From the IMG/VR virus record IMGVR_UViG_3300007754_000852: DNA of 64,000 nt. The stretch is one strand, 5' to 3'. Below, piece after piece: positions 1 to 64,000 of this stretch. The translations under genes were made by a program, and so were the position numbers. The stretch's first letter is position 1. Every line of letters begins with the position of its first letter. This DNA is from a virus. Lineage: Duplodnaviria; Caudoviricetes. Below the pieces are notes generated by a model. The model searched no databases. It had not been told where the DNA came from and saw nothing but the letters and a program-made list of their open reading frames with translations.

Positions 1-50
1 AGCTTTTCAAATTTCTTCCAGTTTGATTCAACAATTTCAGGTGTTAACAT
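1..50 (-). CDS. 5' end of a gene running off the left edge (MLTPEIVESNWKKFEK...), product unknown
   Basis: ATG at 48-50 preceded by GAGGT Shine-Dalgarno; frame open to window edge; only 16 codons visible. Confidence 0.5.
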   Translation of the reverse strand, partial: MLTPEIVESNWKKFEK

Positions 51-68
51 TTATACCTCTATGATATT

Positions 69-1250
69 TTACACAAAATTCTCAATCTTTACAGGAAACT
101 TTTGTGATATTCCCCTTATCTTTACTCCCTCAGATGCGATTTTTTCTATTTTAGCTACACTTTTTTCAGGTGCATCAATAATCATTGCATCATGAATTAC
201 AAACACTGGCAATAGATTCACATTCATGTTCTTACATCTTTCTAACAGGTATCTAAATCCAAGAAGAGACGCATCAACACCAGTAGACTGTAAATAATGA
301 TTTACATGAGATGAATCAGATAAAATTTTTCTTCCATATAGATTTTCTATAAATCCATTCTGATCATAAAAGGATTTTAGGCCCCTCTCAAGATTTCTAA
401 TTTTAAAGTATGATTTAATGGATGATAATATCATATCAGCATCGTTGTCTGGAGGAAGCTTAAGTGAAAGATTCTTTGATGTCATTCCGTATAGGCAGCA
501 AATTGTTGATATTTTTGATATATCTCTTGATATCTTACCATCGAATATGTTCTTGCTAATGTCATCATAGATATCATTTGGTGCTGCAATACCAGCTACG
601 TCCAAAGCAATTCTCGGTTCAAGCGATACAAAATCAACCTGTAACAATCTCCCATCATGAAATCTAGATGAAAAAATAGACCTATTTTCTTTTTTTAGCG
701 TCAAGATGTTTGGACCGCTTTTTACAGTTAGCCTTCCTGTAGTTGATTTTGACTGATCGTATCTTATTTGTTGAATTAATCCATCGATCTTTGGTCTAAA
801 TTTAAAAAGAGAGGAATGAAGATCATCTATATTCTGTAATCGACTTTTATTTACTTTTGCTCTTTTTAAATCCGTCAGAAGCTTTCTATTTTCAACAAAT
901 ACATCATCGTAATACGATCCACTTATTTCATCAATTATCTTATATGCACTTCTTTTAATTCTAAAAATATGATTCTTAAATTGGTCACACGAAATAGAAT
1001 ATGCCCATGGAACATAGGACCTATCACTATCTTTTCTCAGAGTCTGCCACATGTTTTTTTGGCTTTCTGTGTCGAACAATGTCAGGCTTTTATCTAGCGC
1101 CAGTGCAACAGCAGAAAGATCTCGTGATCTATCATTGTCTCCCAAAGACCATACATTATCTGGAATTATCGATATCCACGAAAAGCTATCACCATCACAA
1201 AGAAGATGTCTATCTGTTCCCATCACCTTTGAAGAGATTGCAAGCTTCAT
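69..1250 (-). CDS. polA: Family A DNA polymerase, compact polymerase-domain protein (393 aa)
   Basis: PolA motifs in order: STTGRL, motif A DFVSLEPR, motif B RDISKISTICCLYG, motif C VIHDAMIID. Confidence 0.85.
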   Translation of the reverse strand: MKLAISSKVMGTDRHLLCDGDSFSWISIIPDNVWSLGDNDRSRDLSAVALALDKSLTLFDTESQKNMWQTLRKDSDRSYVPWAYSISCDQFKNHIFRIKRSAYKIIDEISGSYYDDVFVENRKLLTDLKRAKVNKSRLQNIDDLHSSLFKFRPKIDGLIQQIRYDQSKSTTGRLTVKSGPNILTLKKENRSIFSSRFHDGRLLQVDFVSLEPRIALDVAGIAAPNDIYDDISKNIFDGKISRDISKISTICCLYGMTSKNLSLKLPPDNDADMILSSIKSYFKIRNLERGLKSFYDQNGFIENLYGRKILSDSSHVNHYLQSTGVDASLLGFRYLLERCKNMNVNLLPVFVIHDAMIIDAPEKSVAKIEKIASEGVKIRGISQKFPVKIENFV

Positions 1251-1276
1251 ATAATGATTGTAATCTTTACAATAGA

Positions 1277-4249
1277 CTATGTATCGATATTTGTAGACTG
1301 AGACATTAACTTAGGTAGCACGCTTGAAAGGGTATTTCTAAATGTGTTTACTGTTCCGTTTGAAACAAACGTTAAGTTGAAACTTGTTTCAAATTTTCCA
1401 CTTGATAAAGCGTGACTTATATTTGTCACTGTATAGAGGTTATCTGCTGTTGTACCGGTATTTAAATCAAGAAAAAACTGCTGTCCATACTCTATGATTG
1501 GACATCCAAGCATTGTAACACGAACAGATGCAGGAATTACCTTGACGTCTTCAATTGCAGCAGCTTGAGATGTTGATGATTGTGGATCTTTATCAACTAA
1601 TGAGTTAAGTAATAGAGCATCGCCAACCGCGCCGCCTGTGTTTGCACTAAGTGTTACACTTTTTAATGCTGTAAACTGTGATCCAAAGTTTATATTGGGA
1701 ACCGTTTGCTTAATAAGACGCTTAATATTTTCAGGATTAGTTTTTGATATAATCATATTATAGTCTGTTAAATTTTCACCTTTAGATGGTGACTCAACGT
1801 GGTTTTCATCCTGACTTCTTGACAAGACGTTTCTACTCTGGCCAGGATCGATTCCAACATTAGTAGCATCCATTTCTGACGTCGAAGAATCTGCGCCCTT
1901 TATTAGGCTTGATATCTCTGAGTCATTAAGTGCTGACAGTAGAAATAATTGATCTGCATGAGGCGTTGCACTCTGATCAAACACATGAATTCTAAGAATT
2001 ACCTTATTATTATCACCAACTGCAGGAAGAGAATCCATGTAAAATTTAACAACCGGTAGTCTAAATTCTCCTGAAGCTGTGCCGCAATTGTCACTTGTGT
2101 ATATTTCCTTGAGCCTTTCTTCAATTTCTTTATTTATTTTTTCAATGCTTTTTTGGGCTTCTTCACCCTGATTTGATGACTCAGAAGCTGTAGCCTTTCG
2201 CCTATATAAAGATGTTAGCCCGTAGTTCACATTAGAAGGATTTGACACGATATCTTTTATTAGAGATAAAAACCCATTAACTGTTAACGATGGATTACTT
2301 CTAATCTTATTAAGCATCTTTATGCGAAATTCCTCTATATTGACAACAAACTGTGATATGTCAAGCCTTCTAGCCGCAGCAGCCTGTGAATTAAACCTAT
2401 AAAAGAACACCTGTGTCTCATCAAATCTACCTGACGAAGCAAGAGGATATCCTACAAAGCTCATTATCAGCTTTCCAAGAGAGACAAACTCATTATTCTG
2501 AAGACCTGATTTTACACCTGGAAAAATCTCATCTGTTATCATTCTGTCATCAGGTAAAAACGGATCAGTCGCATCTTCGTGCCTCAGGGCGGCTATTTTC
2601 CCCTTTAATTCAGATTTTAGTGATTGATTTGACTCATTTAATGAAATTAGCTCTCCACCGTTACCGTCCTCTCCTATTAGCTTTGTTATGACGTTTGTCA
2701 ATGCTTTTGTGCTTGTTGACGTGTTTATGTCTGCCTGTGGAGACAATATATTGTGAAATTCTTCAAATAACTCTCTTGATATCACAGATGATGTTGATGA
2801 TGCATTTCTTAAGTTTACTGTCACCTGATTTCTTATGTCTCTTAGCTGATTATCGGCAGCGTCTGTAATATCTTGAAGCTTTTTAGATAATATTGACGTC
2901 AATATTGGCTTAAATATAGAAACAGGCACAACATCTCCTGTGGCAACAGGAACATTAATCGAATCTGTTCCTCCTCGAGAGGCTAATCTTAAAGTTATTT
3001 TTACAGTTCCATCATTTCCCATTGAGTAGTTTGATGAAACTGTATGGAAAAGATTTTTTGTCTTCATGCTGTTTAAAAACTTACCTATGGGATTATTTGA
3101 ACCAGACCCACCTTCAGGATGATTCCAACCCCATTCAATTAAAACATTCGTTGTTCCAAATAGATCAATTGCAACAATTGGAGCGATATCAGCAAGCCTT
3201 GACCTATCATGAAGAGTTATATCAACTGTTGCTGTCTTTGAACTAAGCAGTGCTCTTCCCAGCCCTTCAATCTTTATATTGATTCCGTTTAATGTCATAA
3301 GAGGTTTAAACGGATCGAGAATATTTCCTGCCCGTCCTGAAAAATCTCCTCTATTAATATCAGCATTGATTAACGTCTGCGGGCTCGTAAATAGCTCCAT
3401 TCCTGCCGTCGATACAGATGGGTTTATTCCAAGATCATCTCCTGCAACTCCGGCAGAAATTGTTCCAAAGAACTCATCTTTTGCACCATCATCAAAAATC
3501 GAATTATTCATTCCAATTGAATCATTAGGATCATTTTTTGAATTCATTCCAAGAAATCTTAAGAGAGATAGCTGTCTTGTCCTTTCTCCCAAGGCTGTAG
3601 GGACAACAGACATAAACCTAAGATTTATATACGGAACACATCTTGACATCTCAACAGTTGAAATAGCATTAGAAAATAAAGTGATGCTATCTGTATTTCT
3701 TGTGGGTATTCCCAATCTAAGATTCGGAAATACAAATGCTGACAGTGTTGGACTTTTAAATCTATCAGGTGATGATGTTGATGTGTTAACGACAGACACA
3801 CCCAGCTGTGTCTCATTGCTTGATAAGCCGTCATCTGTGCTTATGATTTCTGATCGTGTCATATTCTTAACACTATCATTATCACCCTCCATAAAAAAGG
3901 ATTTTGGTGTTTTTGCTGCGCCTTTCTCAAAATAGACCTTTATAAAATTTTCTATATCACTGTCTTCACTATTTAGCTGCTCTCCGATTGTATTAAGAAT
4001 ATCCTTTGTAAAAAATGAGCCTTCAGTTGTATCACACAGGGCTTGCTGCAGCAGAGATACTAATTCTGTGTCTGCTTGTGATATATTTGACGTTCCTCCA
4101 GTTGCTATATTTGCTGCGCTTAGAATTGCTGCAGCTTGTTGATCTGAAGAAGACCCTTTTGTCATCAGAGATATGATGTCATCTCTTCCTGTTGAGGCAA
4201 AATACTTTAAAAGACCCTCAGTTGCTTCGCTTAAATAACTTATTGCCAC
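1277..4249 (-). CDS. Putative baseplate hub protein (P2 gpD / T4 gp27-like), 990 aa
   Basis: Follows a LysM/gpX-like gene at the end of the tail module; C-terminus MLGCPIIEYGQ...YTVTNISHALSSGKFETSFNL resembles the gpD/gp27 hub C-terminal pattern. Confidence 0.5.
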   Translation of the reverse strand: MAISYLSEATEGLLKYFASTGRDDIISLMTKGSSSDQQAAAILSAANIATGGTSNISQADTELVSLLQQALCDTTEGSFFTKDILNTIGEQLNSEDSDIENFIKVYFEKGAAKTPKSFFMEGDNDSVKNMTRSEIISTDDGLSSNETQLGVSVVNTSTSSPDRFKSPTLSAFVFPNLRLGIPTRNTDSITLFSNAISTVEMSRCVPYINLRFMSVVPTALGERTRQLSLLRFLGMNSKNDPNDSIGMNNSIFDDGAKDEFFGTISAGVAGDDLGINPSVSTAGMELFTSPQTLINADINRGDFSGRAGNILDPFKPLMTLNGINIKIEGLGRALLSSKTATVDITLHDRSRLADIAPIVAIDLFGTTNVLIEWGWNHPEGGSGSNNPIGKFLNSMKTKNLFHTVSSNYSMGNDGTVKITLRLASRGGTDSINVPVATGDVVPVSIFKPILTSILSKKLQDITDAADNQLRDIRNQVTVNLRNASSTSSVISRELFEEFHNILSPQADINTSTSTKALTNVITKLIGEDGNGGELISLNESNQSLKSELKGKIAALRHEDATDPFLPDDRMITDEIFPGVKSGLQNNEFVSLGKLIMSFVGYPLASSGRFDETQVFFYRFNSQAAAARRLDISQFVVNIEEFRIKMLNKIRSNPSLTVNGFLSLIKDIVSNPSNVNYGLTSLYRRKATASESSNQGEEAQKSIEKINKEIEERLKEIYTSDNCGTASGEFRLPVVKFYMDSLPAVGDNNKVILRIHVFDQSATPHADQLFLLSALNDSEISSLIKGADSSTSEMDATNVGIDPGQSRNVLSRSQDENHVESPSKGENLTDYNMIISKTNPENIKRLIKQTVPNINFGSQFTALKSVTLSANTGGAVGDALLLNSLVDKDPQSSTSQAAAIEDVKVIPASVRVTMLGCPIIEYGQQFFLDLNTGTTADNLYTVTNISHALSSGKFETSFNLTFVSNGTVNTFRNTLSSVLPKLMSQSTNIDT

Positions 4250-4252
4250 TTA

Positions 4253-4549
4253 TCACCTTATCAGCCTAAATACATCGTTTATATTCGTAGGAATTTTTAT
4301 TATTGTTCCAGGAGGAACCTGCAACCCCCATCCTATTCCACTTGCCGCGGCAATAACCCACCACAGATCAGACGACCCATACATTCTTCCTGATATCTGA
4401 TCAAGCCTCTGGCCTTCCTTTAATGTTGTTGTTGTAAACTCAAGGACACCAGACTCAATTGCTTTAAAGATCCTAGATGATGATACGCTGGTTGCATATA
4501 GCTTTCTACCAAGAATCTTCGGTGTAAATGCATATCTTCCTGTTGACAT
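4253..4549 (-). CDS. LysM-like baseplate protein (P2 gpX / T4 gp53-like)
   Basis: TTLKEGQRLDQISGRMYGSSDLWWVIAAASGI...VPPGTIIKIP is the LysM/gpX pattern; position between tape measure and hub. Confidence 0.75.
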   Translation of the reverse strand: MSTGRYAFTPKILGRKLYATSVSSSRIFKAIESGVLEFTTTTLKEGQRLDQISGRMYGSSDLWWVIAAASGIGWGLQVPPGTIIKIPTNINDVFRLIR

Positions 4550-4556
4550 TTATCTA

Positions 4557-7500
4557 TTAATCCTTTGCTGACTTGATTGCACGTCCCGCTGCCCTAACTA
4601 GTGCTCCCTTTTTTCCTTCACCTGTATATTCAAGTCGAGACGATGCGCCTCCATCATCATACACATCTCCTGCTATGTGCTCCATCGCACCCCCAACATT
4701 GTAAATAGGAGCCCTGTTGAAGCCAGCATGGTCAAGACCGGGAGGTAGATCGTGAATCACATCAAGCGATAATGTAACCTTGCACGCCATGGGAGCCCTG
4801 GCATTCCAGTCAATCTCCCATGGAAACTCCATCCAGTTAAAGTCTAATGATGTAATTGCACCTGCAAGCCCACGGCCCTTGGATGAGTTAAATGACTTAA
4901 CTATCGGATTATTTTTTTCATTCATAAAGCTGGCTGCAGATGTTTGTGAAATGTTAATCATGTCAGCAGGCAATCCAAGGGCTAAAGATGCCTCTTTTAC
5001 AAGAGCATCGGCGGCTGCCTGAGCTGTGAGTGCTCCTAAACCTATAGTCGAAAGAACAGCTGAATTGAATAGGTACGATGGATTTGGCATAATGTCTGCA
5101 TGGGTAACGGCCAGTCTCTTTCCTATCATGTTCAAGTCTACGCCTGAGTCAATTATAACAACACTGTAAATTGTCTTCGTTCGTGTTGTGCTTGACGATG
5201 GACCAGAAAATGTTCTGCTGTCTCCATTTTTTCCTATGGGTATCTGTGAAGATACTGTTCTTGTTCCTGCTAGCTTATTATTTGATTTCGAAGATGGTGA
5301 ACCAGACGTCTGACCATCAATCCACACCTTTATTGGTCTCGTTATTCTAAATCGAATAGCAGAATCATCCTCTACTATGTATCCATCATTATGTGACGCC
5401 TTGAGATAGTGTATCTCAGACTTCCTATATCCCTTTGTTGACCATCCGCGATCAGAAATTCCTATCTTTGATGCTGTTTCAGAAATTTTCTCAGACAACG
5501 TATCTGACCATGTTGAATTCTTTGGATTATCTGGGTCTTTCATCCTATCAAGAATTAGCTCTAACCCAAGAGGATTTGCAAAGCCATTAATTAAAAATTG
5601 AGATGTAAATGTCTTTGCTGCGACACCTGCACCGCCACCAATGTTTGACAAGCTAAGATTTCCTAATGATAATGCTAACGGCGAACCAAATAAAGAGTAA
5701 AACACCTTTATCATTGACTTAGACATGTTTGCAACAGAATCGTTTACACTATTAACTGTCGAACTAATACTTGACAATCCATCGCCTGTAACCTTTGGGC
5801 TTATGCCTGTATCTCCAATTCCAAATATTCTTGCCAGATTAAACTTTGAATAGTTTCCCTTTATAACATCACCAACTCTCATTCGAATAATCGGAGATGC
5901 ACCAAGAACTTGAGAAAACGGCTGAATAAACGTACTATCGTCAACAGACACCTTGTCACCCTGTGTCCACTTTGGATAAACTAATGTTGTTAGCTTATTT
6001 ATTTTCCACCACATCTCATCAAAATCTTCTTTCGATGTTGAGATAACATAGAATGTTGTTGACACAGTTCGTCTAGTTCCACTATATGACTTAACAGCAT
6101 CCATTCTACCATAGCCGCTTGAATCTCCAGAATATCCCGGGCTGTATCGATCTGTCAGCGTCTCGACAAATGCATGAAATGCAACTATTTCATTTGTTCT
6201 TAAATCATGAAAATAAAACGGAACATACTCTGAATCGAGCATGTTCTCCAGCCTCTCAATCACTGCTCCAGGTATTCTAGAATCCCCGCCTACCATATTT
6301 TCATCAATATATGCTTTCGTAGCAATAGATGTCCCTAATATCCCCTTTAGAGGATTTGTACCGTCTGACATTGTTCCCATTTCAAGTGCAGTATTGATTA
6401 TATTAGCTGGAACAAGATATGCAGAAGGAATTGAATTTCCTCTCCATGCTAGTGACATCGATGTGTTTCCATCGTTGCTTCTACTTTTAGATACCCTTGT
6501 TGCAGGACCATCCTCAAGCTCATCAACATTCCATGGGTTAACACTGTCATTAATTGAATCAAATTCTAAATTTCCACCTGTCATCTTAAAGCTAATGTTT
6601 CCAATTGTCGCTGCGACGTTTAAGAAACCAATAATCTTATTGCGACCCAGAGTCATAAATAAGCTTGATGTAACAGATGAATCATCATCTCCAATATCAC
6701 CTATCTCATTTGCTGCCCTTAGAACAGATCTTGCGATAGATAGCCAGAAGCCTGGTGCCTCCTGAATATGCTGATGCTTGACAACTGTTGACTTGTCAGA
6801 TGCTAACACGCCGTCAGATGTCGGACTTTTATCATCTGTAAATAGAACTCTAATTCCTCTATTAACACATTTATCATAAGGATAGTCAGTTGGAACTATT
6901 ACAAGACGCTTAAGTAGCTCAAATCTTGAATTTAACGCAAGGTTTGGACCTTTTCCAGACATATACGGTCCAGGATACATCGCAAGATTGTCTGATATAC
7001 TCTCACCAATAATTGACATTAGCATCTTTGATGCCTCTAGCAATGCAACTATTGCTGCTGCTGCCTGAGCCTTGACTATCTTTCTTGACCCTCGTGAGTC
7101 AAACATAGAGGAATCTGTATATGTTGACCCATATGATCGACTATTACTACTGTCATGTGATATAAAGCTGCCCCTACCGTGTCTATATGAGTAACCTTCA
7201 AGCTCTCCCTCAGAAATTTCCGGTCCGCCTTTTGCATTCATCGATCTAAGCAGAGAAAGGTCAACACCCCTAACACCATCAGAGACATCATCGTTTCTAT
7301 CATTAAGAAAATAATCTTCACCTATGTTACCTGGGCTCTGACTTTCACCCGGTATCGTCGAATCATCCCATCCTGCAGACTTTAACAGGAGAGACAAGCC
7401 GACATTTTTTAGATTATCGTTTATTACCCGTGTAGATTCCTTATCATACTCTCCAAATGATCTTTGTGCTGTTGTTGTTCCGAGGTCATCTGATCCGGCA

Positions 7501-8132
7501 TCAAGATCACTTGTAGCTGTTGGCGGTGGTGAAAAGGCCTTTTGATTTGCATGATTTGAGCTAAATCTATTTCTCTTTCCAACAATCTGACTGACAGAAT
7601 CCTCAATGCCTGATATATCCTGTTGATGTGTTGGAAATGTCAGCCCAGTCTTATCTGCATCCTTTCCAGATATTGATGATAGCATTTCATGTGAATCTGA
7701 CGAGGCACCTGTTTTATCAATTAAGCTAGATAGTGTATTTGATGTCTCGTCAAATTGACCGCTATTTGAATATCTCTCCATCTCTGCACCCAGAGTTGTC
7801 CCGTTTCTAGTAAATGTGTTCTCGACTCCTTGATCATCTGCAGGTACAATTACGTCTCCCCTATTAGATGACACGGCCTCTACATTTCCACCTTTTACCT
7901 TATATGACACAGGCGGTCTTGACAAATCGACTATAAATCTTAGATAATCACCCAGAAGACCGTTTGTCTCATCGACAAGGTCCAGAAGCTCTTTCTGTGT
8001 TCCAGGATCAGCTCCTAAGTCATCCCCGATACCGACTGAACCGTTTCCATCATTATCTGATATGGTATATGATATAGACGTCTCTGCTGAGCCCTGTTGT
8101 GATAGAAAGTCTTTTAAAGTTTTTCTTGACAC
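4557..8132 (-). CDS. Large tail/baseplate protein with a probable tube-initiator (gpU/gp48-like) domain, ~1190 aa
   Basis: Start revised to GTG at 8132 (AAGGAG upstream, 1 nt after the previous stop); central segment AFVETLTDRYSPGY...YGRMDAVKSYSGTRRTVSTTFYV resembles tube-initiator domains; synteny after tape measure. Confidence 0.5.
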   Translation of the reverse strand: MSRKTLKDFLSQQGSAETSISYTISDNDGNGSVGIGDDLGADPGTQKELLDLVDETNGLLGDYLRFIVDLSRPPVSYKVKGGNVEAVSSNRGDVIVPADDQGVENTFTRNGTTLGAEMERYSNSGQFDETSNTLSSLIDKTGASSDSHEMLSSISGKDADKTGLTFPTHQQDISGIEDSVSQIVGKRNRFSSNHANQKAFSPPPTATSDLDAGSDDLGTTTAQRSFGEYDKESTRVINDNLKNVGLSLLLKSAGWDDSTIPGESQSPGNIGEDYFLNDRNDDVSDGVRGVDLSLLRSMNAKGGPEISEGELEGYSYRHGRGSFISHDSSNSRSYGSTYTDSSMFDSRGSRKIVKAQAAAAIVALLEASKMLMSIIGESISDNLAMYPGPYMSGKGPNLALNSRFELLKRLVIVPTDYPYDKCVNRGIRVLFTDDKSPTSDGVLASDKSTVVKHQHIQEAPGFWLSIARSVLRAANEIGDIGDDDSSVTSSLFMTLGRNKIIGFLNVAATIGNISFKMTGGNLEFDSINDSVNPWNVDELEDGPATRVSKSRSNDGNTSMSLAWRGNSIPSAYLVPANIINTALEMGTMSDGTNPLKGILGTSIATKAYIDENMVGGDSRIPGAVIERLENMLDSEYVPFYFHDLRTNEIVAFHAFVETLTDRYSPGYSGDSSGYGRMDAVKSYSGTRRTVSTTFYVISTSKEDFDEMWWKINKLTTLVYPKWTQGDKVSVDDSTFIQPFSQVLGASPIIRMRVGDVIKGNYSKFNLARIFGIGDTGISPKVTGDGLSSISSTVNSVNDSVANMSKSMIKVFYSLFGSPLALSLGNLSLSNIGGGAGVAAKTFTSQFLINGFANPLGLELILDRMKDPDNPKNSTWSDTLSEKISETASKIGISDRGWSTKGYRKSEIHYLKASHNDGYIVEDDSAIRFRITRPIKVWIDGQTSGSPSSKSNNKLAGTRTVSSQIPIGKNGDSRTFSGPSSSTTRTKTIYSVVIIDSGVDLNMIGKRLAVTHADIMPNPSYLFNSAVLSTIGLGALTAQAAADALVKEASLALGLPADMINISQTSAASFMNEKNNPIVKSFNSSKGRGLAGAITSLDFNWMEFPWEIDWNARAPMACKVTLSLDVIHDLPPGLDHAGFNRAPIYNVGGAMEHIAGDVYDDGGASSRLEYTGEGKKGALVRAAGRAIKSAKD

Positions 8133-8133
8133 C

Positions 8134-8349
8134 CTACTTCTCCTTCGAGAGCATTTCATTTAACTCATCAAAAAACTTTTCTCTTTTTTCCTCACTTAAA
8201 AGAACTGATCCGATCTTATCATTTATTTCTTGAAGTTTTGTAGCAAAGTACTCGACATCAGACTCTACTTTTGCCCTCTCCTCTTCAGATAGCTCGCTCA
8301 AGGCATCCTCATAAAACATATTTTTTTTAATCTTGTCTAGTAATGTCAT
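8134..8349 (-). CDS. Hypothetical acidic helical protein (71 aa)
   Basis: ATG overlaps the tape-measure stop (ATGA) and the ORF abuts the next gene, consistent with translational coupling. Confidence 0.65.
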   Translation of the reverse strand: MTLLDKIKKNMFYEDALSELSEEERAKVESDVEYFATKLQEINDKIGSVLLSEEKREKFFDELNEMLSKEK

Positions 8350-10637
8350 GATATCTGTGATGTAACAATTGTAATATTGTCAGTTCCGACTGGGTTTTGT
8401 ATTATTGCATCGGCCAAAATACGAGAATCTAACTCAACAGTGATATTTATTGGCCTCCCGGACATTGCAGACGTAACTGCCTCAGCTGTTCTAGATATCA
8501 CCTCTGTTGTTCCCTGTGTGGGCATTTCAGACTCACCCACATCCACGGCCTCTTCACCGGCTCCAAGAAGAGCCTGTGTTCTTCTGCCGACAGAGCTTGC
8601 AACAACAGTCTCAGCGCTATCAGGCCCAGCGAGTGCTGATGATATTTCCTCTCTTGTCAACCCAGTCTTCTCCATCATATCATTTATCGCAGACTCATTC
8701 AGCTGGTCAAACCTGACCTGATCACTGATCCAAATGTCAAGCATCTCTGATGCGAAATCTGCCTGACTTCTTATAGCCCTTGCTCTTCTTCCAGCATCAG
8801 AGCTTTCAAGAATTCCTAACTGTTCTTCTGTAAATGATGTAATGTCATCAGACCTAGAGATTAGATCATCAAGTGCGTCTCTACCGTGTGCTGCAAGAGT
8901 TATTGCTGCATCTCTAATTGCAGACCCTTGAACATTTACCCCCTCTCTTGTTCTTTCTTCAATATACCTCAGCGTGTCATCAAATTGAGATCTCTTCTCC
9001 TCATCTAGCTCACCTATCTCACCCTGGAGCCTTTGTAATGCACCTGAGGTGCCCATGATGCTGTCTATCCTGGCTCTTTCAACATCAGCTGCAGCTGCTT
9101 CACCTGCCTCAGCTAGGTTTTTAATATGATCTAAGCTTGTCTCAAGCTCTGCTGCTGTTAGCCCAGCCAATCTTTCCTCTATAAGCTCACCGGTTTCAGA
9201 TACATATTGACCGCCTTGCTTGCTCATATATTCTTCTAGGGCTTCAGAGCCTGCATTCACTAGCTCTCCAGTGCTTACACCTACTATACGAGCTAGCTCA
9301 AGCCTTGTATCTGCAAGACCCTTTGCCATATCTTTCGACGCAATGTTCAAGAGGTTATCATTAAATCTTTCCAAAATTCTCGATGCATTGTCCATCGGTC
9401 TGATGCTTTCAACCATCTCAGAAAGATTGTCCTTTATTAAGCTAGGATCACTTGCTGCCTGGAGATCCTCAAATGACGTTACAACATTGCTTGGATCAAG
9501 GAATCTTTCAACTGCACCGATGTCCTGGAACCCTAGCTGAGTCTTGAGAAGATTCTTCTCAGCTATCGTCATTGACTCCCAGTCTTTTCCTGCTCCAAGA
9601 AGCTGCTCTCTCATCCTGACTAGGAACTGTTCCTGATCAGTGTTTGCCAGCTCCATCATCTCCATGGCATCCATGTGAATTCCAAACACAGACGTGAGGT
9701 TTCCAACAGCAGTTGCAGCATCCTCATAGCTCTGGAACTTGCCAACGGCTCCTGACAGATCCTCATATCTTATTCCGACCTCGATGAGAGCTGCACTGAT
9801 TCTTGATGCCTCAGACGTTGATACATTTCCAAACCTCTCTGTATCACGAATTATAAGCTCAATATTTCCAGCTATTCTCTTAGATGCTATTCCTGTTTCC
9901 TTTCCGACGGCATTAGAAAATGCAACAACCTCACGTAGCATCTGCCCTGTAGCCTCACCAGTTAGATCGACTTCTCTAGCGATAAGAGTCTCAAGCTGTT
10001 GCTGGTTAAAGCCCAATTCTTTCTGAGTCAATGCCATGTCAAGGGCGATATTTTCATTTGAGCTTCGAAGCAGATCATATGCCTCTGTCCCTCTATCAGC
10101 CACGGCCTTATAGAAGCTCTCCATCATCTGTTCTGAATTTTCAAATATTGTGAACAGACTAGACCCTTGAATCTTCACAGCCTCATCAGAAAAGTCATAA
10201 AACTGCGATATGATTCTCTGTGTTGTGTCAACCATCTGTTGTGACTCTAGCGTCGTAGCATTGTTGATAAAGTCTATTCCACCACCGAAGTCATCAAGAA
10301 TCTTAAGAAATTGCTCACTATGATATCGAGTTAACGTATCAACTGCATCTATGGCATCTGATGCGATACCTAGAGGCTTACCAAGGACATCAAATACCTT
10401 TCCAGCAGAACCTGCTAGAGAATCAACTGTTGATCCAATCCTACCCGAAGATCTTTCAGCACGATCTAATGATGCACCCAACCCTCTGGCTTGCTCTCTA
10501 ATATCGTCGACGCTATTTCCAGTCGCCTCAGCAATTAAAAGCTGATACTCTAACTGCGTGCTTAGCTTTTGATTTATCTGGCCAAGAGTTACATTTATCT
10601 CTCTTGTTGTTTTATTTTGATCGCCAAAGTCAGCCAT
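8346..10637 (-). CDS. Probable tail tape measure protein (763 aa)
   Basis: Helical A/E/L/D-rich composition; directly downstream of tube and chaperone pair; GGAG SD upstream. Confidence 0.7.
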   Translation of the reverse strand: MADFGDQNKTTREINVTLGQINQKLSTQLEYQLLIAEATGNSVDDIREQARGLGASLDRAERSSGRIGSTVDSLAGSAGKVFDVLGKPLGIASDAIDAVDTLTRYHSEQFLKILDDFGGGIDFINNATTLESQQMVDTTQRIISQFYDFSDEAVKIQGSSLFTIFENSEQMMESFYKAVADRGTEAYDLLRSSNENIALDMALTQKELGFNQQQLETLIAREVDLTGEATGQMLREVVAFSNAVGKETGIASKRIAGNIELIIRDTERFGNVSTSEASRISAALIEVGIRYEDLSGAVGKFQSYEDAATAVGNLTSVFGIHMDAMEMMELANTDQEQFLVRMREQLLGAGKDWESMTIAEKNLLKTQLGFQDIGAVERFLDPSNVVTSFEDLQAASDPSLIKDNLSEMVESIRPMDNASRILERFNDNLLNIASKDMAKGLADTRLELARIVGVSTGELVNAGSEALEEYMSKQGGQYVSETGELIEERLAGLTAAELETSLDHIKNLAEAGEAAAADVERARIDSIMGTSGALQRLQGEIGELDEEKRSQFDDTLRYIEERTREGVNVQGSAIRDAAITLAAHGRDALDDLISRSDDITSFTEEQLGILESSDAGRRARAIRSQADFASEMLDIWISDQVRFDQLNESAINDMMEKTGLTREEISSALAGPDSAETVVASSVGRRTQALLGAGEEAVDVGESEMPTQGTTEVISRTAEAVTSAMSGRPINITVELDSRILADAIIQNPVGTDNITIVTSQIS

Positions 10638-10679
10638 CTACACGTACTCCACACGTAATAAGTATTCAGAACGCAGATA

Positions 10680-10923
10680 TCAACCGAAACGTTTGGGACC
10701 TATTTCTCCCATTGGAACATCCCTGCTAACACTCCTTGATGTTGATCTATTTTCAGACAACTTCTTCTTCTTCTTGAAATCTTCAACAAGTCGATCTATA
10801 AACCATCGCCTATATGGAATCGGAAGAGATCTCACGTCAGAATAGCTCATTCCGAGATGTCTCTGCAGTAGAAAGGCCTCCTCTAGAAACGCCTCTCTCC
10901 ACTCACTCCGTGGGCCAAAAAAA
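10680..10923 (-). CDS. Second tail-assembly-chaperone frame (gpT / T4 gp51-like), probably reached by frameshift
   Basis: FFGPRSEWREAFLEEAFLLQRHLGMSYSDVRSLPIPYRRWF resembles gpT/gp51-type chaperone C-termini; no ATG/SD of its own; overlaps upstream ORF at a T7 run. Confidence 0.6.
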
Positions 10924-11736
10924 CTCTGACCCAAGGGGAAGTGACACCCGCGAGTTCGTCCCGCAATGCTGACAGTTCATCTGCACCCTCATATCAATCC
11001 CAGGTTCATTCTGATCAATGTATGTTCTTAGCTTTCTAGAATCCTGTGCAGGCATGCTTTTAACAAACATTCCGATCTTATTTTTATCAGTTATACCATC
11101 GATTGACATTATCTGGTATGCTAAACGTGTTGTTATCATGTTGTCAGTTGAGCTATCAGTCATCTTTTTCATTCTCTCAGACATCACAGATATCTCCGAC
11201 TCATCCTTTCCTGTTAGGAATTTAAAATGAATATCCTTCTTTGTTACAGGTAGTCTAAAGTGGAAAAGATTTTCTCCCGGCGCCACTGGATCAATCTCAA
11301 GACGTCGTATTTCAAGTGATGCTAGATCAAAATCATGATTGCTTCCCTTGCCGCACGATCTACAGCTAACATCAGCACTATATCTTGATCCATAACCTGT
11401 CACCCTTATTGCAACCATTAGAGCATTTTTATCCCCTAATAGCAATTCATCAACATTAACCGACTTATCAATTAAGCACGATTTAATAAGATGCGATATT
11501 ACAGATCCTTGCCTGATTAACGCACGAGACGTAAGGATATCTTCCTCCTGTGCTGTCATTGCCTTTATCTCGAGAATAGACCTTCCATGCAATGCTGAAT
11601 TGACAGAATATACCTTTCCCTCTGACGGGACTGGGACGGCTTCAACCGGAACCTCCCAATTAAAATCTTCCTGCATTACATTTCTTGTCTGAATCTCTGG
11701 ATGTGAATCTTGAAAAAATTCAGAATTGTCTGACAC
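10903..11736 (-). CDS. Tail assembly chaperone / T4 gp26-like baseplate hub assembly protein (277 aa)
   Basis: VPVPSEGKVY...IKAMTAQEEDILTS pattern, two CxxC pairs (CRSC, CQHC); between tube and tape measure; GTG start with AAGGAG. Confidence 0.7.
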   Translation of the reverse strand: MSDNSEFFQDSHPEIQTRNVMQEDFNWEVPVEAVPVPSEGKVYSVNSALHGRSILEIKAMTAQEEDILTSRALIRQGSVISHLIKSCLIDKSVNVDELLLGDKNALMVAIRVTGYGSRYSADVSCRSCGKGSNHDFDLASLEIRRLEIDPVAPGENLFHFRLPVTKKDIHFKFLTGKDESEISVMSERMKKMTDSSTDNMITTRLAYQIMSIDGITDKNKIGMFVKSMPAQDSRKLRTYIDQNEPGIDMRVQMNCQHCGTNSRVSLPLGSEFFWPTE

Positions 11737-11761
11737 TTGCTATCTCCTTGCACACATAAGA

Positions 11762-11790
11762 ATTTTAGACATATAATATGTATGCGTAAA
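11762..11790 (-). promoter_or_regulatory. Possible sigma70-type promoter for the chaperone gene
   Basis: Minus strand TTTACG (11790-11785), 17 bp spacer, TAAAAT (11767-11762) in a 200-bp intergenic gap. Confidence 0.45.
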
Positions 11791-11936
11791 TCAAAAGATC
11801 TCGCGAATATCAGAGAACGCTATGGGCGAATTCTACAGAAACTGATGCGTCTTCTCTGTCCATATTTCAAATGAATATCTACTTTAACCACTATGAAGGC
11901 GACTATAAGCTAATGTTGTGCTATCGAATTGTAAAA

Positions 11937-12428
11937 TCAGAATTGAAGTACAGCATTATCAAATCTAAGCGATAGTGAAATCTCTACCGGCTCTGTGTCA
12001 TTTTCATATGTCAGAGTATTAAAGTTTGCATTCGTAATAAATGCACCCTTAACATCCCACAGCTCCACAACTGTTCCAATAGGATCAAGAAGCTTTAACT
12101 GGATATCTCTCTTATAGAAATCAGCATATCCTGCTCGACCAGACACAGACTCATAATGTGTTCTAACCCACTCCATTACCTGCTGAGCCCCTGATGGTGC
12201 AATGGGATCATGAAGTGTAATTGACATTTCGCTAAATGTCATTCTTCCAGCAAGATATCTCTTGGCATTGATAAAAGGAATTTCTTTCATTGCAATAGCC
12301 ATCTGAGGTCTGGCTGACGTCTTCATGAGAAAGGCGTCAACTCCTTCTATGGCAAACAGCCACCTAAATTGTCTTTTGGGTTCGAATTTATTTGGTAACA
12401 TGTCTGTAACAGATAGTGTCTCAGCCAT
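11937..12428 (-). CDS. gp19: Tail tube protein (T4 gp19-like)
   Basis: FEPKRQFRW...YLAGRMTFSEMSITLHDPIAPSGAQQVMEW...KLLDPIGTVVELWDVKGAF; 163 aa; downstream of sheaths. Confidence 0.9.
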   Translation of the reverse strand: MAETLSVTDMLPNKFEPKRQFRWLFAIEGVDAFLMKTSARPQMAIAMKEIPFINAKRYLAGRMTFSEMSITLHDPIAPSGAQQVMEWVRTHYESVSGRAGYADFYKRDIQLKLLDPIGTVVELWDVKGAFITNANFNTLTYENDTEPVEISLSLRFDNAVLQF

Positions 12429-12546
12429 AATATTCTCCTTTATAAAGCTGCTGCTTACTTACTAAATATGTTCGCACTAAGTTTATTCTTTTAAAGAAGT
12501 GATATATAGTTTAAGAGGTAATTTAAGGTTTAGCTGGGTTCTAAGA

Positions 12547-14202
12547 ATGAAAACGTCAAAAAGATATAAATGTCCCATATGCTCATTTACGTGTGGAAGA
12601 AAAAATGACTTTAATACTCATGTTGTAGACTTCCACAATTTTTTGTCAACTCAAGATGCATATAATAAAGTTATATTAAAAACATCAAAAAATTTAACTT
12701 GTGCTTGTGGCTGTGAAGAAGAGTTAAAATTTGAAAGCTGGAATGTAGGATACTCATCTAAGTTTAAGCTAGGTCACAATGGATCAATATACTCAATCTA
12801 CGATGAAAAGCGAGCAAAAGAGATTTCAAATAAACGGTCTTTATCGCTAAAGGGAAAGGAAGGATGGTCAAAAGGACTTACAAAAGAAACAGACGATAGA
12901 ATCTTAAGAAGATCTAAAAAGATAAAATCAACGCTACAGGCAAAAAGCAAAAGAGGTGAAATAGCATCATGGTCAAAAGGTCTTACAAAAGAAACAGATG
13001 ATCGTCTTTTAAAATTATCAAAAAAATTAAGCGACAAGTATAGATCAGGTGAATTGATCCCATGGGCAAAAGGCCTTACAAAAGAAACAGATAACAGAGT
13101 GCTAGAAATGTCCCTTAATGTTGCAGAAACACTAAATAACAAAAAGATAAGAGATGTGCTAGATTCTAAAAAAAGGCTTTCAGAAGATGAAGTTATTAAA
13201 AGACTAAACATTAATGCACCCAAGCTAAAGTTAATATCTAAAATTGACAGCTATAAGCGCGATAAAATAAAAAATCTTATATTTGAATGTCGAAACTGCC
13301 ACAAACAACAAACTAAGAGCCTGATTCAGGCTATGAGCAATAGATGTGAAGACTGTGATCCACACGGGTCAAAGCATCAGATAGAAATAAATGACTTTAT
13401 AAGGAGTTTAGGCAAAGAAACTATTATGTGTGACAGATCGACAATAAGACCATATGAGATAGACATTCTTGTCAAAGAGTGTAGATTAGGAATAGAGTAT
13501 AACGGTCTTTATTTCCACAGTGAAGAGTTTAAGGATAAAAACTATCATAAGAGAAAGTCAGAATTATCACTCGAGCAGAACATCAAGCTAATACATGTCT
13601 TTGAAGATGAGTGGGAAGAAAAAAGAAGCATTGTTAAATCAATGATACGTCACAGGTTAGGAATGACGAAGATAAAGATTCCTGCAAGAAAATGCAAAAT
13701 TATAGATGTTGCCTATAGCGATAGAAAAAAGTTTTTTAATGAAAATCACATAGACGGTGACACAAAATCAAGCTGGGCGCTAGGGCTTGTTTATAATAAA
13801 GAGATTGTTGCATGCATATCTGTTAGAAAACCCTTTCATAAAAAATATAAAGGATACATAGAAATTGCTAGATTTGCAAATAAAATAGACGTTGTTATTC
13901 AGGGCGGCCTAAGCAAGCTGATAAAGCATGTAAAGGCTAGGGCCAAAAAAGACAGATATCAAAAAATTATGACGTATGTGGACCTAAGACATGGTCTTGG
14001 TGAATCATATTTAAAGTCTGGATTTTTAATACGTCAAAAGACAATTAATCGATTTTGGTGGACTGACGGTAAGACACGAATCAATAGGTTTAAAATAAAA
14101 GCAGATCCAACAAGAAACATGTCTGAAAAAGAGGTATCAGAAGAAGTTGGTGTTGTTAAAATATGGGGCTGTCCAAATATTATACTAGAAGTTGATATTT
14201 AA
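12547..14202 (+). CDS. Free-standing homing endonuclease (Hef-like): C2H2 zinc finger, tandem DNA-binding repeats, PD-(D/E)XK/Vsr-like nuclease
   Basis: CPIC..HVVDFH, CACGC, three W[SA]KGLTKETD[DN]R repeats, YEIDILVKECRLGIEYNGLYFHS nuclease motif; only credible plus-strand gene; ATG at 12547 preferred over GTG at 12499. Confidence 0.75.
   Translation: MKTSKRYKCPICSFTCGRKNDFNTHVVDFHNFLSTQDAYNKVILKTSKNLTCACGCEEELKFESWNVGYSSKFKLGHNGSIYSIYDEKRAKEISNKRSLSLKGKEGWSKGLTKETDDRILRRSKKIKSTLQAKSKRGEIASWSKGLTKETDDRLLKLSKKLSDKYRSGELIPWAKGLTKETDNRVLEMSLNVAETLNNKKIRDVLDSKKRLSEDEVIKRLNINAPKLKLISKIDSYKRDKIKNLIFECRNCHKQQTKSLIQAMSNRCEDCDPHGSKHQIEINDFIRSLGKETIMCDRSTIRPYEIDILVKECRLGIEYNGLYFHSEEFKDKNYHKRKSELSLEQNIKLIHVFEDEWEEKRSIVKSMIRHRLGMTKIKIPARKCKIIDVAYSDRKKFFNENHIDGDTKSSWALGLVYNKEIVACISVRKPFHKKYKGYIEIARFANKIDVVIQGGLSKLIKHVKARAKKDRYQKIMTYVDLRHGLGESYLKSGFLIRQKTINRFWWTDGKTRINRFKIKADPTRNMSEKEVSEEVGVVKIWGCPNIILEVDI
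12865..13098 (+). repeat. Three ~36-bp intragenic repeats encoding W[SA]KGLTKETD[DN]R
   Basis: Copies start at 12865, 12970 and 13063. Confidence 0.9.
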
Positions 14203-17200
14203 ACTTCTGCACCAGCATTCGACACCATGAAATCAAGTGCAACAAACTCTGCTGTTCTTGTAGGTTGAACGTATATTTTTCCTCTAAGTGTATTATTTTC
14301 GATGTCAGCCTGTGTCGTCGTTGATGTATCAATTACAACCTTGTACCTGTCAACACCGCTCTTCTCCTGAATGCCTTGAAGAATAGGAGTTACAAGAGCA
14401 TTAAATCTATCAAGCGTTTCACTTCTATTCGGTTCAAACAGAAGTGAATTTGCAACTGCCCTGACAGACCTTCTTATCTCGATCAAAAGACGTCTAACAT
14501 TTACCCTATCAAGCGATGACTGTGATGATAAAAGCGTCTTTTGACCCCATACAACGAGCCCTGTTCCTGGGAATGTTGTGATGGGATTTATATCTGCATC
14601 ATATAATTCATCAAGGTTTGCCCTCTTTAAAGGTAATGCAGATCTTTCTGCGCTAAGAGAGCCTCTCGTAAATCCTGCCGGTGCAAACCACGGATGACCA
14701 ATTCTATCATTCTTAGCAAATGCTCCAAGAACGCTAACTGAAGGTGGCACCTGAACATTTGTCAAAGTTGTTGGATCTCTAACAATCGTATCAGGGAAGT
14801 ATGCTGCAGCAAACGATGTGTCAAGAGCTCGATTCTTAAATGCTGCAACTGTGTATCCCACATTAACATTCTGGAGAGATCCTGTGACTATCTGATCTGT
14901 GTTATCTCTTTCCTCAATGTCCATGATATATAGCGCATCAAATCTATCCTCTACTGCATCAACTGCATAGTCTGTAACTGAACTATGTCTTATTCCTGGA
15001 ATTGCAAGAAGCTTAATGTCGACATCAGATTTTGTTTCCATGATGTCAACTGCCTTTCTATATGCTGCAACAGTTGGACCATCAGTTGCACCTTGATTTG
15101 ATGAGTCATCCATTTCCCACATACATGAGTTGTTTAGCAGATCACTCTTGCTCTTGTTAAAGATATTTACTCCGTCAAAACCACCCTGGAGGAAGAATGT
15201 AAACTTAGCAAAGTTTCTATTGCCGCTATTCTTAAGGTCATCCACCTTGAATGCTCTAGTCTTTGTTGTTTCGTTTGCTGTAATTCCACCCTGTCTGGCA
15301 TATGATGCGCTCACCCACTGCCTGGGATCTGCCAGACCATTCGATCCTGTTCTAACCTTGACTCTTTCAAGAGTAAACATGTTATTGTTAAATCTATCTG
15401 CATCAAGAACGGTTCCATTAGAGTCTGCTGCCCCAGCATTGTCTCCAACTGACACATTTCTTACATCATCTCTAAATGTTGGGAAGTACTTGGCAAAGCT
15501 ATCAAGTGTGTTGTCGTGAAGACCTATCTTGTTTGGTTCTGTGATACTTTCCTTTCTTGTAAATTGAACTCCCCAGTAGAGATATGACTTTGCCCTATCA
15601 TTTGGATACACACCTACACTAACTGATTCTCTTAGCGGAGTAGGAGGCTCAACAATATGATGTAACAAGTCTGTAGATCCGGCCCATAGCTGACCCTGAG
15701 TCGCTGTGCCTACACCGTGCAACGGCTGACTACCAGATGTTACTAGATGATGATGTCCTCTTGATCCGAGAGGTAATGCCTCATCAGGAACAGCACCATC
15801 TTTCAAAATTTTACTTTGTTCAATTCTAATAAGATTTGATTGAACCGGATGATCTCCTTCAACAACAAGTCGCTGTGATCCATCATTTCTATCAAAATCA
15901 TAAAATGTTCTCTGGTCACCTATAACCCTGGCAATAAATCTATCAGACGATGGGTTGAGACTTAATCCTCTATATTGTTCAAGAACGACCTTCTCATCAT
16001 CTGAGTCATAAAAGTCTCTTACAATTAGGTCAAATGATCCAAAAAAGCTTGTATCTGACGTTGATTTCTGTATATTCTCAATTGAAATCTTAAACCTTGT
16101 GCTTACTCCTGCACCATCATCAGTTGCATGAACTCTAAACAAATCATACTTTGTTCCACCAAAATCCTGTGATATTACATAGGGAGACTTTGCTGTCGAA
16201 AATCTTGTTTCAAAGCTTTCATAATCTGGAGTTCCTGCAGTTCCTGCATTTCTTCCGTGTGATCCTGTCGTAATAAACGCGACAGGTTCAAGTGTTGGAC
16301 CTCCTGTACCGCCTAGCTGAGTACCGCTTCCAGGATATACATACCCAGCACCTGTAATTACAGCTAAGGATGGATGAATGTCATAGCTAGAATATAAGTA
16401 GTGACCGCTTTCCTCAATCTTAAAAGGGTCTGTGTTAAGAACATCAGCAAAATAATTAGATGATCTTAGATCAAATGAACAGGTTAGCGTGTTTGGATAG
16501 CTATCAGTATCTTTATGACCGTTTAACAGTAGCACAAATTCCTGATTTGATAGATTAACAGCACCTGTTATGCATCCCTGGAGGCTAGCACCGTGATTAC
16601 CTGCAATTGCAGGAGACGTATTTGATGGCTTGCTATTTGATCCCGTTGCATGCTCTGTAGATGCTGACAGCAGAGGTATTACGCCCGATGCTGCCATCAA
16701 AATACCCCTTAGAATTGGAATACATCCATCTCCATTTAGCTCATATTCTGCGCTTGATGCCGACATCGCCCAGTGAGACAGACCTGCATCACTAAACACT
16801 GTTGAACCGGCTGATTCAGACATGTAGCATCCGAAAAAGTGCGTTCTTCCAAGATCACCGTTTGGAACTGCATATGTGTTAACACCTACATTTCCATTTG
16901 TCTGTGGGAGCTTTTGTCCGACAACAAATCCTGCATTTGTCACCTTGCCCGTCGTAGAATTTTTCTTTTTTCCGTCTCCAACACCTAAGACTCTAATATA
17001 TGTTAATGCCTGTGCAGCCTTTAACCATTCATTTACCGCCAGCGGACCAAATCTTTCACCGTCTGTGTTTCCAAACACGCTTGCAAAATCTTTATAGCTA
17101 GCAACTGTTACAGGAACAAATGCTGGACCATCTTCTGCTGTTCCAACTACACCGGCAGGTATGCCAATAGGTCCTGTAGATGTCTTACGACTAGACACAT

Positions 17201-17249
17201 CGATTTCTCGTGTGCTTACTCCTGCGCTTCTAAAAACTATTTCAGCCAT
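14199..17249 (-). CDS. gp18: Tail sheath protein, copy 1 (1016 aa)
   Basis: N-term SAGVSTREID; C-term PWFAPAGFTRG, INPITTFPG, VWGQKT, DRVNVRRLL. Confidence 0.92.
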   Translation of the reverse strand: MAEIVFRSAGVSTREIDVSSRKTSTGPIGIPAGVVGTAEDGPAFVPVTVASYKDFASVFGNTDGERFGPLAVNEWLKAAQALTYIRVLGVGDGKKKNSTTGKVTNAGFVVGQKLPQTNGNVGVNTYAVPNGDLGRTHFFGCYMSESAGSTVFSDAGLSHWAMSASSAEYELNGDGCIPILRGILMAASGVIPLLSASTEHATGSNSKPSNTSPAIAGNHGASLQGCITGAVNLSNQEFVLLLNGHKDTDSYPNTLTCSFDLRSSNYFADVLNTDPFKIEESGHYLYSSYDIHPSLAVITGAGYVYPGSGTQLGGTGGPTLEPVAFITTGSHGRNAGTAGTPDYESFETRFSTAKSPYVISQDFGGTKYDLFRVHATDDGAGVSTRFKISIENIQKSTSDTSFFGSFDLIVRDFYDSDDEKVVLEQYRGLSLNPSSDRFIARVIGDQRTFYDFDRNDGSQRLVVEGDHPVQSNLIRIEQSKILKDGAVPDEALPLGSRGHHHLVTSGSQPLHGVGTATQGQLWAGSTDLLHHIVEPPTPLRESVSVGVYPNDRAKSYLYWGVQFTRKESITEPNKIGLHDNTLDSFAKYFPTFRDDVRNVSVGDNAGAADSNGTVLDADRFNNNMFTLERVKVRTGSNGLADPRQWVSASYARQGGITANETTKTRAFKVDDLKNSGNRNFAKFTFFLQGGFDGVNIFNKSKSDLLNNSCMWEMDDSSNQGATDGPTVAAYRKAVDIMETKSDVDIKLLAIPGIRHSSVTDYAVDAVEDRFDALYIMDIEERDNTDQIVTGSLQNVNVGYTVAAFKNRALDTSFAAAYFPDTIVRDPTTLTNVQVPPSVSVLGAFAKNDRIGHPWFAPAGFTRGSLSAERSALPLKRANLDELYDADINPITTFPGTGLVVWGQKTLLSSQSSLDRVNVRRLLIEIRRSVRAVANSLLFEPNRSETLDRFNALVTPILQGIQEKSGVDRYKVVIDTSTTTQADIENNTLRGKIYVQPTRTAEFVALDFMVSNAGAEV

Positions 17250-17284
17250 TTAGAGTTTCTCCACAAATCATAGATAAATATTTC

Positions 17285-20200
17285 TTACTCAAAACTTACC
17301 CCAGCTGACGTAATGATAAAGTCTATTGCGATAAATTCAACAGCTCTAGTTGGAACTAGAACAATTCTACCGTTTAGTCGATTTTGTTCCACGTCTTCAA
17401 TTGTATTATTAGAACTATCCATTACAACCTTAAATTGATCAATTCCCTGCTGTGTCTGAATAAGAGATAGCAACGGTGTCACCTGTGAGACAAATCTTGC
17501 CCTTGTCTCTGGCGTGTTTTGCTCAAAGACTATCTTGCTTGCTACGTCAGATATTATTCTCTTTGCCTCTAGGAGCATTCTTCTAACGTTAACCCTGTCA
17601 AGAGACGTCTTTGCCTGCTGCAAGGTTTTTTGACCAAAAATAACAAATCCTGCATTTGGGAATGTTGCGATGGGATTTATCTTAGCCTCATAGAGGTCAT
17701 TCTTATCGCTTGCATTTAATCTAGCCTTTGTATTCACGACAAAGTCAAGAGCTGCCCTATTAAATCCTGCGGGAGCAAACCATGGGTATGCTACATTGTC
17801 ATTAAACCCTAGCGCTCCTAGCGCTGCTATGCTTGCAGGCACCTCAACAGACCTGTTGTTTACAGGATCATTAATTGATACATCTGGGAAATATGTTGCA
17901 ACATAATTACTGTCAAGCGCTCTAGCGCTAAATTTCTCTATTGTCTTTTCAACATCAGGTCTTCCCGTGCTATCATAGAATAGCCTGTTATTATCGCCAT
18001 CGTAAGCAGGAGTATCGATGATATAGATAGCCTTTCCGTAGTCTTCAACTAGGTCTGTGACATAATCTGTAACATGACTATCTCTTATTCCAGGAATGAC
18101 AATAATGTTAACTCGTGATGACATCTCATCTGTCAAAATCTCAGCTGCAGCCCTATATGATCTAACTGTGCTATTGTCCTTACCTGAGCCCACTGTCATA
18201 TTTGTTGACAAGCCAATGTTCAATGGATTTCCATCAGTGCTTGATAGATTAGATTCTGACGCCTTTCCTGTGCTATCTGATGAGCTTGCTCTGTCGTTTA
18301 ATCGTGACATATCTCTATCAAGAATATTGACACCGTCAAACCCACCGTAGAAGAAGTTTGTAAATTTAGCATAGTTGGTAAACTTATTAAAGTGCGTAGA
18401 TCCTGTCAGTGAAATGAGTGACGCAAATGTCAGCCTATCATTTGCTGTTCCATCAGATACAACGTATGTTGTCCCTTTTGGCACGCCGTTTCTAATATAA
18501 CATGCCTCAAGCATGTGATCTTTTGCCGTTCCTGTTATCTGGCTTTCGACCGTCTGATTTAGGCCAGGTCTTCCGCTTCCTGTCAATGCATCAGATATAA
18601 CATTTCCTAATGCTACACGAGCCAGTGTAAATTTATTATTATTAAACTCATCAGCACCTGCACCAGTTACAACAAGATCCATCTTGGAGATTCCAAGAAG
18701 CTTGGCATAATTTTCAATAAGCGGGTTTGGCGTGCTTGACACATTAGCATTGAGAATTGACTCATCAAGCGATGAGCTTCTAGGAACTATCTCAAACTTA
18801 GTTCCCCAGTAGAATCTTGCATCAACTCTCTCACTATTTCCTGGTGATCCAGCAAGACCAGATGTCGCAACATTTCCACGAGTCACCTTGAACCTATATG
18901 GGACAGGAGGTAAAATTGATCCTGACAAGAGAGACTCTGCACCTGCAGCAGCAACACTGCTTCCAGATGATTTTCTAGGAGTGAATGCCAGTCTTGACCC
19001 AGGATTTCCAAGATTCTGACCCAGTGACGATGTCAACCCTGTAACAGAATTATCTGCTAGCGTCTCAGTTGTCTTTAGTGACGGAAACCCTCTAAACCCA
19101 AAGGGCAAAGCATCTACAGGTACATTTCCATTCTCAGCATCTACATGCATCACGATTCGAACTCTAGATGACACGTTTGCATACTTTCCAGACATCAAAA
19201 GTCGACGCTCATCTGATGTCTCTGCATCAAAGTTATACGACACCTTTAGATCACCTATCTTTTTAGCAACATAATTTTCATCACTGGGATCTAGCGTACA
19301 TAGAGGGTACTGTTCTAAGACTGACGGATTTGTATCTGTATCACTAAATGATCTTACCTCTACTGTGAAAGTTCCATTCTTATTTTTAGAGTCTGTAGAT
19401 TTTCTAATATTAGAGATCGATACCTTGAATTTTGTATTTGCAGATGCTCCGTCAGATAAAGTTTCAAAATGAAATAGATCATATTCCTTCTCACCATATG
19501 GCTGTGAGATGAACATTGTTGTTCTTGGAGTTGAATATCTTGTGTCAAATCTTCCAAATGCATCTCTAAAGCCCTGATTTGCGGGATTGTCTGATGAAAC
19601 AGCGGCTGTACCAGATACAACTGCTACAGAGTATCTGTGATCTGAAACAGGTGCAATCTCATCTTCAACAGGAAAGTGAGAGTATAGAAGGTGTTGTTCT
19701 TCCTGGAATCTCTCTGGATCTGTATTTAGGACATTTGAAATATAGCTAGGTAGAGACGGATCTAGCGATGCAGTTAACATCTTTACGCCTGGTGATCCAT
19801 CGTGATTGGCAAACTGTGTTGCTGACGATGATATCGCTATCTTGAACGTCTTAAATCTGCTGTCTCCGGTTCCGCTATATACTGTAGCTGTATCTGCAAA
19901 AGCCTCTGCAGTTGAATATGACGAAGTCGCATGTAGAACCTGGATTCTTGTACCTGTGGCACACATTATCATTCCACGAACTAGATAGACATAGTCATCA
20001 CCGCTACTAATTCCATAGCTATCGTTGTCTGTAAAGACAGGAAAGCCTACTGTTTCTCTTGATGCAGAAACAAAATGTCTTGCAACCAAAAATTGAACAG
20101 CACCTTGATGCCTTGTGTCTCCGGGCGTTCCACCTAGCGCTGAACCCTGTATAACAAATCCGGCGTTCTTAACTACACCCTGCTGCTCTGTCTTGTATAT

Positions 20201-20488
20201 GTCAGTCGTTGAATCGTTAGACCCAGCACCAAGAACTCTAACAAACGTCAATGCGCTTCTATTCTTTAGAAATTCTCTAACAGCATACGGTCCAAACTTT
20301 TTATGATCAAGTGTTCCAAAGCGAGACTTGAAATCACTAAATGAACCAACTGTTACAGGGACAAATGCCGGACCCATCTCTGACGTACCTGCAACACCGG
20401 CAGGAACACCGACTGTCTCCGCTTCCCTCTGGGATAGATCGACTTCGCGTTCAAAGAATCCGGGCGACTTAAAGATCTGCTCAGCCAT
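17285..20488 (-). CDS. gp18: Tail sheath protein, copy 2 (1067 aa)
   Basis: N-term SPGFFEREVD; C-term PWFAPAGFNRA, INPIATFP, IFGQKT, DRVNVRRML. Confidence 0.92.
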   Translation of the reverse strand: MAEQIFKSPGFFEREVDLSQREAETVGVPAGVAGTSEMGPAFVPVTVGSFSDFKSRFGTLDHKKFGPYAVREFLKNRSALTFVRVLGAGSNDSTTDIYKTEQQGVVKNAGFVIQGSALGGTPGDTRHQGAVQFLVARHFVSASRETVGFPVFTDNDSYGISSGDDYVYLVRGMIMCATGTRIQVLHATSSYSTAEAFADTATVYSGTGDSRFKTFKIAISSSATQFANHDGSPGVKMLTASLDPSLPSYISNVLNTDPERFQEEQHLLYSHFPVEDEIAPVSDHRYSVAVVSGTAAVSSDNPANQGFRDAFGRFDTRYSTPRTTMFISQPYGEKEYDLFHFETLSDGASANTKFKVSISNIRKSTDSKNKNGTFTVEVRSFSDTDTNPSVLEQYPLCTLDPSDENYVAKKIGDLKVSYNFDAETSDERRLLMSGKYANVSSRVRIVMHVDAENGNVPVDALPFGFRGFPSLKTTETLADNSVTGLTSSLGQNLGNPGSRLAFTPRKSSGSSVAAAGAESLLSGSILPPVPYRFKVTRGNVATSGLAGSPGNSERVDARFYWGTKFEIVPRSSSLDESILNANVSSTPNPLIENYAKLLGISKMDLVVTGAGADEFNNNKFTLARVALGNVISDALTGSGRPGLNQTVESQITGTAKDHMLEACYIRNGVPKGTTYVVSDGTANDRLTFASLISLTGSTHFNKFTNYAKFTNFFYGGFDGVNILDRDMSRLNDRASSSDSTGKASESNLSSTDGNPLNIGLSTNMTVGSGKDNSTVRSYRAAAEILTDEMSSRVNIIVIPGIRDSHVTDYVTDLVEDYGKAIYIIDTPAYDGDNNRLFYDSTGRPDVEKTIEKFSARALDSNYVATYFPDVSINDPVNNRSVEVPASIAALGALGFNDNVAYPWFAPAGFNRAALDFVVNTKARLNASDKNDLYEAKINPIATFPNAGFVIFGQKTLQQAKTSLDRVNVRRMLLEAKRIISDVASKIVFEQNTPETRARFVSQVTPLLSLIQTQQGIDQFKVVMDSSNNTIEDVEQNRLNGRIVLVPTRAVEFIAIDFIITSAGVSFE

Positions 20489-20551
20489 TAATTATTCTCC
20501 CATGCACAAATCACTACAGTTTATAAATATCATTCAAAAACCTAAAAGACC

Positions 20552-21769
20552 TTACTCAAATTCTCTGATTAGCTCAATTATTACCCTCGAATTTGCAACG
20601 GTCTCTCCTTTTCTCTGATTGCGCATAAGAACTGGAACAGTTTTCTGAATTTCCTTACCTGTAAATGGATCATTTATCGTCTCAATTATCTGGACATTTG
20701 ACTGTCCCCTTCTACTCTGCTCATCACCTGACTTATCAAGAAGGCTAGTATCGCTAAGGGTAAATTTATTGATATCTCCATCTGAATTGCCACCTTTAGA
20801 CCTTAAGACTACGGGTGACTTTGACTCATAAATTCCAAAATCTATCTGGGGAGCAGATAGAGTCCTTCTAAACGGACTAGACAGCCCAGGGTGCTGTGGG
20901 GCTAAAATATATGCAGGTACAACCATCTTAAACGTATATCTGACAATTCTCTCATCTGATGAAAAATCTGAAAAGTTGTCTGCTGTCCCTAGAGGTGACT
21001 TCAAGTAAGCAACAAACTGATAACCCGAGTCTGTTTCAATTAGAAAATCATGACCCTGTCCTGTAAATCTTGCCATCATCGACTCAATGATCTGATTCAT
21101 CTGAGTCATATATTGTGTCCAGAATGTTATATCATACTCCAAAGTGACAAACGTAGGATATGGAACAGTTATCACCTCAAAAATATTATCCCCTATTTTC
21201 TCTGCAAGAAGATCACCCTTAGAATTTTTAATTGCACTATTTGATTTACTTCTTCGAGATGCAACCCTTCCTTCAATGCTTCCGCTGTGTGGAAACGATG
21301 AGATATTTTCAAAATTATTTTTTGATGCAACGTTTTTTTGGTTTAGAAGACCTAGCTTATTAATAATATTCTGATAATCTCTATCATTCTTGCTCAACCT
21401 TCTTTTAACAATATAGCTCTGTTGATCCTTATGTGAGATAGGTGTTCCATATCCTGACTGTGATGGATCATGTGATATGCTTGTTCTCTTAATTGATATT
21501 ATTGGTAAAATTATTGCGTTATTCTTGTCTCTTATCGGCTGATTTCTTCTAGTTAATGCAAATCTTTCACCTGTTGAGAATACGACAGGAACGCGCGTTG
21601 CCTGATTGTCAACCTCAATTTCAAATGACAGGCGCTTATCAAACAGATGAAATAGAGCTCTATCAGCATCTTCAATTCCAACAGGAGGAATTAAGAAATC
21701 TTCAGGTACACTCGTACCTTCATATGGGTCAGCAATTCCAGAGCGTGATTTCACATCATTAGACATCAT
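20552..21769 (-). CDS. Tail terminator / sheath stabiliser (T4 gp15-like)
   Basis: VPYPTFVTLEYDITFWTQYMTQMNQIIE pattern; synteny neck-neck-terminator-sheath. Confidence 0.6.
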   Translation of the reverse strand: MMSNDVKSRSGIADPYEGTSVPEDFLIPPVGIEDADRALFHLFDKRLSFEIEVDNQATRVPVVFSTGERFALTRRNQPIRDKNNAIILPIISIKRTSISHDPSQSGYGTPISHKDQQSYIVKRRLSKNDRDYQNIINKLGLLNQKNVASKNNFENISSFPHSGSIEGRVASRRSKSNSAIKNSKGDLLAEKIGDNIFEVITVPYPTFVTLEYDITFWTQYMTQMNQIIESMMARFTGQGHDFLIETDSGYQFVAYLKSPLGTADNFSDFSSDERIVRYTFKMVVPAYILAPQHPGLSSPFRRTLSAPQIDFGIYESKSPVVLRSKGGNSDGDINKFTLSDTSLLDKSGDEQSRRGQSNVQIIETINDPFTGKEIQKTVPVLMRNQRKGETVANSRVIIELIREFE

Positions 21770-22434
21770 TAACTCTCATCGTAAAATGACGATCCAGCTC
21801 CAGTGCTGTCTCCCTTAGATGAGACCTCTGACGGACCTGAGATTGGCTTTTCAAGAACACCCTTTTTCTGTAAGTCTCTAGAGTCAGCAGTCTCGCCTAA
21901 TCTATTAGATGGGAGTCCTCGTTGCTGAACAAATGTATTTTGAATGGCATCTGAATCTGAATTCATCTCGTCTGTTGGTCCAAACACCTTTGAAATGAAC
22001 TGTCCCTTTCTTGACTGCTTACCTGTTATCGTGACATATGACTTAAATTCGATCTCTCCATATATTGTGCTAGAGTCTGGCACCTGAACCACTTCAAAAA
22101 ATACTGATCCGTAGCTAAAAAAGTCACCCTCTCGTATCTGAATCCCTTTATCGTTTAGATCCTTCTTTTGAATGTATGCCTCAATGGTATAATATTCCTC
22201 GCTACCAAAAATATTTGATCTAATATCTTGCGGCTGATACTTTACAACAGCCTCTATCTCAATTGGATTGTCAAACACCTTGTTTGGAGACTCCTCATAG
22301 ACGTCATGAACATCAGACTTGATCTTAGAGATTGGAAAAAAGTATATCTTTTGACCGATCACATCCTTGACAATCTCTTTTCCAATGTCATTTATAAAAT
22401 CTATCTCTCTTTTTGTTATGAATAGCCTAGACAT
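21769..22434 (-). CDS. Neck / head-completion protein (T4 gp14-like)
   Basis: GQKIYFFPI...DVYEES..KVFDNP...IREGDFFSYG pattern; synteny. Confidence 0.65.
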   Translation of the reverse strand: MSRLFITKREIDFINDIGKEIVKDVIGQKIYFFPISKIKSDVHDVYEESPNKVFDNPIEIEAVVKYQPQDIRSNIFGSEEYYTIEAYIQKKDLNDKGIQIREGDFFSYGSVFFEVVQVPDSSTIYGEIEFKSYVTITGKQSRKGQFISKVFGPTDEMNSDSDAIQNTFVQQRGLPSNRLGETADSRDLQKKGVLEKPISGPSEVSSKGDSTGAGSSFYDES

Positions 22435-22437
22435 CTA

Positions 22438-23613
22438 TTACCCCATAAAAATTGCTAAACCGTTTGGCATAGGAACATACTTCAACTGTTTCTGAATGGC
22501 CTCTGCACGTGCTGCAGCAACTTCCATTAGCTTATCATACGTCATCGTATCAAGCATCTCTCTTAATTGTGTCTTTAACTTATCCTTATCTTCTCTTCCT
22601 TGTGAAACTAAGCCTTCTCCATTTAATTTTAGATCTGATCCTGGGACTGGGATTGATCCGAACTTTGATCTAATTAGTCCTAATTGTTCTCTGCTTAATG
22701 CAAGAGCAAACTGTCTTATCCACTGTCTTCCTATGCTGTTGATATTGTCATACCTTAAATTTCCAAACGGAATGTCTCCAAGATTAGACACTCCGTCTAT
22801 GGTTTCATCTTTATACGCAGGATTGAGGGGATCAGAAAAGAATCTAACTCGTAGAAATAGCTTCTTAGGATCATCCTTTGTTGGTTTTGGAAAAATTCTT
22901 ATCTTTGTTCCAATCACCTCATATGAGTAATTTGACCTTCTAACCCTGTTAGATAGATCTAGCTGTCCAGCACGAAGAATATCTTCAAAAACAGGAAGAA
23001 CATAAAATATAGTCTCAGGTGTGAACGATTCAAATGAAAACTCATTATTGAGATAGTTTATCGCTGATGTTGTATCAAAAAATCTATATGCTGCCTGGGG
23101 AGATACATGAAACACCTCACTTATCTGGACCTTACTTCTAGGGCTAGAGTTCATGCTAGATGAAAATACTAGGTTTCCGGCATAATCCTTTAGCTCATCA
23201 TAGATGTCATAGTCTTGGCGACCTTTCTCAAGGTCGATAGACCCAGATAGCATATTATATGATCCTCCGACGCCTGCCTCAAACGAGTATGGCTCTGCGA
23301 ATCTTGTCAGATAGTCAAGATTTTCCCTTGGGTATTTTTGCTCAGATCCAGACATAATGCTGCCTGTTGGCATTCCAAGAAATTGAACAAGCTGTGACTT
23401 AGCCTGATACTGATTTAATATTGATCCATACTCTAGCAGAGACTCCTCAAGATTTCCCCATATCTGCTTCTTCGTTAGCTCGACACTAAGAACATCATCA
23501 CCCAGCTTTCTCTTTACAAATGTTACAACACTGTCAGCTTCCGTCTGGAAGTCTGACTCACTATCAAAGAAACCAAAAGGAGTAGGATTTGATGTTTGTG
23601 AAAATGTTGCCAC
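22438..23613 (-). CDS. Neck / head-tail adaptor protein (T4 gp13-like)
   Basis: KRKLGDDVLSVELTKKQI N-term; WIRQFALALSREQLG...LNGEGL..QGREDKDKL C-term; synteny. Confidence 0.7.
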   Translation of the reverse strand: MATFSQTSNPTPFGFFDSESDFQTEADSVVTFVKRKLGDDVLSVELTKKQIWGNLEESLLEYGSILNQYQAKSQLVQFLGMPTGSIMSGSEQKYPRENLDYLTRFAEPYSFEAGVGGSYNMLSGSIDLEKGRQDYDIYDELKDYAGNLVFSSSMNSSPRSKVQISEVFHVSPQAAYRFFDTTSAINYLNNEFSFESFTPETIFYVLPVFEDILRAGQLDLSNRVRRSNYSYEVIGTKIRIFPKPTKDDPKKLFLRVRFFSDPLNPAYKDETIDGVSNLGDIPFGNLRYDNINSIGRQWIRQFALALSREQLGLIRSKFGSIPVPGSDLKLNGEGLVSQGREDKDKLKTQLREMLDTMTYDKLMEVAAARAEAIQKQLKYVPMPNGLAIFMG

Positions 23614-23710
23614 TTTTTAGCTCTCTATTGATGAACGCACTTCTATTATTAATTATCTACACGACATGAACGATTCCTAAAACAGCGTGGTCATTTACTA
23701 AAAACTTAAC

Positions 23711-23743
23711 GCAAAGAAAGCTCGGACGTTATCATTCCGAGCT
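23711..23743 (-). terminator. Rho-independent terminator
   Basis: 8-bp stem AGCTCGGA/TCCGAGCT (23719-23743) followed on minus strand by TTCTTTGC. Confidence 0.65.
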
Positions 23744-23835
23744 CTCAGTCAGCTTCTGTTTATCACCACAACTAATATCTGATGTAAACCATTGCTTTGC
23801 TATTAAGGTAGATCTGTGTTAAATCTACATAAATA

Positions 23836-24291
23836 TTAGTTTGCTGCTGTATTGACGAATGTCAGTGTTCCGCTAGATGCTAGAACCTGATACTGACGAC
23901 CGTCACATAGCAGTGTAACTGCTGCACCAACAGTTCCTGTTAGCTTTAACTGACCACCATCTAGACGATGGTCAGGAAGACTTCCGCTACCCTCTCTGGC
24001 TCCAAGCCCTGAGGCGCAGAAAATTGACCTTCCATCGACATCAGAGCCAGTTAAACTGTGAACTGGGCTTGTGAGTGACCTAAACGTCCACAGTGAGCCT
24101 GGTACATCAGCTGCCTTTGGCAGTGTTGCAGTTAGTGGTGATGTTGAGTTAAATGTATAAACACCACCTCTAGATACTGTGGCATTTGCTGTTAGTGACG
24201 TTACGTCATAGACGGGAGCCTCTGCAAATTCTATTCCTGACCCTGGCTCTTGGACCAAACCTTTGCTATTTGTTACTTTAACCTTAGGCAT
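23836..24291 (-). CDS. Hypothetical protein, possibly virion-associated (151 aa)
   Basis: Clean ORF with upstream AAGGA; G/S/T-rich, beta-like composition; near capsid gene. Confidence 0.7.
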   Translation of the reverse strand: MPKVKVTNSKGLVQEPGSGIEFAEAPVYDVTSLTANATVSRGGVYTFNSTSPLTATLPKAADVPGSLWTFRSLTSPVHSLTGSDVDGRSIFCASGLGAREGSGSLPDHRLDGGQLKLTGTVGAAVTLLCDGRQYQVLASSGTLTFVNTAAN

Positions 24292-24296
24292 GATAA

Positions 24297-24584
24297 TTAA
24301 TTCCTTTTATTTTTCTTATTTTTTGAGGTGACGCTACCCAACATATCACTAACTGATTTCTTCTTAGGTTTTTCAGCTACAACAGACCTCTTTTGTGAGA
24401 CAGGTTTTGCGGGCGTCGGCTTCGCGACAGGTTTCACAACCTTTACCTCAGGAGCATCTTGCTTCAACTCTTGAACAACAGTTCTTGGCTTTTCATCCGC
24501 AGAGACATCATTCTTTACCGGCATTCCATTCTTGTCAACCTTTGTAACCTTACCAAATACCTTTCTTATGGCCCTAATGCCCAT
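24297..24584 (-). CDS. Hypothetical basic, Lys/Pro-rich protein (95 aa)
   Basis: ATG with GAGG SD; ATATTTAT motif upstream. Confidence 0.65.
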   Translation of the reverse strand: MGIRAIRKVFGKVTKVDKNGMPVKNDVSADEKPRTVVQELKQDAPEVKVVKPVAKPTPAKPVSQKRSVVAEKPKKKSVSDMLGSVTSKNKKNKRN

Positions 24585-24678
24585 CTTAACATCCTCACTC
24601 TATTGAGATTATTTCATCAAATATAAATATACAGATATTGGCAAACTGATCAGTAGAGGATACCACTTTAATAAAATA

Positions 24679-24990
24679 TTAGTGAATTACGATCTCTCTC
24701 ACCTTGTCTCTCATATTATATCTCTCCATCGACATAACTGCACCGTAGGCACCTGCATTCTCAATCAGGATGACATCTCCGGGCCTTGTCTCAGGCATCA
24801 ATCTATTAAATCCCATCACATCTCCGCTCTCACATATGGGACCAACGATCTGATATCTGCTGGCAGGTTCATCATTGAGCCTTGACAGGTTAAAGATCTC
24901 GTGATGCGCCTCATACATCGCTGGGCGGATGAGCGTGTGCATGCCGGCATCAATTCCAATGAACCTGAGGTTGTTCTTCTTTCTTACCTG
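24679..24990 (-). pseudogene. lysA: C-terminal fragment of diaminopimelate decarboxylase (beta domain only)
   Basis: FIGIDAGMHTLIRPAMYEAHHEI...IVGPICESGDVMG...GDVILIENAGAYGAVMS..YNMR are LysA C-terminal motifs; PLP-binding TIM barrel absent; 5' boundary approximate. Confidence 0.8.
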
Positions 24991-25462
24991 AGCCCACACT
25001 GTGTCCGAGACCAAATGCTGCGTGCGGATCTATGCTTCCCAAATCAGAAATGCTTATTTGACCTGTAGCTTTCCAGCTATCATGAGACTCACGAGGGTGT
25101 GCTTCATCGCATGATTGTCCTTCATGATCGCTGTGAAGTACTTCCATCCCAGTATCATTATCATAATCTTCATATTCTTGCTCACCAGAAAGACTATCAA
25201 CAACACCTTCAAGAGCAGATCTAGTAGCTGGACAAGACGTATCATTTGCTATAGCCATGACAGCCTTAAGCGCCTCTTGTCTAGTAAGTGGTGATCCAGG
25301 TCCATCATCAGGTAGCACATCTGGTGAAACTCTAGACATAAGACTGACCTCACCATGTCCAGGGTCTTCAGCTCCAGCTGCACAAGGTCCGCACATCTCT
25401 ATCAAGATATTATTAACTTCGTTCAGTATTAGATTTTTGAACTGTCTTTTAGTTATTCTCAC
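24950..25462 (-). CDS. Hypothetical acidic head-region protein with MRITKRQFKNLILNE leader (170 aa)
   Basis: GTG start with GGAG SD; leader shared with neighbours. Confidence 0.7.
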   Translation of the reverse strand: MRITKRQFKNLILNEVNNILIEMCGPCAAGAEDPGHGEVSLMSRVSPDVLPDDGPGSPLTRQEALKAVMAIANDTSCPATRSALEGVVDSLSGEQEYEDYDNDTGMEVLHSDHEGQSCDEAHPRESHDSWKATGQISISDLGSIDPHAAFGLGHSVGSGKKEEQPQVHWN

Positions 25463-25736
25463 GATCTCTCCAGCTTAATGATCCACCAGGAATTTTTCTT
25501 GATCCTGGAAAAGGCTCTGTTACAAATTCTTCTTTTTCTTCTTCGCTTGGTCTATATGACCCGGGATTAAGTATATCAGCAGCATAAACTATAATCTTAT
25601 ATGCCTCTTCTTTGCTCCACTCAGATGATAACGTTGATGCGAGATTCTCAGATGCCTGAAGGATTTCATATTCTTTATCCGAATCCTCATAAACCTCTTT
25701 AATGATTCTTTGAAGCATTTTTTGTGAGACTTTCAT
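25449..25736 (-). CDS. Hypothetical acidic protein with MKVSQKMLQRIIKE leader
   Basis: Start revised to ATG at 25736, 8 nt after the previous stop; shared leader. Confidence 0.7.
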   Translation of the reverse strand: MKVSQKMLQRIIKEVYEDSDKEYEILQASENLASTLSSEWSKEEAYKIIVYAADILNPGSYRPSEEEKEEFVTEPFPGSRKIPGGSLSWRDRENN

Positions 25737-25743
25737 GATATGA

Positions 25744-26151
25744 TTATATTTCTCCCTCATCATACCCTAGTACGGTTCTATGAATCATGCTACTGAGCGC
25801 TGTGTCGAATCCCTCTTGTATCTCTATTTCTCTAGGCCATGATTCTTCACCAGTACTTGATGAGTGAACAATATGTCTGACCTTCATATATGCCCTCGCT
25901 ATTGGATCAATTGAGCTTCTAGCCTCTGACTGAAGAATGTTCATAGTTACATTAAAAGCTTCATCAGATAGCGCTCCCCATTTTTCTCTGGATCGTTTTT
26001 CTTCTTCTCGTCTTTCTAGTGATCGTATCGCTTCAGGTTCTGGTGCATCAAATATACTAGCACTTTCAGACTCACCTGCGACCTCTTCACTCTCTATTTC
26101 TTCAAATGCCTCTAGAATGATTTTCCTAAGTTCATTTTTTGTGACTCTCAC
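25744..26151 (-). CDS. Hypothetical acidic protein with MRVTKNELRKIILE leader
   Basis: Start revised to GTG at 26151 with GGAG SD; shared leader; ATAGTTAT upstream. Confidence 0.7.
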   Translation of the reverse strand: MRVTKNELRKIILEAFEEIESEEVAGESESASIFDAPEPEAIRSLERREEEKRSREKWGALSDEAFNVTMNILQSEARSSIDPIARAYMKVRHIVHSSSTGEESWPREIEIQEGFDTALSSMIHRTVLGYDEGEI

Positions 26152-26317
26152 AGCTATCTCCAAAAAGTAATTCAGATATAACTATTTACTTCACAATGAA
26201 ATAATATGATGTCAATATGCTTATTGTACCATTATACAGCTAGTGATTGTGACAGCCCACGATATGAAAAGTATTGTACCAAGAACAGCTGCAAATAGAG
26301 ACTCACTATCAACTTTT

Positions 26318-26641
26318 TTATCGTGTGTGTCTGTGATGACTATGTCCCTGCCTGTGGTGGTTGTGTCCCTGTCTGTGATAATGTCGATTAGCTGGCGGAC
26401 CCTGCTTATGTGTTCTATATGATTTACCAAGTGACTTGTGATTCCAATAGCCCCCGTTCCATCTATATTTTCTAACGATAGTGTTTTTTCCTACACCGTA
26501 TTTTAGATATGACCAGTAACCAGGAACCCAGATCCACCCGGATTGAACGCTGACTGAAACTCCACTTCTAGCTGATGTGTGAGCGTGTGCTGAACAGCTA
26601 GTTCCAAAAAAACTAAGGGCAGCTAATAGCATAAACTTCAT
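26318..26641 (-). CDS. Secreted WXXGXW/YXWGXW-repeat protein with His-rich tail (107 aa)
   Basis: Signal-peptide-like MKFMLLAALSFFGTSCSAHA; WIWVPGYW and YRWNGGYW; tail HRQGHNHHRQGHSHHRH; GGAG SD. Confidence 0.7.
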   Translation of the reverse strand: MKFMLLAALSFFGTSCSAHAHTSARSGVSVSVQSGWIWVPGYWSYLKYGVGKNTIVRKYRWNGGYWNHKSLGKSYRTHKQGPPANRHYHRQGHNHHRQGHSHHRHTR

Positions 26642-26681
26642 GTTAAACTCCTATATATGATGCTTACATATATTATAAGCT

Positions 26682-26909
26682 TTAGGGCTGCCTTTCATTC
26701 AATTTTTTATTAAAAAAGTTTATTTTTTCTTCTTCAAGCCTGTCTGCTAGCCTTATAACATTAGTAGAAAATGTTTCTGTAAACAGAAATGGAACTATTG
26801 CGTGAATCACGCTAACAAAAAGCATCATTGCTGACCACACAGCAAATCCAAAAGATCTGTAGAAGTGTCCTAGATATGTCATGTCCGTATCTTTTAAATG
26901 TTTAAACAA
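26682..26909 (-). CDS. Small membrane protein resembling DUF6356 (75 aa)
   Basis: HL...MTYLGHF...VIHAIVPFLFTETFS pattern; TTG start with AAGGT SD. Confidence 0.6.
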   Translation of the reverse strand: MFKHLKDTDMTYLGHFYRSFGFAVWSAMMLFVSVIHAIVPFLFTETFSTNVIRLADRLEEEKINFFNKKLNERQP

Positions 26910-26948
26910 AATTTTACCTTTTATTTTATAACTATTTCACTAAGATAT

Positions 26949-26976
26949 AAAAAGGGCCGGTCGAAAGACCGGCCCT
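26949..26976 (-). terminator. Rho-independent terminator closing the large ncRNA
   Basis: Perfect 10-bp stem AGGGCCGGTC-TTTC-GACCGGCCCT followed by TTTTAT on the minus strand. Confidence 0.85.
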
Positions 26977-27647
26977 AGATGGGGGAAAAGCGCAGCATAC
27001 CTCGCTTTTCATTCTCGTGACCCTCAACTCCGCTTGAATTCGAAGCTGTCCCTTTTGGTTAGAGGTGCACACACCGACCTGTAAAGCCGTTCACGAGCTT
27101 TCTCCCTGTTCTTAGGCTGTAATACCTACGGAACAGCACGCCCTACTATCGCCATGACATTCTGCGTTCTCTTGAGTGAGCTGTACACTTCACCTCGTGA
27201 TCGCGCGCCCTGCTTCCAAACCTTGGGAGCATATCCACAGGACCCCTTTCGGGACGGTGGTCTTGTTGCCAATTCCACCAGAGAGACTTCTGTCACCGAC
27301 AGTTAGATTCTGAAGAGAGTTAACCCTTCTTCCCAAGACATCATAGCCTTTCGGCTTCTTGGATTGCCCTTGTCCCGTTTCCACGATGAACCTACAAGTC
27401 CATGGATACCCTCGGTAGCACTTCCCTAGCGGAATAGGGACTCATACCTTAGGCCACTGAACGACTTCGAAAGTTCCACCTTCCTTAACTCGTCCCTCCT
27501 CTTAGTGAAGCGGCATGACGTAAGAACGTCACCTTCTCCATCGGAGTTTTCTCTATCCTAATACCAAAAGATATTAGATCCAGGAGCCAGTAACTCCACC
27601 TGGATTTTTGGACCCGAGAACATGGGTCACATAAATTTTCAAAGAAC
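26977..27647 (-). ncRNA. Large structured non-coding RNA (~670 nt); resembles GOLLD/ROOL-type large phage RNAs in size and style, family unconfirmed
   Basis: No credible ORF; GC-richer than the flanking AT-rich spacers; many hairpins incl. GAAA/GCAA tetraloops and G-U pairs on minus strand; bounded by a promoter and a terminator. Confidence 0.75.
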
Positions 27648-27653
27648 TATAGA

Positions 27654-27682
27654 AGTATATACCTTCTACTTCTGTTGTACAA
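27654..27682 (-). promoter_or_regulatory. Sigma70-type promoter for the ncRNA
   Basis: Minus strand TTGTAC (27682-27677), 17 bp spacer, TATACT (27659-27654). Confidence 0.6.
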
Positions 27683-27684
27683 AA

Positions 27685-28239
27685 TTATACATCTTGTCTC
27701 TGCGATGTTTTAATGCCCGCGATTCTTTGCTTTTCTCTATATTCTGGTGTTCTAAGTGTGGCACATCTCTCATCATAGTTATCCTTCCATCTCTTTTTTG
27801 CAGCTCGGCTATAGTTTTCTCTATGTGTGGCAGTTCTAACCTTTCCATAGTTTGGAGAATTAATTCCTTTTTTGCCATACATGCCGTTATTTTTACCTAT
27901 TGATGAGTGGCCTGAAACGTATTTCGCGAAACCTCCTTTGTTATATCTTACTTTCTCTCCGCAGCCACACTTGCACACGGGCCATTTGCCATCGTGATTA
28001 AACTTAACAATATAGTCTACAAACTCTACCTGATGTTCTTTTCTTACGTGTCTTGCGAGAACATTGTTTGTATTTGCAACTCGTTTATTGCAGATATTAC
28101 AAGACAATTTAAACTCAACACTCTTGTCATATAGCTTTTCTGCAATATCCTTATGCCAATAACCGATATGCGACCCTATTGATCTTTTTGTATTGCTTAG
28201 CAGTTTATCGCAGTATTCACACTTTACTTTTTCTACCAT
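27685..28239 (-). CDS. Zinc-finger / NUMOD3-like DNA-binding protein lacking a nuclease domain (184 aa); possibly a truncated homing endonuclease
   Basis: CEYC..HIGYWH, CNIC..HVRKEH, CKCGC..VSGH, GKNNGMYGKKG; parallels the N-terminus of the 12547-14202 protein; GAGGT SD. Confidence 0.7.
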   Translation of the reverse strand: MVEKVKCEYCDKLLSNTKRSIGSHIGYWHKDIAEKLYDKSVEFKLSCNICNKRVANTNNVLARHVRKEHQVEFVDYIVKFNHDGKWPVCKCGCGEKVRYNKGGFAKYVSGHSSIGKNNGMYGKKGINSPNYGKVRTATHRENYSRAAKKRWKDNYDERCATLRTPEYREKQRIAGIKTSQRQDV

Positions 28240-28297
28240 ATTTACCTCTACATAGTAATAATATAGTATGAATAGATTTTTGTAAACTACTTAAAAT

Positions 28298-28325
28298 AAA
28301 AAAGGAGGGAGCAAAAGCTCCCTCC
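28298..28325 (-). terminator. Rho-independent terminator after the major capsid gene
   Basis: GGAGGGAGC-TTTT-GCTCCCTCC followed by TTTTTT on the minus strand, 23 nt after the capsid stop. Confidence 0.9.
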
Positions 28326-28347
28326 CCGTTCATTAGATGAACTTTTT

Positions 28348-30279
28348 CTAGATCACATTGAGATCAAGCACCGTCACAGTGCCGTAGAAGTCAGCACGAA
28401 CCATCTTTTTGCCGTATCGAGTCATCACTCCCTTGCGAGGCGTGAAATCCTCTGGAGCAAAGATCGTCGGTGTGACAATTAATGGTACGTACGGAGCGTA
28501 AACGTATCCTGTCTCAAGGTAGCTACCGCCCTTATAACCAACAAGAACCTTGTTGCGTGGGAAGTAGGGGTCCTTATAGACCGTGAAACGGTTGCTCAGC
28601 GTACCGACCGGAGCTGCACCGAGTGTGAACGGATTACCAACCTGACCGTCGCCGTCAAGACTGTAGTTAGGCTTGTAAAGAACTGATGCCTCGAATACCG
28701 TTGACACCTCAGGTGAGCAAACGATGAAGTTTGCAGAACCGCGAAGAGTCTTACGGTGAATCTCATTAGCGACATCGATGATCGTCTCAACTAGCGTCTC
28801 ATACCACTCACGGACCGTACCTGTGAAGCTAGGACCGGAAGCTAGAGTGCTAGAAAGAGTAGCCTCTGTACCGTTTGTCTTGTTAACGAACTTACCTGGC
28901 ATGCGTGACCAGTAGTAGTTAGCACCTGCTGCCTCGACCAGGAGATCGTTTAGGATCTCACGGTCGATCTCAAGAGCTACCTGCTCAGAGAGGATCTGTG
29001 TTAGCTCGACCTCAGCATCCATGCTGTGGTAGGCGTTAAGATCCTGTGCGAGCTCTGGTGACCAGCGAGCACGTAGCTTGCGTGTCTGAGCTGTTACAGC
29101 GATTGACTCGATCTTGATGTCGATCTCAGGGATCGCCGGGGAGGGCGATGACGCGAAATCAGACTCAAACGATGGAATCGTGAGAGCAGAGCCGTCAGAT
29201 GTATCGATGTCAAGTGACGCAGCCAATGCGTATGATGCAGTTAGGTTAGCAACACCAGCCGGATGGGCCTTGTGAGATCCTGTAACAACAACAAGAAGAG
29301 CGGCATTTGCAGACGTTCTTCCAATGAGAGGATCTGACGTGAACTGACCGTTAGCATATGTTCCCACCTGGTTCAGACGTCTGACGTTAACAAGGTTCTT
29401 GCCACCCTGAACTGACTCAGGTACGGCTGAAAGACCGTTTCCGCCTCCGCCTTGATCTGAACCGAGGTCAGCATCTGTGAACAGTGAGACATCCTTAGCC
29501 TGTGTTGTATCCATAGAGTTGAACACTGAGGAGGCTAGATCAAGAATCACGAACTGGAACTCACCAGTTGTGTTCTGTGCTGTGTCATCGTCAATGAGGT
29601 TTGTTAGCTGTGGATCGAACTGTAGAAGTCGACCGTCAGTACCCGTTGATGCACAGACGCGACCATCTTGTAACGTTGAGTTACCCTGGAAGGCACCTGA
29701 TGCCAAGACGTTTGATGTCTGAACAATAGATGAGCTGTGAACCTTGGTATACGATGTTCCAACTAGATCATACTGACCACCGACAGCCAAAGATCCGCTT
29801 TGGACACCCTTGCCTGTGGGGTTGTTGTAGATCGACTGACCCTTACCGTATGTCTGCGCATTTGCTGCACCTGCGGCACCTGTCTGGAGATTTGAATCAC
29901 CGCCGATGCGGGTTCCATATGTGTAATCCAGATAGAAGAGCAGACCAGAGGGAAGGCTCATAGGCTGAATTGATACCAACTCATTAGATACGAGACCACC
30001 GAAGACCCTGCGGACGATCGGGAAGGCGATGTTTGTGAAACCACGAAGATCGCCAGATGTTGTCATGTTTGCTGCGCCTGTTGACAGAGAGTTTTGCTCT
30101 CTTAACAGCTGTGCAGCCTGATTCTCAAGAAGTCGAGACATGATCTCTCTATTGTGATCAGCGAGACCACGAAGAAGACCTGTTCTAGACCACTTTTCAA
30201 TCAGTCGTTGACCTTCAGCACCGACATTTCTCTGCCTGATGCCTTCTGTCAACTGTTCTAGTGTAAATGATTTTGCCAT
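28348..30279 (-). CDS. gp23: Major capsid protein (T4 gp23-like, 643 aa)
   Basis: FPIVRRVFGGL..ELVSIQPMSLPSGLLFYLD; TRKLRARWSPELAQDLNAYH; EIDREIL; VGYKGGSYLETGYVYAPYVPL; FTPRKGVMTRYG. Confidence 0.95.
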   Translation of the reverse strand: MAKSFTLEQLTEGIRQRNVGAEGQRLIEKWSRTGLLRGLADHNREIMSRLLENQAAQLLREQNSLSTGAANMTTSGDLRGFTNIAFPIVRRVFGGLVSNELVSIQPMSLPSGLLFYLDYTYGTRIGGDSNLQTGAAGAANAQTYGKGQSIYNNPTGKGVQSGSLAVGGQYDLVGTSYTKVHSSSIVQTSNVLASGAFQGNSTLQDGRVCASTGTDGRLLQFDPQLTNLIDDDTAQNTTGEFQFVILDLASSVFNSMDTTQAKDVSLFTDADLGSDQGGGGNGLSAVPESVQGGKNLVNVRRLNQVGTYANGQFTSDPLIGRTSANAALLVVVTGSHKAHPAGVANLTASYALAASLDIDTSDGSALTIPSFESDFASSPSPAIPEIDIKIESIAVTAQTRKLRARWSPELAQDLNAYHSMDAEVELTQILSEQVALEIDREILNDLLVEAAGANYYWSRMPGKFVNKTNGTEATLSSTLASGPSFTGTVREWYETLVETIIDVANEIHRKTLRGSANFIVCSPEVSTVFEASVLYKPNYSLDGDGQVGNPFTLGAAPVGTLSNRFTVYKDPYFPRNKVLVGYKGGSYLETGYVYAPYVPLIVTPTIFAPEDFTPRKGVMTRYGKKMVRADFYGTVTVLDLNVI

Positions 30280-30323
30280 TATCTTTCCTTGTTAAGCAGT
30301 TGTTAAGTTATTTACCTGTTATT

Positions 30324-31727
30324 TTACTTTAACCCAGCAAGCTTAGCCCATCGTGAAACCTCTGTTGCCTCTGATAGCTGAGCTGATGCTCGTTTCGTCG
30401 GCCTTGAGGAAGCACCAAGTGTTCTTCTTGCTGTTGATTCTGATAGATTCTCTGACTTGCCTTTTGAAAGTGATTCCGTCAGGCTCTTGTATAGCAGCTT
30501 CACCTCTCTTAAGCTTCTCGCATCATCAAGAGACTCGATGATTGATTTCCTCTGTGTCGATGAGACATTTGGATTTTGAAGAAGCTTATTTACGTAAAGA
30601 AGCTTTGCGTTAAACAAATTCAGATCTGTCAACTGCTCACGAAGTGTTTCAACGGCACTTCTGTATTCGTTGAGCTTATTTTTAAGAGCTCGATTCTGAC
30701 GGCTCTCATTGCTAAGACTGCGCTTTAATTTTCGCATCTCTTTTAGAACGTTAATATCCTTGTCACCTAGCTCGAGTGCATCCTTGCCGGCTTTGCCGCC
30801 GCCGAAGTGATGGGCCATTGCCTTGGCCTCGCCCTCAGAGAGCTGGTCACGTAATTTCTTTAGCTCAGATCGAAGAGCACCTTCATCGATCTCATATAAG
30901 ACATCATCCTCTTCCTCAAGATCAGGTAGGTCAGGTAGGTCAGGTAGATCATCCTCCTCTCCTTCCACATCTTCAGGTTCTTCAACTGATTCAACATCAC
31001 CATCCTCTCCTTCCTCATCCTCAACAACACTTACACTTGCTGTTGATAATGCATCACGAAGATCATCAGACAGCTCAACATCACCAAGGTCTAGCTCAAG
31101 GCTCACCTCGTCTAAGCTGTTTTCTGTTAGGTTAAACTCCTTCTCAAGAGCGTTTAGGTCAATTTCATAAAGGACATCGTCATTTTTAGACATATCTTGA
31201 TTCTCCATTTGTGAATCGTCTTGAATATTTATTACTTCACTGTTAAAAAGGTCAGCATTTTCATTAAATTTATTAGCAATAGCTAATAGCTTCTTTTTCT
31301 CATCATCGCATAAGCAGTCAAATGTCTCATTAACAGCAGATCTCATTGCATCTTCCGTCACATCAGAAGACATTGCCTCTGCGGCCTCATTGCCACCTAA
31401 CAACTCAACTAAGGACATCAAGGCCGTCTCATCAAGAGAAACCTCATCTAGATCATCCTCATACACAGGAAGAGGCCTTGTTATCTCATCAACATCGTCT
31501 CCGCCGCCTGGATTTTCAATAGAGTCGTCATCATCGTCAGATGAGCCTGTAAGAACATGGCTGTCATCATCATCAGAATCACTGTTCTCACTAACAAGCT
31601 GTTCCTCTATGAACTTTCTAATTTTTGGTGTAACAGCCTCGATAATAGCATTTTTTGCATTTTGTTCCGCTGTCTCACGGAGCATTCTTGCCTCAGCTAT
31701 TGCCTCATCGTAAAGTGACTTTGACAT
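30324..31727 (-). CDS. Prohead core scaffolding protein (T4 gp22-like), highly acidic
   Basis: Immediately upstream of capsid gene; coiled-coil C-term LNLFNAKLLYVNKL; start revised to ATG at 31727 (MSKSLYDEAIAEA). Confidence 0.75.
   Translation of the reverse strand: MSKSLYDEAIAEARMLRETAEQNAKNAIIEAVTPKIRKFIEEQLVSENSDSDDDDSHVLTGSSDDDDDSIENPGGGDDVDEITRPLPVYEDDLDEVSLDETALMSLVELLGGNEAAEAMSSDVTEDAMRSAVNETFDCLCDDEKKKLLAIANKFNENADLFNSEVINIQDDSQMENQDMSKNDDVLYEIDLNALEKEFNLTENSLDEVSLELDLGDVELSDDLRDALSTASVSVVEDEEGEDGDVESVEEPEDVEGEEDDLPDLPDLPDLEEEDDVLYEIDEGALRSELKKLRDQLSEGEAKAMAHHFGGGKAGKDALELGDKDINVLKEMRKLKRSLSNESRQNRALKNKLNEYRSAVETLREQLTDLNLFNAKLLYVNKLLQNPNVSSTQRKSIIESLDDARSLREVKLLYKSLTESLSKGKSENLSESTARRTLGASSRPTKRASAQLSEATEVSRWAKLAGLK
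30922..30947 (-). repeat. 9-bp tandem repeat x~3 encoding DLPDLPDL within the scaffold
   Basis: tcaggtagg-tcaggtagg-tcaggtag on plus strand. Confidence 0.85.
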
Positions 31728-31770
31728 TTTTTCCCTCGTCATTACTTAATTATTATGCAAATTAATAAAA

Positions 31771-32400
31771 TTACTCATCTTCATCATCTAGAAGCATCAG
31801 TATTCTAATGTGTTGTTTTATTAATGATCTCTCATCATCACTCAAGATGTCAGATATTTCAAATGCACTTATGTCATCATCAACAGGATCATTCACTGGT
31901 GCTCTTGATGTTCCATATACAGTGCCAGTTCTTTTTGGTGGGCCTGTTGTTCTAAATGCCTGACCTGAACCGCCTGTTCCGATTGGCGGGCCGCTGAAGC
32001 CTTTAGGATATAAAACGTTATGAGAGAACGGAGCTATTCCAGATGACGCCTTTGGCATTCCCTTTTCTGCAAGGGGTGCAAGATCAAATCTCTGATTGGT
32101 TGCAAATGATGCTCTATCAGCCCTTCTGCTAGGATCGGCCCTGACATGGACTTGATTTATCTTTGATACGAAGTCATCGACATCGTCTAGATCATCAAAC
32201 ATCTCATCAAAGAACTCATCCTCCTCGTCATCATCAAACTCATATCTCGGAGGTTCGACATAGATTCCGCTTTCTCCAGATATCGGTCTTTCAGATCCCA
32301 GTCCGGTTCCCATGCTCGGGATCTTAGACTGAGACTTGCCGTAACCGTGGCCCTGTCTTGAGTCATAGTTTCCAGGATTATAATAGCTCTGTTTAGGCAT
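31771..32400 (-). CDS. Hypothetical head-cluster protein (209 aa)
   Basis: Clean ORF coupled to the neighbouring stop (TGATG); Pro/Gly-rich with acidic patch. Confidence 0.75.
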   Translation of the reverse strand: MPKQSYYNPGNYDSRQGHGYGKSQSKIPSMGTGLGSERPISGESGIYVEPPRYEFDDDEEDEFFDEMFDDLDDVDDFVSKINQVHVRADPSRRADRASFATNQRFDLAPLAEKGMPKASSGIAPFSHNVLYPKGFSGPPIGTGGSGQAFRTTGPPKRTGTVYGTSRAPVNDPVDDDISAFEISDILSDDERSLIKQHIRILMLLDDEDE

Positions 32401-32903
32401 CAGCCCTTGCCGTCTGAGCCCTGATATGACCTTCCAGAAATATACTGTCCGATTTTTTGTGACGCTATTCTTCCAGATGTATCAGAAGGTGACGTCTGGC
32501 CACCAAGACCAGATCCAAATTCAACACCGCTCTCAGGCAGGTCACCTTCAAAAGGCGCCTGATCGTTTGGAAATACACTACCTGGACCAGGGGATGTGAT
32601 GTTTGGAACATACGGTGACGAAGGAAGTCCGCCGCCGCCTGTCTTGACATCACTAAGAACAGGAGTTGGATCATTTGATGTTCCAATGAAGTCCCTGTTA
32701 AATGAATTTGTTCCGAGGCCGTTTAGCACCTCACCATTCAATGCCAGGCTTTCATATTCCTCTCTTCTCTCGTCATCGGTGAGGTCACCGCTGTAAATAG
32801 GTGATGACGAAAATGACTTCTGCAAGTTATTCTCATTTCTGGCACCTAGCGGGCTCTTTGATGCAGGGGCTGCCTCAACTGTTATCTGCTTAACCTCAGG
32901 CAT
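32400..32903 (-). CDS. Hypothetical Pro/Gly/Ser-rich head-cluster protein (167 aa)
   Basis: Clean ORF abutting both neighbours. Confidence 0.75.
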   Translation of the reverse strand: MPEVKQITVEAAPASKSPLGARNENNLQKSFSSSPIYSGDLTDDERREEYESLALNGEVLNGLGTNSFNRDFIGTSNDPTPVLSDVKTGGGGLPSSPYVPNITSPGPGSVFPNDQAPFEGDLPESGVEFGSGLGGQTSPSDTSGRIASQKIGQYISGRSYQGSDGKG

Positions 32904-32904
32904 C

Positions 32905-33168
32905 TTATAGATCCTTCATGATCTGCGACTTGATCGCATTTCGAATTCGCCTGACACGCTTTAAGTTTTTGATTAATCTCGCCTCAGCCAATCCTAGCTT
33001 TTTGGCATGGTCAATCTTGTGAGATAGTGTTCCTGCAAGAGAATCAGCATCGACCTCTTTTGCATCGTCAGATGATGCGCCAGGAAGCCCAGACTCTTCT
33101 AACTTTCTCTTTTCATCAAGAACCATCTGCTTTAAAAGATCAGATGTTAGCTTCTTTACAGTTGACAT
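32905..33168 (-). CDS. Hypothetical head-cluster protein (87 aa)
   Basis: GGAG SD; leader KKLTSDLLKQMVLDE. Confidence 0.75.
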   Translation of the reverse strand: MSTVKKLTSDLLKQMVLDEKRKLEESGLPGASSDDAKEVDADSLAGTLSHKIDHAKKLGLAEARLIKNLKRVRRIRNAIKSQIMKDL

Positions 33169-33226
33169 GATAATTCTCCTAATATATGCATGAAATACAT
33201 ATTCTAGAATTTAAAAACTATTATGT

Positions 33227-33682
33227 CTACCGTGACTTATTTGTGCTATCTGAAAATGCTAGTGCCGCCCAGTTTCCAGCTGACTCACTAAACAGATCGA
33301 GGGGATCACTCTGTGCTGCAATCATCGAGGCCCTGTCGCTTGTCGGACCAGTTCTCGTTGACGATGCCTGCTCCTGGAGAGTTGTAAGAGCTGTATCTTT
33401 AAATATTGACGCCATGACAGGATCAGATGTCATCGCTGCTGCCGCTGATTCAGCAAGGACTGACTCATCCTGGCTGTCGTCTCTATTTTGACCCCACTCT
33501 ATTCTATCAAGTGACTGTGACCGACCTGACACCTTGGGCTCTTTTATCGTTGTCATCTGTGAACGATCTTCAACACGTGATGTCTGGATGATTGATGTCC
33601 CGCTAAGACCTTCTTGCAATATTTCAACAAGACATTCCTTGACGATTCCCTTTAAGTCACCCTTGCTTAATCTTTTACTCAT
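33227..33682 (-). CDS. Hypothetical head-cluster protein (151 aa)
   Basis: Leader KRLSKGDLKGIVKECLVE; follows the protease gene. Confidence 0.75.
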   Translation of the reverse strand: MSKRLSKGDLKGIVKECLVEILQEGLSGTSIIQTSRVEDRSQMTTIKEPKVSGRSQSLDRIEWGQNRDDSQDESVLAESAAAAMTSDPVMASIFKDTALTTLQEQASSTRTGPTSDRASMIAAQSDPLDLFSESAGNWAALAFSDSTNKSR

Positions 33683-33687
33683 CTTTT

Positions 33688-35358
33688 CTACCAGGATAAA
33701 ATTTCATTAAAAATTCTATCAATCTTATCCGTCTTAGTAAAAATCCTATCTAGATCTTTTTGATCTATCTTTCTTGATTCACGAAGCATGAAAGCACCGG
33801 GCGTGCTTGGCTCAGATACCATATCAAAGCAGATTAATTGAAAATCTTCCTGGACGATCTGGCTATCTCCTTGCTGTCTTGTAGACCCTACACCTCTAGA
33901 TGAAATACCCAGAGTCACGCCAGATTCAACCAGGCTCTGTAAGATCTTTCCACTGGGTGTGTTAAGTAGCTCAATTGATCCAACAACGGCGTCACCTTCC
34001 ATCCTTGCCTCACGAATAATGTGAGATGCATTTTTTAACTCAACAACACTATGTTCTGGATGATCACAGTTACCTGTCCAAAATTGCTTGCCGTTTCTTC
34101 GTGCCATCCAGTTTCCATTAGGTGTTGTAACACAGTAAACATTGCTATCATGATCAACTTCATCAATTTTCATGAATCTTAGGTCTAGACCAATGTGCTT
34201 TGCATGATTTTCAGATATCAGCCACATTGGCTTTGAATTCTCAGCAAGAATCATCCTTCCAGGCTCAATCTCTCTATCTTTTTGTAAATATGATCTCGTG
34301 TTGCTTCCAACTCCAAGCTTCATAAATAACTCACTCACATCTTGAGCAAGCTCAGGAGATGTAGTGCAATACTCTCTAACAAGCCTTCCTCTAATTACTC
34401 TATTTCTTCCATCACCTATCAAAAGCCACGTCATCAATGTTTCAAGATGCTCTTTAGACCACTCTAGAATCTCATCCGGTATTCTCTTTTGTGAACTATG
34501 CCCTAGCTCATAAAGATAGCTGTGCAAGCCTTTATGAGAGCATGTAAAGTCAATTGTTTCACCGTCTGCTCTAGCACATTCTCTCCACTCTAGCGGCATA
34601 TCCCTAAGAAGATCACGAATCATCTTTACGTTCTCTGCCTTCTTTTGTGTTATCTGCACCTTATTAGAAGAAGAATAACCACTCTTTGTTCCAGCTGCAC
34701 AGCCTTCAGAAATGTATATTCCCATAAAGCCCGCCCAGACGTGAGGATCGACATTTAAGTCAGTTCCAGGTATGTTATATATCTCTGGAGTTTCTCCAAC
34801 CCATTCTGACCTGAAGCTTAAACCGCAGTGTGATAACCAGCTTGATTCCTCATTATACAGATCATAAACTGACTGTGCTGTCATATACGTCGGCTTATTG
34901 TTCCTGTCATATAACAGCACCTTGTGGTCAGGCGTTAACTTCATATCAAGAGATCTAGCATTGTAAAAATGAAGCATTTTTCCACTATAGTGCTTATTTG
35001 TAATGTGAAGTATCTCTTGTTCTTTTAGCTCATTTGTTTCTGTATTTAATGTAAATACTCTATCATCTGGTCTTAGGTCTTTGAAGTTTAACCAGCCTCT
35101 CTTTGTAAAAATTTGAGTCTCTTCATCGACGCACTCACCCAAGGCCCTATTTTCCTTAATAAATTTTTGATAATTAAGAATCTCTCTCTCAAGAATCGAT
35201 ATAGGATATATCCTTCCGTTTTGGTTTACCGTATTTGCACGTTGCAAAACGCCCTTTAAAACAACCTTTCCGCCATTTCTATCTCTTGACTCTTTAATTG
35301 TCTGTGCACTATACTGTAGCGGAGTCCACTCAGTAAGAAGCTGTAGCTTATTTTCCAT
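33688..35358 (-). CDS. gp21: Prohead protease (T4 gp21-like) containing one intein
   Basis: NQNGRIYP, RALGE|CDHP, LGISSRGVGS, FDMVSEPSTPGA. Confidence 0.92.
   Translation of the reverse strand: MENKLQLLTEWTPLQYSAQTIKESRDRNGGKVVLKGVLQRANTVNQNGRIYPISILEREILNYQKFIKENRALGECVDEETQIFTKRGWLNFKDLRPDDRVFTLNTETNELKEQEILHITNKHYSGKMLHFYNARSLDMKLTPDHKVLLYDRNNKPTYMTAQSVYDLYNEESSWLSHCGLSFRSEWVGETPEIYNIPGTDLNVDPHVWAGFMGIYISEGCAAGTKSGYSSSNKVQITQKKAENVKMIRDLLRDMPLEWRECARADGETIDFTCSHKGLHSYLYELGHSSQKRIPDEILEWSKEHLETLMTWLLIGDGRNRVIRGRLVREYCTTSPELAQDVSELFMKLGVGSNTRSYLQKDREIEPGRMILAENSKPMWLISENHAKHIGLDLRFMKIDEVDHDSNVYCVTTPNGNWMARRNGKQFWTGNCDHPEHSVVELKNASHIIREARMEGDAVVGSIELLNTPSGKILQSLVESGVTLGISSRGVGSTRQQGDSQIVQEDFQLICFDMVSEPSTPGAFMLRESRKIDQKDLDRIFTKTDKIDRIFNEILSW
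34069..35133 (-). mobile_element. Intein (355 aa) with LAGLIDADG-type endonuclease in the protease
   Basis: Begins CVDEETQIFTKRGW, ends FWTGN, followed by Cys+1; FMGIYISEG and WLLIGDG helices. Confidence 0.9.
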
Positions 35359-36208
35359 TTAATTCCTCTACTATCTCATTCTTTAGCTGTGATATGACTA
35401 GGAATCTAGATATCACCTCATCAGAAACAGATTCTGTCTGTTCAGAACTAACCTTATCACTAACTGCATCGATCTTTTCAAGGATTGTATTATTATCTGT
35501 GCTACGCTTAAGCCTATCAAGCTCACTAATCGTGTTGCTTTTAATCTCTAATAGCGTCTCACTTATTGACATACCGTTCCACCCGCTCTCAGATGAAAAC
35601 ACATATGACCTAATCAATGTCTTCTGATCGTTACTTAAAGAGCCGCCGTATCTCTTGTTGAACTTTTCTGTCATCAGCTTAATAACTAGCTCATCCACAT
35701 CGTTATTAATATTTTCCTCAATTGACTTCTCGACCTTTTCTGACAACAGCCACTCAACAACCTTTGACTCAAATTGAACAACCTTTGACAGATCTGATCT
35801 ATCGCTTTTCCTCCACTCATTTAATAACGTCTGAATTGTGGCATACGTCGTATACTCTGGAATTCTCCTGTGATAGAAGCTCTTATCGTCTAACGTGTGA
35901 TTGATATCCCTTATGAGCATTGACTTCTCACGATCAAGACGCTTAGTGTTGCATCTTCTTGCAGCATACTTGGCCTCTGTTAGGATGCTTGCTGCAACAG
36001 GTGTGTCACTAACAGTCGTCTTTGCAAGCGCGTTAAACAGCCTGAATTCCTTATATAGCTCCGTTGACTTGTGGAACCTTCTCTCAATTATATCAAGGGC
36101 CGTCTTTGCCGCTGCCTTGTCGCCTCTGATCAGTGAGTCAGATATGTTTCTGAGAAGAAGCTCATATATTATTCCGATGTTTCTCTTCTTATTATGAGAT
36201 CTTGCCAT
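35348..36208 (-). CDS. Hypothetical head-cluster protein (286 aa)
   Basis: MARSHNKKRNIGIIYELL; helical; between portal and protease, overlapping both. Confidence 0.8.
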   Translation of the reverse strand: MARSHNKKRNIGIIYELLLRNISDSLIRGDKAAAKTALDIIERRFHKSTELYKEFRLFNALAKTTVSDTPVAASILTEAKYAARRCNTKRLDREKSMLIRDINHTLDDKSFYHRRIPEYTTYATIQTLLNEWRKSDRSDLSKVVQFESKVVEWLLSEKVEKSIEENINNDVDELVIKLMTEKFNKRYGGSLSNDQKTLIRSYVFSSESGWNGMSISETLLEIKSNTISELDRLKRSTDNNTILEKIDAVSDKVSSEQTESVSDEVISRFLVISQLKNEIVEELNGK

Positions 36209-36215
36209 TTTGGAA

Positions 36216-39200
36216 TCAATCCTCCTCTGATGAATTATCGTTCTCAGAGATCACCCTTCTACGATTACTTATGGTGTTCCCAAGAGATTTTAATGACGAC
36301 CTTACGTCTGATGTCATTTTATTCTGCGTTTCTATCTTATCATCTATCATGTCCATAAACTCTGCATCATCCATCTCAGACAGGGTGGGAATTGAAACCC
36401 TCACAAGTCCTCTGAGGTCTGATCTGTCTTGATATCTCTTTTGTTTCATCCCAAATGGGTGTGTGATTGAGTCAGATGCGTTATTTCTGTCATGTGAAAC
36501 GATCCGAGAATGATCTGTGTCATTATTGTTTCTACCTCTTCTACGTTTTCTCTTCTCATCCTCAACTTCAGCCGGTGTCTTATCGTCGTCGTCATCATCG
36601 TCATCAACAACCTCAGAGAGCCTATCAACCGTTCCCTGTGCTGTTATCGGAGATGTCTCATCCCTAATTGATAGAGAGCCAAGATCAATCTCGTCGAACT
36701 CCCTGACTCCAGAAGATGTTAGAAGGTCAAGTCCAGAGCTATTTCTGTCATCTCCCGCAAGGGCTAGATCAGCTACGGCAGGCTCCTCATCTTCAGGCTC
36801 CTCAGATTCTGGACCCATTGCTAGCTCATCTGCTCCCTCTGGCTCATCACCAGGTAGGTGGACAGCCTCGACCTTGAGATCCATCAGCCTGTCACCGAAC
36901 CTTCCCTTGGAGATCTTATCTATCTCATCGTCTGTCATGTTAAAGATGTTTCTTCTTAACCACTCTCTGTCAACAAGCCCTTCTATTCCGGATGCTGACC
37001 CTGCGATCTCGAATCTTGACCTAAACAGCTCTAGCTTCTGCTGCTGTGCGATAGTGCTTGGGTTAGATAGCTGTAATGTGAAATCTAGAAGATCCTCACC
37101 CTCAAACCCATTGCAGAACAGGTGAATGATAGCTATCTTATTCATCTCTGCAATTATTGTTCTCTGGATTCTTGCAATGGTTCTTGAAAAACGTATGTCT
37201 TCTTGAGAGTTATGAACAAATATTTCTGCAGCGAGAGCAAAGTTATGATGTGTGTCAACAGTTATGTCATAAACCAACTCTGGCTCATCTAGCTTTACTA
37301 TCTCAATATTTGCAATCTTATGGTTGGAATTAATGTTATCTTCTAATAAATTGTCTTCACAATGTGTCATCGGGCTTTCACCAATACTTAAGTCCTCTGC
37401 ATTTGTGTATAGACCATCTTTCATTAAAAACGGGTGATTATCTGTGCATTCAACAATTTTGCCATTGTCGAGTGTAACTCTATAAAGCTCAGTGACCTCT
37501 TTTGTAGCCCACGCGTTTGTGATATTTCCGAATGTTGTTCTCTTATTATCATGATCATATGAATAAACTTTTAACTTTTTGCCATCATTAAATTCATTTA
37601 CAATATCCAGAATAGAAAGTTTTCTTCCGTCAACAAGGCATATTTCTGTATTTCCTCTCAGGCATAGTGTTGCCTTTGCACCCAGGCCTTCATCATAGCC
37701 TAGATATGCCTTAGGAATCTTTAACGCTGCAAATAGCTTCTTCTGGATGTATTCGACGTCCTCGATAGCTGTTGCATTTGCCCCGCCGGCAAGTGTATCG
37801 ATCTTGGTGCCTGACTCTCCGCCGCGAACGGGAAGATAATAATCCTCATCGACCGAATTCTTAATAAAAACCCCAGATTCTATTCTCTGATCATCAGAAA
37901 AGCATCTAGAATCGCCCGGAGTTGCAAAGTTATGGTAACCTTCAATTGTTACTGCACCTACATTCTCAGTATGATCTAGAACCTCTACACATACAACTTT
38001 ATGATTAGCATACGAAGCAGCTTGTTTCATCTCAGATCGTGTTTTTCCAGACATCCACGTCCAGTAACAATCTTGTGAGCAAAATGTTTTATAGCTCTTT
38101 ATATCTGTATCACAGCCCCGGCATGCAGAATTTGGCTTATTAAATTTTCCGCCAGATAGATAGGTTGTATCAAATGATTTACCAGTATACCCGTGCGACT
38201 GCAGTATTCTCATAAAATCATATCGACTTATTCCAAAATGCCTGATTATGTCATTTCTAGAAATGTTTATACTGTTACTAGCATATATTTCTATTTCTTT
38301 CCAAGGGGCACGTAATGAAGCATAATAATCTTTTACTTCTCTTAGATTCTTGAACCCATTTTTTCTAAGTTGCTGTATGAATTGACCTTTTGACAATTTA
38401 TCATTAAATCCATTTTCAAAATTTTCATTCAGAGACCTAAGATAAGAAGTAAAATTATTGTCATTATTTAACCAGGTTCTTACCTCATATTCTCTAGCAG
38501 ACGTTGTTAGTTCATTTAATGCTTGGATTACATGGTGAATTAATTCAGAATTTGTTTTAAGAGTTAGAGCATTTACTCTTTTTTCTCTTATTTCACTATT
38601 TTGCCACATCTTTGTATAAATTTCTGGATTTAGCTTTCCAGCTTCCCAAAGATTGATCATGTTTTTTCTAGATGCTTTTCTTCCAGCGGACGACTTGTTT
38701 CTCTCTACGCAGTAATCTCCGTGAATCTTGTGATGTTCTTTCCATGTGCATGGATGCAAGTTATTAGGAGAGTTATTTGTTTTATCGAAATCTACATGAT
38801 GAACAACTTTTCCTTTAATTGCTTCAAAACCAGATTCAGCTATTATATTTGCTCGATGTGTATAAACATAATTTTGTGAATATGGATCATAGATCATTTC
38901 ATATCCATCAATTACTCGCTTATCATCACCTTTCTTTGACCAGCGCTTGTATAGTGGCATCAATGCATCATTTTCGCTTAGATTCTGTGCTTCACAGTAT
39001 TCTCCATTACGAAGCATGAATTTATGATCAGGAGTTACATCAAGCCATTTATTGTTATCTAAATGAACCCTTACTAATTTTGCATTTTCTTTTGTTATCC
39101 CCGCCCACATTACGCGGCCAGGAGCTAATTTCTTTCCATCGCGATCAATAGAATATACCCATTGATCTTTTTGGCCGTTACTTCTTTCTTCAATTAGATC

Positions 39201-41180
39201 TCCAAGAGTAATGTTTCGTCCATCTTGCAGGAATAGAAGTGTGTTCAATGAGTTACAAAGCGGGTTGTAGCGCAAATCGACGCGCCCTGTGTCCTTGTCC
39301 ACAACAGACGCCTTCTTTAGTGTCGACTGCACCTGCTCCATGTATGTGGGAATATCCTCTGGTGGGACATTTCCAACATCAACGTAGAAGACTCTTCTCT
39401 CAGGAGACCTAACGATCCTGTACACGAGCATCGCATCCTCAACAAGAATTAGCTGTCTCCAGATCCTTCTTGCAGACTCTAAAACAGACGACCCGTAAGG
39501 AAGAAATGCATCATTTCCTAATAGTCTCATGTGTGAGACCTGCCAGTTCTCCAGCGCCTGGTTTCCCTGGGTTATCCACCTGAATCTGACAGCTAGTGGG
39601 TCATCAGGATCATATCCCTCCTCCCTCTCGACCTCATTCACAGGCATCGGATATGCGTTGATAACACCGTGCTCAGGTGACACGTCATTAAAGAGAAAGA
39701 AGTCACCGTACTTGACAAGGCTCCTAACCCATGACGTCATGTTAAACTCAACATTCAAAGTATCGTAGAACAGCTCATGTAGTAGCTTCTTAATCGTCTG
39801 GTTGTCTGAGTGGATGTGTAGAACGTTTCCATGTTCATCTGCAGCAATTGACTCCTCAGAGTAGATATCCAGAGCTGAACTCACCTCCGGTGTGTACTCC
39901 ATTTCGCTGTTTGAAACAAAACACATCTCCTTTTTTGTACTTGTGTCACAGACAGCAAAATTGTGTGTTTTTGTTACAGTTATGTCAAATACCGGCTCTA
40001 CTATGTGTGTATTAACTACATTTATGATCTTATGATTAACATACAATGATTCAAAATCATCAAATGACTTATATCCTTCCCATTTTAATCTATTTAAAAC
40101 TTTATACTTAGATTGGTTAAGCTTTTTAGACAAAACCGTCAGTGTATCACCAGAAACATATTCATCATAAATATTTTGAGCTGTAAAAGATCTATCTGCA
40201 TTTGCATTTTGTAACGCTTTTTGATCTTGCCTGCCTTTGTTTCCTGTACCGGGGGGGTTTGTTTTATTTCTAAGGATCGTTTCTGCAACATTTTTTCTAT
40301 AACCGTCAGTTAGCTTTCTTTTCGCAAGATTTTCTTTTTGATTTTTACGAAGATCTCCTTCAAGAGACCATCTTAGTGTCATATGGCTAGATTGCTTTTC
40401 TCTTTCTTTCGGATCTTCAAATCTTTTATTGTTGATTCTTGCATGCAATGCTAGGTGTTCCTTAGCATCCATTAGCTCAAGATTCTCTATTCTATTGTCT
40501 TCTTTTATAAAATTCTTATGATGAACATGTAATCCATCGGCCTTTTCTATTGAACGATTATTTGAATATTCTGCAACCAATACGTGCTCTGGCTTCCACC
40601 CCCTTGAAAAACCGTAAACCCAGCGATAATTTCCACCAGTTCTTTTAGAATCAAACTTCTTCCTGTAGAATGGCATAACAGCTGTATTGGGCTGGATCGC
40701 ATCTGTTCGACAATACTCACCATTACGAAGCATAATCGGATGATTTCCCGTACATCTAAGTGTAGTACCATTATCAAACGTTATTTCGTATATTTCATCT
40801 TCTACGGTTTGCCAGGCATTTTCTACAGGAGCTAATACAGTTGAATCTGTTTCTTTATCATATGAAAAGACACATACTGTTTCTCCATTTTCAAACTTAG
40901 ATACAATATCTCGAATAGAGATTACACCTTCTTCAGTATTTGTTGCTATTAAAGTATCACCAGTCAAACAAAAATCCGAATACCTCGCCATTCTATCATA
41001 CGTGCCATACGCAGACATTGCAGTGCTGTACACGTGACTCTGATTTCTTCGAAACATGTCAAATGCTGACGAGGTGCCGCTTCCGCTTTCAAAGTCCTTC
41101 ACCCTTCTCTTGATTACAGGGCCGCTTCTAAATAGAAGTGTTAGCCTTCTAAATAGACTCTGTGAATTTTTATCAGCCAT
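36216..41180 (-). CDS. gp20: Portal protein (T4 gp20-like), 1654-aa precursor with three inteins (~681 aa spliced)
   Basis: EMEYTPEVSSALDIY, LVKYGDFFL, EDAMLVYRIVRSPERRVFYVDVGN, EDYYLPVRG, IDTLAGG, EDVEYIQKKLFAALKIPKAYL, EDIRFSRTIARIQ. Confidence 0.95.
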   Translation of the reverse strand: MADKNSQSLFRRLTLLFRSGPVIKRRVKDFESGSGTSSAFDMFRRNQSHVYSTAMSAYGTYDRMARYSDFCLTGDTLIATNTEEGVISIRDIVSKFENGETVCVFSYDKETDSTVLAPVENAWQTVEDEIYEITFDNGTTLRCTGNHPIMLRNGEYCRTDAIQPNTAVMPFYRKKFDSKRTGGNYRWVYGFSRGWKPEHVLVAEYSNNRSIEKADGLHVHHKNFIKEDNRIENLELMDAKEHLALHARINNKRFEDPKEREKQSSHMTLRWSLEGDLRKNQKENLAKRKLTDGYRKNVAETILRNKTNPPGTGNKGRQDQKALQNANADRSFTAQNIYDEYVSGDTLTVLSKKLNQSKYKVLNRLKWEGYKSFDDFESLYVNHKIINVVNTHIVEPVFDITVTKTHNFAVCDTSTKKEMCFVSNSEMEYTPEVSSALDIYSEESIAADEHGNVLHIHSDNQTIKKLLHELFYDTLNVEFNMTSWVRSLVKYGDFFLFNDVSPEHGVINAYPMPVNEVEREEGYDPDDPLAVRFRWITQGNQALENWQVSHMRLLGNDAFLPYGSSVLESARRIWRQLILVEDAMLVYRIVRSPERRVFYVDVGNVPPEDIPTYMEQVQSTLKKASVVDKDTGRVDLRYNPLCNSLNTLLFLQDGRNITLGDLIEERSNGQKDQWVYSIDRDGKKLAPGRVMWAGITKENAKLVRVHLDNNKWLDVTPDHKFMLRNGEYCEAQNLSENDALMPLYKRWSKKGDDKRVIDGYEMIYDPYSQNYVYTHRANIIAESGFEAIKGKVVHHVDFDKTNNSPNNLHPCTWKEHHKIHGDYCVERNKSSAGRKASRKNMINLWEAGKLNPEIYTKMWQNSEIREKRVNALTLKTNSELIHHVIQALNELTTSAREYEVRTWLNNDNNFTSYLRSLNENFENGFNDKLSKGQFIQQLRKNGFKNLREVKDYYASLRAPWKEIEIYASNSINISRNDIIRHFGISRYDFMRILQSHGYTGKSFDTTYLSGGKFNKPNSACRGCDTDIKSYKTFCSQDCYWTWMSGKTRSEMKQAASYANHKVVCVEVLDHTENVGAVTIEGYHNFATPGDSRCFSDDQRIESGVFIKNSVDEDYYLPVRGGESGTKIDTLAGGANATAIEDVEYIQKKLFAALKIPKAYLGYDEGLGAKATLCLRGNTEICLVDGRKLSILDIVNEFNDGKKLKVYSYDHDNKRTTFGNITNAWATKEVTELYRVTLDNGKIVECTDNHPFLMKDGLYTNAEDLSIGESPMTHCEDNLLEDNINSNHKIANIEIVKLDEPELVYDITVDTHHNFALAAEIFVHNSQEDIRFSRTIARIQRTIIAEMNKIAIIHLFCNGFEGEDLLDFTLQLSNPSTIAQQQKLELFRSRFEIAGSASGIEGLVDREWLRRNIFNMTDDEIDKISKGRFGDRLMDLKVEAVHLPGDEPEGADELAMGPESEEPEDEEPAVADLALAGDDRNSSGLDLLTSSGVREFDEIDLGSLSIRDETSPITAQGTVDRLSEVVDDDDDDDDKTPAEVEDEKRKRRRGRNNNDTDHSRIVSHDRNNASDSITHPFGMKQKRYQDRSDLRGLVRVSIPTLSEMDDAEFMDMIDDKIETQNKMTSDVRSSLKSLGNTISNRRRVISENDNSSEED
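37209..37664 (-). mobile_element. Portal intein 3, mini-intein (152 aa, no endonuclease)
   Basis: KATL|CLRGNTEICLVDG...VYDITVDTHHNFALAAEIFVHN|SQED. Confidence 0.92.
37857..39257 (-). mobile_element. Portal intein 2 (467 aa) with HNH endonuclease
   Basis: YNPL|CNSLNTLLFLQDG...VVHHVDFDKTNNSPNNL...GVFIKN|SVDED. Confidence 0.9.
39909..40970 (-). mobile_element. Portal intein 1 (354 aa) with HNH endonuclease
   Basis: YSDF|CLTGDTLIAT...HVHHKNFIKEDNRIENL...CFVSN|SEME. Confidence 0.92.
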
Positions 41181-41194
41181 CTATGTCCCTCTCT

Positions 41195-42820
41195 CTACTT
41201 ATACACCCATTCCCACTCTGAGAGAATGTTTAGTTTCTTATTCCACTCACCTGACAGCTTGCTCTTTTTGAAGTCATCTGGCTGCACCTTTGGATCTCTT
41301 GTTGCAGAGCTATATGGCCTCCCTTCTGTGATCGCACCGGGCATGTCGTCGTATGTGTTTCTTGACACAGACATTGCCTTTAGCATTGCGCTGTTAAGAG
41401 ACGATGCTGTCTGACTGTACTCTGAAGATGCATCATATAGCCACATCGCGATGGCCATGCTCATAACTAGATCGTCATTGTACCCCTTCATCGCCTGTGC
41501 CTTTTGACCCTTCCACACGAACGTCTTTAGCTCGTCATAAAATCTCGTTGAGTAGATCTTTATCTGCTTATTCCTTATTACCTCTTCGAGTTTTGCAAGA
41601 ATTAGATTTCTACTCTTTCCTGAGGTTGTGAATCCTGCGATATCACTATCCTTGCTGGGCACATAGTCCCCGACATACACTGCCTTTCTTCTCTTGTGAT
41701 AAAGATTAGGATATTGCATTTCTTTTAGCTTTAAAACAGTTGCGTACCCATAGCTGTTATTTTCAGGGCATAGTAATGCCTTATTATATCTGTGGCCGAA
41801 CTCGTGTAAAAGCTCTGCAAACTTATCTGGGGGTATCTTTCCCTTATATTCTGCAACACACTCACCTTCTGTAACGTCTATCACGTGAAATGTCGAATAG
41901 TCTCTTGAGTCACCTCTTGAGACGTCTGCAGATATGACATACTGATGCTCTGATAGCGGATATCTCCATATCCACACATTCATATCATTGCCTGCCCTAT
42001 CTATGGGAGGCTTGCACTCTAATCTTATCCAGTCTATCTCACTGTCTGACAGGAATGTCTCACCCGATGATGCGAAGTCACAGAGATACTCCTGAGAGAT
42101 CTGTCTCTGCGATAGGTTTTTAGTTGTCTCATTAAACCACGTCTCATCTCTCTCTGGGTGGATGTTCCATGGAAGCTTTATCGACCTGAACTCGTTTAAT
42201 CCTGCCTCGGCATCAGTGTATAGCTTATAATACTGACCACCAACGCCATTGGGTGTTGATAGTATGATGACTCGACCACCTGTAGAGATCGTGGGATATA
42301 ATCCCATCCACAGCTCATCAAAATTTCTAACGAATGCTGCCTCGTCGATGATGAGAAGAGATAGCGCCTCAGATCGACCGGCATCGTCAGATGTCGGTAT
42401 CGCCTTGATCGATGATCCGTGACTAAACTCTATCAGCTGCTTATTGTTTGTGACGATCTCAGGTAAGACTAACCACTTAGGCAGACTTCTAATCATCGTC
42501 TTTACCTTGCTAATAAAATTTTGAGCAACTGATAATTTTGTTGCGATAATTAAAACATTCTTATCTTTCTGAAATAATGCCAGCCACACAGAGTAGGCTG
42601 CCACAAGAGTTGACATTCCTAGCTGTCTAGACTTAAGGATTATTGAAAATCTCTCATCAATAAATGTTTCAACACAGTCATCCTGAAACGGGTATGTGTC
42701 AAACTGTATTAGACCGCGAACAGGATGCTGTATTTTTAAATAGTTGTTAAAGAAGTATACAGGATCTTTACCAGACTTAACGATCTCCTTTATCTGATTT
42801 GTCTTGTTTATTTTTGTCAT
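41195..42820 (-). CDS. terL: Terminase large subunit (T4 gp17-like, 541 aa)
   Basis: Walker A KSRQLGMST, Walker B LLIIDEAAF, ILSTPNG, nuclease ISADVSRG..DYS and DDLVMS. Confidence 0.95.
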   Translation of the reverse strand: MTKINKTNQIKEIVKSGKDPVYFFNNYLKIQHPVRGLIQFDTYPFQDDCVETFIDERFSIILKSRQLGMSTLVAAYSVWLALFQKDKNVLIIATKLSVAQNFISKVKTMIRSLPKWLVLPEIVTNNKQLIEFSHGSSIKAIPTSDDAGRSEALSLLIIDEAAFVRNFDELWMGLYPTISTGGRVIILSTPNGVGGQYYKLYTDAEAGLNEFRSIKLPWNIHPERDETWFNETTKNLSQRQISQEYLCDFASSGETFLSDSEIDWIRLECKPPIDRAGNDMNVWIWRYPLSEHQYVISADVSRGDSRDYSTFHVIDVTEGECVAEYKGKIPPDKFAELLHEFGHRYNKALLCPENNSYGYATVLKLKEMQYPNLYHKRRKAVYVGDYVPSKDSDIAGFTTSGKSRNLILAKLEEVIRNKQIKIYSTRFYDELKTFVWKGQKAQAMKGYNDDLVMSMAIAMWLYDASSEYSQTASSLNSAMLKAMSVSRNTYDDMPGAITEGRPYSSATRDPKVQPDDFKKSKLSGEWNKKLNILSEWEWVYK

Positions 42821-43209
42821 TATTCACAGAGAAACCTTGTTGACCTTCTGTAATAGGCGACCTTCCTTGGTGTGTAAGGAGATGTTGTAATCATCTCGAC
42901 ACTGTCATCTGTATCCAGCTCTTTTAGCTTAAGAGATCTACTTACATCATTTTTGAATTCTTTTTTAATATTTTTGATGTATTCCTTGATTAACTTAACA
43001 GATTCTTCCTCAAAAACCTTAACCTGATCTCTCAGATTTCTTTCAGATGCTAGATGAACAACTGTGGTATATTTTAGTGTTAGTACTTCTCCGGCGAGCG
43101 ACCCTTTAATTGACATGGTTGGAGACTTTACAGTTGAGCTCTTGCCAAATGTGTCGTTTAAAATTTGTCCAATACAATTAGTTTCTTCAAAGTTTAGCAT
43201 TATTATCAC
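42820..43209 (-). CDS. Hypothetical protein (~126-129 aa)
   Basis: ORF coupled to terminase start (TAATG); start GTG 43209 or ATG 43200. Confidence 0.7.
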   Translation of the reverse strand: MIIMLNFEETNCIGQILNDTFGKSSTVKSPTMSIKGSLAGEVLTLKYTTVVHLASERNLRDQVKVFEEESVKLIKEYIKNIKKEFKNDVSRSLKLKELDTDDSVEMITTSPYTPRKVAYYRRSTRFLCE

Positions 43210-43231
43210 CCAATATAAGTATTTATCAAGT

Positions 43232-43486
43232 CTAGATTTGAAAACTAGGAGGAATTAGCTTTCTTTTTTTAATTTCCACATCTAGATCACGCTCTAACGG
43301 CCTCCAGCCTGCGATCCAGCGATCTCTATTTGGTTCGGCCCACTTGATAGCACAGTCTGAACAACATTTATATCTAGTGTAATAGACATCGTCATCAGAG
43401 TTATTCATCACAAATCTGCATACAGGACAGAATAAAGGGGTTATGTCTGACTCTCTTCCGTTAATGATGATAATTTCATCATTCAT
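43232..43486 (-). CDS. Small Cys-rich putative Zn-binding protein
   Basis: CPVC...CCSDC; start revised to ATG 43486 overlapping the SbcCD stop. Confidence 0.6.
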   Translation of the reverse strand: MNDEIIIINGRESDITPLFCPVCRFVMNNSDDDVYYTRYKCCSDCAIKWAEPNRDRWIAGWRPLERDLDVEIKKRKLIPPSFQI

Positions 43487-46400
43487 GGAACACCATCGTA
43501 TCCTTTTCATTTTTCAGTATCTCAAGAGAGTTATCAACAGCATCTTTTATCGCATCAACGTGTGATATAACTATGATATTCTTGAACCACTTCTTAAGAG
43601 ACTCAAGTAATCTGCTACAGGCCTCAATGCTTGTCTCATCAAGCGCACCGAACCCCTCATCAATAATTAGCATATTTGTCTTTGGAAGAGAGCTAACGTT
43701 GATCAGTGCAACTCTCATTGCAAGTGATGCCATCATCTTTTCCATTCCAGATGCTAGCTCAATTATCCTCTTTGAGTCACCATAGTCAATAAAGATATCC
43801 ATTGCATTAGATGCAGGATCTGCAACTAACTCAACTGTAAAACCTGTAACACCCTGGAGTATCTTTAATATCTCATCATTTATTAGGGGAAGCTGGGACA
43901 TCATTATCTGGAGTGGGATTCCCTTTTTTGACATTGCCTGTATAAACATATCATACATCTTGAGATCCCTTCGTATCTTATTAAATTCACTCTTTTCGCT
44001 CTTTAGCCTCGTTATCTCAACGTTGGCACGGGCTATCTCATTAGAACACGACAGCCTTTTTTCATCTAGGCGCTCTATCTCATCCCTTAGTGATGAAATG
44101 TTGCTTTTAAGTTTGATGCACTCTGATGATGACTCTTCGTCAACTACCCTTATAAGCATGTCATCTAAGATTTTTAAATTTTCATCAACGATCCTTTCTG
44201 AATTTGATATCTTAGATTGCAACTCGCCCCTTTCAACTTCAAAGCTCGAAATTTTTCGAAGAATCTCGGCCTCCTTTTCAGAAATCTTATCAAACTTTTT
44301 AATCTTATCTTCTACGTTCTCTAGCTTTATTTTTTCAAATGCTTTTGTTGCCTTGGTTAAATTTTTAGACATACTAGAGACAGCAAGCTTTTGTGACTCA
44401 ATGCTCTTTTTATCCTTGTGAGAGTCTTTAATGAACTTACATGATGAAAACTCATCACCACACGGAACATCTAGTAGCTTTTTAACAGATCGTTTCTGAC
44501 GACTGAGTATGTTTTTTTGAACCTCGCACTCGTGCTCAAGTGAGAGCAAAGATTTTTCAAGAGACGTCTGTGATGCCAAACTCTCTCTAAGCTTCTTGAT
44601 CGGAAAGTCATTCTTTACACACTTAATTCTTAGCATTCTTTCATTTTCTTTCTTTAGATTGTCACTTAAGACTCTTAGGTCTCTTTCATAACACTCTAGC
44701 TCATCTTTATTTTTGTTAACCTTCTCCCTGTGGTCTTTGACGTCAGACGGTGTAACAATATCAATTCCGCCTGTTGTTGCTAGCTCAATGCTTAGCCTCT
44801 CAAGGATTTCTCTTTTTGTCTTTATCGTACTCTCAGTATTCACAAGACTTTCTTTATTTTTTTCAATGATTGATGTTTGATCATCAATTAACGAGTCCCA
44901 GTCCTCATGTTTCATCAGTCTGGCTTTTGATCGTGTATCAGATGAGTCATTTTTTGCAAAATCATGAAGCTTATCAAATATGTCTAGATCAAGAAAGTTT
45001 GTCAATATCATTTTTCTTGCAGTTGCCTTTTCTCTAATGAACGTATTCATCTGTCCCTGTGACGCAAGAGATGTCATTAAGAAATCTTCTGATGTTCCTA
45101 TCATATTTCTAACAATCTTTTCAGTGTTTCTTCGTTGCTCACCTGATAGGTCTGATACTATGTCGCCCGCGTCATCAATCTCATATAGGTAGAGGCTCGT
45201 TGTTGCATATGTGTCATTTTTTTTTGTTGTATTTTTGACAGTCTTTCTCTTTATTCTAAACTTTTTTCCATTCATGCTAAATTCAATTGTTGAGCTACAA
45301 CTATTCTTTCTATTATTGATTACATGAATGTTTTTTATCGGACCTCTGTCTGTAGTGTTAAATAAACCATACATCAATGATCCAATTATCGATGACTTTC
45401 CTTTTGTATTTTTTCCAAAGATTCCAGTTATTCCAGGAAGATTATCAAAATTTACCATATTTCCAGAACCGTATGCAAACGTATTATTAAACTTAAAATT
45501 ATTAATTTGCCACCTTACGTTTCTTAGCCTCTCATCCTCTAACACTATTTGAGATAGATATTTGTCAATTAGATTATCAAATTTATCAAATGTTCCTTTT
45601 CTATGGCTAATGTTATCATAATATTCTCTAATCAGCCTTTTTTGAGCTTTTGCATCTCTTAAATTATCACCACTTACACTTTTTTTATTGTTAATTTCTG
45701 ATGAATTAAATGTTGTTTCAGACTTAAACACGACCTCAGATGCAGACTTAAACGTTAACAGCTCATTTTGAACCTGTCTTGATGTTGCCTGTGTCATACT
45801 TTGGTCAGATCGTATCCTGAACCTGGAACCGTTTGGATACTTTGCAGATTCTATTAATGTCTTTTTAACGCTTCCCTTCCAGTCAATCGTTATAAATGGC
45901 TTACTGTGTGGTATCTCATGAAAAGAAACATCGAAGTCATCCTTTCCCCTGATATCCCAAAATAAAAACCCCTTGCCGACCGACTCACCGTAATTTTGCT
46001 GAATTTGTGACCCGCAATAGGCTATCTTTTTATCATCAGTTAAGAATTGAACATAGTGAATGTCAGCTAAAAGAGCATAGTCATAATCATCAAAAAAGTT
46101 TGCTGTTATCTCACCTTCAAGCTCCCAATTTGAATCAGTCTTAGAACCCTGAACACATCCGTGAAATAGTGCTATATTTACATCATCGTCAGTCGGTTTG
46201 ACATCTTTCCAGCCTGGCTCATCAAAGCATGAAAATACGTTCCAGCTAAATCCAGGATGATCTACTATGGGATATGTTCCTGAATCCTTATAAAGATATA
46301 TGTTTGGATCATTTAATGCTGACAGTATCGGTGATATCGCATCCTGTCTAGACTTATTCAAAAGAAGGCCGTCATGATTTCCAAGAATCACATGGACAGG

Positions 46401-46616
46401 TGCGATCGACGACAGCTCCCTAAACCACCAACAGATGTTGTCTATCAGCTCTGGAGATATCCCTTGCGTCTTTGAATGAACAATATCACCGCCGACGTAG
46501 ATGACATCTGGATTTAATTCTGTAGCAATCTTAAAAAAGGCTGCAAATGACTCTCGATACTCGTCGTGGCGTGAAAGTCCACGCCAGTGAATATCTCCTA
46601 AATGTATGACTTTCAT
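43479..46616 (-). CDS. sbcCD: Fused SbcD/Mre11 nuclease + SbcC/Rad50 ATPase (T4 gp47+gp46 equivalent, 1045 aa)
   Basis: N-term GDIH, GGDIVH, GNHD phosphoesterase motifs; Walker A GKNTKGKSS; coiled coil; signature ASGME; Walker B IIDEGFGALD; ISH. Confidence 0.9.
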   Translation of the reverse strand: MKVIHLGDIHWRGLSRHDEYRESFAAFFKIATELNPDVIYVGGDIVHSKTQGISPELIDNICWWFRELSSIAPVHVILGNHDGLLLNKSRQDAISPILSALNDPNIYLYKDSGTYPIVDHPGFSWNVFSCFDEPGWKDVKPTDDDVNIALFHGCVQGSKTDSNWELEGEITANFFDDYDYALLADIHYVQFLTDDKKIAYCGSQIQQNYGESVGKGFLFWDIRGKDDFDVSFHEIPHSKPFITIDWKGSVKKTLIESAKYPNGSRFRIRSDQSMTQATSRQVQNELLTFKSASEVVFKSETTFNSSEINNKKSVSGDNLRDAKAQKRLIREYYDNISHRKGTFDKFDNLIDKYLSQIVLEDERLRNVRWQINNFKFNNTFAYGSGNMVNFDNLPGITGIFGKNTKGKSSIIGSLMYGLFNTTDRGPIKNIHVINNRKNSCSSTIEFSMNGKKFRIKRKTVKNTTKKNDTYATTSLYLYEIDDAGDIVSDLSGEQRRNTEKIVRNMIGTSEDFLMTSLASQGQMNTFIREKATARKMILTNFLDLDIFDKLHDFAKNDSSDTRSKARLMKHEDWDSLIDDQTSIIEKNKESLVNTESTIKTKREILERLSIELATTGGIDIVTPSDVKDHREKVNKNKDELECYERDLRVLSDNLKKENERMLRIKCVKNDFPIKKLRESLASQTSLEKSLLSLEHECEVQKNILSRQKRSVKKLLDVPCGDEFSSCKFIKDSHKDKKSIESQKLAVSSMSKNLTKATKAFEKIKLENVEDKIKKFDKISEKEAEILRKISSFEVERGELQSKISNSERIVDENLKILDDMLIRVVDEESSSECIKLKSNISSLRDEIERLDEKRLSCSNEIARANVEITRLKSEKSEFNKIRRDLKMYDMFIQAMSKKGIPLQIMMSQLPLINDEILKILQGVTGFTVELVADPASNAMDIFIDYGDSKRIIELASGMEKMMASLAMRVALINVSSLPKTNMLIIDEGFGALDETSIEACSRLLESLKKWFKNIIVISHVDAIKDAVDNSLEILKNEKDTMVFHE

Positions 46617-46697
46617 ATACTCAAATTTTGCACAAGTCCAATAATATTACACAACCTGTACTGGTATTTACAAAAACATCTCATCTAATAAATAATC

Positions 46698-47669
46698 TTA
46701 AAATGATGATCCACTCTGTAGCCTTCCTATTTTCCTTAAAAGAAAATCAGACATATTCCACTCAACTGCCTCATCCCTCTTAGCTAAAAAGTCTTTCTTG
46801 CTCATATCACCCACGTCTGTGTCTTCATCAAGGCTTACCATTCTAACATGACAGCAGTATTCTGACAATAGCCTTGCATATCTGTCTGTCTTGATCACCA
46901 TGTCTGAGTCTAGCGCTAATAGAACTGGAGTGCTATTGGCTATGATTCTTTTGAATAGCATTGATTTTTCACTAAGTGACGATCCTAAAAGACATGTTGC
47001 ATTTGAATTACACTTTACAAGATCAAACGGGCCTTCGACGATCGTTAGTTCATCATTCCATCTTATGTTTATCTCATTAAACACAATAGATGTCTTGTCT
47101 AGCTTTGAATTTAGATACTTTGGCCTTACCTTATTATCAATGGTTCTAGAAGAAAAGTAGTTAAGATCACCAAATTCATCAAATGATGGTACTATTATCC
47201 TTCTTCTGTGCTCGCCGGACCTGGCTGTTCCAAACTTAAAATACCAAAAGTCTCTATCTTTTAGACCCCTGCCATAGACATAGCTGATACAAGCCTTTAT
47301 GTCAGGATCGTTACTATCAAGACTATCAGCGAGCAAGACAAAGTCATCTGGTAACCTTACACTCTCCTCTATGTCGTCTTCATGTGTAGGTTCCAGGCTT
47401 TTTCCTAAAAACTCTGACGCGTATTGTCTTGCAAGAGAGACATCTATGTATCTCTTTATTATATTTTCGAGAGTCTTTCCCTTTGTACCACACACCCAAC
47501 AGTGAAACTGCCACGTCTCTAGGTTTATCGAAAGCTTTTTCTTTCTCACCTGTCTACTGTTAGATGCACACGCAGGACACATCACAGCTATATTTTTTCC
47601 ATCTCTTGCTAGTATTGCAGGACCAAACACCCTTTTAACAAATCGAATTTTTTCACTTATGCTTTTCAT
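46698..47669 (-). CDS. dnaG: DnaG-type DNA primase (zinc finger + TOPRIM, 323 aa)
   Basis: CPAC...HCWVC zinc-binding domain; IVEGPFD and ALDSD TOPRIM motifs. Confidence 0.8.
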   Translation of the reverse strand: MKSISEKIRFVKRVFGPAILARDGKNIAVMCPACASNSRQVRKKKLSINLETWQFHCWVCGTKGKTLENIIKRYIDVSLARQYASEFLGKSLEPTHEDDIEESVRLPDDFVLLADSLDSNDPDIKACISYVYGRGLKDRDFWYFKFGTARSGEHRRRIIVPSFDEFGDLNYFSSRTIDNKVRPKYLNSKLDKTSIVFNEINIRWNDELTIVEGPFDLVKCNSNATCLLGSSLSEKSMLFKRIIANSTPVLLALDSDMVIKTDRYARLLSEYCCHVRMVSLDEDTDVGDMSKKDFLAKRDEAVEWNMSDFLLRKIGRLQSGSSF

Positions 47670-47699
47670 GTATAACTTTAAAAATATACAATTATTTCT

Positions 47700-48242
47700 T
47701 CACGTGTTCATATGTGAATATGCACTAGCGATGACATACGCATCTGCTGAATCAAAGCACCCCTCTGACACAACAGTCTGCCCCTTTCTCGGTCCGCTTT
47801 TTAGCACTCTCGTCTCCCAGATATGATCAGGAATTTTTGATGATACCCACTCAAGAATCTGTTCCTTTGTCGTCTTATCAGATTTTCTATCAAGCTTTAG
47901 CCCGACAGACTTTCTAGCAACGTTGACATTAATGTGGTCAGGCTTCATGTTAAACCTGTCGTAGCAGATATACGATATAATTCCATTAAATCTGGCAAGA
48001 GTCATTAATGTCTTAGCTGATGATAGCCCAGGTCTAAATGCCTGTAAGTTTTCTTCAATTAAGATTTTTTGTATCGCGTGTTTTTTAAAAACATCTGACA
48101 GATCGTCGGCAACCCTTGATGCCTTATCATACATTTCGTCTATCTTTTTTAAAGAGATAAACCCAATATCGACAAGAGATCCGTCATAATCAATAACACA
48201 CCAGCCTGTACAACTTGTTGAAACATCGAGGCCAAGTATCAT
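47700..48242 (-). CDS. ruvC: RuvC-like Holliday junction resolvase
   Basis: MILGLDVSTSCTGWCV, ILIEE, DSADAYVIA acidic catalytic pattern. Confidence 0.8.
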   Translation of the reverse strand: MILGLDVSTSCTGWCVIDYDGSLVDIGFISLKKIDEMYDKASRVADDLSDVFKKHAIQKILIEENLQAFRPGLSSAKTLMTLARFNGIISYICYDRFNMKPDHINVNVARKSVGLKLDRKSDKTTKEQILEWVSSKIPDHIWETRVLKSGPRKGQTVVSEGCFDSADAYVIASAYSHMNT

Positions 48243-48247
48243 TTTAA

Positions 48248-51094
48248 TTAAAAATCTTCCCTTATCTTAAAGAGCATCTCATCTGAGCGTCGCTTTTTAA
48301 CAGGCTGTGCCAGCTTTACCTTCATTATAACATTTAAATTATCATCGTGAAAGTTTATTCCGTCGATATATACAAACTTTGGATCATGATCATTTGCATC
48401 AAATGACGCTGACACAACCTGATACTGCGGGTTTGATGATGAATTATGAAGACCTACGTCACACGGTACATTTATCGTTAATATGTGAGAGCTTTGCTCT
48501 CCCTTAAAACTAACCTTATACTGATCTTTTCCAAAGAACGGAATGTTTGGAGATTTTATAAGAACTATCCCTTCATCATAGAAAATATTTCCTACGCTGG
48601 CCCACTTAGGGTGCGGCGTCAGGGAATCAGACCTGTAAATGCTTCCTTTTCCATTGTCACTTAATGTCATCTTGACGGCACCACTAGATCCGGTGACATC
48701 GTAGTCCTCTATCTTGAAGCTTCCAGGGAGTATTCTGTTTCCATAGTATAGATTTGATATGTCAAATATCACTATCTCATTAGAGCTAACGTCTCTAGTT
48801 CTCTGTGCAACAGCAAGGCTTGCTATTTCAGGCGCTCCTGATGCCTTTTCAGGTGTTGCACCGAGCAAAGTTTTTGCAAATGCATTACTGGGCACTGCCA
48901 TGCCGTCATACCACAATCTTGGATTTCCACCAGACGCTATCAGTTTATCTATGTTAATTACGCTTAGATTAAGATCTCCAAGATCACCTTTAAACCGTGA
49001 CATAGGCCCGCTAATAAGAGACTCAGGCAGCGTGCCACTTCTAAGGATCTCATAATCAGGAAAGAATAGACCGTTATCACACGGTAAGACAGTTAGATTT
49101 CTCTTTCTAGCTGATCCGCGGAGAACGTCTTCCCACTTTGAATTAGAAACAGCTAGAGATCCTGTTGAGCTTGCATAAAAATACTCATTAAATGACCACT
49201 CTGTATTATCGCTGTGCGATCTGGCAACGCCGACATCGCTTCCTACGTTGTTTGTGGTTGTCGGGCCTGTTGAACCGGTTAACCTGTATAGGCGTGGGTG
49301 ATTGTTTGTGATGAAATCTCTAACAAAGTTTTCAAGGTTTAAGACATGACCGCCGACTGCAAGAGACGCTGTGACGTTAAATGGAGTATTTGTCTGTGCA
49401 GTTTTATCAAAAAACGGTGTCTTAAGTATTTTTCTCGGACGACTTTCCTTAACAAAGTATGGTGGAAGATAAAACAGCATGCTTCCTGTTGACGTCTGCC
49501 CGATAATAGATGCGCTGTGAACGATGTTATCATCAACATACTCTGTAAATATCTTTACGTCATGGATCTCAGCATTTAACGGATGGTTTAGCTCGAATCC
49601 TGAATCGCCTTTTGATCCTGTTGGGTCTCCTTTGAAGCCCAGGTCAACAACTCCCTCATTTGACGCCGCCGTCGAATTAAAAAATTTAGCTGAATTTGCC
49701 CCTGCCTCATTGTCATTTTGATCAATTACATCTGATCCGCTATAATAGTTTCCAATAAATAAGGCACCAGCTGTTTTAAATGCTGTCGAACCAGCGCCAG
49801 GCTGTATTGATGATGAGTTTATTGTAAATGGATATGATGCATCATCAACCCTTATGCTTCCCTCACCATTATTAAATAAATTCGTTCCCCATCTAATCGA
49901 TATATGATGCCAGTGATTTCTCTGCAGTGAGTTATCTGGTGTGATAAACATCAGTCCAGACTCACTAGACTGTGGTGCAGCCATCGCTACCTGATTTTTA
50001 TATTTTGAATTTGATGATGATACCTCAACGGGAATCTGTGACGGCTCCCAGTGTTCACAGCTTTCTGCCAACTGAAGCAGTATCCTGTATCCTTTTGTCA
50101 GACCATTTTCATCACGCTCTGACCCTGACACAAGAGATATAGCATAGTTGTTTGGAAGATGCATGATGGTTCCAGGCTTGAAATCCTGATCTGATGCACC
50201 ATTATGATATCTTGGATTTATATAGAAGTCAAATGTAAATGAACCACTAAGTGTATATGGAGGAATTGTACTAAAAATCGGTACAGCGCTAGAAAATACT
50301 GCCCACCTGTACGGAACCATATTATCTGGGTTGTCTGATCCACCTCTTGGATCTAGCTGCTTTCTAAGATACCCTGATCTATACGGTCCAAAGGTATGGG
50401 CAAATCCTGGGCTGAGAGATGTCACGGTGCTATACCCTCTCAACGCACCTGAATTTGGATATATCAGTGCAGAATCACTAGGAACATTTGATGCTGTAAA
50501 AAAGTTTAATGAGTGATAGTTTGTATATGAGTACTCACAGGAATCATACTTTGAACGATAAAATGGCATCAGTGAATTCTTGATCGTAGACTTGATCATT
50601 GATCCTGTAGACATCGCGGACTGCTCATATGCGTAAGCCATGTCAGAATTAGCATTTCTAACCTCATAATAGAAATCATTTTCACCATATCTTCTTATAG
50701 GGATCATCTTTCTATTTCTAGGGAGAACATTACCGCTATGAACGTATGACATATATTCATCAATAACAGACGAAATATTGACGCTCTGTTGCTGTCTGGT
50801 CGCACTTAAAACCTGCCTTGACGCTCCGACAAGGTCATCCTCTGCTGCAAATCCTCCTAGACCCTGTGAGCTAAACGCGTTTTTGTTTTCTGCAGATATA
50901 GAAAAATCCTTGACATCCTTGATAAATGGACTAGGTCTAGCAGACACGCTAACAGACCCAGACATCTGACTGGGCACTGTGTGTGCATTATTTGAGCGAT
51001 CACTTGCCTTTGACGACGAAACAAAAGTAACATCTGGATGTAAGGTTAAAGACGTATTCTCAAAGAATTCTGATAGTATCTTTATAAGAGACAC
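48248..51094 (-). CDS. Large putative virion (baseplate/fibre) protein with possible LamG-like domain (948 aa)
   Basis: FTFDFYINP...WHHISIRWG resembles LamG/ConA; C-term IDGINFHDDNLNVIMKVKLAQPVKK shared with neighbour. Confidence 0.5.
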   Translation of the reverse strand: MSLIKILSEFFENTSLTLHPDVTFVSSSKASDRSNNAHTVPSQMSGSVSVSARPSPFIKDVKDFSISAENKNAFSSQGLGGFAAEDDLVGASRQVLSATRQQQSVNISSVIDEYMSYVHSGNVLPRNRKMIPIRRYGENDFYYEVRNANSDMAYAYEQSAMSTGSMIKSTIKNSLMPFYRSKYDSCEYSYTNYHSLNFFTASNVPSDSALIYPNSGALRGYSTVTSLSPGFAHTFGPYRSGYLRKQLDPRGGSDNPDNMVPYRWAVFSSAVPIFSTIPPYTLSGSFTFDFYINPRYHNGASDQDFKPGTIMHLPNNYAISLVSGSERDENGLTKGYRILLQLAESCEHWEPSQIPVEVSSSNSKYKNQVAMAAPQSSESGLMFITPDNSLQRNHWHHISIRWGTNLFNNGEGSIRVDDASYPFTINSSSIQPGAGSTAFKTAGALFIGNYYSGSDVIDQNDNEAGANSAKFFNSTAASNEGVVDLGFKGDPTGSKGDSGFELNHPLNAEIHDVKIFTEYVDDNIVHSASIIGQTSTGSMLFYLPPYFVKESRPRKILKTPFFDKTAQTNTPFNVTASLAVGGHVLNLENFVRDFITNNHPRLYRLTGSTGPTTTNNVGSDVGVARSHSDNTEWSFNEYFYASSTGSLAVSNSKWEDVLRGSARKRNLTVLPCDNGLFFPDYEILRSGTLPESLISGPMSRFKGDLGDLNLSVINIDKLIASGGNPRLWYDGMAVPSNAFAKTLLGATPEKASGAPEIASLAVAQRTRDVSSNEIVIFDISNLYYGNRILPGSFKIEDYDVTGSSGAVKMTLSDNGKGSIYRSDSLTPHPKWASVGNIFYDEGIVLIKSPNIPFFGKDQYKVSFKGEQSSHILTINVPCDVGLHNSSSNPQYQVVSASFDANDHDPKFVYIDGINFHDDNLNVIMKVKLAQPVKKRRSDEMLFKIREDF

Positions 51095-51113
51095 ATGACC
51101 TCACAATTAGAAA

Positions 51114-52385
51114 TTAAAAATCAAGTCTAACTCTAATTGTCAGATCTTTCTCATTATTTTTCTCAATTGGTCGGCTAAGCTTAGCCACAGCTAGCAAGTT
51201 ATCATTGGCATCATACAGCCCAACAGATGTAAAGAATGAGAATGACTTCTGTGTGCTCTCCTGTCCTGCCTCGATCACCTGTATGTCATTGCTAGAGTCA
51301 ACATAGGTTGGATTTGCTGAGTAGTTGAACTCGTCAGCTGTAGCACGACAGAATATCAACGTAGAGTTAATGTTTGTAATATTTTGGAATGTTATTGCTG
51401 TCTGTGATCCTGAGCTGAATCTACAGCCACAGATATGATTGACAATATCATCAATCGATGCCGACACCACTAGATCTGGAATGAACTTGGCATCAGCATT
51501 TCCGCTTAGATCTGCTGTTCCTCCCTGTGTTCCTCCTCCGATAACCATCTTTCCTGTTCCGACAGATCCCGGATTATTCTCATTCATCGCTGAAATTGCA
51601 CCAGAGACATGCTGTCCGCCAGACAAGATCTTCTTCATGTCAAATATGGCTGTTCCTTGCTGATAAAACAGCACACCGACTGACTCTGCAGTATTAGCAG
51701 CATTAACAATATTTCCAGCTGATCCTCCAAATGTAGTCTCTTGATTTGATGCTGCCCCAATGTCTGCAAATATCTTTGATCCGCTTATCGTCGTTCTGTT
51801 GAGATTCGTATACGCCGGTCCTGCAACAGATCCATTTCTAGCTGTTGTATCCTCGGTATCAATGCAAGCAGTTGCAAAGAATCTCATAGCAAAGCTCTCA
51901 CGCTTTATCTGATCTCTTGTAAACAGACGCTTAAAGTTAATAAACATCGCCTCATCTATTCCGTCTTCAGATCCAGCGTTGCTAATTGGTGCTGTAAATC
52001 GTGCGCTTGCATCACCAAGAAGAAGCTTTGCATGCTGCCTGTAGATGTCAACTTTCTCTCTCATCATCACTGACTGAGATGGGAATAGCAGCTTTCCTGC
52101 TGAATCCTGCCCTGTCGCAGATCCTGTAACTGTTGCACTGCCGCTATAGAGGCCCATCGTTATATCAAATACCGGATTTGATGTTTGTAATGTGAAATCT
52201 TGATCATGCACTGTTTGGAATAGTGACGACGTTACACCTGGACCTATTCCGCCTGTAACAAATACCTGATATTTTTTTCTTGTTGTAGACCCAGATATAT
52301 CTTCCTGGATCACATCAACAAGTTGATTTAGAAATGATCTACTTGTCTTAATGTCTGATGCTGCTATTTGTTTAAATGTAGCCAC
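51114..52385 (-). CDS. Putative virion (baseplate/fibre-attachment) protein (423 aa)
   Basis: C-term FTSVGLYDANDNLLAVAKLSRPIEK...IRVRLDF; G/S/T-rich; GTG start with GGAG. Confidence 0.55.
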   Translation of the reverse strand: MATFKQIAASDIKTSRSFLNQLVDVIQEDISGSTTRKKYQVFVTGGIGPGVTSSLFQTVHDQDFTLQTSNPVFDITMGLYSGSATVTGSATGQDSAGKLLFPSQSVMMREKVDIYRQHAKLLLGDASARFTAPISNAGSEDGIDEAMFINFKRLFTRDQIKRESFAMRFFATACIDTEDTTARNGSVAGPAYTNLNRTTISGSKIFADIGAASNQETTFGGSAGNIVNAANTAESVGVLFYQQGTAIFDMKKILSGGQHVSGAISAMNENNPGSVGTGKMVIGGGTQGGTADLSGNADAKFIPDLVVSASIDDIVNHICGCRFSSGSQTAITFQNITNINSTLIFCRATADEFNYSANPTYVDSSNDIQVIEAGQESTQKSFSFFTSVGLYDANDNLLAVAKLSRPIEKNNEKDLTIRVRLDF

Positions 52386-52400
52386 TTAAAGAACTCCAAC

Positions 52401-53102
52401 CTACGAAATCTGAACTTTGAAGCTTGTAAATGCACCTGAATTCATGCCAGATATCTCTACAACCTTTTCTACAACTGAGCCGCCTTTCTGCTTATATGTC
52501 GTGTGAACTGAATTTGACACAGATTTTGCCTGGACTGTCATGGTTAAGGCGCCTAAGTTTGATGTGTTTGTTATGGGATCAGCAGGTATAATGTATGTTG
52601 CAATGTTATCAGCGTTAACAGAGTCAGGACCTCCTACGCCGGGAATTGACAAAAATAGATTATCTATTGTCACCTTAAACGAAGCATCTGTTAGCTCTGG
52701 TGCCAAGACACCTCCACCTGACACAGCTTGCTCAACAGTCACCTTCTTTGATATGTCACCTGCAGTTGTTGACCTTGTGAGTGAAAGCGTGCTATCTGAC
52801 ACACCTGTGAGCGTTAAGTTAGGAAGCTTTGTCAAATTTGGATTGCTAATGCTTACCAGCCTGTACTTTTGTCCAAGATTTCCCCTAGTTAACGCTTCAA
52901 GAACTGGTGTGTTCTTTTCAATCTTTTCCTTGCCGACGGTTCTACCAAACTTTTTAATAATTGAATAGTCTATCTCATCATCCCCTAGTGCAAATTTAAC
53001 AATAGAAAATGATCCGTCATTTCTCGCTAGAAATTGACGACCGACATCTGTTAAAACAGCGTCGAGAATAATGTTGTTAGTCGAATGATCAAGATACCCG
53101 AT
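52401..53102 (-). CDS. Putative virion protein (233 aa); start extended to an ATC codon
   Basis: Frame open 89 codons upstream of the ORF-track TTG, encoding GYLDHSTNNIILDAVLTDVGRQFLA...KFALGDDEIDY; GAGGT SD 5 nt before ATC at 53102; in-frame TGA five codons further up. Confidence 0.7.
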   Translation of the reverse strand: MGYLDHSTNNIILDAVLTDVGRQFLARNDGSFSIVKFALGDDEIDYSIIKKFGRTVGKEKIEKNTPVLEALTRGNLGQKYRLVSISNPNLTKLPNLTLTGVSDSTLSLTRSTTAGDISKKVTVEQAVSGGGVLAPELTDASFKVTIDNLFLSIPGVGGPDSVNADNIATYIIPADPITNTSNLGALTMTVQAKSVSNSVHTTYKQKGGSVVEKVVEISGMNSGAFTSFKVQIS

Positions 53103-53197
53103 GATACACCTCTTTTTTCAACAGGCCGTGCCTGAACTTCTATCAATAATTATACAAATCTTAATTATTCACAGTAAATAGAATTATTTATCTATCT

Positions 53198-55192
53198 TCA
53201 GCTACCCTGACCTGAATTTCCTAACATTGCAAGCGTTGTAACGTTTGCTGAAGACTCTGCAACTGACTGCGGTTCTGTTCTAACATTACTTAGATATATG
53301 TCAACTGTTTTTGCACTTTGAAGATCTGTATTAAGAATCTGCAGCTTGTATGCAGGATAAGACGGTTCTGACTCATCAAGTCCACGAATTAAAGATAAAT
53401 CATTGCTCTTCGTATCCCAGCCTCCTGACTGCGTCTGTAACACCTCTCTCTTATATACCTTGAGAAATTCGGGATCAGAATATATTTTTATTCTACTGTG
53501 GCCTGAATCTTTCATTGTATCGACAAACACATCACCATCTAGATATAAATTTGGATAAGATTTAGGTGCACCAGATCGTGATATCATCTTGACATTTAGC
53601 TTATTTTTTAATTTATCAAATGACACCTCAAGCTGCATAGAATAATTTGATGATAGACCTCTTGCATCAATTGAAGCCAGCGTATAGACGTACTTTGAGC
53701 TTTTTGTAAAATATGCATCTCTAAATGACTTCTTAGGATGCTTCATTCTCTGTGATATCGATGCCGGTGCTCTCTCAAGAGGCTGTGTTATTGATGTCGA
53801 ATTGTCAAAATTATACTCTCTAATCAGGGTAAATGGGTGTCTTATATTTCCTCGTCTAAATATTTGAAATCTCTTAATGTCTCTCTGTGGGTTTATTGGA
53901 AACTCCCAGAATATTATCAGGCCCCCTTTCTTAAAATCATACTTAAATCTCACATCAACTGGTGGTGGCGGTGGCATGTCTTCCTTGCACATCACAGTTG
54001 TGCTTATTCCAGATGACGCTATTAGTGTGCTGGCCATAACAACCTGATCAGCTGTCGACGTAGATATTCTTCTTGCTTCAAATCTAGACAATGATATCGC
54101 ATGAACCTTATACAGATATTCTCCTCCATACATGACCTCAGTATCGATAACTGATGTAATATCTGCTGAATCAACAGGTATTGATCTCATTTTTGACAGG
54201 CTTCCGTCACCCTTTATCTCAAACTTTTGAATTAAAAATCCGATTAAAACAGACCCTTCGTTGGCATTTGTCCCTCCTTGAGCGGATGCATTGACTAGCT
54301 CCTGATCAATCGGAATAACAACAGGTTCATAATCTGTCTCTGACACCTGTGTGGGATTTGCACTATTAATTGTCGCATTTTGTACAAACTCAGCAGACTG
54401 TAGTATTCCACTTAGCTCATCTGCATATACGTTTATATTATCGATGATTGAACCGCTAACTATTGTTCCAAACACCAGATTGTTAGCATTGAAGTCAAGC
54501 TGAAGACTTCTAACATGTAAGAGAGGATCAGATACAACAGATTCCTTTATATCAGTCTTAGAATATGTTACACCTTTTGACTGTAGATTTCCAAGAACAG
54601 ATCGAACAGAAAAAGGATCAACAGACGTTACACTGTTTGGCATCTGAGCTGTCGGAGATGAAAAGCCTGAAAGCGCCGCTGACGAGCTAAGAGATGTATA
54701 AAATTTTCTATCAACACCTGTATCCATTAGATTTACACTGCTAAATGACGTATTTGATATCGCATCTTCGAACATTATATTACTAACATTCTCAGACACC
54801 TTGACATTCTCAAATATCGTATTCATCGCTGCAGATGACAGATTTCCTCCTTGTTCACTAGCAAGTGTGTTGAACGAGGGAGGAGAAAATGTGATCCTAA
54901 CAAATCGAGGAACCCTATCTGTGCCGGCCAAAAACTCTAGCTCATCTCTTGTTGTATCGTTAATTGATATGTTTATCTGTTTAGAGCTTTGATTTGTTTT
55001 TTCATCAGGCATAAAATAAACGTAATTAAACTCTGCATTTAGCTGTGACACCTCTGGTATGTCGATCTGTGTTACCGGCTTTGAAGGATATGACGAGGGA
55101 AGCGTGCTATTGCTAATTGAATCGACACCTTCAACACCATCTGTTGGAGTTATACCCTTGTAGGTATTGTTATAAAATTCCTGTGTTGTCAT
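53198..55192 (-). CDS. Hypothetical large protein, probably structural, possible FN3/Ig-like segment (664 aa)
   Basis: Long ORF in structural cluster; PPPPVDVRF...LIIFWEFP...YVYTLASIDARG resembles an FN3 fold. Confidence 0.55.
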   Translation of the reverse strand: MTTQEFYNNTYKGITPTDGVEGVDSISNSTLPSSYPSKPVTQIDIPEVSQLNAEFNYVYFMPDEKTNQSSKQINISINDTTRDELEFLAGTDRVPRFVRITFSPPSFNTLASEQGGNLSSAAMNTIFENVKVSENVSNIMFEDAISNTSFSSVNLMDTGVDRKFYTSLSSSAALSGFSSPTAQMPNSVTSVDPFSVRSVLGNLQSKGVTYSKTDIKESVVSDPLLHVRSLQLDFNANNLVFGTIVSGSIIDNINVYADELSGILQSAEFVQNATINSANPTQVSETDYEPVVIPIDQELVNASAQGGTNANEGSVLIGFLIQKFEIKGDGSLSKMRSIPVDSADITSVIDTEVMYGGEYLYKVHAISLSRFEARRISTSTADQVVMASTLIASSGISTTVMCKEDMPPPPPVDVRFKYDFKKGGLIIFWEFPINPQRDIKRFQIFRRGNIRHPFTLIREYNFDNSTSITQPLERAPASISQRMKHPKKSFRDAYFTKSSKYVYTLASIDARGLSSNYSMQLEVSFDKLKNKLNVKMISRSGAPKSYPNLYLDGDVFVDTMKDSGHSRIKIYSDPEFLKVYKREVLQTQSGGWDTKSNDLSLIRGLDESEPSYPAYKLQILNTDLQSAKTVDIYLSNVRTEPQSVAESSANVTTLAMLGNSGQGS

Positions 55193-55228
55193 ATCTTTTG
55201 TCCGTGATATTCTGTCTATATCGTTTAA

Positions 55229-58200
55229 TCACCTATGAAGGCTTAAAGGCTTTTGTGCAAGCTCTACTGTTACAAAGAAGTTATAATAGCTTGGATCATC
55301 AACACCCCACATCTCACTTGAATCACTTCCCGTATTTCCAAAATTAGAACTGCTACTTGTGTCACCTGATGTGTTAGATTGATTTGTGATAGGTCTTATT
55401 GCACCTTCGGCCATCATCACAGGTACACCTGTCGGCGTCTGGTCGTTAGCATCTCCAGACATAAACGAAGGGTTCTGTTCGTGAACAAGAAGGCAAAAAA
55501 CTCTATCAAATTTTTTAGCCTGGAGGACCCTATTTGCATATTTTTGCTTGCTAAAGGGTAAAGATCTTGCTATCTCACTTGACAATCTGCTAAATTCAAT
55601 TGCCTCCTCTGTCGTCTTTACCGTAAACTGACTAAGATTTTGAAGCGCACTCGTCATTGCCTTCTCGTATGTCTGTGATGTATTAGCAACAATGGCTTCC
55701 TTAGCAACTGATGTTCCAAGAGACACAGAGTCTGGTCCAGATCGTAATGTGCTAGCGGTATCATGTTGAAATACATCCTCATAGATGTCTATTCCCATCA
55801 CTGTCTTAAGATAAATTTTTAGATAGTGATCTGACAAGTGATTGTTTCTTATATGATCTTTAAGATTAGTTGATGTACCGTACTTACCTAAGTCAACAGG
55901 ATTGGGTGTCAATACCTTTGTTTCAACTTCGTCATGCTTGTTTAAGATGTGAAATGACCTGATATTTGCATCATTTAGCATGCTTGCTGTACCATAGGGT
56001 GAGGGATCACTAGGTGCGAGACTTATCATGTCATCCTGTCCTTCGATTCCCTCTACTATGTGATTAGCTGTGTCAAAATAATATACAAGAGGCCCTGGAT
56101 TCTCACTATCACTAACGAGATTTTGCCTGTGAACAACTATCTTAATAGTTGTCGCATCACCGTAGTACGAGTCACCTGTCTGACTTTCTGATGCATCCCT
56201 AAGATACTCTAATAATCCGGCCGGAAGACCTACAGTCATTATTCTTGGTCGTCCGCCAACTTGAATTGCATCTGGGCTGAAAACGTCTTGTGTCATCCAG
56301 GATAGCATGTTTAGAACCTGCTTAGAGTGAATCGTCTTGCCGGCAGGAAATGCGGGATACTCACGAGACGGACTAAGAAGAGAATGATATAGCGCTCCGC
56401 TTAAAGACAGCTGATCTCTTGTTAGGTTTTGACATAAAAACCTGCCGCTTTCAGTATTCAAATTAGTCAAAGTATTTGCGTAGGGACCACTGCTATGATT
56501 TAAGCTATTCTGAACTGATGTCGATGTCGTATTTAGCACGTCCTTTATTTTTTGCAGATAGTGAAGAATGTTAAATATATGCACATCCTCATTAAAAAGA
56601 TTTATCTTAATGTCAGACATATTAGAAAAAACTCTTAATGCATCAGATATCGCTTCTTGAACTTGATCATCTCTTAGACTAGCCATGTCTGAGCTGAAGC
56701 TTGTTGGCTCAACCCTTAGCTGTTCACCGTCTAGCCTGTTTCTTAAGCTATCTTTCAACTGACTACTGTAATCACCGGTTTTTCCTGCATCTGACCAGGC
56801 ATCCAGAGCCTCAGAAAATGCAATTGCATTCAAAAAATTATATCCAAATGACGCAGCTTGATATGTATATGCCTGATGTCCTTGGCCTCCGCCACCATCA
56901 TTACCTACACTTGCATTAACATCTGCGGTAGATGATGAAAAGTTTACAAACAAGCTATCACATAGCATCTCCATCATAACCTTCATTGCAACTGCCACTC
57001 TTCCGTAATATCCGACGCCAAGATCACCTGTAACTGTATTGAAGTTTTTTGAATCTGATTTTTGAGTTCCAGGGTCATCAGAACTTCCTAAATTAACATT
57101 AGCATCCTGTTCTGCCTCTATCTGAAATTTTCTTGCTGCCTCTAGTGGCATGTCCCAAATTTTAAACGACGATGTGCCCGTTCCGATCATTCCCTCAAGA
57201 CTACGCTGTCCAGAAGGAGCATCAGCATCTAAAACATAAAGGTTATCACGTTCACCTGGAGCAGCAAGTATTGAAACAAGACCTCTTGACAAATATGTTC
57301 TTCCGACCCTCTTTGCATCAGTCGTAGTCATTATCATCTTATTATCATAGTTTACTTCTCGATCACTGTAGTGCGACCAGATACTCTCTGCAAGATCCTG
57401 CTTTGCTTGATTATATTTGCTTACTAGTGTAGCGGGTCTATTGCTACTGCTATACTGCTGATACTCCTTTCTATACATTATCATTTTTAAAATTAACTGA
57501 AATAGGTAAGTGTTATCATTTGCAAGCATGAACATCCACAAGGAACCTATCTGGTATAGTTTAGACTCAGTCAATCCTTGCCCTCTATCTACTGTTAACT
57601 CACCCTTATCTTCAATAAAGTATTTCAACCTCTGGATGATCTTTTTAAAAAATGTTGTATTTGCAATGTGACCGGCAGTTATGACTGGAAGAATCATCTC
57701 TTGCAACGTGTCAATCTTATCTGATATATCATCAACATAGCCTGTAAATCTAGCAGGACTTAACCTTTCACCGTCATCTGATGTGAGCTGAGAATCAACA
57801 AACCAGTCTTTTCCACCCATAAATCTCTGAGACACGCCTGGCATAAGTGACTGACGATCGTGTGAGAGAAGCGGCATTTGTCTTGTAATTCCAGGCGGGT
57901 CAGGTGTCGCTACATCTACATTTGGTGATATAGCGGTAAAGATACTTGATGAGTTTCGGTCAGCGTTTAGGATCTGTGAGCTTTCGGGGCCGCCTATCGG
58001 ACCAAAGATCGTGTCAAAGACGTCAGACATCTTTTGAGCTGCCACTAGTGAAGAAACTCTTCCTGCACTACCTGGGCTAATTAGATGACCAAGCTGTGCA
58101 GACTTACTTCTAACAGTTCCGTGACTGAGCGCAAGTCTGAGATAGTAATCACGGGTTGCATAGTGGAGATTTGCTGAGGCCTTGTTTATCCATGTCACTG

Positions 58201-59707
58201 TTGAAGGCGTGTTGAATACGCTATTTGCATCAGCCTGGGTAAAATACTGACTACTTAGACTCAGTGATGTACTTACTGCGGGATCCCATCCACTAAACTC
58301 TATCTTGCCTAAACTTTTGTGGGCCTCATATCTAACTTTTGACTTTGTTCCACCATAGCCTGCGACTGTTGTTGCATGAGAAGGCATCGTTCTTGTGTCA
58401 TTCCACAGATTAAGACTAGAATGTAAAATGCTAGCCCTAAGATCAGCAAATAGCTGCATAACAAGAACAGTCTTTGTAGATGTGCTCCAAAAATCATGTG
58501 AATATTTAAGTGTTTCAAGAAAAAAGGAATAAAGAGCCTTAGTGTTTTGAGCAATGCTAACGCCAAATCCATCGTATCTATCAAAATGACTAACAAGATC
58601 AGTGCTATTAGAGATCTGTCTATATTTGTTAGAATTTCTCTTTACGTTTAATGATAGAGATATTTCCTCAAGTGCCAAAAAAATTTCGAGATATTGATTT
58701 AACTCCTCACTTGTCGTATCTCTAACAGAAGGTAGCCTGTTAGCCTCGTCAAATACAGAATTTTGAACATCTTGTGGCGCTGCTGCGGTCACCCTCAGAG
58801 GTTCGCCGCCCGTGGAGCTTGGCCAAACTCCAAAAAAATTATGAAAAATTTCATTAATTGAGTTATTTCTTGCCTGCTTTAGGATATTTTGAAGATCTAT
58901 TAGCTTTCCTGCTGAGGAGAGATGACTTCCTTCATATCTGTGTGCCGTCTTCCACGGCGGCATGAATTCAAACGACCCTAGGATGACAGGCGTGCTATAG
59001 CTAATTCCTGCAGTTGGTAAAAATCCCTGCCTTGGTGGATCTGTTGTCACCTCTGTGTCACCACCGGGAGCAGTCTCGTGAGATACCGTCTGTATATTTT
59101 GAGGAACATTAGAACCAATAGTTGCACCGCCAAGGGCACTAAATATATTTCCTATGCCAGAGTAGGTTCCCTCTGCACCTGCATTAGACTGCTGTGGCTG
59201 CTCAGTTATCGCACCGGGACCTTCAGCTATTGAAGCTCCGACGGATGGACCGCTTAAAAGCAAACCAGTGCCTGCATTGTTTAAAAGAGATGCTCCTGCC
59301 CCTTGCGTCATTGCAGAAAACTCTATATTTCCACCGCCTTCAGTCATGGCGGCGTGCACAGTGGCCCCTATTCCTCCTGTAGACAATTCTTCTGTTATTA
59401 TATTTCCACCGCCTTCAGTCATGGCGGCGTGCACAGTGGCCCCTATTCCAGAAAAGCCGCCGCCTGTAGATTCTGACTGATTGTCCTGTTGCAACTGTTG
59501 CGAAAGATTAAAGATGTTTGAGTTAGTCTGTGATGTAGACGTAGATGAAGTCTGCGATGTAGAAGAAGATGCTGACTGATTGCCCAGGGGGCCGTTAAGT
59601 ATTTCTGTGTTTGTCTGCGTTGTAGATGTGCTAGTCGTAGACGTAGTAGTTGACGAGCTCTGCTGGTGTATGTTCATGTTTCCAAATGGTCCTGGAAGTG
59701 GTGGCAT
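55229..59707 (-). CDS. Hypothetical very large protein with low-complexity N-terminus (1492 aa)
   Basis: Long ORF coupled to neighbours; S/T/Q/G-rich first ~220 aa. Confidence 0.75.
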   Translation of the reverse strand: MPPLPGPFGNMNIHQQSSSTTTSTTSTSTTQTNTEILNGPLGNQSASSSTSQTSSTSTSQTNSNIFNLSQQLQQDNQSESTGGGFSGIGATVHAAMTEGGGNIITEELSTGGIGATVHAAMTEGGGNIEFSAMTQGAGASLLNNAGTGLLLSGPSVGASIAEGPGAITEQPQQSNAGAEGTYSGIGNIFSALGGATIGSNVPQNIQTVSHETAPGGDTEVTTDPPRQGFLPTAGISYSTPVILGSFEFMPPWKTAHRYEGSHLSSAGKLIDLQNILKQARNNSINEIFHNFFGVWPSSTGGEPLRVTAAAPQDVQNSVFDEANRLPSVRDTTSEELNQYLEIFLALEEISLSLNVKRNSNKYRQISNSTDLVSHFDRYDGFGVSIAQNTKALYSFFLETLKYSHDFWSTSTKTVLVMQLFADLRASILHSSLNLWNDTRTMPSHATTVAGYGGTKSKVRYEAHKSLGKIEFSGWDPAVSTSLSLSSQYFTQADANSVFNTPSTVTWINKASANLHYATRDYYLRLALSHGTVRSKSAQLGHLISPGSAGRVSSLVAAQKMSDVFDTIFGPIGGPESSQILNADRNSSSIFTAISPNVDVATPDPPGITRQMPLLSHDRQSLMPGVSQRFMGGKDWFVDSQLTSDDGERLSPARFTGYVDDISDKIDTLQEMILPVITAGHIANTTFFKKIIQRLKYFIEDKGELTVDRGQGLTESKLYQIGSLWMFMLANDNTYLFQLILKMIMYRKEYQQYSSSNRPATLVSKYNQAKQDLAESIWSHYSDREVNYDNKMIMTTTDAKRVGRTYLSRGLVSILAAPGERDNLYVLDADAPSGQRSLEGMIGTGTSSFKIWDMPLEAARKFQIEAEQDANVNLGSSDDPGTQKSDSKNFNTVTGDLGVGYYGRVAVAMKVMMEMLCDSLFVNFSSSTADVNASVGNDGGGGQGHQAYTYQAASFGYNFLNAIAFSEALDAWSDAGKTGDYSSQLKDSLRNRLDGEQLRVEPTSFSSDMASLRDDQVQEAISDALRVFSNMSDIKINLFNEDVHIFNILHYLQKIKDVLNTTSTSVQNSLNHSSGPYANTLTNLNTESGRFLCQNLTRDQLSLSGALYHSLLSPSREYPAFPAGKTIHSKQVLNMLSWMTQDVFSPDAIQVGGRPRIMTVGLPAGLLEYLRDASESQTGDSYYGDATTIKIVVHRQNLVSDSENPGPLVYYFDTANHIVEGIEGQDDMISLAPSDPSPYGTASMLNDANIRSFHILNKHDEVETKVLTPNPVDLGKYGTSTNLKDHIRNNHLSDHYLKIYLKTVMGIDIYEDVFQHDTASTLRSGPDSVSLGTSVAKEAIVANTSQTYEKAMTSALQNLSQFTVKTTEEAIEFSRLSSEIARSLPFSKQKYANRVLQAKKFDRVFCLLVHEQNPSFMSGDANDQTPTGVPVMMAEGAIRPITNQSNTSGDTSSSSNFGNTGSDSSEMWGVDDPSYYNFFVTVELAQKPLSLHR
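59324..59449. repeat. Perfect 51-bp direct repeat x2, period 75 bp, in frame (GIGATVHAAMTEGGGNI)
   Basis: Identical copies at 59324-59374 and 59399-59449. Confidence 0.95.
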
Positions 59708-59709
59708 GT

Positions 59710-62280
59710 CTATCTCTCAATCCTTACTGTTATCGGAGTTGATGTCGCTATGTCTCCAACTCTTCCATCTAACATCACAGGTCTCACCTCATAGTGAACA
59801 GTTCCCTCATATCCCTTCATGTCTCTATCAATAAATACATATGAACCGTTGTTATTTACGTTATGACAAGCTCCTGCGATAAATCTACCGTCAGGTCTCA
59901 CTGACACGACAATAAAGCAGTCTATCATGTTGCTATTTCCACTAACAGACCACTCAACTAACACACCTTTCTGTCCCACCTGTGTGGCCATCGGTGAACT
60001 AACAACAGAAATCCCTCCAGACAGATCGACATCAATCTCAAAAAAGTCACCGGTCGAATCCTTTTCAAATCTATCTTGTGCTGTCGACTCACTAAGAGCT
60101 GATCCGTATGCCAAGGTTCCTCTCTTGAATGAGATCCTGCTATAGAACTTACCAGAAAAGTTGGGATCAATCTCCTCATCTGATGACATAGATAGCCTGG
60201 CTGCTGGATTATCTATCTCTGACTGCGTCATCTCTGATTCAGAAAGTGATGACTTTATCTCCTCAATTAGCTCAAGAGGTGACCTCATTAATGCCGTTGC
60301 TCGATACGTGTATTTTCTACCAGAGGAAGGACCTATCTCTGCATCGTTATCAGTTACATTTCCTCCGAGAAATACGCCTAAGTTAACTGTCTCACCTGAC
60401 GTCTGATCAAACCTCTCTACATTAAACACGATAACATTCTTGAGGCTATCTTTGATCTTCTCTACGTCATCTTGAAAGAGATCTGACAGTCCTGCACTTT
60501 GAATTGCCTCTACGAGAAAGTCTGTTGCAGAGTCAATTTGCTGACCTGAGACGGTAAACGAAACACTATGGCTAGCTGATCCATTATCCTGCGATGTTGT
60601 TACGTCTGTTATACCAACAGTTGCTAGCCCAGTGGGTCTTGTGTATTTTTGAGTTCTTGATGATGATGAGAGCTGTTCAATCCCATTTCGATATCTAAGC
60701 ATGCAGCGATACTCATATGTTCGATCTGCTTTGACAAGATTGTCACTCATAGAAATTCTATCTGAGGTATTAAACACACCAGGCGTATTTCCCAAGCCTT
60801 TCTCTAAGAGAAGGTCACGCTGATAGATGCTTTCATATGTTCTTTGATTGACTGTCAGGTCTCTTCTCATTATCTCAATCGATGAAACTGTCTCAGGAAT
60901 GTCCCTTACAGACACAAAGATGCTATCGTTAGTGCATGTCGTATATATCGTACAGTGATATCTTAAAAATCTTCCTCTTGATATTGATCTTGAGGAAAAA
61001 TTTCCTAAAATCATACCGTCTGGTAGCTTCTGAACTGCCCTGTAGACAGACATACCTGACCTGTTTCCCTTTCCGGACACCTGTGTAGACGTATATACAG
61101 AAGGATGAAGAGGTCTTTCATCGTCAGATGAAATCGTTAATTTAGCAACGTATCCGCTATCAAGAAGGGATCCTGTCTCACTTATATTTCTCACAAATAA
61201 CATCATACCGCTTGCATTCACATCATTAACTGCAATCTTTACAACATCGCTTCCGTTTTCAGATGTTGATGATCTTAGAACTGGATCAGATTCAGTTATA
61301 GTAAAGTCTAGTGAATGCTGTTTAGGCTGTAGCTCAAACTCCTTTGTTTCAAGCGTGATGTTCTTGCTATTTATCATATCAACTGAAACATTTAATAGTG
61401 CAGAGGAGTTTATCTGCCAGCTTGACAGAGAAAACTTGATATTTAGATCCTTTATTCTTTTATTAGATACCGTTAAGATCGGTATCTCATGATCGCTTGC
61501 ATAGTCAGCAGCGCTATTTCTATTTGAGTGACTTCCTTCAAGACTTGTGATCATCGCTGTTCGAAGCTGGTCAATATAGTATCTTCCCGTTGAGGATCTT
61601 GTAACGCGAGATGTTCCTTCCATTGAATTTTCAATCGTAGATATTCTAGCCTTTTTATTTAAGGATGACCCTGGATCAACTCCTGCATTTAGCATCATCT
61701 TAAAGCTTCTAGAAAAAGATTGATCCTTAACAAGACTAAGATTGTCTAGGTTTAAAGAGTGACCAGAACCGTTTATCCTTTCCTCTACGCCGTTACTTAG
61801 GACCCTTTGTATGGCGGGATAGTTGCTCGAATTTAACAATGATGACGGTGTTCTAAGAGATGATGATCTCTTCGTTCCAAACGCCTCCTCGTCACTAAAC
61901 ATGTGAAGGTTTCCAGCGACAGAATTGCTCACAATTGTTGTAAGATCAACATTCTTCCTTAGAAGAACATCCTTATCACTATTTGTTAATATCTCTTTCT
62001 TTGTGTCTGATGATGAATTAAGAACAGCATCGATGACAGCCGACGTGTCCTGGCCGTCGACACCGTCAAACATTCCGGCTGCTGTCTCTGTCTTGTTATT
62101 TTTAATCGACATCCTTGCCGTTGTGATTCCACCCTGTATTATGTTTCTTGCATCAACCTTAAACGTCACAACATAGTTAAAAAATTGAATATCGTTCTCA
62201 TCCGAGCTGATTGATTCAATTTCAGCCCTGCCTGTGTCATTTTTAACAAAAAAGCTTGATGCTACATCCTTGATAATCAT
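59710..62280 (-). CDS. Hypothetical large protein, probably structural, Ig/FN3-like segments (856 aa)
   Basis: Long ORF; YEYRCMLRY, YTYRATAL, VHYEVRPV FN3-like strands. Confidence 0.55.
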   Translation of the reverse strand: MIIKDVASSFFVKNDTGRAEIESISSDENDIQFFNYVVTFKVDARNIIQGGITTARMSIKNNKTETAAGMFDGVDGQDTSAVIDAVLNSSSDTKKEILTNSDKDVLLRKNVDLTTIVSNSVAGNLHMFSDEEAFGTKRSSSLRTPSSLLNSSNYPAIQRVLSNGVEERINGSGHSLNLDNLSLVKDQSFSRSFKMMLNAGVDPGSSLNKKARISTIENSMEGTSRVTRSSTGRYYIDQLRTAMITSLEGSHSNRNSAADYASDHEIPILTVSNKRIKDLNIKFSLSSWQINSSALLNVSVDMINSKNITLETKEFELQPKQHSLDFTITESDPVLRSSTSENGSDVVKIAVNDVNASGMMLFVRNISETGSLLDSGYVAKLTISSDDERPLHPSVYTSTQVSGKGNRSGMSVYRAVQKLPDGMILGNFSSRSISRGRFLRYHCTIYTTCTNDSIFVSVRDIPETVSSIEIMRRDLTVNQRTYESIYQRDLLLEKGLGNTPGVFNTSDRISMSDNLVKADRTYEYRCMLRYRNGIEQLSSSSRTQKYTRPTGLATVGITDVTTSQDNGSASHSVSFTVSGQQIDSATDFLVEAIQSAGLSDLFQDDVEKIKDSLKNVIVFNVERFDQTSGETVNLGVFLGGNVTDNDAEIGPSSGRKYTYRATALMRSPLELIEEIKSSLSESEMTQSEIDNPAARLSMSSDEEIDPNFSGKFYSRISFKRGTLAYGSALSESTAQDRFEKDSTGDFFEIDVDLSGGISVVSSPMATQVGQKGVLVEWSVSGNSNMIDCFIVVSVRPDGRFIAGACHNVNNNGSYVFIDRDMKGYEGTVHYEVRPVMLDGRVGDIATSTPITVRIER

Positions 62281-63398
62281 CAGTCAATCACCATCGTAAA
62301 GATATTCACAAACGTTGGTATCCTTGCTGTGTTAAGAAATACCTTTCCAATAAAAAATACACGCTTATTAGACCTAAATCCTGGAAACGGAGTCCTTGCT
62401 ATGTTAAATTCACCAAAGTCGATCACGTCTAGCTTTGTAAACTTGCTTCCTGCAACCTCAAACATCTGCATGACAATGTTATTTTGATCTGACGTCTTTT
62501 CAAACACGATATCTTTTCTCTCTCGAGAAGATGCTTCAGTTGTTAGTGAGACAGAAAGATTCTCCATGGCAACATCTTGCATCAGCTGTTTATGATATTG
62601 TAATCCTGATCCGCCTGTAGATCCTTCTGTCTCATTAGACATTTCATTTATAGCCGTTTCTTGATCTATCACACTAGTCTCTGACTTCTCTAGTTCCATC
62701 ATCAGATCGAAATACGACATGTCATCAGCCTGATTTAAATTCTCAAACCTCCCAAGCCTTCTAGAGTCAAACGGACCTGAGCCCGGCACAACAGGCGGAA
62801 GAAACTTAAATTGATCAAGATGTGACAACCTCTTGTCTAAAAAAAACGGTTCAATGGTGTCGACATCTGCCTCAGTTACGTCACCTGATGAGAAAGGCCT
62901 TGAGTTGTCAATTGTGAAGCTTAGCCTCTCTGTATTAAGCTTTAGCTTCTTATCTAACTCAAATGTTGCCCTAGACCCTATTGAGTATAGATCGTCAAAG
63001 TGATCTGCAGACGAGCTAACAATTCCTGCAGACAGGCTTGCAAAGTCACCCTTTCCACCTGACACGAACAGATAATCAGCTAGATTCTCACCTGTGGACG
63101 ACTTATCAAACACGCTGTCTCCCACGAGAGATGTATGAGAGTCGATCTCATAACCAAGTAGATCACCACTATCATCAGTCTCAAATGTTATCATGTCCTG
63201 ATGCTGATTGGTTGCCTCAAAATAGATCCTCTGGGTCGCATCGGCTGATCCACTTGCTATGTCAGGCCTATAGAATGTTGATGAGTCAGTAAATGATGCG
63301 AACTCTATTCTCATCTTACCGCTTGCCATTTGACGTCGACCTATCTCAGTCACAAGAACATCCATTATTCTAGACTTATTATCTAAGATTCCTGCCAT
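62280..63398 (-). CDS. Putative virion protein (372 aa)
   Basis: MAGILDNKSRIMDVLVTEIGRRQMA start resembles the 53102 gene N-terminus; GAGG SD. Confidence 0.7.
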   Translation of the reverse strand: MAGILDNKSRIMDVLVTEIGRRQMASGKMRIEFASFTDSSTFYRPDIASGSADATQRIYFEATNQHQDMITFETDDSGDLLGYEIDSHTSLVGDSVFDKSSTGENLADYLFVSGGKGDFASLSAGIVSSSADHFDDLYSIGSRATFELDKKLKLNTERLSFTIDNSRPFSSGDVTEADVDTIEPFFLDKRLSHLDQFKFLPPVVPGSGPFDSRRLGRFENLNQADDMSYFDLMMELEKSETSVIDQETAINEMSNETEGSTGGSGLQYHKQLMQDVAMENLSVSLTTEASSRERKDIVFEKTSDQNNIVMQMFEVAGSKFTKLDVIDFGEFNIARTPFPGFRSNKRVFFIGKVFLNTARIPTFVNIFTMVID

Positions 63399-63429
63399 CT
63401 GACCCTCGTAATGATAACTATCCCCCTTA

Positions 63430-63999
63430 TTAAATTAGAGCGACATATTCCTCTTCTACATCCATCTCTTTAGACCTATTTCTAAACATACCGTCATAGT
63501 AAGGAACAGATGATGTGCACTCAAAGCTAAGATTAGAACACTGTGTATCACCAGGAATAACGGTCTCTGCTGATGACTCCTTGACAAAATCAACCTTGAC
63601 GACAGCTGGCTGGAGGCCTGGTGATTGCTCTGACTCCTCATCTTCTGATGCTGTTTCCATGATGTAGAACTTACCATCTTGACGTTGCTCAAGCATATCT
63701 CTAAACTGTCCGTATCTATTCCATCTAAAAACCGCACTTGAAAACTGCGGATCTATATTTTGTATTCCATAGCTAAAGCCTCTTGCTGAACCTGATATTC
63801 CACTATCTACGTCTGTCATTGGTGTTACAGCCTGTTGATCATTAAAGTCTGTTAAAACACTTCCCTTTCCTGTTTCAAATAGCATTCTCTTGGCAGCTAT
63901 GGCATTGATAAAAAGTCCTGTCGTAATATTAATAATATTCTCACCAGCAAGAAAAATTCCCTGTAACTCTGCCGCTGCGGATGGAGGTTGTTCTGGTGA
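63430..63999 (-). CDS. 3' end of a larger gene running off the right edge (probably structural)
   Basis: Frame is open from 63999 through the annotated ATG at 63885 to the stop at 63430; ends GFSYGI...YGQFRDMLEQR...CTSSVPYYDG. Confidence 0.7.
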   Translation of the reverse strand, partial: SPEQPPSAAAELQGIFLAGENIINITTGLFINAIAAKRMLFETGKGSVLTDFNDQQAVTPMTDVDSGISGSARGFSYGIQNIDPQFSSAVFRWNRYGQFRDMLEQRQDGKFYIMETASEDEESEQSPGLQPAVVKVDFVKESSAETVIPGDTQCSNLSFECTSSVPYYDGMFRNRSKEMDVEEEYVALI

Positions 64000-64000
64000 T

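Follow-up and report, generated by a model that had tools for sequence, protein, structure and literature searches.

To our knowledge, only a handful of very large structured RNAs are known in bacteria and phages (rRNAs, group II introns, RNase P, OLE, GOLLD, ROOL and raiA), and each of them, as far as we know, is either an unusually interesting machine or an open puzzle. Phage T4 carries two stable RNAs other than tRNAs, species 1 and 2 (rnaC and rnaD), which lie in its tRNA cluster and are co-transcribed with the tRNAs. Among the large RNAs, GOLLD (RF01998) is phage-encoded, measures 600-800 nt, is multi-domain and pseudoknotted, often lies beside or behind tRNAs and still has an open function. 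GOLLD env-38, for instance, is found downstream of a tRNA-Met (PMC12286853). ROOL (RF03087) is an RNA of phages and prophages of ~600-660 nt, often located near tRNA islands; it contains several pseudoknots, and no protein partner is known for it (PMC12286853).

We analyzed a stretch of 64,000 nucleotides from a virus of the Caudoviricetes (IMG/VR record IMGVR_UViG_3300007754_000852), hereafter the window. An earlier note on its letters had proposed a large ornate non-coding RNA of the GOLLD/ROOL size class, with its own promoter and terminator, and covariation, promoter and terminator were all found. The kind of object, a giant ornate phage RNA near tRNAs, is already known, and the family is new. 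As with GOLLD, the RNA is phage-encoded, very large, multi-domain and pseudoknotted, its function is open, tRNAs lie on its strand in 24 of the 36 homolog loci examined (though not in the window), and it bears a palindromic apical loop of the type that mediates symmetric kissing contacts in GOLLD. It differs from GOLLD in its helices, in its conserved blocks and in having a boxA-like leader, and the GOLLD covariance model does not match it. With ROOL it shares the size class, the tRNA-island setting and the multiple pseudoknots; however, the ROOL model is also unmatched, and the RNA comes from marine water-column phages whereas ROOL comes from the rumen and from Lactobacillales. Homo-oligomeric assembly into RNA-only nanocages marks the GOLLD/ROOL type, and in the marine RNA the palindromic loop is only an indirect hint of it. 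The two T4 RNAs resemble it as non-tRNA RNAs amid the tRNA genes of a T4-type phage, with a function that is likewise open, but they measure ~120-140 nt and the marine RNA is five times larger, with an elaborate conserved tertiary fold.

On the minus strand of the window, the order of features is a gp23-type capsid gene, its terminator, a zinc-finger ORF, a promoter, the RNA, a second terminator and a DUF6356 ORF (Table 1). We observed no coding signal at 26947-27682 on this strand. No credible ORF had been seen there in the earlier note, and the longest ORF in 26949-27682 indeed does not exceed 64 aa. In the alignment of the homologs, the variable columns are spread over the three positions (127/126/124 by position modulo 3), without codon periodicity, and the majority of gap runs are not multiples of three. 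The G+C content of the RNA stretch is 0.52-0.53, against ~0.35-0.40 on either side. A comparison of folding energy with dinucleotide shuffles, proposed as a check, showed the stretch to be more stable (minimum free energy of -260 kcal/mol vs. -228 +/- 9.6 in the shuffles, z = -3.4). A consensus scan recovered the minus-strand promoter with a TATACT box that had been described, as TGTACA-16-TATACT, and from these boxes transcription is expected to start at ~27646-27648, the previous estimate being ~27647. The terminator announced after the RNA was recovered as well. TGTACA and TATAAT-like boxes with equal spacing are present upstream of many homologs, including some within tRNA islands, and many homologs end in equivalent terminators of differing sequence. 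Overall, a ~700-nt non-coding RNA has its own stand-alone gene between 27647 and ~26948 of the minus strand.

Table 1. Features of the RNA gene and of its surroundings in the window, in the order of the minus strand.
Feature	Position	Strand	Basis or remark
gp23-type capsid gene	28348-30279	-	Pfam Gp23, 1.5e-76
Terminator of the capsid gene	28327..28302	-	Separate from the RNA terminator
184-aa zinc-finger ORF	27685-28239	-	BED/C2H2 zinc finger; between capsid terminator and RNA promoter
c1 remnant, last ~10 codons (..DKMYNFVQQK*)	27666..27699 (codons 27695-27666)	-	Overlaps the end of the zinc-finger ORF
Promoter, -35-like (T)TGTACA, 16-nt spacer, -10 TATACT	27654..27682 (boxes 27681..27654)	-	Consensus scan, sigma-70-like
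boxA-like leader GUUCUUUGAAAA	27636..27647	-	5' end of the transcript
5' hairpin GACCC-AUGUUCUC-GGGUC, invariant loop GUUCUC	27611..27628	-	One compensatory G-C to A-U change, in L120
5' domain	27380..27604	-	Helix table and pair table
Pseudoknot, loop UUCUUA with UAAGAG	27526-27521 with 27504-27499	-	Compensatory changes; candidate
Pseudoknot, loop UAGGUUC with GAAUCUA	27394-27388 with 27310-27304	-	Compensatory changes; candidate
Linker region: CCAAG/CUUGG stem (27333-27362) and hairpin 27329-27312	27312..27379	-	Alignment, pair and helix tables
Core domain, model R1	27137..27311	-	Most conserved 175 nt; covariance model
Hairpin AGU-GUACA-GCU with palindrome UGUACA	27179..27189	-	Stem covaries (R1 alignment, helix 10)
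3' domain	27014..27136	-	Pair table, helix table
Pseudoknot, GUGUGC with terminal-hairpin loop GUAUGC	27072-27067 with 27000-26995	-	6 bp, 3 covarying
Terminal hairpin GAAAAGCG/CGCUUUUC	26985..27010	-	Covariation by eye in the alignment
Intrinsic terminator AGGGCCGGUC-UUUC-GACCGGCCCU and U run	26947..26976	-	10-bp hairpin, 8 G-C, 26976..26953 (consensus scan)
DUF6356 ORF	26682-26909	-	Next gene past the RNA terminator

Parts of the stretch were contained in 20 marine sequencing runs of 13 studies, 6 of them metatranscriptomes. Contigs of the runs with CCG-GCAA-CGG in place of UUG-GCAA-CAA opened the route to the homologs, since the conserved flank of this hairpin became the scan pattern. Exact-pattern scans led to 14 viral and 46 metagenome loci, and all the homologs counted were confirmed by nhmmer; a first pattern scan had returned 11 stretches with just 2 genuine homologs. 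More than 60 homologous loci are present in marine viral and metagenome contigs, and among them are 27 non-redundant full-length copies with 66-92% identity to that of the window. The homologs fall into two main clades, and a 33-kb contig (L142) contains a copy from both, diverged from one another and separated by 7 kb. Using blastn, we found nothing at E <= 1e-5 for the RNA in 50,697 GenBank phage records, and chance matches of 25-38 nt at E <= 10. Chance matches of 16-26 nt aside, it was also absent from five whole related viral records (102-140 kb). In genome contigs, a 16-mer scan gave at least 120 matches, and those among the matches listed were all chance by nhmmer, a result that is uninformative on prophages. 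Model R1 of the core domain was not found in 151 genomes from the class of a marine flavobacterium, which are a sample and not proof of absence.

A cmscan of the whole window against Rfam 15 (4227 families) at gathering thresholds gave 0 matches. With permissive filters and E <= 10, the region 26600-28000 showed short chance matches only, mostly on the terminator, and none to the models of group I/II introns, RNase P, tmRNA, OLE, HEARO, raiA or rRNA. At E <= 1, 14 homolog loci showed tRNAs and chance matches only, and the models of GOLLD and ROOL matched neither these loci nor the window copy. The earlier note had hesitated between a divergent member of GOLLD/ROOL and a new large-ncRNA class. 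The first option has to be abandoned, with no match even at E <= 10; the second agrees with the cmscan check, in which no full-length match appeared, the class being absent from Rfam 15. As the Rfam models stand, the RNA is to be regarded as a new family and not as a divergent GOLLD or ROOL, and we found this family in no catalogue or paper within reach of our search.

RNAalifold on the 27 copies predicted 158 pairs, of which 82 show compensatory changes. In a separate count on a 183-pair consensus, 97.2% of the cells are canonical pairs and 89 pairs change on both sides, compared to 55.8 +/- 3.4 double-changing pairs (maximum 68) in 300 column shuffles. When the partner was slid by 1-3 columns, 41-45% of the cells were paired and 20-27 pairs were double-changing. 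In the covariation check that had been recommended, compensatory pairs are therefore far above both the column-shuffle and the slid-partner controls. The two-clade split overwhelmed a naive all-against-all list of covarying pairs, which was replaced by stacked-pair filtering, and the pseudoknots are the stacked, non-nested covarying pairs obtained after filtering. About 30 helices and three pseudoknots are kept by compensatory mutations. Paired changes were also observed among the contigs of the RNA runs, where sense 27200 U to C occurs with 27170 A to G, and sense 27205 C to U with 27165 G to A, each time at equal depths.

In the 5' domain, 8/8 pairs covary in the helix 27604-27596/27586-27579, and the rest of the domain comprises a segment that is variable (27555-27578), a three-way unit (27496-27546) and three hairpins (27459-27495, 27408-27454 and 27380-27406). 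The CCAAG/CUUGG stem of the linker region is present in all copies, invariant around an insert of variable sequence, and gives no covariation information; many indels occur in this region among the natural variants of the RNA runs. In the core, a long helix formed by 27307-27291 and 27159-27141 closes off four sub-helices, among which GCAA and GAAA tetraloops occur. Model R1 gave 62 matches among the collected loci, one in the window. In the alignment of the 62 matches, 98.6% of the cells are paired and 29 of 48 pairs are double-changing, compared to 13.5 +/- 1.7 in shuffles (0/500 reaching the observed value) and 4-12 with slid partners. The 3' domain contains the hairpin CUGUUC..GAACAG (27136-27106), an invariant purine strand, GGGAGAAAG, and the helix CUCGUG/CACGAG (27097-27092 with 27019-27014), which encloses three small helices. 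For the terminal-loop pseudoknot, the triplets UGC/GUA, CUU/AAG, CAG/CUG and CAA/UUG were seen by eye.

Nearly all of the stems listed previously were confirmed in this fold. Covariation in the 27 homologs was observed for GUGACGU/ACGUCAU (27515-27532), for GGUGG..CCACC enclosing UUG-GCAA-CAA (27255-27280) and for CUGUUC/GAACAG enclosing UAGGU/GCCUA (27106-27136), 6/6 pairs covary in UCCCUA/UAGGGA (27423-27440), and for the terminal hairpin the alternatives GGAACA/UGUUCC and GAGAG/CUCUC were seen by eye in the A3 alignment. Two proposals were not borne out. The consensus fold predicts no stem at 27558-27577, a segment variable in sequence and length, and the long-range pair GUGACCC/GGGUCAC is replaced by a local hairpin of its 5' element (GACCC/GGGUC, 27628-27611) and by two covarying helices that take up its 3' element. 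A CUCGUGA element had been given two complements: CUCGUG (27092-27097) with CACGAG (27014-27019) holds, with 3/6 pairs covarying, and the complement at 27194-27200 is unsupported.

Such an ornate, pseudoknot-rich fold, with long invariant single-stranded junctions (the purine strand, AUAGAGAAAAC and CGAUAGUAGGGCGUG), is like that of catalytic cores, and together with the frequent position directly 3' of tRNAs it would suit a new large ribozyme that might, for instance, free itself from tRNA polycistrons by self-processing or have tRNAs or other RNAs as its targets during infection. We nevertheless consider a ribozyme quite improbable: no ribozyme or intron family of Rfam 15 was matched, a conserved candidate cleavage site was not identified, and the copies with their own promoter and terminator have no need of self-processing.

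Metatranscriptome coverage was among the checks that the earlier note had called for. Three RNA runs, taken from three different studies, and a single DNA run were mapped to the region 26300-28700 at a likeness of at least 80%. The contigs of the RNA runs (3, 32 and 125) are confined to 27029-27676, at a word depth of up to 788; the zinc-finger ORF and the DUF6356 ORF have none, and the 3' end of the capsid gene has almost none. The DNA run covers everything, with a depth of 4-6 on the flanks, up to 105 on the capsid end and 12-68 on the RNA. The RNA-to-capsid ratio is far higher in the RNA libraries than in the DNA, which argues for transcription and not for carried-over DNA, and the excess of DNA depth over the RNA shows relatives to be present in many other genomes of the sample. 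Cover by the RNA runs is absent at 26948-27028 and thin at 27596-27676, and contigs of this type hold no information on the ends, the strand or the true abundance of the transcript. The RNA is abundant in ocean metatranscriptomes and is apparently among the most abundant phage transcripts in them. Taken together, these results establish a conserved, structured, non-coding and expressed RNA gene.

The leader at the 5' end of the transcript follows the consensus G(U/A)UCUUUNA(C/A)A in 26 of the 27 aligned copies, with UC-UU, A and A invariant, and 8-20 variable, A/U-rich nt separate it from the first hairpin. Outside the RNA leaders, the motif occurs at chance level in the 442 kb of carrier loci (3 times on the same strand and 4 on the opposite one). 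Two more boxA-like matches in the window, at 33141 and 40192, are inside coding sequence and were judged to be due to chance. The E. coli rrn boxA is UGCUCUUUAACAA, and the leader closely matches it, most copies differing at one position; the copy L142b reads GCUCUUUAACAA. It also resembles GCUCUUUAAAA, located 245 nt before the 16S gene in the rrn leader of Marinomonas. Three rrn leaders of Flavobacteriaceae have the similar GUUCAUUGA or GUUCAUAUA ~140 nt before the 16S gene, and the sole deviant copy of the motif (L117) reads exactly GUUCAUUGAAA.

The boxA elements of rrn and of lambda nut are NusB-NusE-BoxA antitermination sites (PMC3177189, PMC2800207). Like them, the RNA leader has a short linear motif, G(U/C)UCUUUNA(A/C)A, close to the 5' end of a long transcript that is not translated, and its variable spacer and hairpin recall the boxA-spacer-boxB order of the lambda nut site, but the loop of this first hairpin, NNGUUCUC, is unlike boxB. 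In the RNAalifold prediction, UCUUU of the leader pairs with the invariant GGAGA at 27105-27101. Since the motif is invariant, covariation is unable to separate protein binding from RNA pairing. We therefore read the leader as a putative boxA-type site for Nus factors, as on rRNA, the alternative being that it pairs inside the RNA with the purine strand. A leader of this type would recruit host factors of the NusB/NusE type, and the long untranslated transcript could then escape Rho and fold co-transcriptionally, as rRNA does. We give this role of the leader an even chance.

The boxA-like motif, found in essentially every copy including those behind tRNAs, and the very high apparent abundance in metatranscriptomes could also point to a sponge or mimic, an abundant decoy for NusB/NusE, for ribosomal proteins or for an RNA-binding defence protein. 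A precedent would be the OLE dimer, which has been proposed to sequester RpsU (PMC12286853). A decoy based on a linear motif would, however, not require ~650 nt of conserved tertiary structure, and a conserved protein partner was not found: the small gene c1 described below has no RNA nearby in 2/3 of its sampled contexts and is destroyed in the window. We regard a sponge as unlikely.

Within the core domain, the palindrome UGUACA is identical in 50 of the 52 copies that span the loop. In L120 the loop is UGUACU, and in L105 it is CGUACG, the palindrome being retained through a double change. Palindrome-preserving variation has served to argue for symmetric kissing loops in OLE and GOLLD (PMC12286853). 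However, the double substitution in L105 is a single event that is also explained by a better closing pair of the hairpin; the loop as a site of self-association is only a lead, and oligomerisation of the RNA is suggested by analogy only.

A tRNA ends 7-90 nt before the RNA in 6 loci (L093, L098, L103, L108, L117 and L125). In L098, the boxA-like motif of a ~650-nt copy begins 7 nt past the CCA end of a tRNA-Lys, which leaves no room for a promoter; this locus also encodes a tmRNA. Where the RNA is located directly behind a tRNA, it is probably co-transcribed with it. ARAGORN detected neither tRNA nor tmRNA in the window. The previous remark that no tRNA is visible is thus true of the window, and it does not extend to the family, which is mostly found in tRNA islands, as GOLLD and ROOL often are.

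As the overall best explanation, we favor, with somewhat better than even confidence, a ~700-nt RNA gene of an uncatalogued marine-phage family that would act in trans in the manner of GOLLD and ROOL. In the phage of the window, the RNA would be transcribed from its own sigma-70-like promoter and end at the intrinsic terminator, and at other loci it would be co-transcribed with tRNAs. Once folded, it would be a trans-acting RNA machine or scaffold comparable to GOLLD and ROOL, possibly self-associating through the invariant palindromic loop, and its activity would be connected with the economy of tRNAs and translation during infection. This last part, a trans-acting and possibly self-associating particle linked to tRNAs and translation, is drawn from the analogy with those RNAs and is put forward tentatively. 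The window itself, without tRNAs and without the intact c1 that many relatives keep, speaks against the favored explanation. A bolder version, in which an RNA-only particle (a dimer or cage formed via UGUACA) or a new ribozyme would act under hijacked boxA/Nus antitermination on the tRNA/translation apparatus of infected marine bacteria, seems to us rather unlikely.

The family adds a well-supported class of ~700 nt, with ~30 helices and three covarying pseudoknots, that is widespread in large marine phages. With at least 40 diverse sequences, it is a ready target for cryo-EM and biochemistry. It is possibly the first structural RNA gene of a phage with an rRNA-type boxA leader, and it provides a further data point on the still unexplained association of giant phage RNAs with tRNA islands.

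The carriers seen so far are uncultured marine phages with large genomes (185-317 kb), and a T4-type gp23 capsid is present in most of them. Capsid identity to the window is 48-69% in the records of 185, 204 (complete, with terminal repeats), 236, 242 and 100 kb, and no homolog of the window capsid could be detected in a carrier of 317 kb that is 94% complete; the nearest cultured capsids, at 46% identity, belong to Flavobacterium T4-like phages. Three records with an estimated completeness of 71%, 94% and 100% each contain a single copy of the RNA, and in both such records that have a gp23-type capsid gene the RNA is ~100 kb away from it. Homologs had been expected downstream of related capsid genes, and the RNA was absent at 80 such loci in IMG/VR; the homologs came from pattern scans. 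The distance from the capsid gene to the next conserved one is ~1 kb in the closest related loci vs. ~4 kb here, which indicates that the RNA sits in a hypervariable insert. The position in the head module therefore carries no functional message: adjacency to the capsid gene is a by-product of the hypervariable insertion site, and the possible role in assembly or packaging that had been drawn from it loses its ground. Its frequent placement in tRNA islands aside, the RNA has no fixed genomic neighbor.

In the closest relatives (L086, L101 and L113), synteny with the RNA extends over the downstream block (the DUF6356 ORF, a 107-aa ORF and others), as would be expected if it were a cis-acting leader exerting riboswitch-like control on downstream genes (DUF6356, small secreted proteins). 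However, the RNA and the next gene have a strong intrinsic terminator between them, the next feature in other clades is a tRNA or an unrelated gene, and the size and the number of domains are far beyond those of known cis-regulators. Control in cis is therefore highly improbable and close to refuted.

The location in a hypervariable insert, next to a 184-aa ORF with a BED/C2H2 zinc finger and with NUMOD3-like GK motifs (by eye only), could also suggest a decayed gene, intron or mobile-element remnant linked to this homing-endonuclease-like ORF. However, the ORF has no relative beside any other copy of the RNA, relatives of its protein were not found in viral contigs, and it seems to have displaced c1 and not to have travelled with the RNA. 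Coding periodicity is absent, the models of group I/II introns are unmatched and covariation is massive. Because of this covariation and of the independent contexts, a remnant is refuted for practical purposes.

The gene c1 encodes 67-71 aa on the strand of the RNA. It directly precedes the RNA in 7 loci, directly follows it in 7 others and is found within 3 kb of it in a further 12, and in some relatives the -35 box overlaps its final codons (FVQ) when it is upstream. Its protein, predicted to be a plain helical hairpin, forms 1965 clusters in public data, with no Pfam or PHROG match. In the window, homology to L086, the closest relative, starts at ~27699, at the c1 remnant, and the zinc-finger ORF seems to have replaced c1. 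We considered c1 as an obligatory partner and rejected it, the RNA being within 4 kb in 1/3 of the independently sampled c1 contexts, and c1 is kept as no more than a lead. In the sampled contexts c1 was always followed by an FKBP-type gene, and its link with the RNA may be one of regional synteny.

In the closest relatives, the conserved gene c1 (67-71 aa) lies beside the giant RNA. In the window, nothing is left of c1 beyond its last ~10 codons, and the gene seems to have been displaced by a zinc-finger ORF. By-eye reading of the sequence of this ORF indicated NUMOD3-like GK motifs and the absence of a nuclease domain. The -35 box of the giant RNA, TGTACA, sits within the surviving c1 codons.

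The c1 family was represented at 26 loci, with the consensus MSD.NKSGYELRTDLLGMA.GIV...EAEKLYAFVQKK, and comprised 1965 clusters in public data. No match to the family was observed in Pfam or PHROG, and its predicted fold is a two-helix hairpin. c1 often adjoins the giant RNA, on either side, and the next gene after c1 nearly always encodes an FKBP-type prolyl isomerase.

Features at the giant RNA locus, in related contigs and in bacterial 16S leaders
Feature	Location	Strand	Remarks
Zinc-finger ORF, 184 aa	window 27685-28239	-	BED/C2H2 finger by Pfam
c1 remnant, last ~10 codons (DKMYNFVQQK*)	window 27666-27699	-	other frame, overlaps end of zinc-finger ORF
gp23-type major capsid protein, 643 aa	window 28348-30279	-	Pfam and PHROG profile matches
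Tandem capsid genes	G013:C1:139110-142962		242-kb phage contig, record of L147
c1 family members, 67-71 aa	L086:1212-1412, L111:11209-11421, 24 other loci		
Giant RNA copies	L142:5368-6114 and L142:13001-13754	same strand	
16S leaders with AAGUUCAU(U/A)(G/U)A	L275, L277, L278		Leptobacterium, Flagellimonas, Salegentibacter
tmRNA	L098:346-766		tag ANNNYYFEESRLAA

Concerning the boxA-like motif in the leader of the giant RNA, AAGUUCAU(U/A)(G/U)A was kept ~140 nt 5' of the 16S rRNA gene in three Flavobacteriaceae genomes, where its sequence looks like a Bacteroidota version of boxA. Among the copies of the giant RNA, L117 carries exactly this 16S-leader motif in its own leader. On a 33-kb metagenome contig (L142), we observed two diverged copies of the giant RNA, 7 kb apart, with 70% and 86% identity to the window copy, each of the two main clades being represented by one of them.

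The Pfam and PHROG profiles align to the window's gp23-type capsid protein in two stretches, implying an insertion of ~200 aa in comparison with T4-type capsids. The G+C content of this gene (~0.50) was well over the genome background. In the L147 record, the gp23-type capsid gene is present as two tandem full-length paralogs of 640 aa, with 69% and 68% identity to the window's capsid.

In L098, whose record is a complete marine phage genome of 204 kb with terminal repeats, a tmRNA shares the tRNA island with the giant RNA.
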